A stretch of DNA of 62,901 nucleotides, the filler included, from Salisapilia sapeloensis CBS 127946 (Eukaryota > Protista > Oomycota), in NCBI GenBank assembly GCA_023334545.1. It is 17 parts of 17 records of this genome, joined end to end, with 100 filler letters (N's around TTAATTAATTAA, not from the genome) between each part and the next. Parts side by side here need not be neighbours in the genome. Positions count along the whole stretch, not along the records: positions 1 to 7,285 come from JAADVB010000521.1; 16 more parts are not named here. The stretch is one strand, 5' to 3'. A program made the translations under genes and the position numbers. Position 1 is the first letter of the stretch; each line of letters starts with the position of its first letter. This document shows, one piece after another, positions 1 to 62,901 of this stretch. The notes under the pieces were generated by a model, which saw only the letters and a program-made list of their open reading frames with translations, was not told where the DNA came from and ran no database searches.

Positions 1-141
1 ACGAGAAGAACGCGCCGACACTCATCATGGTGCATGCTCTAAACCCCTACGGCTTCGCTCGGCTGCGACGATTCAATGAAAACAACGTCGACATCAATCG
101 CAACTTTTTGACACCGGAAGAGTTTGCTCACCTGCAAAAGC
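1..141. repeat. Left arm of 141-bp perfect inverted repeat at the ends of contig 1
   Basis: Exact reverse complement of 7145-7285; identity stops at base 142. Confidence 0.97.
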
Positions 142-872
142 AGGATACGAATAAATACCACTACGACGAAATTGACTTTGCGCTGAATCCAGACGAAGAT
201 ATTGAAAAGATCACTTATTCATTCTGGCTCCAAGCGATAAGGATGTTAACAAAGTTTAGCTACGAAGCGATAAAAACGGGCGTAGTAGCAGGTAACTATC
301 ACTACCCAAAGACCGTCTACTATGGAGGTGACCGGATGGAGCTAAGCCTAAAGCTCCTACGTCAATTCCTACTGGATCATATCGACTTCAAGAGTCTTAA
401 AAAGTTTTCGTGTATGGACATCCACACTGGCCTGGGACCATCCGGGTATGACACAATGCTGTTAGAGACATCCAGTAACTTGGAATTGATCAAGTCGACG
501 TTACCGAAGGAGCATGAGGTGGGCAAATTAATTTTCATGGGGGACGACAAGGCCGCTGTATCGCAAGGGTATAATGCTGTAAAAGGTCTCGTGAATGCTG
601 GCATCGCCTCCATGCTACCAAAGCAGCTACTTCCAAAGGCTATTCTCGTGACACAGGAGTTTGGCACCGTCCCAGGTGTCTTTATCCTGAAGGCGACGGT
701 GGAGGAAAACGCTATGTATCATCACAAACCAGCTCGTCGGCAACCGTATGCAGAAAAACTTCGAGACGCCTTTTACATCAGCAAGAGTCCCAGTTGGAAG
801 GCAAATGTCATTGACCGAGGCATCTCGGTCTTTGATCAGATCTACGAGTACACTTCGCCTCGTGAAAATTAA
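3..872 (+). CDS. DUF2817 / M14-like zinc carboxypeptidase, copy A (5' partial)
   Basis: Motifs HALNPYGFARLRRFNENNVDINRNF, DIHTGLG and QEFGT. The frame is open to the contig edge (EKNAPTLIM...), so ATG 27 is not the true start. Confidence 0.85.
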   Translation, partial: EKNAPTLIMVHALNPYGFARLRRFNENNVDINRNFLTPEEFAHLQKQDTNKYHYDEIDFALNPDEDIEKITYSFWLQAIRMLTKFSYEAIKTGVVAGNYHYPKTVYYGGDRMELSLKLLRQFLLDHIDFKSLKKFSCMDIHTGLGPSGYDTMLLETSSNLELIKSTLPKEHEVGKLIFMGDDKAAVSQGYNAVKGLVNAGIASMLPKQLLPKAILVTQEFGTVPGVFILKATVEENAMYHHKPARRQPYAEKLRDAFYISKSPSWKANVIDRGISVFDQIYEYTSPREN

Positions 873-958
873 AGAATTTGCCTTTTCTTTCGTTTTATTT
901 TTAAACTTATGGAGCTTTAAAGGTCACACGACCGGACAGACCAAGAGACACGAGACGG

Positions 959-1951
959 ATGAGTGCCAGCATCGACTCTAGACTACAGATGGATGGCGTA
1001 GAAAAAAGATATAATTCAAATGCAGGGCAATTGATACCCTATAGTGAAGACGGCCTTGAAAAGGTTATAAATATGGCATGTGTGGATGCCAAGTCCATGA
1101 ACCCGTTTCAAGGATCGAGCTCTACACTGCCGTTTGCAGACACTTCCGATCGCAAATTACCACCTAAGGCGTTGTCACTACTCGTAAGGAGCTTAACGCC
1201 GCAGACTTGGAAGGAGGTGAAGCAATCGCCGCCGAATGTCTGCAAAACGGACACGCGAAAGAGGTCATCTACTAAAAGAGTGCACGCCGATGCACCATCA
1301 AAGCGTAGGTCTTCTTCAACAAAGACTAAGAAACGCCGCGACAGGTCTAGTGCAAAAGCTGGGCGGAAGTATGCCAACCAAGACGACATGTATGGAGCAT
1401 TCAGTGGTGATGAATCCTTTGATGAAGAGTTATTAAAACCGATAGAGGGTCAGACCGAGAATAAGCAGAACTTTGATCATATCTTGGGAGCAGGTGAGTA
1501 CGGATGCACAAACAAAGACAAGAAGAGACCAGAGATAAGGTCAACAGAAGTTACTGATCCGAAGCGCACAGAGACGATTGACAACTCGTTATGTCGCTTG
1601 TCTAAGAAGGAAGAGCTCGACAAGGGGCGGATGTACGATGACGAGTACTTGAATGCAATCGATTGTCAGATGTCTTCACTTGAGGAAAAGAAGTTAGAAA
1701 TTGCTCGAGAACAAAAGGTAGAGGAGGATAATAGCCGAAGACTCAAGCTAGATCTAGTCGCTTCCATTCGAAAAGCACACGTATGTAGGTTTCAACCGCT
1801 ACACTTGGTCAGCGACCTACCAAGAGACGATCTACTCCTGAAGAGAAAGCCTATGCGAAAGGATAAATCAAGTCCGTCGCACAGAGAAGAGCGATCGATG
1901 AAAAAGCCTCGACGAAAGCGAAGTCGTTCATCTCGAAAAGACATTGCATAA
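959..1951 (+). CDS. Hypothetical K/R/S-rich protein, possibly nuclear
   Basis: 330-aa ORF with basic clusters and a coiled-coil-like stretch; no recognisable family motif. Confidence 0.55.
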   Translation: MSASIDSRLQMDGVEKRYNSNAGQLIPYSEDGLEKVINMACVDAKSMNPFQGSSSTLPFADTSDRKLPPKALSLLVRSLTPQTWKEVKQSPPNVCKTDTRKRSSTKRVHADAPSKRRSSSTKTKKRRDRSSAKAGRKYANQDDMYGAFSGDESFDEELLKPIEGQTENKQNFDHILGAGEYGCTNKDKKRPEIRSTEVTDPKRTETIDNSLCRLSKKEELDKGRMYDDEYLNAIDCQMSSLEEKKLEIAREQKVEEDNSRRLKLDLVASIRKAHVCRFQPLHLVSDLPRDDLLLKRKPMRKDKSSPSHREERSMKKPRRKRSRSSRKDIA

Positions 1952-1977
1952 CAACGTGAGAGGTTTATAAACTTTTA

Positions 1978-2847
1978 CTAGACTTCTTGCTTCATCTTTT
2001 TCTTTTCTATCTCCATCTTCTCCTGTTGTTCCACCCAAATACGGGCACTTCTCCTGCCAAGATCAAAAAGCTCATCGAGCACCTCACTCTCCGGTGGCAG
2101 GAGTGCCATTGCTCCCAATTGCAGGACAGAGTAAGGGAACTTTTCATCAATCGAAGGTGATATCTCGTAGTCCGGACGACCTAACCTGGACGCAGGCAAC
2201 GCACACACTTTGACGTACCCTTCTATCTCTGGAACGAGTGTCCATAGCCCTCCATCCATATGCAGCTCGCCTCGGAACTCTGTTGCACCACGTCCAGATA
2301 AATAGTACGGAACGTAGCAACTGGCGATAATAGCGTCGCACAAGTCTTCAGGTGACAAGAACTCGTTGCAATGAAAGGCGTCCTGTGGAGGCCACACGCG
2401 TTGCGTCGCGATCGTCAGCCGATTGTTCAAGTCTTCAATCTTAATGCCACCGAATTTTGCATTAAAGATGTGACGAAGCCGTGGCTCTAGCTTGCCTACT
2501 GTGCCATACTCATGGCCGATTTTCGCCATGTTCTTGACCTCGTCCTGAATCTCTTGTATATCCTTCTTCGCTACAATTGAGAGTGCTGTGATGGCGCCAC
2601 CGGATGCACCAGCGACCTTGGAACGATCAGTCAAGTATCCATGCAGCTGCAATTCTTTTGCAACGCCGAGATGATAACTGAGTAGGAAGCCTGCGCCACT
2701 AAAACTAAAGTTGCGTGTTCTGGTGTAGAATTTGTCATCGCTCGATGGGTCTTTGGCTAGAGCTAGAGGCTGTAGCTGTAGCAGTGCGACGGAGCTACTC
2801 GCAACTACGGCTGCAGTGCCCGACCAGCGCAAGAGTCTTCGGTGCAT
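1978..2847 (-). CDS. Patatin-like phospholipase (PNPLA family)
   Basis: Gly-rich FSGAGFLLSYHLGV, nucleophile GASGG and DGG motif. Probable start MHRRLLRW (2847) resembles a targeting peptide; the ORF extends to 2907. Confidence 0.9.
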   Translation of the reverse strand: MHRRLLRWSGTAAVVASSSVALLQLQPLALAKDPSSDDKFYTRTRNFSFSGAGFLLSYHLGVAKELQLHGYLTDRSKVAGASGGAITALSIVAKKDIQEIQDEVKNMAKIGHEYGTVGKLEPRLRHIFNAKFGGIKIEDLNNRLTIATQRVWPPQDAFHCNEFLSPEDLCDAIIASCYVPYYLSGRGATEFRGELHMDGGLWTLVPEIEGYVKVCALPASRLGRPDYEISPSIDEKFPYSVLQLGAMALLPPESEVLDELFDLGRRSARIWVEQQEKMEIEKKKMKQEV

Positions 2848-3473
2848 TGGATAGTTCGTAGTGACTCTGAGAACGCCTACCAAATACGCACTTAAACTAC
2901 TGCGCATCTAATACTATAGAAAATCTGAAGGTGGAAATTGAAGCGAGCAAACTGATATCTGGGCCTAACTGCGATAGATGAATATTCTATTGATAGTAGT
3001 TCCTCGAGTTGGAAAGTAGGTAGAAGCAGAGTAAATGTCCACCACGATAATGATGCTTGCTAATCAATTAACGGTTTGTATTTATCCACGAGCAGATGTC
3101 GAGTTTCGGTAGTCGCTCCATACTCGTCTCCAAGTCTCTATCGGCTATATGGCATTTAAAGAAGCGGAAGAACACGCTAAGAAGAAGGAGACTCCCGTAA
3201 TATAACCAAAGTGCATTTGATACTCCCTTGTTTTCTGCAGTGACATCCTAGCCAGTTGTCCTGTCCATCGCCTTCTATAAAGGTTACCAGTCACTTGGAG
3301 TCAAAATCTAGAAAAAATGGTATGCAACGAGAGACAAGCATGCGCTATGTAATCTTTCCTTGTCTTGCAGTTCGTACTCTCTAGACCTGATTTTCAAATC
3401 ACATTTTCGCGTGCGGTGGTTGAGTCGACATTACGCGTGGTGCAGCTTGGATTTGAAAAGTAATTGGTTCTAC

Positions 3474-3490
3474 CTCACTTTCAATTTCGC
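3474..3490 (+). promoter_or_regulatory. Oomycete INR+FPR core promoter upstream of the MAPEG gene
   Basis: CTCACTTTCAATTTCGC matches YCAYTYY followed by MWTTTNC, about 40 nt before ATG 3530. Confidence 0.6.
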
Positions 3491-3529
3491 CGCTACCACT
3501 TGACACTTCGGTCCCCTTTCATATCCGTC

Positions 3530-4006
3530 ATGACTGCTTCTCTCCATTTAAAAGTCTTCGCAAGCTGTGCCGCAGTGCTCTTCTTTAAGGTTGCTATCAC
3601 CCAGCGAAAGCAAGCTGTCGCTGCATTCAAAGCTGGAGAGCGTGCTCCAGAGGATCAAGTTCTCGTGAAGGGCCCTCGAACTCAAAAGCAGCACTTTGGA
3701 CTGGATGCAAAGGATGATGACGAAAAGACCAAGAAAGCGAAGCAGGACAATGCTCGCTGGAAGCGCGTCGTCGCGAACGACACGGACAGCATCCCACTTG
3801 CTCTTGTCCTCTTTGGCACAGGTGCCCTTGTCGAGACACACTCCACGCTTCAAATCGCTACATTGACCACCTTCACTGTGGCTCGTATCCTGCACACGAT
3901 CTTGTACCTAAAAGCAAAGACCCCCCATCGCTCCATCGCTTTCCTCATCGGTGCCGCCGCTATTGTTGTCAGCCTCGCCGACACGCTCATCTGCGTCTAC
4001 GCATAA
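3530..4006 (+). CDS. MAPEG family membrane protein (microsomal GST / PGE synthase-like)
   Basis: Hydrophobic helices, RWKRVVANDTDSIP (RxxxNDxExI-like) and FTVARILHTILY motifs. Confidence 0.88.
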   Translation: MTASLHLKVFASCAAVLFFKVAITQRKQAVAAFKAGERAPEDQVLVKGPRTQKQHFGLDAKDDDEKTKKAKQDNARWKRVVANDTDSIPLALVLFGTGALVETHSTLQIATLTTFTVARILHTILYLKAKTPHRSIAFLIGAAAIVVSLADTLICVYA

Positions 4007-4108
4007 GCGCTGGAGCGCCCTACCAAGCCTAAGGAAGATAAAAATAAAAAGCATTGTTGAAACTCTCATCCAAGTAGCCACTGACGATAAAGTTTCCATC
4101 TCTCGATC

Positions 4109-5058
4109 ATGTTTTTCTGGGCAAAGTACGGCTTTGGTAACTAGATTTTACAGATGCAAATGATCTTAATGAAAGTACGTGACTGATCAGTACTACCACG
4201 TAGAACCGACGGAGGCAAAGATGTACAACTCGATGGTATCAGCTAGTATCTTGCTTAGCTTCTTGCAGACCAAGTGTGGTCACGAAATCGATGACTTTTG
4301 CAAGCAAAAGAGCCTACAGCTCAGTGTTGAGATTGATGCTTTGCAAAGATCACTCGGTAGTTTAACACGCCAAGGCTCGACTGCTAGCATGGCGAATATT
4401 CAAACATCTACGTCGAACCTAGAGTTGGAAGTTGAGGATGCTGCCGACAGCACTGCTCAATCAAAGTTGAATGATACTCAGCAATCGCTTATGGATCCTA
4501 CTGCATCGAGACCTACAAGTGGCGCATCTGCTAGACCACCAAGTGGAGAGTCAGCTAGACCTCCGAGTGCAAAGCTCACGTCGCGTCCAACCACGCCTGG
4601 CACAAATCGGAGTATAGCATCTTCAAGTAGCACGAGCCTGCTGCGGGATGACATCGCGCAGCCTGAAGACGGTATGGTTCAAAGTACACGAATGGAAAAA
4701 GAAGAGAAAGAGAAGCAATTGCAAACATTGAATACGGCAGCGAAGTTAGCAAAAGGTAGGTGTATATTTGAAACTGTTGAAAGATACTTTCCTGTCTCAT
4801 CCGTCAAGTAGAACTGTTAGCTGGATCTGCTCGGATGGACTTTGTGGATGATAACGGAGATCGCATGAGTGTCGATTCATTGGGACACGAGAAAGCGAGC
4901 TCCGTACTACAACCACGAGCCGAGTACACTGTCGCTATCATTCGTATGTATCCCTTTTGTCAGAATGCACACACCCGACGTGCTGAAGTACTTTTGTAGG
5001 CGACAATTCGGATGGCACCTCTACTGCAACATCGCTACTGTTTAAACTACATAGATAA
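4109..5058 (+). CDS. 4-exon gene, CXorf65/C22orf15-like small domain with a long low-complexity insert
   Basis: Introns 4137-4203, 4756-4811 and 4944-4999 (all GT..AG) give one frame: MFFWAKYGFEPTEAKMYN...LLSFLQTKCG...MDFVDDNG...ASSVLQPRAEYTVAII. The gene model is solid; the family call is by eye. Confidence 0.65.
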
Positions 5059-5221
5059 GTAAAAAAGATAGTAACAATTGGATAGTTCACCAGTATCATG
5101 TTTGTTCCACTCCTAGCAGATCATGAAATCATAAAAGAAATGCCATACAATGAAGAGAAAGCAAAGCGCATCCTTATAGTAAAGATCGCACCGACAGAGC
5201 TCTCTCCTGAGCTGACGGGCT

Positions 5222-5863
5222 TCAGATCTCGACAGGCTTGCCCTGGGAAGCGTAGTTGTCGTAGTACTCAACAACCTTGTCCCAGTTGGCGACGTTCCAG
5301 AACGCAGAGATGTACTCCGGACGACGGTTCTGGTACTTAAGGTAGTACGCGTGCTCCCACACGTCAAGACCGAGGATTGGGATCATCGGGTCGTCAACGT
5401 TCGGCATGAGCGGGTTGTCTTGGTTCGGCGTGGACGTGATGCCGAGCGAGCCATCGCTCTTAACACCGAGCCAGGCCCAGCCAGAGCCGAAGCGAGCAGA
5501 GGCAGCGGCGTTGAACTTGGTCTTCATCTCATCGAGCGAGCCAAAGTCCTTGTCAATCTGTTCCTTAAGCTTGCCCGAAGGAGCCGTGTTCGTGGAGCCA
5601 GGAGAGGTCATCCAGGTCCAGAAGAGCGAGTGGTTGTAGTGGCCACCACCGTTGTTACGCACAGGCGCAACGTCAGCGCTTTTAACGACTTCGACGATGG
5701 ACTTGCCCTGGAGAGACGAGCCAGCATCGGACGAGATGTAGTCGTTGATCTTGGTCACGTATCCGTTGTGGTGCTTGGTGTGATGAATGTTCATCGTGTC
5801 CGTGTCCACGAACGGCTCGAGAGCGTTGTAGTCATAAGAGAGCTTAGGCAATTCGAACGACAT
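5222..5863 (-). CDS. sodA: Mn superoxide dismutase, no transit peptide (probably cytosolic)
   Basis: [25 protein letters not shown] and DVWEHAYY motifs; in-frame upstream stop. Confidence 0.96.
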
Positions 5864-6422
5864 TCTTGCTTTTGTTGGAGTTGCTTCTTCTCAGCGCCGC
5901 AAAAAGGATAATGGCAACAATTTCTTCAATAAGATCTTTTCCTCGAATTCGACTGATTATTTACCAATGAGAAATTTTCTTTCGATTTTCTACTAATCAC
6001 ACAGGACGTGTAAAATGACGCGGATGATAACGCAAACACCAAGGCGAAAGTTTTCTAACCAACAGTGTTTGAAGTCCAATTGAAGCGAATTGAAGTCGAG
6101 TCAAAAGGCTGAGGTGATCTAGCAGGTAGTCCACAGTAGTTTTTCATTCAATTTGATTATCGAACAAATTGTGCAGTACCTTTGGTTTTATAGTAAAGTC
6201 ATGACACGGCTTAACGTTAATTACTATCTGAGTTTCCACGTCTACTACTTTCTGCTACGAGGTTCAAGAGATGGTAGTGGAAGATCTAGGTAGGAAATGC
6301 TTCTCTAATGTGTATATAGACGTGGATGAGAAACTTCATCAAACTCAATTGACAAAATTGTACTTGAATTGATTGTCTTTTCCTTGCATGATCTCGGAGC
6401 ATTCCTTGCATGTCAACGGGAT

Positions 6423-7283
6423 CTACTGAGGAGAGGTGGCTTTTAGAGTTCTCTCAAAGACCGAGACACCCCTCATGATGATGTCGCTCTTCCAGCTTGG
6501 GCTCTTATTTATGTAGAAAGCATCTCGCAGCGTTTCGGCATATGGGAGACGACGCTCAATCTTGCTGTGATACATGTAATTCTCTTCAATGATAGTCTTG
6601 AACACAAACGGCAGCGGAACCGTGCCAAATTCTTGTGCAAAGATGACCGTATTGGATTGCACTGACGTAGGCAACATATTGAAGATACCAGTCATGATAT
6701 CGCCTGCAATGTCGTATTCCTTAATCAAAGCGTCACCTGCATTCCCAATAACAGAAATCCTTCCTTGTTTATCCTCCTCCGACAAAGCTTCCTTCACGCG
6801 ACCACCAGACGTCTTCCCGCTCGCAATGAGTGTGTCTTTACCAGGGGCACCCAGACCGGTGTGGACGTCAATGCAGGCAAAGCTTTTCAGCTGATCTAAT
6901 TGAACGTGGTTCTTCAAAAATTGCTTCAGCAGTATCAAGCTAGGTTGCAGCTCATCGCCACCGTAAAAGATACCCTTTCGATCATGGTATGTTCCGGACA
7001 CAAAGGCAGCCTTTATAGTTGCCATACTGTACTGGAGCAACGTTCGTCCCAAGTGGTACCAGAACGAGTAGGTAACTTGCTCAATATCTGTATCAGGATC
7101 AAACAATGGCCTGAGATCCTCATAATGCTGTCTGTTCGGATCTAGCTTTTGCAGGTGAGCAAACTCTTCCGGTGTCAAAAAGTTGCGATTGATGTCGACG
7201 TTGTTTTCATTGAATCGTCGCAGCCGAGCGAAGCCGTAGGGGTTTAGAGCATGCACCATGATGAGTGTCGGCGCGTTCTTCTC
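6423..7283 (-). CDS. DUF2817 / M14-like zinc carboxypeptidase, copy B (5' partial)
   Basis: Same motifs as copy A (HALNPYG, DVHTGLG, QEFGT). First 141 nt identical to copy A, the rest strongly diverged. Confidence 0.85.
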   Translation of the reverse strand, partial: EKNAPTLIMVHALNPYGFARLRRFNENNVDINRNFLTPEEFAHLQKLDPNRQHYEDLRPLFDPDTDIEQVTYSFWYHLGRTLLQYSMATIKAAFVSGTYHDRKGIFYGGDELQPSLILLKQFLKNHVQLDQLKSFACIDVHTGLGAPGKDTLIASGKTSGGRVKEALSEEDKQGRISVIGNAGDALIKEYDIAGDIMTGIFNMLPTSVQSNTVIFAQEFGTVPLPFVFKTIIEENYMYHSKIERRLPYAETLRDAFYINKSPSWKSDIIMRGVSVFERTLKATSPQ

Positions 7284-7285
7284 GT
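7145..7285. repeat. Right arm of the contig 1 inverted repeat
   Basis: Exact reverse complement of 1-141. Confidence 0.97.
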
Positions 7286-7385
7286 NNNNNNNNNNNNNNN
7301 NNNNNNNNNNNNNNNNNNNNNNNNNNNNNTTAATTAATTAANNNNNNNNNNNNNNNNNNNNNNNNNNNNNNNNNNNNNNNNNNNN
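7286..7385. other. Artificial contig-joining spacer (first of 16)
   Basis: 44 N + TTAATTAATTAA (stops in all six frames) + 44 N. Other copies: 21308-21407, 25727-25826, 26961-27060, 29484-29583, 34245-34344, 36243-36342, 37710-37809, 39351-39450, 40504-40603, 51504-51603, 52809-52908, 55824-55923, 57217-57316, 59423-59522, 61472-61571. Confidence 0.99.
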
Positions 7386-8090
7386 GCCATGACCAGTTGG
7401 GAAGAAGGTAACGTTGTCGAATCAGAGCGATGTATTGAAGCATTCGAAGCGCAGGTCGGAGGCGACTCTCATCTCGATGTTCGATACAGCATGGCTACTA
7501 GGCTTTGATGGAGGAAATGATATCGTGAATGGTCACTTGCATATACGCGATTGAGTATCAGAATCTGTCGGAAGAATATGCACAACCTTGAAAGTGCTGT
7601 TGGGTGTTGTGGCGAAAATTTGGTGGTTGATAGTCATCTTTGCTGCTGAACACGAGCTCGAGCAGACACTGGGAGGATACGAGCCTTTCGTACATCTCGT
7701 ATGATCGTATCGTTCGGTAACTTTCGAAATGCTTGACTTATGGGTAATACAAGAAGCAAGATCGTTGAAATAAGAATGCTTCATACCCGGTGATCAAACA
7801 ACGTATTGATGAAGTTGCGTATGCTCTCGGGCAGATAGGATGTCCATGCAATACCCAATGCTAACAATACTTATAGAATATAAAACGAGAGGAGTCAAAG
7901 CTGTACAATCTTATATACAAGCAGTTTAGTCGCATTATGCATCTGGCCATCACATTCCATAGGCAAAGTATTGAAACCCATCTTCCAGCATATCCTTTCG
8001 ACTTCAAGCAAACTTCAACATTGTACAATTAGAAGACCTTCAAGCAACCACAACGGAGCAATAGGTACACGATAATTGCTGCATCACACC

Positions 8091-9339
8091 ATGGAGAAGA
8101 GTTCGAGACCTCAAGACGCACCGCAGAAGAAGAAACGACGCACTTTGCGTGATGCAGAGTCCGATCTAGAGCAAACACGTTTGCAGCTACAAGAATCGCA
8201 GCGTCAGCTCATTTCCACCGTACCTATCAATAGAACCATTATGCCCATCGTCCTACTGACCATGCCATCAATCAGGCGCGTGAAAATGCCAAAATGAAAG
8301 TACTATTGATGAAATACATCGATAGCGACACATCGCTCAATGAAACGAGTCAGCTCAGCTCGATTGATCCGCAAAGCCAGAACGTAGCTGCATTTAGATT
8401 CAATTTACATCTCCTGATTGCTTATAATGATACTAGACGGACGGTCAGCAGTCACCTAAAATACTGTCCCAGCCATCCTTGCCGCCTTCTCAACTGTCAC
8501 TATCTCCTAATGCTGACACGACAGTGGAAGAAGCCGACGACTCATCCTTGATAGAAAATAGTGACGAGAGCTTTTTCGGACATGAGATGGATCCGAGTCA
8601 GTTGAGTCATATCAGTCAACTGAGCCAAATCAGCAACACTTCGAACCTCGAGGCTATCATCAATTACTTGGACAAACAGGATGGGACGTCCGTACCAAAG
8701 TAGGATGACGCAATCGATCTCTCTCTGCCCTATAAAGCTGATGATATGACGTAGAACGGATCCACCGGTCGTTGTACGAGTAGGTGTGGGTGTCCTTTTG
8801 ATGTCCAAGCAACATCCTGGATGTGTTCTCGTTGGACTACGAAAAGGATCTCATGGTGCTGGTAAATACGCTCTACCAGGTACTTTATGTACGCTTTCAT
8901 ATTCGAATCAAATGACTAGACAGCATGTAGGTGGACACTTGGAAATGTATGAAAGCTGGGAAGAATGTGCCATTCGGGAAATTAAAGAAGAGACAAGTAG
9001 GACTGTTATAAAATCTCTCGTTCCTGTCATCTGAAGCTAGTGTAGATATCGACTTGGATACCGTCCAGTTTGCTCACGTGACTAATGACCCGATGCGAGA
9101 CGAAGGTAGCTTTCTTTTCTTACGAGTAACCTTCATTACTTGACGACAATATCCTAGGGAAACATTACATTACAATTGCGACGCAAGCGATTGTGTCTAG
9201 TGACCAAAAGGTAGAGAATATGGAACCGCATAAATGTGAAGCCTGGGAATGGAAAGCATGGACAGAGCTCCAGACGATGGACAACTTGTTTATCCCGCTC
9301 TACCATCTCACCCGAACTTATCAACCAACTTTTCCATAA
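8091..9339 (+). CDS. 7-exon NUDT15-like Nudix hydrolase with N-terminal coiled-coil/Ser-rich extension
   Basis: Introns 8220-8275, 8384-8436, 8700-8754, 8880-8930, 8997-9045 and 9106-9157 keep frame. Motifs [15 protein letters not shown], Nudix box [29 protein letters not shown] and [10 protein letters not shown]. Confidence 0.85.
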
Positions 9340-9375
9340 TCAAAACATGCATTAGTATGCTAAGCATTTACGTTA

Positions 9376-10680
9376 TCATGATATTTGCTTCCAAAGGAAG
9401 TAGACTACTAGTAGGCTTAGCCAAGCTCGTACGAGTACACCTGTCCGTAGATCTCGATCCTGAGGTTGTACCACTGGAGTAGGAGGCAACACTTTTTCCA
9501 TCATTACTACTTGATCGCCACAAAGAAAGAGTTGGATGTCGTCTTTCGGACATGCCTCGGTGTGTCTTTTTAGCTCGACCTTGGTGCTAAATGATTTTTT
9601 CCCGTTTGGATTCAGTTCCCGTGCCGAAACTGTTGTTGACGCCATGAGAAGTGCTCGAAAGAAACCTTGGTCCCACAGTTCGAATGAAATGTCTGAATCC
9701 TTTAGCTCGACATTGATATTCCTCCATTGTGGACAAGAAGATCGTTTGGAAACGTAGCTTTGGAAGATGACTTGGTCCTGATGCTTGATGATAAGGAAAG
9801 GATTCACTTGTTTGCGACGACGTAACAGTGGTAGGACACTCGTGGAGGCACTATACAAGGTCATTTTCCCATAAATACGCTTGGATGGTGCAAGCCCCTC
9901 TGACATGGATTTAGGACGAGGTTTCTCCCGACGTTGACGAGGCATCCCGTTGATGACGTCAACTGCTTCGGAAGCGAGTTCAGTTCCGGAGGATGCGCGA
10001 CGGAGCTCGTCAGTACAGCCACCATCGTTCGATAAATCGGACTTTCGAAGGCTCGAAAGGTTGAAACTACGACGCAAGTCGACTGCCGAACCTGTTTTGA
10101 CGTCTCGAAGGAGGATGTGAGAGATGGACGTGATGATGGCGCCACGTTTCCATTGGATGATTTCCGTGAGAAGCGGCTGACGGAAGACGACGCCAGCGTC
10201 GTAGGTATATTGCGACTTTGTGGGGCCACTTAGCGTGGGACTGTTCTTCAGTTGTAGCTGTCTGCTCAGTTTGCCCACTTGGTCACCTACGAGATGAGCT
10301 AAGACTGCGTCTTGACCACGTATGATTTCATTATCCATCGTCCGCATTTCGACGTTCTTATCTAGAAACTGGTGCAGTCGCATGGTGTCGCTCTCCTTGA
10401 GTGCATGAGCAAAGGTCGAATGGAGAAGCAAAAGATCCTCTACTCGAGGAGACACCGAGTTGTCGTCATTGCTGCGCTCGGAGCGAGTATCGTCCAATTC
10501 GTCGAGTGTCATTCTATCACTTCCGTTCGGGACCGTTTCTTCCAATTGGGCACTCGGACCTGGTAATGGTGGTAGCACTTTTCGTCGATGTGGTGCATTT
10601 GCAGGTGGTGCGGTAGCGGCGAGCGCATCAGCGGCCCTCGGCCGATCAGACTTGCCTATGGCATCCTGGACTGCCCCCAT
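9376..10680 (-). CDS. Hypothetical protein: NTF2/SnoaL-like + C2-like + C-terminal TM anchor
   Basis: 434-aa ORF. LHQFLDKNVEMRT..IRGQDAV looks SnoaL-like; VNPFLII..SCPQW..ISFELWD looks C2-like; hydrophobic tail VLVRAWLSLLVVYFLW. Confidence 0.7.
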   Translation of the reverse strand: MGAVQDAIGKSDRPRAADALAATAPPANAPHRRKVLPPLPGPSAQLEETVPNGSDRMTLDELDDTRSERSNDDNSVSPRVEDLLLLHSTFAHALKESDTMRLHQFLDKNVEMRTMDNEIIRGQDAVLAHLVGDQVGKLSRQLQLKNSPTLSGPTKSQYTYDAGVVFRQPLLTEIIQWKRGAIITSISHILLRDVKTGSAVDLRRSFNLSSLRKSDLSNDGGCTDELRRASSGTELASEAVDVINGMPRQRREKPRPKSMSEGLAPSKRIYGKMTLYSASTSVLPLLRRRKQVNPFLIIKHQDQVIFQSYVSKRSSCPQWRNINVELKDSDISFELWDQGFFRALLMASTTVSARELNPNGKKSFSTKVELKRHTEACPKDDIQLFLCGDQVVMMEKVLPPTPVVQPQDRDLRTGVLVRAWLSLLVVYFLWKQIS

Positions 10681-11132
10681 TGCGAATTATAATTAGACGA
10701 ACGGTCGCAGGTGCCAGTTGCGTAGTGTTTCAATAGAAAAAGTGAGCCCTTCGCGAACACGCCGCCTGATTCTGCCAGATTATGCTGATTTACCATCAAC
10801 GATGATGATACTTTGAATGGTGGTGGCTACACTTTTTACGAGAAATATTTCTGGATGGATGATGATGTACGAAACATGGAATGGTAAGAGCAAAGCACTT
10901 GTATTCGTATCCACCGATTCATGGGTAAGACGACTTGACAAACACATTCGATATTCCTACTGTCGAAGTAGCGACTCCATCTAGAGAGTGCCATCTGTAG
11001 CCGATCGTGCATTCCACGAATGTGTAATAATCCAACTAAAATCTAGAATCAGTCAAATAAAATAATAATTAGCCAGATAAATTTTTTATTTTACCAAAAG
11101 GTGGTAAAAACGACAATACCCAACCGACGACC

Positions 11133-12458
11133 ATGGGCACCTCCGGTCGAGATGAGCAGGCGTCTCTTATTCGGTCAAATGGTTCTACCTCCTCTAGCCA
11201 CCGCCGACGTTCAAGTCAGCCCAAGTCTGGGGAGTCGCTAGGCCACACTCATCCAGGGTCAGCTCTATCCTCGTACCTCGGACTCGCCTCGACCATGATT
11301 GGGTCAGGCGTGCTAGTCCTGCCTGGCGCGACTGCTGCGCTAGGCATGACACCGACTCTCCTACTAATCCTGTGCTTTGCTATCTTTACGTTCTACACGT
11401 TTGAAATCCTACGCGTCGTCTCGGACGTCACGAACCTCTACTCGTACGAATCCTTGTCGAACAAACTGTTCGGTCCGACCGGCGTCTGGACGGTCCGAGT
11501 CACGACGCTGCTACTAGTATTCGGAGCTATGATCGTCGTTATCATCCTAGGTGTAGACATGCTAGAACCGTTCCTTGGTGACGTCATGAGTCGTGGTACG
11601 TTGGGACTCGTATACACTTTGCTCGCGGTCCCACTCTGTCTGCCAGAGACCATCTACGCCTTGCGTTACTCGAATGCAGTTGCTGCCGTGTGTCTACTCT
11701 ATATCCTCCTATCTCTCCTCATCAAGTCCTTCTCTCCCATCGACGTCGTGACACGAAGTGAATACACGCAGCATCAAGAGAGTAAAGTGACCTTGGACGA
11801 CCCCAAGGTCGAATTTAATTCGGAGCTCGCTGCTTTTGCCTACGCCGTCCCGATCATCGCTATGGCCTATTGCTGTCAGCTAAACATCCCTCGCGCCTAC
11901 GATGAAATCCATGACAAGAGCGAAACTACTAAAGTGCACATCGCGACGGCTGCCTCTGGCTGTCTATTAAATATCCTCTTCGCCGTGTTTGGTTCCCTCG
12001 CCTTTGCCGGCCACCCTCCGTCCGACCTACTCACAGGGTTCCCACCTGGCGATGGTGTCATCAACGCCGCGCGTATCTGTCTTGCCGTCACGTCCTTGGC
12101 TCGACTCCCGATGATGTTCCAGCCGATGCGTCAGGCGCTGGAGATCGTATGTCTTGGCCATGGCCGGACGAATATGCCGTTCCGAGTCGTTATCACGATC
12201 GTCTTCCTCCTGGTGTCGTACATGGCGGCATCCTCCGCCAAGGACATGGGCATGGTGATGGCGTTCAATGGCGCCATCGCTGGTATCTTTCTCGCATACA
12301 CCGTCCCAGGGTGGATGCTACATGAAGTGCGTCGTAGCTACGGAGCAGAAGTCCATATTGGCACGTCCCGTTGGTTCACGAAGAAAGCCGGGAGTACGGT
12401 TGCTGGTATTGGCATGGCAATGTCGATCGTCTCGGTCCTCTACCTCATCTTTACGTAA
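11133..12458 (+). CDS. Amino acid transporter (AAAP / Aa_trans, SLC38-like)
   Basis: About 11 TM helices; STMIGSGVLVLP, YSYESL and AYCCQLNIP motifs. Confidence 0.92.
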   Translation: MGTSGRDEQASLIRSNGSTSSSHRRRSSQPKSGESLGHTHPGSALSSYLGLASTMIGSGVLVLPGATAALGMTPTLLLILCFAIFTFYTFEILRVVSDVTNLYSYESLSNKLFGPTGVWTVRVTTLLLVFGAMIVVIILGVDMLEPFLGDVMSRGTLGLVYTLLAVPLCLPETIYALRYSNAVAAVCLLYILLSLLIKSFSPIDVVTRSEYTQHQESKVTLDDPKVEFNSELAAFAYAVPIIAMAYCCQLNIPRAYDEIHDKSETTKVHIATAASGCLLNILFAVFGSLAFAGHPPSDLLTGFPPGDGVINAARICLAVTSLARLPMMFQPMRQALEIVCLGHGRTNMPFRVVITIVFLLVSYMAASSAKDMGMVMAFNGAIAGIFLAYTVPGWMLHEVRRSYGAEVHIGTSRWFTKKAGSTVAGIGMAMSIVSVLYLIFT

Positions 12459-12599
12459 GAACGAATAGACGTACGTGGTTGCTTGCACATCGATTCCTCT
12501 AGATACCATATAGATACAGTCTATGCCGACAGATACCGAGAGAACAAGGAACACAGGATACGAGTTGAAAAAGAATGATCAATTGCTGACGATTTCCAT

Positions 12600-13580
12600 C
12601 TACTTGGTGCTGCCACCAAAGAGATTTTCATTAAAAACAGCCTTGGCCTTGTGCTGTTTATCACGGAGGTGGATGACAGTGCAGCAGACGTTGCAAAGTC
12701 GACCGGTTTCCGTGTTCTGAGATCCAGTGCCGACGCCACGCTTGGCCTCGGATGCCTTTAATGAACAGTTCTTGCATATCGTCCGGCCGCATAGGTTGCA
12801 GTCTTTAAACGTATCGAGCATGCCTTTCGGGTTTTTACATATCTTGCAACTAGTTCGAGGGACATTGACGGGTGCATTCTGCGTTCCTTCTTGCATGTAG
12901 CAAATGAGTTTAATCAACGTCTTCTTCGGTACGACGTCGCTCACCATGACGCCATTGCTGTCAGGTAAGTTGATGATCGCACCTTGGGCCACGAGAGCTC
13001 CTGCGATCTCAATGAGCTGGCGCTCCACTGCTAGATGCAAGTATGTGGTTGAGTTCTCTACCACGAGTTCATTTAGCTGTACTTCTCCGCTCTTTGTTAG
13101 CATTTTCGTGATAGTCGGATCATCGTACTTGGCTGTCATGAGGTGGATGGCAAGCGGCGTTTGACCACGCACGTTGACGGCCGTGGGTGAGGCGCCCATA
13201 TCTAGCAAAAGTTCGACCATATCGTACTCCATCCCTTCCTTATTCGCGCTAGCTGCAAAGTGTAGTGGTGTGTTGGCATGTCGGTCGCCGACATTAACAT
13301 GATCCTGCACGCGCGGGAGGTTTGCGAGTGCTCGCAGCACTTCGACATGACCTTTTTTCACGGCGATGTGGAGCGCCGACTGATGGTTCTTCCGTTCGCG
13401 TAATTGAAGGATCGAAGCGGAGGAGACGGAGGTCCTGTTGGCTGGCGACGACGCCGAGGACGAGGACGAGTTGGTCGACGACGACGCTCGCAGCTCGTCG
13501 CCGATGTCCTCTAGATCATACCCGAATTTCTGAAGCGTTGCGATGAGTACGCGAGCGGTAGCGTTCTCCTTTTCGTCCAT
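12600..13580 (-). CDS. Ankyrin-repeat protein with a FYVE-like zinc finger
   Basis: ALHIAVKKGH, TPLHFAA, GQTPLAIH and TYLHLAV ankyrin motifs; C-terminal CxxC..CxxCGRTICKNC..CxxC. Confidence 0.88.
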   Translation of the reverse strand: MDEKENATARVLIATLQKFGYDLEDIGDELRASSSTNSSSSSASSPANRTSVSSASILQLRERKNHQSALHIAVKKGHVEVLRALANLPRVQDHVNVGDRHANTPLHFAASANKEGMEYDMVELLLDMGASPTAVNVRGQTPLAIHLMTAKYDDPTITKMLTKSGEVQLNELVVENSTTYLHLAVERQLIEIAGALVAQGAIINLPDSNGVMVSDVVPKKTLIKLICYMQEGTQNAPVNVPRTSCKICKNPKGMLDTFKDCNLCGRTICKNCSLKASEAKRGVGTGSQNTETGRLCNVCCTVIHLRDKQHKAKAVFNENLFGGSTK

Positions 13581-13836
13581 AGTACTGTTCTTTTCAGTGT
13601 AAAATGATCAAATAATGCTAAGAGGAACGTAGACTCGGTAGCAGTTGTGGTAGCTGTCGACAAGAGAGCGAATGATGTCGGGCGATAGAAGTCGTACAAG
13701 ATAGAAACGTGTGTGTTTTTTCGGTCCGCGTGATGTTCCTCTGCGAACTGCAGGAAACGACCGGACTACACTTGTTCTGGCCTAAATATCCAGTCCTAGC
13801 GTTCATTTATTTCTTGACAACGAGACAATTGTGCAA

Positions 13837-14785
13837 ATGGCTGGTTCATTGTGGCAAGCAGACGTGGATGCTTGGCGACGGACGTGGCAAATGTATACCG
13901 ACGCAGTCGAGTTACTTGGGGTAGTCTACAGCACGCCAGAGTGCCTTTTCGGGCACGCACGGCTCTTTCTGTTCCATCATTAGCTTCGTATGTAAATGTA
14001 ATGGGTTAGAATTCGCACCCGAAGCGGAGCAAGTTGGTCGAGCTGGATTCTTGGGCTCGAAATTCGTTACCATCATTGCTTCATGATCGAGATCCGGAGC
14101 CGTATCTCCGTCAGCCTGAGTTGGTCCAACTTATGGAGTGGAAACTCACCAAAGGCAAATGGTATTCGATCCTGAACTTGTTGGTAATCGACAGAACCCA
14201 TACTGTGCTGTCTATATCTGCAGGAGACCACAATTGCTAGGGTACGTGAAAGCGCTGGAGGAGGACGCGGTCAAGGATCAGTCAAAAGCAGCGTTAGAGA
14301 CCATACGGAGCGATGCATCCAGTGTGAAACAAGCGACGGAGCAACTCTGTGTGCTAAAAGGCGTAAGATTCTATCGTGAATCAAGCGTCAACCACTTTTA
14401 ACACTCCCATACGAAAGGTCGGACCAGCAACTGCTTCGGCCGTCTTGGCAGCATATGACGACAACGTTCCATTTATGAGCGACGAGGCACTCGAAGCCGT
14501 TGCACGTAGTATCAACCTGTCTTTCCTTCATATACTAGGATACTACATGTCTAGCTAGATATAATCGGTCCTCGCAAGTACACGTTGTCTCATTTCCTCA
14601 AGTTCGTTGACACGATGCAGAGCAAAGCAGACGAGCTGAATAAAGAATCGGATGACGAATGGACACCTCAGGGCATCCAACTCTGTCTATTCGCGGCAGA
14701 TCATCTGGAAGAGTCAAACGGTCCTACGAAACGTAAAGTAGAGAGTAAGCCAACGGCTACATCAAAACGTAGTCGTCGCAAATGA
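13837..14785 (+). CDS. 5-exon HhH DNA-glycosylase-like protein (Amun-like family)
   Basis: Introns 13921-14009, 14162-14223, 14363-14417 and 14506-14558. Motifs ELVQLMEWKLTKGKWRPQL, HhH LCVLKGVGPATASAVLA and VPFMSDEA; basic C-tail. Confidence 0.8.
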
Positions 14786-14804
14786 AAATCTATTTTTCCA
14801 TCCA

Positions 14805-16119
14805 CTACAAAATGCCCAACGTACGTAAGCGACTTTCATACTCGTTCCGGCCAATGTAGCATCCGATGAGCGACCTCTCTCCGCCTTCAAAAGCTCGGCG
14901 GCCGTGCATAACACGTTGGTTGTCGACGAGAACCATGTCACCGACACCCAATCGGACACTCACGCCCATGCTCTCGTCCCGTAGAATCGCCATTATCTTC
15001 TCATGCGCATCGTAAAACTTGGAAATCTGGTCAAAGCTTAAGTATGTCAACGGCGCTCGGTCGTAGTCATTATGACGGAACTGGACGACGTTGCCTTGGT
15101 AGTCCAACTTAATCAAAGGTTCCAATGTCGTCAAGTGCGTGCCATCATCGAATGAGTGGTACCGCAGCGGTACTGTCGTCAAGAGCTCAAACGCATCAGG
15201 ATGTTGCGCACGCAGCTTTTCAGCGACATGGAAACCGTCGGTGTAGAGACTATCTCCACCCGTCCCGGCTTGGGCAATGCAATTGAAAATCTGTAGACCT
15301 GGTGGCTCGCGCATGTACGTGCCATCTGTGTGATGCAAGAGTTCCATGTTCGTACTAGCTGTATCGTTATAACTCTGGTCGTCGTTCTGTGGATTCGTCG
15401 TCCACATGGTACCGTAGATCGTCTCTAGGATGAATCCAATTTGACGTGAAAACCTTTCCGTCTCATCCATGGAGCTTGGCGTGTCTTTCACCAAGACGAC
15501 ACCGTATATGTGCAAGTCGGACATGACAGGATAAATGTCGTTTGCGACGGATGCATACGGATGAGATGGAATGGTTAGTGAGCTATCCCATAGTGCTTTG
15601 CCGTTTAATGTCGGCTGATGGAGATCCGAAATTGAAGCGCGAGTCTCCGGCTCCGAGTATGCGTGATGACGTAACCAAGTGGAGTCAAAGGAGCTTGACT
15701 GGCACGTTGATCCTTTCTACAATAAAAGTATTAGTGCATGCTGTAGAGTATGATGGTTGCATCGAAACACATACAATGAGATCCTTCCAATTGATGCCAA
15801 GTGCATTATCCTCCCTATCGAGCATGTCCTTAATCGCAACTTGACAAGACGGATTAGCATCGATGGATGCAGTGTCAATTTGACGTTGCAACGTGTCTGG
15901 GTGTTGGCATGCACCGCAGGTACAATGATCACGCAGCCACTTTTTGTGGAATCGAGCCGAGAAGCCGTCCTCCCATGTCACTCGGATGGCCGAGGTTGCG
16001 TCTAGTTCCTCGACTTGAGCGAGTTTGGAGGCATTTCGAACGGCAAGATGCTGGCAATGAGATTGCCATAGGCTACCTGCTCGAATGGATCTAGGATGAA
16101 GTGCTCGAAGGAGGTTCAT
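14805..16119 (-). CDS. TMLHE: Trimethyllysine / gamma-butyrobetaine dioxygenase family (2OG-Fe(II)), 2 exons, 418 aa
   Basis: Intron 15717-15774. N-terminal targeting peptide, WLRDHCTC..C domain, HxD (HHTDGTY), EPPGLQ and DNQRVMHGRRAF motifs. TMLD versus BBOX judged by eye. Confidence 0.85.
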
Positions 16120-16472
16120 TATGCGTCAAAGTCGTCGGAGAGTTTTATGCGACTTGCGTGTCAAAATGACAAGCTGAAGGATTACGTAGACGTACTTCAA
16201 TATCAGAGCTTTAAAGGTCGTATGCTGAAGACAAGATAAAAATAGTATCTTGATGCTGTGTCTGAACTATATTAGTCATGGGGTAGCTATAGGAAGTGTC
16301 ATGGTGTTTTATGTAGATATCGTATCCTTTGTAGGACATTGAAGCAACTTTCGAACATGTTTTCAACGAATGAATTAGCAGTTTAGCCAGCTATCTACAC
16401 CCGATGTCACACTCGACAGCAGCATCGTTGTCAATATGCGAGCTTTCACGACGAATGCCATGTATGGAACAT

Positions 16473-16667
16473 CTATAAGTTACTCCATGGGATTTTCACT
16501 GTGAAAGCAAGCTTCCGCGTTGGAATATTATTTAACGGAATCTCTGGCATCTTGTGTAGCATTCGTTCATTTTCATGAGCTGGCGAAGTTGGAGAGTTGA
16601 TTTCGATCGGGGAAACGAGTGAGAGGCAGAGTAATACCAAGAAAGTTGAAAAGTATAACGCTGCCAT
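16473..16667 (-). CDS. Candidate small secreted peptide (64 aa)
   Basis: Signal-peptide-like MAALYFSTFLVLLCLSLVSP; no homology recognised. Confidence 0.25.
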   Translation of the reverse strand: MAALYFSTFLVLLCLSLVSPIEINSPTSPAHENERMLHKMPEIPLNNIPTRKLAFTVKIPWSNL

Positions 16668-17357
16668 ACGGCTGTGGGCATTCATGCTTCTTAGCGATTC
16701 AATTTAATTGTGCAATCTGCGGACTTTGGTCCAGCACAATAGTTGAAGCTTTACTTCGCTTTCATTTCTATAAATGGCAATTTGTTGGAATATCTTTTTC
16801 GTACCAATGACCCATAATTCTAGATCTGGATGATCCCAGGAGAAACCTGGTGTATGATTTCGAACATGACTTGAAGATTTTCTGGTCAATGTCGACGGTT
16901 TCTGGATATCTGAGAAGCTAGCTTTAATTTTACTTTACTGACCTTATATCGTCTGCTTTGGGCCGGATACATAACGTCTGGATATTGAAAATGGAACGGG
17001 TGAAGCAGAAAGTAGCAATAGTACCAGACAGAAAGATGGGCCTGGAAAAAGTCGAAGGCTTAAGACGAGCCTTTAATGTCAAATTCTTTGTAATTTCTAT
17101 TGGATGTGTTTTGAGGGCCTATCTGCTACATATGTAGCCTCAATATAACGAATAACCACTAGAGTGCCTTTCAAGTCGATAGACGTTACCGGACTTGGAC
17201 CTTGCATAAAGTCATTGAATGCATCGAAAAGCAGGTTTCATGTTATCTTAGATTCTGTATAAACCTGATACTCGATAAAGAGGTTGCATAAGACTTCTAT
17301 GATTCTATAAAGAAGAGGTTTCTACATGCTAACAACCTCATGCTATATTAAAATTCA

Positions 17358-18493
17358 TCAGATCTTGTGCGATTGAAGCTTGCTCAGCGCCTCAATGAGC
17401 CGTTCCCAGCTTTGCGTATTTGCGATCGAGTCTGGTACGTAGCCAAATTTGCGTCTAATGACAGTGTGTACGACCCCCAAGTACTCTTGTGCCTCTTTCA
17501 CAAGTGCCGGAATCAGTTGCGAGGTGTTGGAGTGCCACTCTCGTAGTTTTGTTACTTTAGCTTTCGCATCGTGCAACTTTCGCTCGGCATACTCCTTTCC
17601 ATGCTTTAGTTCTGCAACTTGCGCAAGATGCCCCATGAAAGCATTTTCAGCATCTTGCGTCAACTTCCGAACTTTATCTTGAAGACGTCCAACCTGTTGT
17701 TCACATTCCTCCAAACGTAGTGCTAACGCGTGCTCTCTCCTGTCTGAATTGAAGAAATTATCCTGAAGCCATCTTAAACAACTTGAAGACACAGCATCGA
17801 ATCCTGATAGCTGTATCCAGTTAGTCAATGCATCATACACTGGCGTTTCATAAGCAGGAGTACCATCATTTCAGCTGAAGTGTCTGGCCTAGCGTCACTT
17901 CTTTCGTCCGCTTGAACTAACCTACTTTCCCTCTTAAATGCTTCGACGCTGTCAGGTGTCAAGCCTGGCGAAGACTGGGTTTTAAGCTTTTCTAAAGGAT
18001 GCACGTCTGCAGTTGTGTCTAACTTGGTATCAAATCGTTCAGTGTACTCTCGAATGGCAATGAGTCCATCCAGATGCTGCGTGAACACTTCTGCAAGTAG
18101 TCTTAACCTTGTTTCAATCAATTGAATATGACCGTTCGCGATTTCATTCGCCTCTGTCTTCCTACCCACTTCCACTTGTAACTTGTCTACTTTCTCTTTC
18201 AAGTCAAAAATCTCATCTTCCATTTCATCATTCCTCGTCTTTAAGTGCTGCCTCATATCCAATCCTTGCTTTTGCTTTTGTAACTTTTCATGCAACTGTC
18301 TAGCAAGGGCCAATTGATTCTCCGCTTCCCGTCTCTTCGGTCCGATCCAAGACAAGTGTTTCCTCGCTCTTTCCTGCCACTCTCTCAACTCTGTATTCTC
18401 TTTCATCAACATATCTACTTCATCTTTCAAGTGAAAGTTTTCCTGCTCTAACGCTGCGATCGTTACTTGTACATCATCGCTCATACTCGCCAT
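17358..18493 (-). CDS. Coiled-coil protein split over two overlapping frames
   Basis: ORFs 17825-18568 and 17358-17840 are both heptad-rich and overlap. They join by either a short intron or a 1-nt frameshift near 17870. Confidence 0.65.
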
Positions 18494-18578
18494 GCTTTTG
18501 AAAGGACAAGTCGTGTATCCGTTTTGCTTTATTAAGAAATCCGTTATCGAAATGTCGTCAACAAGCACTACTATCGAT

Positions 18579-20160
18579 CTAGGCCGTCCCTCGTTTCTTT
18601 CGAAAGACTAAGACTTGGTACAGCCCAGCAATCTCCCACTCGGCATCGGAGATCGAGCCATGGCAATTCGCGACACGCATCTTGCGCAAAAGTTCCTGAT
18701 GCTTTTGCATCTTGCTTTTAATATACGAATGGAAGTTTTCCTGTAGCACGAGTTCCAAGCCATATTGGTCTAGTAGCTCGAGCAAGAGATCCAATGGTAC
18801 GAGGTACTCTGGCAAATCTACGGCAGCTGCCTCTTCCTTCTCATCAGCATTGTCTCGAAGCGTGAACTTATACCGAAGACCAAAGGAGCCGCGCTTCGAG
18901 GCATCATACCCGGTCACTTTCTCCTTCGTCTCATCATCCAACTGGATGGCACACACCTCTCGTCCTCGTTCATCTCGGATGGAAAAGTTGTCATTTGAAG
19001 CAAAGAACTTTTGTAAGACACGAGACGGATCGACGGTCGTCGCGATGACCGTGCCGTCGTCACTCAAGTGCGTTTGGATCATACGAAAGAAATTATGAGC
19101 TCGACTTTCATCGGCAAAGAGATAATGGAAGGAGAACTGAATCGAAAGAACATCAAAAGTGTCCGAAGGCGTGAGTGGGATGATGCGATGCCATCCTTCG
19201 TCTTCCGTCCAGGCATTTAACTCGTCGCGAGTGAAATCGACGATACCTAAATCGGCTTCAATGAATCGAATGTTTCGAAGACGATGACTGTCACGGTTGT
19301 TCGTCACGCGCTCGACGGCATCTCGTAGCGATTGGGCAGCGATGTCTGCTCCAATATAGGCCCGAACGCCTTGCTTGGTCCACTTCATCAGGTCGCCACC
19401 TTTACCACACGCAAGGTCAAAGACACGGTCGTTGCGATGCGCGTACTCGTTGATGAGGACGGATTTCACCCAATTGTTTAGATTGCGCATGTGGAAGAGT
19501 AGAGAGGACGTTCTATCCGTCGTTTTCGCTCGTTTCAACTGGTTGTAAAAGGAAGCAGCGGCTTGTTGGTCATTTGGCGAGACAGACGTGACGGTGGGAG
19601 TAGGCATGGAAGACGAGTCTAATAAAAAATCCGATTTTAAGATCAATAGTGGAGTTATAGGTAGTGATTGGCATACCCATGGGCGGTGGAGAGTCGGTAT
19701 TTGGGACGGCAGGTGGTCCAGGAGATAGTAGATCCTTTAGCGATCTCTTTTTGCTCAAGACAGGAGGCGCCGTCGTCTCCTGCTTCTCCTCTTGTGCATG
19801 GTTCGTCTCAGACACGGTATGCGTGGAAGGCGGTGCAGGCATGTCGTCTTCGTACTGTCGACTCGCTTCTTCCTGGTCAAAGCTATACTTCCTGTCTGTG
19901 TCATTCACGCTGTCTGCTTTCTCTGGCTTGTTACGCGTGGCAGTACCCTGCTTATCACTGATGTGGAAGTAGACTTTGCGCTTATTGTCGTCGAGCTGTT
20001 GGGACCAACCTTTTGGAAGGTCGTCAAAGAACCAGTAGACTTTGTTCGTCTGAGAGTTTAAGTAGTACGGGCGGTTTTCACGCCGAGACATGGCGATTTC
20101 CCATCCGTCCGGTAGCTCGCCATCGTCATTCATTTTGGTTGTAAATAATTTGTTGCTCAT
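18579..20160 (-). CDS. RNMT: mRNA cap guanine-N7 methyltransferase with two N-terminal WW domains (2 exons)
   Basis: MRNLNNWVKSVLI, SAM motif VFDLACGKGGDLMKW, QFSFHYLF and LPEYLV. A phase-1 intron at 19619-19676 (GTATGC..TTTATTAG) joins the WW exon in frame. Confidence 0.9.
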
Positions 20161-42407: not shown

Positions 42408-43582
42408 ATGGCGGATCGAACGAGCGACTTTGTCAAGATGTCGGTGCTCTTTGATACGGGCGAGGTGCACCGACCACAGTTCCACCGTCCTCTTTCCCAA
42501 GATGCTCGCAGATCTCAGCAGATAGCTGACCAGTTGCGACAACAGGAGCTGTTTTTAAGGGACCTCCAGCAGCTCGTCAATAAGAAAGCAGTTTTAGGTG
42601 AAGACCCGAGTGCTCAGATCAAGTCTCTAACGGACTTGCTGAAGAAAGAGCTTGGCCAGATTGATCGCAATATCCAAATGTTCCAACAGGCCATCCAGAC
42701 ACAGCGAGGCAAAGCTCAGCAAAACCATCAGCAGCACTTTGCTATCGTCTGTGGCTCTCTCAAGTCTCGTTGTGCGAAGAACCTAAAGCAATTTCACGTA
42801 CGTCCAAGTCATAAGTAGTAGATACTTGTAGTCCTGTCATTTACTTGTACTTGTATTGACTGTTTGTGTCTAATAGCAAGCCCTTCAGCAGCATACAAGT
42901 GCGTTAAAAGAGCGAACTTCACGTCGCACCAAGTTTTCCCATGGCGGACCGAGCCCCATGGTCCAGCTCAACCAGCCAATGTTCAATCGGAATGCTCCTA
43001 CGGCATCTCCAGCCGTTCAGAGTGGTGACAACGGCAAATCGGAAGCATTCCAACCGACTTCTGGGCCGCAGGAACCGACTATGGGGAACAGCACAGCTCC
43101 TTCACTTGCACCTGAAAATGGAGCAAGAGGAAACAATCTACCGCAGCTACGGCGACGTACAGGAAATTTGAGTAGTAATCCATTCATGCAGCAGTCGACG
43201 GACACTGGGAACGGACAGAAAGCGATGCAGCAGTCGACGTATGTACCACGTCAGGATGCACAGGAGCGATATAATAGCGCTCGGCAGGTGGAAAGTACCA
43301 TTGTCGAGATATCTGGCATGTACACAAGGATGGCCAATATGGTGTCTGAACAGGGAGAAATTCTGTCTCGTATCGATGACGATATGGATGTCGCGTACGC
43401 TTTTTTGTCTATTATTTCTATCGTACTGGAATACTCATGCTTGACATAGACACACAAATGTTGAGGCTGCACATGGCGAACTGCTCAAGCTGTACAATAT
43501 GGTGTCGGGAAATCGAGCGCTTATCCTCAAGATCTTCCTCGTACTCCTCATTGTCATCTTCCTCTTCACTGTCGTCTTTTAA
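42408..43582 (+). CDS. STX5: Syntaxin-5 / Sed5 Qa-SNARE (3 exons)
   Basis: N-peptide DRTSDF; SNARE motif VESTIVEISGMYTRMANMVSEQGEILSRID; C-terminal TM. Introns 42798-42876 and 43395-43449. Confidence 0.92.
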
Positions 43583-44112
43583 CAATGACGATTGGAAACG
43601 TCTGAAAATATATCAGTATGTCGTCTAAACTTGCCATTCAGTACAATAGAAATAGAGCGAATGCGTCTTGTACATGTACCTAGGGCCAAAGAATAGCTAG
43701 AGCCTAGTACACAACCACATAAGCATCTTCTGGTACTTGATAGCGACTAGAGAGGAATGCTCTACTACACCACTATACTCAGACGATGTGTTCATATACC
43801 TTAATAGTACTCTCAGGTGGTGTCAACATTTCCTTAGCAGAGATTTTAAGCGACAATACACTACATGCACTCAGGTAAGAAAGCTATGGGGCATCCAAGT
43901 CGAAGCTGCCTTCGAGTACCATCATGGCGGTCGCTCGAAAGTTGCCAGAAGGTAAAGCGTTTCATATCGTCACTATCAAGCTACGGTAGTTCGCTCCCTC
44001 CTTCCTATCAGCTTGACCACTCCTTGTGATAAGTTTATACCTAGCACATCATTGGGACACTTGATACTGTCCTAACAACCAACGCTCAACCGTGTACCTT
44101 GGATCCGGCCCA

Positions 44113-46696
44113 ATGATCAGACCCCCTGCGACGACAGGGGGCAGTGGCGATCGTCGTCAGCAGGACCAAGCGAAGCGCAAGCACCAGCGCCATCATGGCC
44201 GAACATTAAAAGACGTGGCTAATTCTGCCATCTCGAGTCTAAATTTGGGTGAAAAGAAACCGGGCCAGTTGCTCGAAAACATCTTTAGTAGCAAACGGAG
44301 GACGGAAGACGAGACGAAGCAAAATCGATCGGTCACGGAAGAAGAGGTGGATCGAGGGGTCAAGATCTTGCAGACGATCTTTCCTCAATGGGAGGAAGAC
44401 TCTCTTCGACTTGTGCTTGGCAATACTAAGTACATGATGGAAAGCGCGATCACAACAATTTTGGACATGGAAGCGACCGAAGGCGCGAGTGGACCGAGTA
44501 CTGAGAGCGACCACGCTCGCTCTATTCCCGTAAAGAACCCTCTTCCAGACGATTTCCTTCGATTACCAGAAGATGAAGATGATAGTGAGGAAGAGGAAGA
44601 GGAAGACATCGAGTTGGAAGATGTGGAATGTAAAAGTGCTTCTACATCCACACTCGTTCCACCTGGCATCGAAGAAGATGATCGGTCGGAAGAGTCGAGT
44701 ACATACGCAGAAGACGATGGTACATTATACGGTCGAGAGATCCATTCCGACGACGAATCGATGGAAGAAGAGGAGAATCTACCCATGTTCCGAGACACAT
44801 CGCTCCTATCTAACCACAAGATCGTTGCAGACTCGATGAACCAACGTTTTCTACCGGCAGAACTACGCAAGGAAAGTCTAGACAGCTCTGCATCTCTCAT
44901 GAACAGCGTCCTGTCCTCTAGCTCTATCGACGTGATTAAACGCACAAAGCAGAACATTTCAGAAGCAGCAGACAGGATCAAACATCGAGAGCCACATCCT
45001 AAGTTCGCTTTATTGTCCAAGGCAAGTGAGATCTATCGTAGTGGTGTCATCTCGAGTCAAGAACTCGAACACCTTCGATCCATGATCTTATCACGCATCC
45101 AACCGTCCAAGATGGTACGTCTCTGTGATCATTCAGAACGACAGGTAGACTAACCATGTGTATGTAGCTTGTAGACATGTCGATGAGTATGGATGAAGTC
45201 ATTTCAGATCACGAGTGGCACTTGCTCGTGCTCAAAGCAAAGGGACTGCGCAGTGCTCTCTCCGTTCGTATCATCCGAGACCAGTTCGAGAAACCTGGAT
45301 CATCTAAACATATCGTAAGCTATCATACCTTCTCCAATCATTTTATGCAACTAATCATCGTGTTTAATAGGTATACGTCATCCGTGTCGTGGATCTCGAG
45401 TCAGGTATCGTCTGGCTCGTCCGACGGCGATTTCGAGACTTTCATAAGCTCCATCGGAGAATCTCGAGACTCTCGCGTCGAGAGAACGCATGGGAGTTTC
45501 CCACTCGACGTCACCACGGTCGGGCTTCTGTCGATGAACTCGCGCATGACCGAGCTCCTGTCTTAGAAAACTTTTTACGTAGCGTTGCTTCTCTTGTCGT
45601 TCCGACACCTCTCACGTTCTTAGACGGTTGTGCTCTGAACCTCTTGCAAAACTTTCTTGATGTCCCGGACGCTCACCTCTTGCAACGGAATCGGACGAAA
45701 CCAGCCTTTCGAGAACTACGCATCCTTGCTTTCCACATCCTCAACGATCCAAAGACGATTGAAGGCAAGTCTTGCAACAGATTTCTCCAACGCGCGGAAG
45801 CTGAGAGTGCCCACGGTCCAGCGACGTTCCTCGATCGTCTTGGTGATGTCCTGGATGAAGTCCAGGAACACATGTTAGAGCATCGAGAGGGAGAGATGCG
45901 AGCGCATGTCGAGCGATGGCTACAGCACTTTAATCGGCATGAAAGTGACGAAGCTGCAGCCTTGCGCAAAGGTTCGTTTGTGAACATGCAGTACGGGAGA
46001 GAACGGGATGAACAGGTCTATCGTCTCATCTCGGACGCCATCCGGAGCGAATTGGAAGATAAGATGTGTGTTCCGCTGCTGCATTCGCTACAGGAAAGTC
46101 TCGCACCTCGTGTTCAGTCGAAAGAAGCGCAGTTCCGAGCACGAGTGGCCCAACTCAAAGGCAAACCACAGAGTTACTTTGGCATCCCACTCGCCAAGAT
46201 TTCACTAAGTAGTTGGAAACCTGTCATTAAGGTTTTGAGGGATGTGGAGCAGGCGTACTTGCCTCTGGATAAGATGCGCAAGCTCGTGGCGGCGGCACAC
46301 CTCATCCACTCGGTGTACCGGACGGAGCGTCAGATCTACGATGGTGGTACTGATCGAAGGCATTCATTCGTTTCAGGAACAGGAAACGAACCGCCAGTGA
46401 CTGTGGCAGCCACGAGAGATCTGGAGGATGCCATTGCAAGTGTGAATGAAGCCGATGGGCTAGATGCTCGTCCGCCAGCAGAAGAGGATGTGCTAAGTGG
46501 CGACGACTTTTTACCGATCTTTATTTATGTGATCGTGCACAGCGACCTGGAAACCCCGATTTTGACGCAAGTGCTGCTGAATCGACTTTGCGACCCGGAG
46601 CAACGGCGAAGCGAGGTTGGGTATTACTTGGCGACGTATGAGGCAGCACTGCACCACATTTTGTCAGGAGAGGCGTTTACGGGAAATGAAGAGTAG
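44113..46696 (+). CDS. CUE + PX + VPS9 domain protein, Rab5-type GEF (3 exons)
   Basis: Introns 45115-45167 and 45315-45370. CUE (LQTIFPQW..AITTILDM), PX (VRRRFRDFHKLH..R..LENFL) and VPS9 (LSGDDFLPIFIYV..GYYLATYEAAL). Confidence 0.88.
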
Positions 46697-46820
46697 GCAG
46701 TTTTAAATTGAAATAAAAGTCAAGAAAGACATGCTTGTCGTAAAAAATAAAGACTTTGGTTTGTGTCTTAAAGAAATGGTGGTTGTCTTTGGTAAAGGTC
46801 GAGAAGGAAAACAAAAAGGA

Positions 46821-46893
46821 TAGTCATGCAGGGGCTCGAACCCTGGACCGCAGCGTTATTAGCACTGTGCTCTACCGACTGAGCTACACAACC
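46821..46893 (-). tRNA. trnI: tRNA-Ile(AAT), variant acceptor stem
   Basis: 73-nt cloverleaf, anticodon loop CT-AAT-AA, GTTCGAG T-loop, downstream T-tract. Confidence 0.92.
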
Positions 46894-47926
46894 ATCTGAT
46901 ACAGTATCTGAACATGTACTATAATAATTAACGATGTAGTTTAAAGCTGCAGCGATGATGCAAGTTCTAGGATGCATGTAGGATAAATGCCAGTGTCAGA
47001 TTGTTGTTGGTCGTTTCTTTAACCTTTGTATTTGGAAGAAGTCTGCTCTTGTTGATAGAGATAAGGTATGATAGTTTAAAGATGATCAGTAGACTGAAAT
47101 GAGGATTGTGCTCACAATGTATGGATTGAAAAGGTATAAAACGTAGAAGTGTGCCTGTCCATTTCCATTGCTCTTGTAAAATACATGCCTGGTTTGACGG
47201 CAAAGGTATCTTGGTGCAGCAGAAAGTCTTCGCCATTTTCGCACTTGTCCATTAGTAGTACCATCACGACTCCCGTCGCAGATACCTCATTAAGGGTTTT
47301 GAAAGTAAAACATAAAACGCAAAGGTCAAGCCTATTCTTGTCAGGATGCCTCCCAAACTTGTGGCTATTAAAATCGCTGACTCTACAATACTTGGTTTTA
47401 GATGTACTCTCTTTGACCAACATGTACTTTCTTACAACTAAATGTAGATGTAGTCTCGCATTAATCAAACAAGATGGTGTCCTATTGATGACGGCTTGCT
47501 ATTCTTCCATTCATATGGCGAATCTATACTTTGTTCTCGTGCAAACATACTATAGAACTTATAGATCAACATGTCCTCTACTGATCCAAAGGTACTTTTG
47601 ATCAAACACTCTATCACCTAAAGTTTATACTGAGCTAAAATAACACCATGCTATTGATACATGAATTGCAAGGATGCATTGTATAGTCAAATTTCGTAGG
47701 CCTCGATAAGTGTGAATAGATGTCGTGCCAATACAAAATAAGATCTAAAATATGACTTATGTAGCTGAAGCAAAGGTGCTATCACAACGTTTTGAATGTC
47801 GATGCTTTCGTAGACTTCCAATTGAACTCTGTGCTTAGTTTTATATCACTACACCTCGCAGATGCATTCGACGATAAAAAGATATCATCGCAATCAAAAT
47901 TTAACCTCGTAGAAAAATGATCAAAA

Positions 47927-47999
47927 TGGTCATGCAGGGGCTCGAACCCTGGACCGCAGCGTTATTAGCACTGTGCTCTACCGACTGAGCTACACGACC
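47927..47999 (-). tRNA. trnI: tRNA-Ile(AAT)
   Basis: 73-nt cloverleaf GGTCGTG..CATGACC-A; differs from the 46821 copy at 2 positions. Confidence 0.95.
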
Positions 48000-48740
48000 T
48001 TGTTGTTATTAAATTAAATATGTATAATAATAATTATACAATGTTGAGAAATTATTAGCCACATTTGTAGAAATAAATTATAATTTGAGCATGTTAGCCT
48101 TATAGTCTCGGGTATGTAGTGAGGAAGTAAGACATCGGTACTCTTAAAAAGAGTTCATAATAGTGTTAACACTTTGCATTGATTGTGTGATGAAGCGTCG
48201 ACCTGGTGTCTCTGCGTTTAATTTGTATATTTATATAAAGTATGGCTGTTTGCATTTTATGCCTAAGAATTAGTTGAATTGAGGATGGAGTTAACCAAGC
48301 TTATTCTTATAGATCTGTGCTAAATTCTATATAATTATCAATTCATAGTCTGCAACAAGTTAGTTTGTATACTGGGAAAGCATTATGTTTTTAGTATCCA
48401 GCATATAATGCAATAGCTTTGCGAAGCAAAATGCTCAATCCAATGCTTTGACTCTATAAGTAAATACATCAAATGGGGTTCTAAAAATGTAAAGAAACTA
48501 GCAGTAAATACGTAGGCTATTCTAGCATATTGCACGCTTGTACATGAGGAGAATCGAATTACTATTAAATCTCTATGTTGTTATACATTCTTCACCAGAT
48601 CAAATCTGGTACTGACATCCTCTTCAAAGAAAATTCTAGTCTTCAGCCAAAGCTGGGTAGAACGTCTTGTTGTCAAAAACACCACAAATCCTTTGTAGAG
48701 ATATAAGCATTTACTACACACATAAAAACAGGAAAAGTAA

Positions 48741-48813
48741 CTCTCCCAGCTGGGCTTGAACCAGCGACCTTATGATTAACAGTCATACGCTCTACCAACT
48801 GAGCTATAGGAGA
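48741..48813 (-). tRNA. trnN: tRNA-Asn(GTT)
   Basis: 73-nt cloverleaf, anticodon loop CT-GTT-AA, T-tract terminator. Confidence 0.95.
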
Positions 48814-50401
48814 ATGTTAACAAATAAAAAATCAATATTATATATAAAACTAATGTTTTGGACATGCCTGTTGACATCTATCTTTGCCGTTTTTTTCTAA
48901 AATTACGCATGCTGCAAAACTACTTGCAACTATGCCGATGAAATGTGAAAGTATGCCGAGATGCTTGAAGTCGACTTTTTGTTGATGTTTACATATAGTT
49001 TGTACAATAAGTACTTCATTACTGAAAGGCTCTCTGCTATTAGTTTTTGGTGTGCATTTAGTTCAGTACATGATACTCTTCTACGTTTATATCAAATAGA
49101 TGTCACTTACAGATTCTCCAATAAGGCAGAGTGATAAGCGTACAGCCTGTTCAGTTTCCATACGACAGAGTGAATCTATTCTTAGATTTAAAGCTAGTGG
49201 AGTGATCAGTGCGTTCATTTTAGGCTTAGGATTGACTTATCCAGCTTTACTGTCACCTCTCAGGAGCTATTTGTCGGTTACTTTATTTAATTTTCGTCTC
49301 GAAAGTATAAACCTTCTCAATGAATCTGCTGATAGGTCGAGCTGTTCGTATTCTAATGGACAATAAGTCTAAAACACAGTGACACTCCTACTTTATGGGT
49401 ACCCGAGCTATTCTCATATCTGTCATCCTTTTGAGCATCAACTCAAGCTTTTGTATCCTTCCGAACTTTGCAATAGAGTGAAAGCATAACGAGCGGCATC
49501 AAATTAATGCATACAAATCTTTTTTGCATTCTTTCCTTGATCACTGCCCGAAGGATGACACTAGAGCACTCAGTGGTACTGTCAGCAATACGCGAGAGTT
49601 TGCCGCAAAAAGTGCACACTGTCATTACTCGAAGAACACTCTACTTTTATTGATCATTAAGACTATGCCATGCGGCATTAGAAAATGTTGTTTCTATTGC
49701 ACATAAGGCTACACATGTGGGTTTGTCATCACTTTACTTTCTCCATGAAAGTTACTGAGCTGGCCAAGCGATAAATGATAAAACTTAAAAGTATATGCTT
49801 ATCTTTGCTGTTGTCTACTCACAACTTATAGAAAGAGTCATCGTCTTCTGAAGACTATACATACTTTACAATCGATTGGCTTTCGACGTCAAATCCTGTC
49901 GTAAGTCAAGCAGATGTGCTACAGTTAATAACTTTACGTTAAGATCACAAATCCATCGGAACTGAGCACAATCCCTAAAGAAATGGGAATACCATGCTGT
50001 ATCGACGATAATTCTCTATTAAAAGTAGCAAGCCGATCGGTGTTCACGAATATTTATGAGTAAATCAAAGCAAGCAAAGCTTGCATGTGAAAAAACCCGG
50101 GTTTTCATACTCAATAAGAGGTATCAAAGTTGTCAAAAATCATCTCATAAGTTCATGCCATGAGCGCTGATTTTTGGTTGTTCGATTCCAATAACTTTTC
50201 GTCCTATAACCCAAATCAGCATCCTCCGAAGGTAGCTGATATGGAAATCTCGGATGTTGATACTCTGAAAGGTCCAGCATTTCTGCAGGCCGGTGAAGAT
50301 GATAATGGATGTGGACTACAGATAACTTTTGCATGATTAGGAAACTTTGATAACCTAATAAATAAATTTATATTATAAATAAAAAGTTCGAATCTTAACA
50401 T

Positions 50402-50474
50402 TCTCCTATAGCTCAGTTGGTAGAGCGTATGACTGTTAATCATAAGGTCGCTGGTTCAAGCCCAGCTGGGAGAG
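50402..50474 (+). tRNA. trnN: tRNA-Asn(GTT)
   Basis: Identical to the 48741-48813 copy, in opposite orientation. Confidence 0.95.
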
Positions 50475-51834
50475 TTACTTTTTCATTTTTCTATCACCAG
50501 AAGGGCTACTGGCATGTTTCGTTGGATGTATACGGATTTATAAATATTTTGTATCGATTGGAAACTGCACGCATTCTATGCCTCTAGGTCAAAGTTGTAT
50601 ATTTTTGACGTTCTTGCTAATCGATTGCTATCAAAGGATTTACAGCAAAATGAAATACATCTAGCGAAACGATGTGAGAAGAAATACTGGAGCGCACGCT
50701 TAAAGATATCCTGAAAATCTTTTCATGAAACTTAAGCCACATAATTGAATGGAGCTTATCAGTTTAGTCAGCGTAGATAGCTGACTTAAAATGTAAGCCA
50801 CAAGGTTAACACGGTCTGAAGTCTATCGCATTTCCTATTCCAAAGCTATTAGTAGCTTTGGAATTGAGAGCAGTGACATTCCTAGGACTGTGCTAATGCT
50901 CTACCAGAAAATAAGCTCAAGACCGCATGACCGTTAGAAATAGATTTACATCAGAAATAAACGATGTACTTCGACGCTAGTTTGGTCACTTTGGTGTAAC
51001 GTAGAAGCCGTTTTCATCTGGAGTATGCCTAGATGCGTACATACAAAAATAAGTCTTATCTCGAAGCGTATGGCTCGCCGCACAGTATCTGCATTAAACC
51101 TTGCGCTCTGATGGTTTGAGTCGCACTCGAAATATAAGCATACAAAAAGATCTTTATATTTCTTCACAGCATCATCGCCAGGCCCGTGACGAAGGAGGTA
51201 ATAACTTTAGCCCACACCATCCGCATTGTGATAAAAGCATTAAAGGACAAAAGGAAGGTGATGAGCGAGAACTATGTCTAGACAGCAACACTTCGATCGA
51301 GCCAAAAATTTCGTCACACGTGTCCGCGTTTTCTTTAGTATACAAGCAAAAAGGATGAAGCATAAAAACATAGAAAAGATGTGTTGAGCACCAGCGTTCT
51401 GGCGCGCGGTCCTTCCACTACCAAGAGCGAGGATTTCTCCCTGCTCTGTTATCCAGCCTGGGGCGGTACACCCTTCCTTAGTGACCTTGTTGTACGTGAC
51501 TTANNNNNNNNNNNNNNNNNNNNNNNNNNNNNNNNNNNNNNNNNNNNTTAATTAATTAANNNNNNNNNNNNNNNNNNNNNNNNNNNNNNNNNNNNNNNNN
51601 NNNACTTTACTATGGTGAGGTGTCGTGTTTAAGTTCCCTAAACCAAACCCTAATCTGATCGGACCAGGTTACACATCTGATCCCCTTTCCCATAGGATCG
51701 TTACAGACCTTGCGACATGGTTGATGATGGGTAATAGTGGGTGAGAAATCTGATCCGCTTCCAAACAAAGGATTGGAAGACTTGAAGGACTGGTCGCGAG
51801 AACGTTTCATTTTTCAACTTACTACCGACTGCTC

Positions 51835-52653
51835 ATGCCAAAGGGACTGCCGAAAAGGTGTTTGAAAAAAGTCGACGCGTGGACGGATAAACTTCCAGTG
51901 CAATCCCCGACTACTTCTAACGACTGTTTGGCTGTGTTTCTTCTAAAGAACTGGATGACTCAAGACCGAGATGCGGCATTTGCCAAATTGTCCACGCAAG
52001 AAGAAACAATACAGCGACTACGTCAATCCCATATTCGTTTGCAGACCGAGCTACAAAGGTCTAGTGAAGACGTCTATGCCATTGCATCACAACTTGCAAG
52101 AGAAAGAGACGCACGACATCGAGATAGAGAACAAATTGCGCGCATGGAGGCAGAAAGTCGCTCAGAAAATGTTCGAAGAAGGACGCGCTTGTCTGAAAGA
52201 AGAATGCTTCTTAGTCATATCCGCCGGCTTGAACGAATGGCAAACGTACCGGAGCAAGAAATGCTGATGCTGGATTCAAGTAGTGACGATGAAAATATCG
52301 CTCAAAGAATGTTCCAACCGGTCCCGACGCGTCAAAGTGCTTTGGCTAGAAGATCTATTCCGCCAAGACCAACAAGAGAAGAAGTGGTGCTACCTGCGTA
52401 AGATGAAGACGTTGACGATGCGGACTTCCAGAGCGTTTTGGATCAAACTGCAGATCTACACCGATCGCCGGAAAGCACTCAAGTGGATACGCCGCCCCCG
52501 TCAACTGGTCCAGGTTTGCAAACGTTTGGTAGCTTCTTGGAGAATGCTCACTTATATTCTGTGCAGGCACGGATTCATAATGGGGAAGAAGATGTTGTAT
52601 ACTGGGACTTTGGCAATGAAGATGAGGCCTTTCGTTCCTTTATCGATCAATAA
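51835..52653 (+). pseudogene. Unknown coiled-coil/acidic ORF with one in-frame TAA
   Basis: The 188-aa ORF stops at 52399-52401, but the same frame continues for 83 more protein-like codons to a TAA at 52653. Confidence 0.5.
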
Positions 52654-52908
52654 AATGTACTTTTATATTTTCTTTTTTGTCTTCCTTGTACACGTTGCTC
52701 TTACTTGTTATTAAAGTCTATTTTTAGATAAGGAAGGACTACGCAGTAGTTCTTTATTATCCCCCATAGTTGGTGGTGGTATTCCTGAAGACCTCTTGAG
52801 CTCATTATNNNNNNNNNNNNNNNNNNNNNNNNNNNNNNNNNNNNNNNNNNNNTTAATTAATTAANNNNNNNNNNNNNNNNNNNNNNNNNNNNNNNNNNNN
52901 NNNNNNNN

Positions 52909-54266
52909 GAATCACGCACATACGCGAAGGCGTTGCAGCGAGCATCACTGGCACAGATGTCACAGCACTGCTCCAGCTTGACACCCCAGACCGTCGTAAT
53001 ATCGTTTCCGGCGTAGTCTACGTCGTTCTCCGTGTTCGGGCAAGAGCCATCTCCCGGATTGGTGCCATCAGAACCACTTGCGCTGGAAGGGTTAGAGCCA
53101 GGCGAGCTTCCACCGTTGGAGTCACCTCCGGAAGGAACGTCAGGAGGGGTACAATTTTCTCCGTTACTGCAGCGAACACAGATCTGAGCATACAGATCAC
53201 GACGACAGGATGTCTCGTTCGGGCAAGCGTCCGTGTTGTCCGAGCACGGCGGGTTATTCGCCCATAATTCGTCCTTGGACGGCAGTGCCTTCATGTTCGG
53301 ATGCGACTTTACATACTCGTTATACTTGTCCACCATTTTCTTCGCACGCTCAGCATTAGCTTTTTCATCGAATGGATTGGCCCAGAACTGAGACTTGAGG
53401 TCGGACTCTGGCGTACAGGATTGCGAGCTAAAACCATCGCACCTGAACTCGACCTTTCCATCTTCACAGAACTCTTTGTAGTTGGCATATCCCATGTCCG
53501 TGATACCAACGAGGTCATCGATAGGTAGGTAGCCTAGGATGTCGTAGCTAAAGAGACACTCGCATGGCTTGCCATTGGCATCCGTGGACGAGTACATGCA
53601 CTCTCCGCCAGGCTCTTGGCCATAGGCACAGACACCGCCTGGGAACTTTGTACGACATGCTTCATCCTTGTCACTGAAGCCGCTTAAGTAGCACGAATTA
53701 GGGACCGAGTACCAAATGTTGTCCGGGTACGGCGCACGACGGTCGGTTTCGCGGTAGTCGCCACCGACGAAAAGACCAAGGTCTTCCTGTCCGTTGGTGC
53801 CACCGAATTGATGGCAGGCTTTCGGACGGTCGCCTTGGCCATTGGTAGCGGTACAGGTACCACCGTCCATTGCGATAAAGGGTCCGAGCTCGTGCAGACC
53901 AGAGCGGTCGTAGACATCCATGGCGGCCTTGGGCTGTTTGATCTTCATCTCGTAAAAGACGATGTTGGCCATCTTGTTCTTACGAATACAGCCATTGTTC
54001 TGGACGTTAATACCTTCGGCCTGGACGTACATGAGCGCACCTTCGACACTAGCAAGGTTCACAGTATCCAGAGCACCTTCCCATTTTGCTTCAAAGTCAT
54101 CACCGTAGATGGACATGTACATGCCATGCTCGGCGTTCCATTCCGGCGTATCACCTTGAACGCGAGCTAGGATGGATGTGACGGTCTTGAATTCATTTCC
54201 AGGCACACCAGCACTGGTCATGGCAAGCGCACTGGCGATGGTCGAAGCGATGAGCTGCGTCTTCAT
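52909..54266 (-). CDS. Secreted Cys-rich oomycete-type protein with a C-terminal PAN/Apple domain (3' partial)
   Basis: Signal peptide, Cys-rich body, G/S/P linker, then ENDVDYAGNDI..CCDICASDARCNAFAYV (PAN_4/Apple). Confidence 0.88.
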
Positions 54267-55681
54267 GGCGTTTAGACGGTGACGAAGAGTTCTTTAGCTC
54301 GGCAGTAGCGATCAAAAGCGAATGTGAGAAATCAAGAAGCTAGGGAGAATAGCTAGGTCAAATCCAGCGCATTACAAAGAGCGATATCTCAGCATGTGAT
54401 TTAAATAGTATAGAGACAAGATCGAGGTTTCCAGTCAAGATTTGATTCGTGTCTTACCCTCTGAAGACATAGGTAAACACAGTGACGGTAAAGGCGAGCA
54501 TGAGCTTTCAATTGAATGTATCATTTGGTCAAAATTTGCAGCTAACGATGAGATATTGGAGACGAAAGACGCTATTAAGTATGAGATATGTCCAAAGACT
54601 TTGTTCATCGTAGGTCATCGATTCGACGGGTTCATAGTGGGTACGCTGCGCCCTCATGATTGCCAACACACCGGAATATAAGTACCTGGGAAAGAAGGGG
54701 AATACAAAATTGGAATGGGTGTTTTTTAATCGCGATATGGACAAAATCGTGCTATTGCTCCGAGGATGAAGGAAAGAGAGGATGTCGAGAAGCACAAGAT
54801 CTTAGTAGTGTCTGGTATCTTATCTCGTCACAATTGTATGATGATTGATTTATTTCAAGTCATAGCCATCACACGTGCATCTGCCATGTAGGTTGACTCA
54901 GGCATTACAACCTTCAATAACCGGTACAAAAAGGATCCGTCGCCACGTCAACTGACATTGTGCCCACCACTCATTGAACCTTCAATTCCTATCTCAATCT
55001 ACTGCTAAAGTACTCCTAGGTTACCAAAAGTGATTTTTGCCTCGTCACCAAGATGCTGTCCAATTTCAAAAATATATCATGAACGCACTGATAGCCGTGG
55101 GTCCTCGCAGTCCGACTAGCACTTATCTCACTTCATGAGACTGTCAATCTACTTTTATTGCATGAATAGAAGCTCGTTTTCATAGAACACCAGTGCGAAG
55201 CACAGACGATACGTGTTGAACCTCTCCACAGTCGACACAACCCAGGTTACCACTAGATGTCCTTACCAATTTCAAACAGGAGACATCTACACTCAATACA
55301 CTGCATGTATTCTCTAACTTACTAGACACTTCCAACAACACCTTCTTCGGTCACCACAAGATGCGGCCATCCCAGTCCACTTTCGAGCCGTCCAAGTCCT
55401 TCCTATCTAAATTGAAACTTGTCAAGACATGTCCATCCGTACCTCCTGAGCCGAATCAAGCAAAAGAGACATCAACATCGAGTCCATCGAAAGCGACAAC
55501 CAAGCCAAGTCCGAAGAAGACTTCGACATCTCAAGAAGCTCTCGCGCATTTCGGATAAGACCACCAGATTTTCGTACAACACGTAAATTCAAACGGATAA
55601 AAATAGTAATTCCACTGCTATAAGAAATCAATACACTACATGTAGACTGGAGTTGTATCAAAATCAGGTCTGTATTTAGTT

Positions 55682-55822
55682 CTAGTTCACGAGGATCGAC
55701 GATAGAGCACCCTTCACTTCCGCACGACGAGACATGTCGAAACCAGACTTGAGGTAGCACGCCGATCGACCATCTGCGTTCGAATTCACGAACGTGTACG
55801 CCTTGCACTGAGAATCCTTCGA
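55682..55822 (-). CDS. C-terminal half of a PAN/Apple domain from an upstream gene (5' partial)
   Basis: [36 protein letters not shown]. Confidence 0.78.
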
Positions 55823-55923
55823 ANNNNNNNNNNNNNNNNNNNNNNNNNNNNNNNNNNNNNNNNNNNNTTAATTAATTAANNNNNNNNNNNNNNNNNNNNN
55901 NNNNNNNNNNNNNNNNNNNNNNN

Positions 55924-57216
55924 TTACACCGCAAAAGAAGCTGTTTGTATAATGGAATGGACTTTCGAGGCCCTCGACAGCCTCATAAAAATAAACTGAC
56001 TTTAGGGTGCGACAAGTAAATCGTTCACTTATTTTACATACTTTAGTCAAGACAAAAATTTGGAATGAAAATGCGATAGCGTTTAGTATGGAATGCTTTG
56101 ATCGTTCTCATCGACCACTTGCAAGCATTTTTTGGGCATCGAATTAACCAAGTTACCTAGAGTCGTGACCAAAATAGATCTCCAAGCTATTAATAAAGCT
56201 TCTTTTAATTCCTTGATAGAATTATACTGCGTTCCGTTTGCGCATGCAACTCTGAACAAAATAGACCAAAGATTTTCGATAGGATTAAGATCCGGTGTTC
56301 TTGCATCCCACTCTAGAACGGTTACTTGCTGCCCATTAAAGTATTTTGTAGTTGATTTGGCTGTGTGTCTTATTGGGAGACGTAGTCGAGTCCATAATAT
56401 AAATGTCCAAATGGCAATAGAAATTCAGACAAAGGATCAATGTAATGACTCGCAGTCTGCTTTCCTTTCATTATAACAAGTTCGGACGTTCCATAGGCAC
56501 GCATTGCACCCCATACCACCACCTCTCCACCTCCATTTTGGCGCCGCATTTTTTGGGGGTGGATGACAAAGGTCGCGCCAGTAATTGGCGAAGCTGCCAG
56601 AGCCGTCGAAGTTCCATTTTTTCGTCCGAGTAAATGTTGGCATCCTATTTTTTATTGTTTTTCATGCTCACTAATATTTCCCTTGCCCATGTCTCTCGCT
56701 CTTGTTTGTGGTCGTCTGAAGGTAGCAGTGTTTTTTGCATTTTAATGTAGCGTAGCCAATCCACATTAGCAAGAACGCGCTGAATAGTGGGGACAGAGAC
56801 ACGTAAATTCAAGTGACTTTTTAATTGAGCCGCAGAGAAATGTCCTTTGCTTACTATTCGAAGAAGATGTCGAAATTTCTTTTCATTTAATACTAGAGCA
56901 GGTCCTTTTGACGCATATTCTGTGTTCATTTTTCCGTTTATAGTCCTTCTAACGGTACCGGTACTTCGACCGGCAATGGTCGCCACCTTACAAATACTTG
57001 AACCGCTGTGAAACAGCCCAAAGATCTCTCCACGTTCAAAGTCATCCACGTGAGGTGCCGCTTTGCCCCCTCTTGTCCAAATTTTTGTCTTGACTAAAGT
57101 ATGTAAAATAAGTGAACGATTTACTTGTCGCACCCTAAAGTCAGTTTATTTTTATGAGGCTGTCGAGGGCCTCGAAAGTCCATTCCATTATACAAACAGC
57201 TTCTTTTGCGGTGTAA
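55924..57216 (-). mobile_element. Decayed Tc1/mariner DNA transposon with TIRs of at least 141 bp
   Basis: TIRs at 55924-56064 and 57076-57216. Transposase remnants: HTH, *DANIYSDEK, GEVVVWGAM, Q*D and PDLNPIENLW...NSMPKK, ending at 56083, broken by stops and frameshifts. Confidence 0.92.
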
Positions 57217-57316
57217 NNNNNNNNNNNNNNNNNNNNNNNNNNNNNNNNNNNNNNNNNNNNTTAATTAATTAANNNNNNNNNNNNNNNNNNNNNNNNNNNN
57301 NNNNNNNNNNNNNNNN

Positions 57317-58873
57317 ATGGATCGATACTTGGTAGAACATCTATCGCATTATACGATGAAGAATAGAATGGACTGACCAGTTAGCGAAATTGGAAAGACT
57401 AGACAACTACCAAAATATGCCATTCAAAAGTATGATGGTAAAAGTGTGAAGATACAATGGAAGGAACACCGTATACCTATCAGTGGAAAAAAGGCTTATA
57501 CAAGAAACTGGCACCGACTAACATGGTACAACAATCCCTTAATACTCAATCCAAATGGAAGAAGTATCAAACAAAAGGATTACTTGGAGTTAAGGCCATG
57601 CACATTGGGAGAGCTGAATATAAGGAAAATGGGGAACCAAATGTATATACTGCAAGTCCCCCATCACGAGCCACACAACAGTATCAGGACACGAAAGCTG
57701 GGCAAATTGGCAGCGACAATAATAAGCCAAATGCCAGAAGATCTGATGGATCAAACGGGAGAAAGAAACCAATGGAGCACTAGTGAACTATGGAAACTCC
57801 CTCGTCCAGAATGGGCAGGTATGATGTGGAAACAACCAGAGTCGGGAAGCATGCAAGGATATGATCACAAGAGACCATCGTGTCAAGTCAAGGTTCAGTT
57901 ACGCTGGAACCCAGAGAAAGGAAAATGGATACAGGAAGTGGGTGGGAAACCGAGAAGATATGATGTGAAAATGGATTCAGGGCTGCAACAAATACTGGGA
58001 TTACCAGCACTCAAACGAAGCAAAGGAAGAGAAAAAGAACCATATAGATTCGAGCTATATGCCTTTCATCATGAAAAACAGTACAAAGCCCATGAAGCAC
58101 TGGTGAACAGGAAAAATGAAAAAGCAGAACGAATACCCATATTAAAGGAATTACGAAAGCAGGAGGCCAAAGACGTGTGGAATGTTCCAGTAGGGATAAC
58201 CACCTGCCAACAGTGGTTCTGGTTCAGAATATCTCATCATATTCTAAACCTACTTACAGCAATGAAGACTCTGTCAGTATGACACCTGTCAGGAACAACA
58301 AGAATCACACATGCACTTATTCTGGACATGCAGAGTAATACGACCAGTGTGGATACACTGGTGCAGAATATGGGAATTCAACACGGAACAAATTGAAACG
58401 GATCCACAGATACTAAGATACGTCTGGCAACGAACGAAACCTCCTCCTCCAACAGGCCTGGTCAACAAGGTAAAAAGGTATGCAGGATTCCTGACTCAAA
58501 AGCATTTCCAAGCGTTAGTGCACGTATGGAAAGCCGGATGTACCATAGTAGCGGCGCAAAGTTGGTTACATAGGAATGACCGAATATACCGAACACAGGA
58601 CTGGTGTGGAAGACGCGTAACAGAAATGATCTGGAAACGAGTCACGGCACAATTGGAAGCGACAGGATGTAGCACGCGATGGAACGGACAAGACATGCTA
58701 GCAGCAGCAAGCTATCGTGACGTAACTTAGGCAATACGACAAGAACCGTTTGCAGGTTTCAGGGAGGAAACAATGTAGCGAGTGGATGATCTAGCACCTA
58801 CTGTCGACTAGGCAGGAGAGTCCAAAACTTGGATTCCAAAGATAAATTTTAATAAAAATGAATCTTTGAAAAA
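57317..58873 (+). mobile_element. 3' end of an L1/Tx1-like non-LTR retrotransposon (frameshifted)
   Basis: W-rich ORF2 tail, then zf-RVT CQYDTC..ESHMHLFWTC..VW after a frameshift near 58265; AATAAA and A-rich 3' end near 58851-58873. Confidence 0.78.
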
Positions 58874-59522
58874 AGCTGCTTTACTGGGACGGTTACAGTG
58901 CGAATCGCAAATATCGCTTAATTATATCATCCACCACTGTACTCTGCCTATTCCGAAATAATAGCGAAGAGCTCAATAGCGCAAGTAAAGCGAAGAGCTC
59001 ACCAAGTCTTTCCCGCGCTTTTTCAAATGTGCGCATCTCGAGATCCAGGCGTGGCTTGAAGTCTTCTCGAAGATCGTTTCCTCACGATTGCATCAAATAA
59101 GAAGACAGAGATAGATCAAAAACAAGTAACACCACGCTCGTTGAGAGTACAATCAGGGATTATGCGAAGTAAAATATGCAATATGAGAACAAGCACCGTG
59201 CGAACTGTGATCGGCATTATGCCTCGATAGTCCCTCTTTTCCTAGTCGACGAAAGATATAAATTAAATTGAGAGGGTATATCGATTCAGATTTAATTCGC
59301 TCCGAGAATGTCATCTTTGTGTTGCAACTTTCACACAGCTTCTGCTACAAAGAGAGTGGTAATGGAAACCTCAACTTCAATAGTGAATGGGGCGTAAGAG
59401 GCAAGTTAGACCAAACGAAGAANNNNNNNNNNNNNNNNNNNNNNNNNNNNNNNNNNNNNNNNNNNNTTAATTAATTAANNNNNNNNNNNNNNNNNNNNNN
59501 NNNNNNNNNNNNNNNNNNNNNN

Positions 59523-61203
59523 GATACTTGGTGGCAAACAACCTTGGGCATTGAGAGCTCACTACGCACAATTGGTGGGTGGAACGAGGTGCTTTCATCG
59601 CTGCTGTAAGCTTTCAGGTAAGTGCACGTCTTCCAAGTTTCGTCATGGAGGGAAGAAGCCTCAGAAAATCGATTATACTTGCGCAGTACTTGAAAAGTGT
59701 GCTTGCAAGGGCTTCTATGATCGACGCCAAAGTTGCACGAGCAATGCGCTTCGTTTTCTGATATCAAGAGCGAAAACTCAACTGGTATCGCATCGGTAGA
59801 CGCGGGAGCCCGAACAACGAATATATTGTGCGAATAACCCGCGATCATACTCGAGCTGCTTTTATCCACAATCTTTTGCACACGCGAAGACGCCTTCCGC
59901 GTAAGCTCCTTCCATCTGGACGCTTTGAGCCCACTCTCTGCCCACTTGGATCCAATGTACCGTTCAAGAGTCATGAGACAATCGAGAACAGGTAGCTTGC
60001 GGATGCCACGCAAAGCACTATTAACCGCCTCTACGTCGTTGGAAGTGATGATTCCATACCTAGCGCAAAGACTGTAGCAGATGGACCACTTCTCTTTACC
60101 GGCAGTCATAAGCCAGTCATAGGCCTTCGAGCTCTTTGCTTCTAGTTCACTGGCATGATGGTTGAAGTCTTCCTGCGTTCGTGCTCTTGCTAGTAACCAA
60201 GATTTGTTTTTTAACTCCTTGGATTTGAATACCCTGTTAAAGTTTTCCATGAGATGTCGAAAGCAATAAAGTGAAATAAGCTCGATGAAACTTTTTCCAG
60301 CGCAGGTATGATTCCTTTATCTCTATCAGAGATAACAAATGCTGGTAAAACGTTCATCTTGCTAAACAAGAAGCGAAGAAAGAACGTCCAGTTATCCTTG
60401 TTCTCAATTGAAACAAGAGCTATGCCAACTATTTGGATTTCGCCATTACCATTTCGAAAGCACGCCACTAACAACGTTCCTCCAATGGCTGTTTTCATGA
60501 ATGTTCCGTCAATGCTAAGTCCACGGACAGCATAAGGCTCAAAAGCCACTAGACTTTCTTGATAAACGACTCAAAGTCGTTCAAACTTTCCATCCTTCGT
60601 ATCAATAGTAGCGCTATGTCCATGAACTTGGAGTAGCTCCACGTACTTCGGCAAGCAAGCATACTGCGATTCAGTATCCTTCATAAAATACTGCTTGAGT
60701 CTTTCAATGGCGTTGACACAATTCTGATACGAAACCGTAGCTCCGGTTGTTTCGATGTGCCTCTTTAGCATGACGAGGGTCACGTTTCCGTTACTGTCGT
60801 AATAAAAGCGACGAACTGAGTCATTCTGAGCAAGCTGTTTGGCTGTCCACTTGCGGTTGAACGTACGTGCAGTACCCTCTAAGTCAATGTCCGTCAAACA
60901 AGAATGTGCTCTAAACTTCGTAGGAGGCTTGAACGTGCTCGAGAATGCGAATTGAACCACAAAGTGTCAGTCTTTATGGATGCACACGGCCTTATATGAC
61001 CGCTTAGAACTTCTTGCAACATGATAGGGTCGCTTCACCTCGTCATTGTAGTCGACAACAGCTTGGACAATGTCGTCCTTCTTGGCATACGTCCGTTGTT
61101 CAAAGAATGGCATGTCCCTTAGTTGACGCGAAGTAGCTTCCTGGGTGTAACTTGAATAATGAAACGAGGTATCTCCGTTTAGCTTAGACTTTAATGATCT
61201 CAC
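59523..61203 (-). mobile_element. MULE (Mutator-like) transposase pseudogene
   Basis: MuDR-like N-terminus, LSIDGTFMK and VISDRDKGI (DDE core), SWIM finger CSC..PCKH. In-frame TGA at 60967 and 60571, frameshift near 60270. Confidence 0.9.
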
Positions 61204-61571
61204 ACGTGGCGATCTATTGTGCTAGCAAATGAATGGAGACTCTTTTAACACGTCATGTGTATTGGTGACGGAATCCATCTGTGTTAAAACATTGATGGAT
61301 ATCTTCCAATGCAATGCTTATTTCAAGTCATATCACTACGCCTCACGACTTAACAATCGCTGATAGATCTGGGTGATCAAGTGGCTCTACACGATACTCA
61401 TCGCATACTGCTAATTGACCCCAAACTTTACCAGAAATAGTTGATAATTCCTTGATAATTTCGTATTTTTANNNNNNNNNNNNNNNNNNNNNNNNNNNNN
61501 NNNNNNNNNNNNNNNTTAATTAATTAANNNNNNNNNNNNNNNNNNNNNNNNNNNNNNNNNNNNNNNNNNNN

Positions 61572-62900
61572 AGCCAACCCGGAGGAACATTCGTCCATTC
61601 CCTTTCGCTCAATCTTGTCATCTGAGAAACGGTCCAACGAGTACGGGAAGACGGTCTCACCTCCGACCTTCGTCTCATTGTTCAAATACAAGAACAAAGT
61701 CACATATCGTTGCGGATGGAAGTGTTTGACGTACTTTGGCAGTTTGTACCTCAATTCTTCATGCCCGACACGAGCTTCCCACGACTTAATCGCCAGCTCC
61801 GCAAGACTCGGATAGACCTTCATAGCTTCCCACAAGGCCCACTGTCTAGCCCGATTCGTCACGAGCCAATCGTACCAGTCTTCCGTCATCACTCGCGATA
61901 AAATATCTTTCGAGTAGTCATCCAAGACCAGGTTCAAGAGCTTCGTCTGGAACTTGTGCGTGAACTTTGGATACAACTTGCCTGTCGTACGCACTTCCTC
62001 GGGAACTTGATCACCCAAGTAGTTCACTCGCTCCTTTGCCCATCGAGTCCAAGTAAAGAACTGCGAGACACCATTCGGACGTTTCTTAGGGAACGTGTAA
62101 AAGAGCTCTGGCATGTGCAACTTCCGCTCCCATGCCTTAACAATGTAAGGAAGGTAGTGAGGCATCTTGTCATCCTTTAGCAAGACGTCCAGGATGCCAG
62201 ACGCATTCTTTGCCAGATTCTTATGCAGCCATTGTTCCCACTCTGTATTCTGATGCGCGATGAACCAGTTGCTGGCGTTTGCGTCGTCATGGAATACTTG
62301 TAGAAGTGCGTTGGGGAAGTAGGTGGTCGAGTCTGGATCTGGATGAAGCGCTTGGCCTTCCTTGAATTCCTCTGGGACTCGGGTCTGGTCCTGCTTTTGT
62401 AGCGTCTCGTGGGCCCACGCAGCCCACGTCCGGTAGTCGTCCAAATTATATTCGTTGAATTTCTTCGGGATAAAGTCACGAGAGTGAAACGTGTCCAAGT
62501 GCTTTCGGTAGAACTCTCCAGCTTCGTACCTGACGAGTTGAGCACGCTCGGCGTGGACTGGAAGTGGGAGACGAGCTAAAGACGCAGAGCGTCTTCTAAA
62601 GTCACGTGTGAAATGGCTGTCTGGGAGAAAGGCCGTGTGGCTCGTGCGTGACTTGGACGTTACTTTGGAACTGTTTGCACTGTCCACTCTCGATCGGTTT
62701 AGTGTCGGCAACCCTATGTCAATGATTTTGTCGGCATCTTCTTGGGTAAGGAAGAACTCCACATCAAAGACCTTTGGACGCATGCCCACTGTCGTCATGA
62801 TCACGCCGTCCTCCAAATGGTACTTGTAACCCTTCTCGATGCCAGGCCACTGCCACAACTGGAAGTCTAATAGGATATGCACCAAACGCTTTGACGATAC
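61572..62900 (-). CDS. Prolyl-4-hydroxylase-like 2OG-Fe(II) dioxygenase with a large insertion (partial at both ends)
   Basis: FFLTQEDAD, SRTSHTAFL, QLVRYEAGEFYRKHLD, RYVTLFLYLN and GGETVFP motifs. Confidence 0.88.
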
Positions 62901-62901
62901 C

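Follow-up and report, generated by a model that had tools for sequence, protein, structure and literature searches.

A near-identical 5′ tract in two convergent DUF2817 paralogues of Salisapilia sapeloensis points to probable interlocus gene conversion

Results

The window analysed here is a stretch of 62,901 nucleotides of S. sapeloensis CBS 127946 DNA made up of 17 joined parts, the first of which (JAADVB010000521.1) occupies positions 1–7285. Two genes that face inward, 5.5 kb apart, lie at the ends of this contig (Table 1). A sequence-only reading had described them as paralogous M14-like peptidase genes pointing inward, and the profile searches agreed; both copies matched the DUF2817 family with E values near 1e-50 and scores of 171 bits, against a family cut-off of 23. 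Copy A was 49% identical to oomycete homologues of 408–421 aa, and copy B was 53% identical to copy A overall. The two copies were sisters in a tree of C-terminal sequences, with a branch of 1.19 for copy B versus 0.38 for copy A; copy B is the faster-evolving copy. The HTGLG and QEFGT motifs were kept in both copies and, judging from M14 peptidases, may supply the third zinc ligand and the catalytic Glu. The M14 set would presumably also include HxxE in the N-terminal third, ahead of the later His and Glu. The HxxE region is expected within a segment missing from the assembly; copies A and B were readable downstream of it, and an N-terminus on flanking contigs. A PDB sequence search gave no solved relative. 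DUF2817 is an uncharacterised family, members of which are labelled ‘secreted’ or ‘RxLR-like’ in some sources.

Table 1. Features of the contig at positions 1–7285 of the window
Feature	Position	Strand	Evidence
Left-end junction k-mer: last 141 nt of the near-identical 5′ tract, DUF2817 copy A	1–141	+	100% identical to the reverse complement of 7145–7285
DUF2817 (M14-like peptidase family) copy A: 3′ 289 codons and stop; 5′ end cut by contig edge	3–872	+	Pfam PF10994, E 8e-50, profile 88–340 of 341
Spacer ORF, 330 aa, no family	959–1951	+	ORF list; no Pfam match
Patatin-like phospholipase (spacer gene)	1978–2907	-	PF01734, E 3.6e-17
MAPEG-family membrane protein (spacer gene)	3464–4006	+	PF01124, E 3.6e-15
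Spacer ORF, 210 aa, no family	4179–4811	+	ORF list; sub-threshold coiled-coil match only
Fe/Mn superoxide dismutase (spacer gene)	5222–5863	-	PF00081 and PF02777; 84% identical to Phytophthora MnSOD
DUF2817 copy B: 3′ 286 codons and stop; 5′ end cut by contig edge	6423–7283	-	Pfam PF10994, E 6e-50, profile 88–340 of 341
Right-end junction k-mer: 141 nt as at 1–141, inverted	7145–7285	-	End reading, codon alignment

An exact-sequence look-up of the superoxide dismutase (SOD) encoded in the spacer returned no record. Shared synteny with relatives was considered and rejected: their DUF2817 arrays lie between ELMO/PH and L7Ae or RME-8 genes and do not adjoin SOD, MAPEG or patatin genes. Pfam searches that covered spacer ORFs of 80 aa or more, and flank ORFs of 120 aa or more within the first 6 kb on either side, identified no recombinase domain.

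Reading of both contig ends and a codon alignment established that positions 1–141 and 7285–7145 are perfect inverted copies (141/141 bases), coding for ...EKNAPTLIMVHALNPYGFARLRRFNENNVDINRNFLTPEEFAHLQK; a repeat search placed the inverted arms at 1–169 and 7117–7285. Identity was lost at a single base, after ...CACCTGCAAAAGC. Past this point the copies shared 53% of nucleotides, 30.5% of third codon positions and 44% of amino acids (106/239), so the abrupt one-base switch described in the sequence-only reading is real. Nei–Gojobori analysis (NG86) gave a dS of 0 within the tract, and dS was undefined through saturation in every 30-codon window beyond it, in keeping with the earlier proposal of recent conversion or recombination between old paralogues. 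Identity by chance or through purifying selection was rejected: with 53% identity per site, 141 consecutive matches would arise with a probability of about 1e-39, and all 47 third positions in the tract were the same (47/47), compared with 30% downstream. We also rejected haplotype alleles, as the two copies are convergent on one contig and their synonymous sites are saturated.

Sharing of exactly 141 nt recurred elsewhere in the assembly. Positions 1–141 and 7142–7282 of contig C837 were 100% identical to terminal sequence of C256/C141 and C1261/C453, and the outer flanks of the present locus (contigs C553 and C541) matched for exactly 141 nt before they first differed. Terminal inverted repeats of exactly 141 nt were present in C822, C828 and C838 (3 of 22 other whole contigs sampled in the 7–8 kb size class), i.e. 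in 4 of 23 whole contigs with the present one included. The largest default k of MEGAHIT is 141, and when a de Bruijn graph collapses a repeat, unitigs overlap by k at branch nodes. The contigs described here have this form: their ends overlap those of other contigs by exactly 141 nt, and the spacer between inverted repeats is assembled into a single contig whose terminal inverted repeat is k long. Unlike a false join, the overlap in this case stems from a real near-identical repeat. We conclude that 141 is the junction overlap of a k=141 de Bruijn graph and not a biological length. The earlier estimate of an identical tract of at least 141 bp thus holds in that the tract continues past the contig edge, but its figure belongs to the assembler. 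Where a short-read contig carries a terminal inverted repeat of length k, an inverted repeat has been collapsed, and the shared length, being the assembler's k, is silent on the true length of that repeat.

The N-terminus of DUF2817 was encoded on the minus strand at C553:1–228 and C541:1–228, in a piece aligning with residues 11–84 of homologue P0001. Each flank carried a start codon, at 258–256, and the first 86 codons of the gene. The flanks were the same over positions 1–141 and differed at 142 by one synonymous base. The 16 nt preceding the start codon contained three differences, and the flanks were unrelated beyond position 274; the base that distinguishes the two copies lies 116 nt from the point of flank divergence. 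The 86 N-terminal residues that could be read were identical, and only one difference was present in 415 observed bases of the tract. C553 contains Naf1/Gar1 and LRR genes, and C541 contains GAS-like and Suf genes. The copies are distinct loci rather than alleles or one collapsed copy, because their 3′ halves lie on one contig, the flanks are non-homologous with different genes, and one base tells the copies apart. As two distinct flanks carry the same 5′ coding sequence, the earlier suggestion that the tract had collapsed into one node past the contig edge is borne out.

Comparison with nine homologues put the gap between the flanks and the contig at 41–49 residues, or about 125–150 nt. With the gap included, the gene would encode about 420 aa, which fits the DUF2817 family. 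Genome DNA, pattern, Pfam and protein searches found no third contig with the 141-mer or with profile positions 85–136, and no other DUF2817 N-terminal piece was found elsewhere in the assembly, which comprises 22.4 Mb in 1365 contigs and looks like an incomplete bin. The first 37 nt were not found in one scan of metagenome contigs. Since the joining node is absent from the assembly, we infer both the pairing of C553 and C541 with copies A and B and the continuity of the tract across the intervening 125–150 nt.

The same pattern was observed in two other oomycete lineages. A head-to-tail DUF2817 pair of Pythium oligandrum had two differences in the first 527 nt, which include an identical intron, and 55–86% identity per 60-nt window past the tract; dS was 0–0.1 in the tract and 0.8 to saturated beyond. 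Unequal crossover was rejected as the source of this chimera, as a third copy matches neither half. A head-to-tail pair of Aphanomyces stellatus had 95% amino-acid identity in the N-terminal part versus 59% in the C-terminal part, with dS values of 0.1–0.7 in 5′ windows and 0.9–1.8 from about codon 240. The tract began within about 3–16 nt of the start codon in all three lineages and ended 2–23 codons past the D(L/I)NRN motif. The pairs of each species were sisters in the C-terminal tree, and the duplications were therefore independent. The pattern is not universal; tandem copies in P. insidiosum had no identity step. A second convergent pair in the Salisapilia genome (C828) had mosaic identity blocks. 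In the literature on DUF2817, a family mentioned in only three papers, we did not find a description of shared tract start and end points after independent duplications.

Discussion

Recurrent interlocus (ectopic) gene conversion, i.e. partial concerted evolution, is the probable origin of the near-identical 5′ stretch, and we put its probability at roughly 0.8. The contig would be the unique spacer between the arms of a real inverted repeat in the nuclear genome of an oomycete, and would carry two convergent DUF2817 paralogues from an old, lineage-specific duplication. Recent ectopic conversion would have homogenised the first 180 or so codons, beginning at the start codon, in a tract of some 540–565 nt if the missing node is without an intron. 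The 3′ halves and the upstream regions would have escaped, such that the former diverged to saturation and the latter are unrelated. An assembler operating at k=141 would then have merged both tracts into one short node of about 405–430 nt, made up of the gap and two 141-nt overlaps, which was most likely lost through a size filter; with the node collapsed, the contig would stop at the junction k-mer on both sides with exactly 141 nt shared. The low-dS tract has the discrete boundaries of a conversion tract, namely a one-base 3′ edge and a 5′ edge at about the start codon. A past crossover or inversion between the arms leaves the same sequence footprint as conversion, and occasional inversion by homologous recombination is possible. 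We infer that the tract was made by conversion (non-crossover repair) and not by repeated inversion. The shared 3′ boundary may reflect a barrier set by divergence, or else selection that favours different C-terminal halves.

Interlocus conversion has been published for Caenorhabditis paralogues (PMC3966223), for GOT1 paralogues in Tigriopus with islands of divergence (PMC3728101), for mammalian gene pairs in which it is long-lasting (PMC2720389), and for CEACAM1, where escape from conversion was described (PMC7042247). The present case resembles these in having a near-identical tract, several hundred bases long and with dS close to 0, in otherwise saturated paralogues, sharp boundaries, copies a few kb apart, and one part of the gene homogenised while the rest escapes. 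It differs in that the copies are inverted and convergent, so that crossing over would flip the spacer instead of removing it, and in that, after independent duplications in three oomycete lineages, the tracts all start at the start codon and end at nearly the same point.

An unlikely alternative to recurrent conversion is one recent structural event: for example, a partial, inverted duplication of the first 550 nt may have displaced the 5′ half of the old paralogue, or the arms may have crossed over once. One such event would suffice for a single difference in the bases observed, and the right-hand boundary is sharp. However, at each boundary the replaced segment is joined in frame and at exactly homologous positions, as homology-driven repair gives, and would in practice amount to one conversion event. 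Two other lineages, in which the genes were duplicated independently, have tracts that begin and stop at the same points, which argues for a repeated, constrained process.

The sequence-only reading had proposed that recombination between the arms flips the spacer and joins each promoter and N-terminus to the other C-terminal half, as in a shufflon. The geometry it described stands: the variable 3′ halves are read inward from inverted identical arms, the upstream regions truly differ, such that each would be coupled to the opposite 3′ half after a flip, and the symmetrical assembly graph fits either orientation. A programmed switch finds no support. A regulated or phase-variable switch in which arms of about 550 nt recombine, the 7-kb spacer flips and the upstream regions are exchanged between C-terminal halves is very improbable. 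The same tract and boundaries occur in the direct-repeat pairs of P. oligandrum and A. stellatus; as head-to-tail pairs cannot invert yet show the same tract, ordinary gene conversion best explains the pattern. No recombinase domain was identified in the ORFs scanned across the spacer and the initial 6 kb of both flanks. Instead of one expression site with promoterless 3′ cassettes, each copy has its own start codon, preceded by DNA unrelated to that upstream of the other copy, which leaves no silent cassette. The N-terminal 86 residues are the same in both copies, as probably is the whole shared part of about 180 residues, and the two proteins would therefore be unchanged after a flip. Finally, inverted repeats commonly bound contigs of this assembly, and the same end topology was seen in 3 of 22 others sampled in the 7–8 kb class.

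In the phage Mu G segment (Gin) and the plasmid R64 shufflon, site-specific inversion swaps protein C-termini; these systems are bacterial or phage, with short crossover sites, a dedicated recombinase and one expressed constant part. The likeness is limited to a segment bounded by inverted repeats from which alternative 3′ halves are read inward, as the Salisapilia locus has two genes with their own start codons, long repeats of coding homology and no recombinase in the ORFs searched. Sex-chromosome palindromes and plastid inverted repeats, with their flip-flop isomers, undergo arm-to-arm gene conversion. They are similar in that intrachromosomal recombination keeps inverted arms identical around a unique spacer, the orientation of which is ambiguous in assembly graphs and may be polymorphic. 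Those arms extend over tens of kb, unlike the present arms of about 0.55 kb, which lie inside coding sequence and comprise only part of the duplicated genes. We consider it highly doubtful that the spacer flips by homologous recombination often enough for both isomers to coexist, with the start-codon-to-NRN tract maintained as the exchange site. If it did, the flipping spacer would be a eukaryotic promoter-exchange switch operating without a dedicated recombinase and re-pairing upstream regions with catalytic halves. What was found here falls short of demonstrating a novel type of genetic switch.

An assembly artefact, in which only one copy carries the 5′ segment and the link of the other to the 141-mer is chimeric or cross-strain, its own diverged 5′ half lying elsewhere, deserves little weight: the absent node and the incomplete-looking bin would allow it, but both junctions are in frame at a homologous codon, the two flanks with one 5′ coding sequence and a one-base difference provide the two exits and two entries of a collapsed node, no other N-terminal piece was found in the assembly, and a 141-nt overlap is the normal form of a junction there.

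Gene conversion of the 5′ half would make this locus a clean example of partial concerted evolution. Following three independent oomycete duplications, neighbouring DUF2817 genes stay near-identical from the start codon to NRN and diverge in the 3′ half, where, we presume, the residues that usually form the catalytic pocket of M14 peptidases would lie. If the boundary reflects selection, DUF2817 proteins may consist of a constant N-terminal module and diversifying C-terminal modules.

Paired DUF2817 genes at the inverted ends of a contig

Positions 1-7285 constitute an entire contig (C836) of the assembly, which comprises 22.4 Mb in 1365 contigs. A repeat search identified its two ends as mutually inverted arms, and direct reading of both ends showed 141 fully identical nucleotides followed by divergence at a single base, after ...CACCTGCAAAAGC. 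Each end carries a DUF2817 (M14-like peptidase family) gene, copies A and B (Table). As the Pfam match starts only at profile position 88 of 341, both genes lack their first quarter. In a codon alignment every base of the first 46 codons was identical, whereas the other 239 aligned codons were 53% identical at the nucleotide level, 44% at the amino acid level and 30.5% at third positions. NG86 dS was 0 within this 5' tract, and all later windows were saturated and not computable. The identical inverted ends and abrupt step described in the sequence-only reading are thus confirmed, and chance is excluded.

Coordinates of features on the contigs and loci analysed
Sequence	Feature	Position	Strand	Remarks
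C836	inverted arms	1-169 / 7117-7285		94% identity
C836	DUF2817 copy A	3-872	+	ORF open at contig edge; Pfam DUF2817, E about 1e-50, profile positions 88-340 of 341
C836	spacer ORF, 330 aa	959-1951	+	
C836	spacer ORF, 210 aa	4179-4811	+	
C836	Fe/Mn SOD	5222-5863	-	Pfam
C836	DUF2817 copy B	7283-6423	-	ORF open at contig edge; Pfam DUF2817, E about 1e-50, profile positions 88-340 of 341
C553 (23 kb)	DUF2817 N-terminus	1-228	-	start codon at 258-256
C541 (25 kb)	DUF2817 N-terminus	1-228	-	start codon at 258-256
C828 (L030)	convergent paralogue pair	1-7582		exact 141-nt terminal inverted repeat
C828 (L030)	ORF	2-1360	+	start codon 1 nt from contig end
C828 (L030)	ORF	7581-6226	-	start codon 1 nt from contig end
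C835 (L013)	dispersed repeat	about 730-3050		
L007	Pythium oligandrum head-to-tail DUF2817 pair	8458-11293		5' half homogenised, 3' half diverged
L009	Aphanomyces stellatus head-to-tail DUF2817 pair	8151-11226		5' half homogenised, 3' half diverged

A maximum-likelihood tree of C-terminal halves placed copies A and B as sisters (support 100/98). In this tree the C-terminal half of copy B evolves about 3-fold faster (branch 1.19 vs 0.38 for copy A); the HTGLG and QEFGT motifs are retained in copy B despite its long branch. Within the 5.5-kb spacer, Pfam identified a patatin-like gene, a MAPEG gene and an Fe/Mn SOD, while the remaining two ORFs matched no Pfam family and may represent genes specific to the lineage, or genes with introns that are incompletely read. 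The DUF2817 copies shared no more than 49% identity with proteins of Globisporangium, Phytophthora and Pythium. For the SOD, the nearest named oomycete protein was that of Phytophthora (84% identity), with 79% for Aphanomyces and 77% for Albugo. These identities suggest an oomycete lineage for which the databases searched contain no closely related sequenced organism. DUF2817 homologues carry an "RxLR-like" or "secreted" label in some sources.

The 141-nt overlap and the collapsed 5' tract

In a control contig (C837), each end matched the ends of two further contigs over exactly 141 nt at 100% identity. Among 22 other whole contigs (20 of 7-8 kb and two of 1.9 kb), three (C822, C828 and C838) ended in perfect inverted repeats, each exactly 141 nt long. 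An overlap of this kind marks an assembly built on a de Bruijn graph with k=141, which MEGAHIT uses by default as its largest k; contigs end at branch nodes and keep the junction k-mer. The 141 nt are therefore the overlap of the assembler and give the repeat length only as a lower limit, as had been proposed.

Other repeats were encountered in the assembly. C828 is a second convergent paralogue pair, whose proteins are 63% identical in a mosaic pattern (residues 1-47 and 118-192 identical, the remainder diverged) with only weak bZIP-like matches below the Pfam threshold. In C822 (L024) and C838 (L037), about 7.3-7.8 kb, the two arms are unrelated past the exact 141-nt k-mer and seem to be non-coding; each contig is probably unique sequence flanked by inverted repeat copies. 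C835 carries a repeat that is dispersed through the assembly in at least 40 copies at 69-84% identity, many at contig ends, and is probably a transposable element.

A sequence search found the 141-mer in no other contig of the assembly, and the Pfam DUF2817 model matched nothing there beyond the truncated copies. A search with a full-length homologous protein located the DUF2817 N-terminus at the starts of C553 and C541. These contigs are identical over 141 nt, again the junction k-mer, and, apart from one synonymous difference at position 142, up to the start codon. Upstream there are three differences within the next 16 nt, and the sequences are unrelated past about position 274. Their gene content is distinct, with Naf1/Gar1 and LRR proteins on C553 and a GAS-like protein and Suf/CstF77 on C541. 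Judged against nine homologues, the 86-residue N-terminal piece stops 41-49 residues short of the sequence that opens C836. The absent node thus spans about 125-150 nt and, with a 141-nt overlap on either side, roughly 405-430 nt in all. The smallest contig seen, 1.9 kb, is far above this size, and the node was probably removed by filtering. We reconstruct the locus as flank C553, start codon, near-identical tract (about 540-565 nt), 3' half, 5.5-kb spacer, inverted 3' half, inverted tract, start codon and flank C541, the pairing of flanks and 3' halves being interchangeable in the assembly. The earlier proposal of a collapsed node is thereby upheld and extended to two distinct flanks with the same 5' coding sequence.

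Head-to-tail pairs in related oomycetes

DUF2817 genes of relatives are arranged as head-to-tail arrays, and dS of their intact genes was computed after removal of the annotated intron. The first two P. oligandrum copies have two differences in their first 527 nt, an identical 63-nt intron included, past which identity falls suddenly to 55-86% per 60-nt window; dS is 0-0.1 inside the tract and 0.8 to saturated past it. For A. stellatus, amino acid identity is 95% in the N-part vs 59% in the C-part, and dS is 0.1-0.7 in 5' windows, rising to 0.9-1.8 from around codon 240 onwards; the boundary is more mosaic. The same comparison and dS analysis of Pythium insidiosum copies revealed no identity step. 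Each species' pair forms sisters in the C-terminal tree, so the duplications were independent. The three lineages showing a step all have near-identity that sets in about 3-16 nt or less from the start codon, and the tract ends 2 (P. oligandrum), 12 (S. sapeloensis) or about 23 (A. stellatus) codons past the conserved D(L/I)NRN motif.

Gene conversion and the invertible-switch reading

The sister placement makes the A/B duplication lineage-specific and saturated dS makes it old, so the 5' identity must be recent. Gene conversion, i.e. homology-driven repair between copies, accounts for this. The recent conversion between old paralogues that had been suggested is supported.

The sequence-only reading had also proposed a shufflon-like invertible C-terminus switch. 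Its inverted geometry was correctly described and the two upstream regions differ; an arm-to-arm crossover would invert the spacer and swap upstream regions between both 3' halves. A programmed switch is nevertheless not supported. Pfam scans of the spacer ORFs and of the first 6 kb of each flank detected no recombinase, and each copy has its own start codon. The 86 N-terminal residues read are identical in both copies, as probably are all of the about 180 shared residues, so a flip would leave the proteins unchanged. Inverted repeats at both contig ends are common in the assembly (3/22 sampled), and one such contig, C828, likewise holds convergent paralogues with a mosaic of identical blocks. 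The same pattern is also present in direct repeats, for which inversion is impossible; the step therefore belongs to conversion between adjacent DUF2817 copies in any orientation. Rare spacer inversion through ordinary homologous recombination is possible.

Both tract boundaries are in frame and at homologous positions. Conversion requires high local identity; the upstream non-coding DNA no longer has any alignable similarity, which would place the 5' boundary at the start codon. The 3' limit could arise because divergence of the C-terminal halves exceeds the threshold for heteroduplex formation, or through selection against tracts reaching the C-terminal half, where both enzymes differ. By analogy with M14 peptidases, this half probably contributes the catalytic Glu as well as the third metal ligand and the specificity pocket. 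Once one part had escaped, homogenisation of the other would continue. Such limits at the two ends would explain why the tract boundaries recur.

Partial concerted evolution with islands of divergence is a published pattern (PMC3728101, PMC7042247, PMC3966223, PMC2720389), and the DUF2817 pair resembles it in that one part has escaped while the other is still homogenised. It is one more case of a process already known, with the modestly interesting twist of parallel boundaries in three oomycete lineages.

What the first reader, a model, noticed from the sequence alone, without database searches (positions are those of the whole stretch)
18579..20160. Tandem WW domains fused to the mRNA cap N7-methyltransferase
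Seen: a canonical 58-nt phase-1 intron (19619-19676) joins an exon with two WW-like repeats (LPDGWE..RPYYLN..VYW; LPKGWS..KVYFH..ATRNKP) and a Pro-rich linker in frame to the RNMT/Abd1 catalytic domain. Established: the PCIF1 and Pin1/Ess1 WW domains bind phosphorylated Pol II CTD; yeast Abd1 binds the phospho-CTD without a WW domain, and human RNMT uses RAM. Inference: a WW-based route for recruiting the cap methylase to Pol II, and a possible lineage-specific drug target. The ORF track shows two separate genes, so automated annotation could miss the fusion.
Basis: partly seen in the sequence, partly recalled or inferred. Interest (0 to 1): 0.7.

Follow-up and report, generated by a model that had tools for sequence, protein, structure and literature searches.

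The report
WW-domain cap methyltransferase gene of an oomycete
This is a real, expressed two-exon gene whose enzyme for methylating the mRNA cap carries two WW domains at its front end, but the same design is already annotated in most sequenced oomycetes, so only its likely use (docking on RNA polymerase II) remains untested.

Summary
On the minus strand, exon 1 (20160-19677) encodes two WW domains (Pfam PF00397, E 8.7e-12, two stretches). A 58-nt GT..AG phase-1 intron (19676-19619) joins it in frame to exon 2 (19618-18579). Exon 2 encodes a complete mRNA cap guanine-N7 methyltransferase domain (PF03291, E 5.8e-66). Transcript-like contigs in four public runs (two samples, one study) skip exactly those 58 bases and cover both exons.

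The product is 507 aa and this is the genome's only PF03291 locus. The architecture is not new. About 30 oomycete database proteins carry WW plus PF03291, including Phytophthora, Pythium, Lagenidium, Bremia, Plasmopara and Albugo. In Saprolegniales the WW match falls below the Pfam threshold. One entry is even named for the WW domain. In Pythium oligandrum and Saprolegnia diclina the gene has no intron.

What I add:
- WW1 belongs to the PCIF1/Pin1 subtype. It aligns without gaps and shares a nine-residue loop with human PCIF1.
- WW2 lacks the second tryptophan.
- The genome's Rpb1 has 29 perfect YSPTSPA heptads.
- I found no paper on this fusion.

Recruitment through the phosphorylated CTD is plausible but remains an inference. 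I class this as a new member of a known, annotated kind, of moderate interest.

The parts
18579..20160 (-). Whole CDS of the WW-WW-RNMT gene (two exons, 507 aa plus stop)
   Evidence: Transcript contigs cover 18400/18509 to 20126/20175.
19677..20160 (-). Exon 1 coding part: start codon, tandem WW domains, and an acidic/Ser/Thr/Pro-rich linker (161 codons plus 1 base)
   Evidence: An alternative start at Met10 (20133) cannot be excluded, because only one of the four contigs reaches 20160.
20023..20115 (-). WW1 (residues 16-46), PCIF1/Pin1-type, with both Trp (W20, W43) and the loop SRRENRPYY
   Evidence: Pfam best stretch is 16-43. It aligns without gaps to PCIF1 WW 2jx8 at 30.1 bits and to Pin1 WW at 26 bits. 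The AF2 model gives three strands at 20-25, 30-35 and 41-43 with pLDDT above 90.
19924..20019 (-). WW2 (residues 48-79), atypical. The first Trp (W52) is kept. The second Trp position is Arg here and Tyr/Phe in the orthologues.
   Evidence: Second Pfam stretch, alignment A1, only weak PDB matches to Nedd4-family WW domains, and model strands 52-56 and 62-66 followed by a short helix.
19619..19676 (-). 58-nt phase-1 spliceosomal intron, GTATGC...TTATTAG
   Evidence: Read directly from the sequence. It is skipped exactly in one contig of each of four runs (table 5).
18579..19618 (-). Exon 2 coding part: the end of the linker and the cap methyltransferase domain, including the stop codon at 18579-18581
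18594..19577 (-). mRNA cap guanine-N7 methyltransferase domain (PF03291, profile positions 8-315 of 315)
   Evidence: 223 bits. It aligns over the whole domain with the catalytic domain of the cap guanine-N7 methyltransferase in PDB 8q69/5e9j, E about 1e-28.
19389..19424 (-). AdoMet-binding motif I, VFDLACGKGGDL
   Evidence: It aligns with VLDLGCGKGGDL of the solved enzyme. Coordinates were read.

Best explanation
This is the single gene for the mRNA cap guanine-N7 methyltransferase (RNMT/Abd1 orthologue) of an early-branching oomycete-like stramenopile. Its catalytic domain is preceded by a tandem WW module and a disordered Pro/Ser/Thr/acidic linker.

Shown here: the two exons are spliced into one 507-aa reading frame and transcribed; both domains are above Pfam thresholds; and the architecture is conserved across all sampled oomycete orders.

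Inferred: WW1 is of the PCIF1/Pin1 (group IV) subtype and docks the enzyme on the Ser5/Ser2-phosphorylated YSPTSPA heptads of the Pol II CTD. N7 methylation would then occur co-transcriptionally next to the guanylyltransferase. This is how the WW domains of CMTR1 and PCIF1/CAPAM work in animals, where RNMT itself has no WW domain. WW2 lacks the ligand-clamping second Trp, so it probably supports WW1 or serves another contact.
For: - Domains.
- Exact intron removal in four contigs.
- Single open frame.
- Only one PF03291 locus in the 22.4-Mb assembly.
- Catalytic motifs align over the whole domain with a solved cap N7 methyltransferase.
- About 30 oomycete orthologues carry WW plus PF03291. The Saprolegniales N-termini still align and give sub-threshold WW hits (E 0.004-0.05).
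- Residues P17, W20, S25, Y32, Y33 and W43 of WW1 are invariant in 18 sequences.
- Orthologues in Pythium oligandrum and Saprolegnia diclina are intronless single ORFs.
- The best single-stretch PDB matches of WW1 are PCIF1 WW (30.1 bits, 16 of 27 identical, SRRENRPYY shared) and Pin1 WW (26 bits). Both align without gaps. PPxY-type WW domains need a one-residue gap in loop 1 and score 19 bits or less per domain.
- The AF2 model of residues 12-80 has pLDDT above 90 and its Foldseek hits are tandem-WW structures.
- The organism's own Rpb1 has 29 perfect YSPTSPA heptads.
- A review states that CMTR1 and CAPAM bind the CTD through WW domains and that RNMT lacks one:.
Against: - No binding data exist. 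A complex prediction of the WW tandem with six unphosphorylated heptads gave no verdict.
- From my knowledge of the Pin1 structure, the residue equivalent to Pin1 Arg14 is Ala here. PCIF1 also lacks that Arg.
- WW1 lacks the Pro that usually follows the second Trp.
- WW2 is degenerate.
- Whole-module fold matches are to PPxY-binding tandems (SAV1, Itch, YAP1, KIBRA).
- Assembled contigs cannot exclude a methyltransferase-only isoform starting at ATG 19607.
Confidence: 0.6

Rival explanations
1. The gene is the same fusion, but the WW tandem binds a proline-rich, non-phosphorylated ligand (PPxY-like or similar). Candidate ligands are another capping or elongation factor, or the protein's own linker as a form of autoinhibition. 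In this reading it does not bind the Pol II CTD.
For: - Fold matches of the whole module are to PPxY-binding tandems (SAV1, Itch, YAP1, KIBRA, MAGI2).
- The highest whole-sequence PDB scores are to YAP1.
- Peronosporales and Pythiales orthologues carry a conserved SP(D/E)P.PVPAPSY motif just after the WW tandem. This could serve as an internal ligand.
Against: - Per domain, the PPxY-type WW domains score lower (19 bits or less) and need a gap in loop 1. PCIF1 and Pin1 align without gaps.
- From established WW literature (not tested here), the His of the Tyr-binding pocket of PPxY binders is absent in WW1 of all 18 sequences.
- The PAPSY motif is not kept in the window's protein or in Saprolegniales.
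Confidence: 0.22
2. The WW module has lost ligand binding. It acts instead as a dimerisation or scaffold element (as described for the atypical second WW of SAV1), or merely as a structured spacer, and recruitment relies on RNA/cap binding as in mammalian RNMT.
For: - WW2 lacks the second Trp in all orthologues.
- The best fold matches include the SAV1 WW tandem dimer 7bqf.
- Mammalian RNMT works without direct Pol II contact.
Against: - The ligand-groove residues of WW1 (Y32, Y33, W43) and the loop Ser are invariant across lineages that are otherwise only 34-48% identical in this region. This argues for a conserved binding function.
Confidence: 0.12
3. These are two independent genes (a small WW protein and a separate methyltransferase starting at ATG 19607), and the joined contigs are an assembly artefact or a read-through product.
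For: - The unspliced sequence shows two ORFs.
- The runs are contigs labelled RNA only by guess, and they come from one study.
Against: - Four independent assemblies remove exactly a GT..AG intron that restores the frame.
- Orthologues in about 30 species have the same fusion, and two were checked to be intronless single ORFs.
- Stops close the read-through frame inside the intron.
Confidence: 0.04

Closest known systems
Annotated oomycete orthologues, e.g. Pythium oligandrum Poli38472_013449 (P0005), Phytophthora infestans PInf_002803 (P0010), Albugo laibachii F0WY.. (P0039), and the Plasmopara entry named 'putative WW domain, mRNA (guanine-N(7))-methyltransferase domain' (P0029)
   Same: They share the WW-WW-linker-PF03291 architecture and the same invariant WW residues. 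They are the single cap N7 methyltransferase of the organism.
   Different: - Identity is only 45-54% in the methyltransferase domain and 34-48% in the N-terminus.
- The window's gene has a 58-nt intron in the linker, where the two orthologues checked have none.
- The WW1 loop reads SRRENRP (identical to human PCIF1) rather than SRSKNMP.
- WW2 has Arg where the orthologues have Tyr/Phe.
- In a tree, the window's protein branches outside all other sampled oomycetes (it sits on a long branch).
Human PCIF1/CAPAM (cap-specific adenosine N6-methyltransferase; WW structure 2jx8)
   Same: It has an N-terminal WW domain of the same subtype (16 of 27 identical, no gaps) attached to a cap-modifying methyltransferase. 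That WW domain binds Ser5-phosphorylated CTD.
   Different: - The catalytic domain is unrelated (PF12237, m6Am formation).
- It has a single WW domain.
- The window's genome has its own PCIF1-like gene without a detectable WW domain.
Human RNMT, yeast Abd1, Encephalitozoon Ecm1
   Same: The catalytic domain is homologous over its full length, and the AdoMet and cap-binding motifs align.
   Different: None of them has a WW domain. Mammalian RNMT relies on RAM and RNA contacts, and no direct Pol II binding has been detected. Yeast Abd1 is reported to bind phospho-CTD by other means (my own knowledge, not checked here).
Human CMTR1 (cap 2'-O-methyltransferase)
   Same: It uses a WW domain to bind Ser5-P CTD and reach nascent caps.
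   Different: Its WW domain is C-terminal, its catalytic domain is an FtsJ-type 2'-O-methyltransferase, and it has additional G-patch and guanylyltransferase-like domains.
Pin1/Ess1 WW domain (group IV)
   Same: The loop-1 length is the same, with the M-S-R motif, the YY pair and the second Trp. It aligns without gaps over 29 residues at 26 bits.
   Different: Pin1 couples the WW domain to a prolyl isomerase. From memory of PDB 1f8a, the Arg14 equivalent is Ala here.

Membership tests
mRNA cap guanine-N7 methyltransferase (RNMT/Abd1/Ecm1, PF03291) | Profile match above the curated cut-off, covering the whole domain | tested here: met
   223.2 bits against a cut-off of 26.6, profile positions 8-315 of 315.
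mRNA cap guanine-N7 methyltransferase (RNMT/Abd1/Ecm1, PF03291) | AdoMet-binding motif I and the flanking conserved blocks align with a solved enzyme | tested here: met
   VFDLACGKGGDL aligns with VLDLGCGKGGDL. The NNW.KSVLI, S.QF..HY.F, PE.LV and C-terminal Y.V..F.K blocks are all aligned with 8q69/5e9j.
mRNA cap guanine-N7 methyltransferase (RNMT/Abd1/Ecm1, PF03291) | Methylates GpppN caps at N7 | not testable with these tools
   This needs an enzyme assay or complementation of yeast abd1. Indirect support: it is the only PF03291 locus in the assembly.
WW domain (PF00397) | Profile match above the cut-off | tested here: met
   45.3 bits against a cut-off of 26.9, with two stretches. In the six-frame genome scan, the WW1 stretch alone scores 30.5 bits (C693:12647-12730).
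WW domain (PF00397) | Two signature Trp 20-22 residues apart and a three-stranded sheet | tested here: met
   This row concerns WW1. W20 and W43 are invariant in 18 sequences. The model has three strands with pLDDT above 90. The Pro usually found after the second Trp is absent.
WW domain (PF00397) | The same signature in the second repeat | tested here: not met
   This row concerns WW2. W52 is kept, but the second Trp position is Arg (Tyr/Phe in orthologues). The model has two strands followed by a short helix. WW2 is an atypical, WW-derived repeat.
Group IV (Pin1/PCIF1-type) phospho-Ser/Thr-Pro-binding WW | Long loop 1 carrying Ser-Arg, aligning without gaps to Pin1 and PCIF1 | tested here: met
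   ungapped alignments to 2jx8 (30.1 bits) and to Pin1 WW (26 bits), whereas YAP and Su(dx) need a one-residue gap. S25 is invariant, and R26 is Arg or Lys in the orthologues.
Group IV (Pin1/PCIF1-type) phospho-Ser/Thr-Pro-binding WW | Second basic residue before loop 1 (Pin1 Arg14) | tested here: not met
   The position is Ala23 here and is variable in the orthologues. PCIF1 has Cys there (alignment). The role of Arg14 is from my memory of the Pin1-CTD structure.
Group IV (Pin1/PCIF1-type) phospho-Ser/Thr-Pro-binding WW | Phosphorylation-dependent binding to CTD heptads | not testable with these tools
   The complex prediction with unphosphorylated heptads gave no verdict. The ligand does exist in this organism: 29 YSPTSPA repeats.

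The most novel reading that the evidence does not exclude
Oomycetes, from before the split of this early-branching lineage, may couple cap N7 methylation to transcription by a route found in no studied model organism. In this reading a PCIF1-type WW domain on RNMT itself binds the Ser5-phosphorylated CTD and makes RAM-like or Abd1-like recruitment unnecessary. This would be a clade-wide feature that sits in databases but has not been described or tested in any paper I could find.
Probability: 0.45. Interest if true: 0.5.

Novelty: new member of a known kind. Interest (0 to 1): 0.35.

Why it matters
How the cap N7 methyltransferase finds nascent transcripts differs between yeast and mammals, and in mammals it is still debated. 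A review states plainly that RNMT, unlike CMTR1 and CAPAM, has no WW domain and that no direct Pol II contact has been detected.

Oomycetes offer a natural counter-example in which RNMT carries a PCIF1/Pin1-type WW domain. If that domain binds phospho-CTD, it would show convergent use of one docking module by three different cap methyltransferases. It would also give a simple handle for studying capping in a group that includes major crop and fish pathogens.

As a gene-model matter, the finding also shows why some database entries for this gene are truncated to the methyltransferase part.

Tried and rejected
- Complex prediction of WW1-WW2 (residues 12-85) with six YSPTSPA heptads from the organism's own Rpb1 gave a score of 0.01 and no verdict. 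It is not evidence either way, and phosphorylation cannot be modelled.
- A Pfam PF05001 search for CTD heptads in the genome rang nowhere, not even in the controls. I found the CTD through PF04990 and translation instead.
- A word-based search with the WW region of orthologue P0005 (residues 1-85) returned only 13 close oomycete WW-RNMT proteins from 33 candidates. It says little about the module's origin or about more distant partners.
- I considered whether the WW domain was moved from the organism's own PCIF1 gene. That gene has no WW domain. However, short PCIF1-family proteins with no WW family listed are common in protists, so this is not evidence for a transfer.
- Three paper searches found nothing on WW-RNMT in oomycetes. 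A fourth failed on a term that was too short.
- The first homology query was out of frame and was corrected.
- Exons were searched separately by reference. I joined them only inside one script to check the reading frame, and printed 35 residues around the junction.

Full report
**Observation.** The gene lies on the minus strand. From the ATG at 20160, the frame reads through two WW-like repeats: LPDGWE...RPYYLN...VYW (residues 16-43) and LPKGWS...KVYFH...ATRNKP (residues 48-79). A linker rich in acidic residues, Ser, Thr and Pro follows.

At 19676 the sequence reads GTATGC, and at 19619 it ends TTATTAG. Removing these 58 bases joins g(19677) to ac(19618-19617) as an Asp codon. The frame then continues into the long ORF that ends at the stop codon 18581-18579. 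A frame check gives 1524 nt, that is 507 codons plus a stop, with no internal stop.

Pfam finds WW (PF00397) at 45.3 bits against a cut-off of 26.9, in two stretches, on exon 1. It finds the mRNA cap guanine-N7 methyltransferase domain (PF03291) at 223 bits, covering profile positions 8-315 of 315, on exon 2.

**Expression and splicing.** One index search found four runs (two samples, one study) that hold 76-86% of the words of 18400-20400. When laid on the stretch, each run contributes one contig of 1560-1732 nt with no mismatches that skips exactly 19619-19676. On the + strand the skipped ends are CT..AC, which is GT..AG on the gene's strand. The contigs reach from 18400-18509 to 20126-20175.

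A contig that lacks an intron present in the genome assembly can only come from spliced RNA, so the fused mRNA exists. There are limits. These are assemblies, the RNA label is a guess, and all four come from one study. They do not give abundance or strand, and they cannot exclude an additional methyltransferase-only transcript.

Only one contig reaches the first ATG (20160). The others stop at 20126-20144, so Met10 (20133) is an equally possible start. Either start leaves WW1 intact.

**What the catalytic part is.** Exon 2 aligns over the whole domain with the solved catalytic domains named mRNA cap guanine-N7 methyltransferase (8q69, 5e9j, 3bgv, 1ri1), at E about 1e-28. The AdoMet motif I (VFDLACGKGGDL, 19424-19389) and the other conserved blocks are all in register. 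A six-frame scan of the organism's 22.4-Mb assembly finds this as the only PF03291 locus. It is therefore the organism's RNMT/Abd1 orthologue and not a side paralogue.

**Is the architecture new?** It is not. Searching exon 2 against the large protein collection gives oomycete proteins as the best hits, at 45-54% identity. Most of those with 490-590 residues carry PF00397 together with PF03291. They include Pythium, Globisporangium, Lagenidium, many Phytophthora species, Peronospora, Bremia, Hyaloperonospora, Peronosclerospora, Plasmopara and Albugo. One entry is named 'putative WW domain, mRNA (guanine-N(7))-methyltransferase domain, WW domain superfamily'.

Saprolegnia, Achlya and Aphanomyces orthologues lack a precomputed WW hit. 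They still give sub-threshold WW matches at their N-termini (E 0.004-0.05) and align well with the others.

In the alignment of 18 N-termini, P17, W20, S25, Y32, Y33 and W43 are invariant in WW1, and L48, P49, G51, W52, Y64 and T73 are invariant in WW2.

The genes of Pythium oligandrum (1485 nt for 494 aa) and Saprolegnia diclina (1452 nt for 483 aa) are single uninterrupted ORFs. The fusion therefore does not depend on a gene model there, and the intron seen here is particular to this lineage.

Non-oomycete hits carry no WW domain. These include the diatom Seminavis, Ectocarpus, plants, fungi, red algae and haptophytes. That survey is limited to the best 120 hits and to proteins of 188-598 aa.

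Pythium insidiosum has a 409-aa entry without WW and a 517-aa entry with it.

**Where the organism sits.** In a maximum-likelihood tree of 34 RNMT sequences, the window's protein groups with the oomycetes (support 98/93) but outside all other sampled ones (94/89). It sits on a long branch of 1.1 substitutions per site, so the exact placement is uncertain. For the window, only the exon 2 translation was used. If the placement holds, the fusion predates the divergence of this lineage from the crown oomycetes.

**What kind of WW domains.** An AlphaFold2 model built on the 18-sequence alignment is confident for residues 12-80 (block pLDDT 90-94). It shows WW1 as a three-stranded sheet. WW2 appears as two strands followed by a short helix. 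Foldseek against the PDB returns tandem-WW structures first (SAV1, Itch, YAP1, KIBRA, MAGI2, Prp40). Pin1 appears among the single-domain matches at 38-46% identity.

By sequence, WW1 alone gives its best single-stretch scores to the PCIF1 WW domain and then to the Pin1 WW domain:
- PCIF1 WW (2jx8): 30.1 bits, 16 of 27 identical, including the nine-residue run SRRENRPYY.
- Pin1 WW: 26 bits over 29 residues, with the shared M-S-R loop, the YY pair, T-N and the second Trp.

Both alignments have no gaps. YAP1, Su(dx) and other PPxY binders need a one-residue gap in loop 1 and reach at most 19 bits per domain. Their higher whole-sequence scores come from summing two domains.

[quoted passage not shown] That the Ser-Arg of loop 1, the Tyr of strand 2 and the second Trp are the phosphate- and proline-contacting residues is my recollection of the Pin1-CTD structure (1f8a). 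It is not a result obtained here. By the same recollection, the Arg14 equivalent is Ala in this protein (Cys in PCIF1).

WW2 gives only weak matches to Nedd4-family WW domains. It has no second Trp in any orthologue: the position is Tyr or Phe in the others and Arg here.

**The presumed ligand.** The organism's Rpb1, located through PF04990, ends in 29 perfect YSPTSPA heptads plus degenerate ones. A complex prediction of the WW tandem with six unphosphorylated heptads gave no verdict. It counts neither for nor against binding.

**Mechanism and odds.**
- I put the fusion gene itself at about 0.95.
- The reading that WW1 recruits the enzyme to phosphorylated CTD is at about 0.55-0.6. It rests on subtype resemblance, conservation of the groove residues, and analogy with PCIF1 and CMTR1.
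- The main rival is a non-phospho proline-rich ligand, possibly the conserved SP(D/E)P.PVPAPSY motif that follows the tandem in Peronosporales and Pythiales orthologues. That motif is not kept here or in Saprolegniales.
- A scaffold or dimerisation role, as described for the atypical second WW of SAV1, is a lesser rival.
- Two separate genes is nearly excluded.

**Literature.** Full-text searches for WW domain with cap methyltransferase and oomycete, for oomycete domain combinations with WW, and for Phytophthora with cap guanine-N7 methyltransferase found no paper on this fusion. The library lacks most subscription journals, so this is weak evidence that the fusion is undescribed.

**Verdict.** The gene is a new member of an already annotated, clade-wide architecture. 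The functional idea is reasonable, somewhat strengthened here, and untested. I rate interest as moderate (0.35).

Noticed in passing
G000:C578:80942-84436 (L002), minus strand, ORFs at L002 2259-2678 and 1660-2244: The genome has a PCIF1/CAPAM-family gene (PF12237, E 6.6e-47 in the six-frame scan). No WW domain is detectable in its N-terminal ORF or within 1.5 kb, while a PCIF1-type WW domain sits on RNMT. Atlas clusters suggest that short PCIF1-like proteins of about 200-260 aa, for which only the PF12237 family is listed, are common in protists and giant viruses.
   Followed up: partly
G000:C606 (L003:2758-3411 and upstream): The Rpb1 C-terminal domain has 29 perfect YSPTSPA heptads (Ala at position 7), preceded by degenerate SP-rich repeats. 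It ends ...YSPSSPEYKPAEGYD.
   Followed up: partly
window 17358-18568, minus strand: Two overlapping coiled-coil-like ORFs (160 and 247 aa) have no Pfam hit and probably form one gene with a small intron or a frame change near 17825-17840. Its likely ATG (18494) lies only 85 nt downstream of the RNMT stop codon. The RNMT transcript contigs run into it, with ends at 18451-18509 and one contig passing beyond 18400. So either the 3' UTR overlaps the next gene's start, or overlapping transcripts were merged in assembly.
   Followed up: no
window 14805-16119, minus strand: A gamma-butyrobetaine/trimethyllysine-hydroxylase-like gene is split into two ORFs: the GBBH-like N-terminal domain (15685-16119) and the TauD dioxygenase domain (14805-15524). 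About 160 nt lie between them, presumably holding an intron.
   Followed up: no
window 9376-13580: Three further genes lie here: an amino-acid transporter (Aa_trans, 11133-12458, +), an ankyrin-repeat protein with a sub-threshold FYVE finger match (12600-13580, -), and a 434-aa ORF with no Pfam family (9376-10680, -).
   Followed up: no
alignment A1, columns about 120-145 (orthologues P0003, P0006, P0007, P0010, P0029, P0036): A conserved SP(D/E)P.PVPAPSY motif follows the WW tandem in Peronosporales and Pythiales RNMTs. It could be an internal WW ligand or a phospho-site. It is degenerate in the window's protein (MPAPPSTH) and in Saprolegniales.
   Followed up: no
window 20210-20400 and beyond: Short low-depth contigs (215-224 nt) from two runs lie upstream of the gene, after an uncovered gap at about 20176-20209. 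This suggests a separate, weakly represented transcript in the 1.1-kb stretch 20161-21307, which is AT-rich and has few ORFs.
   Followed up: no
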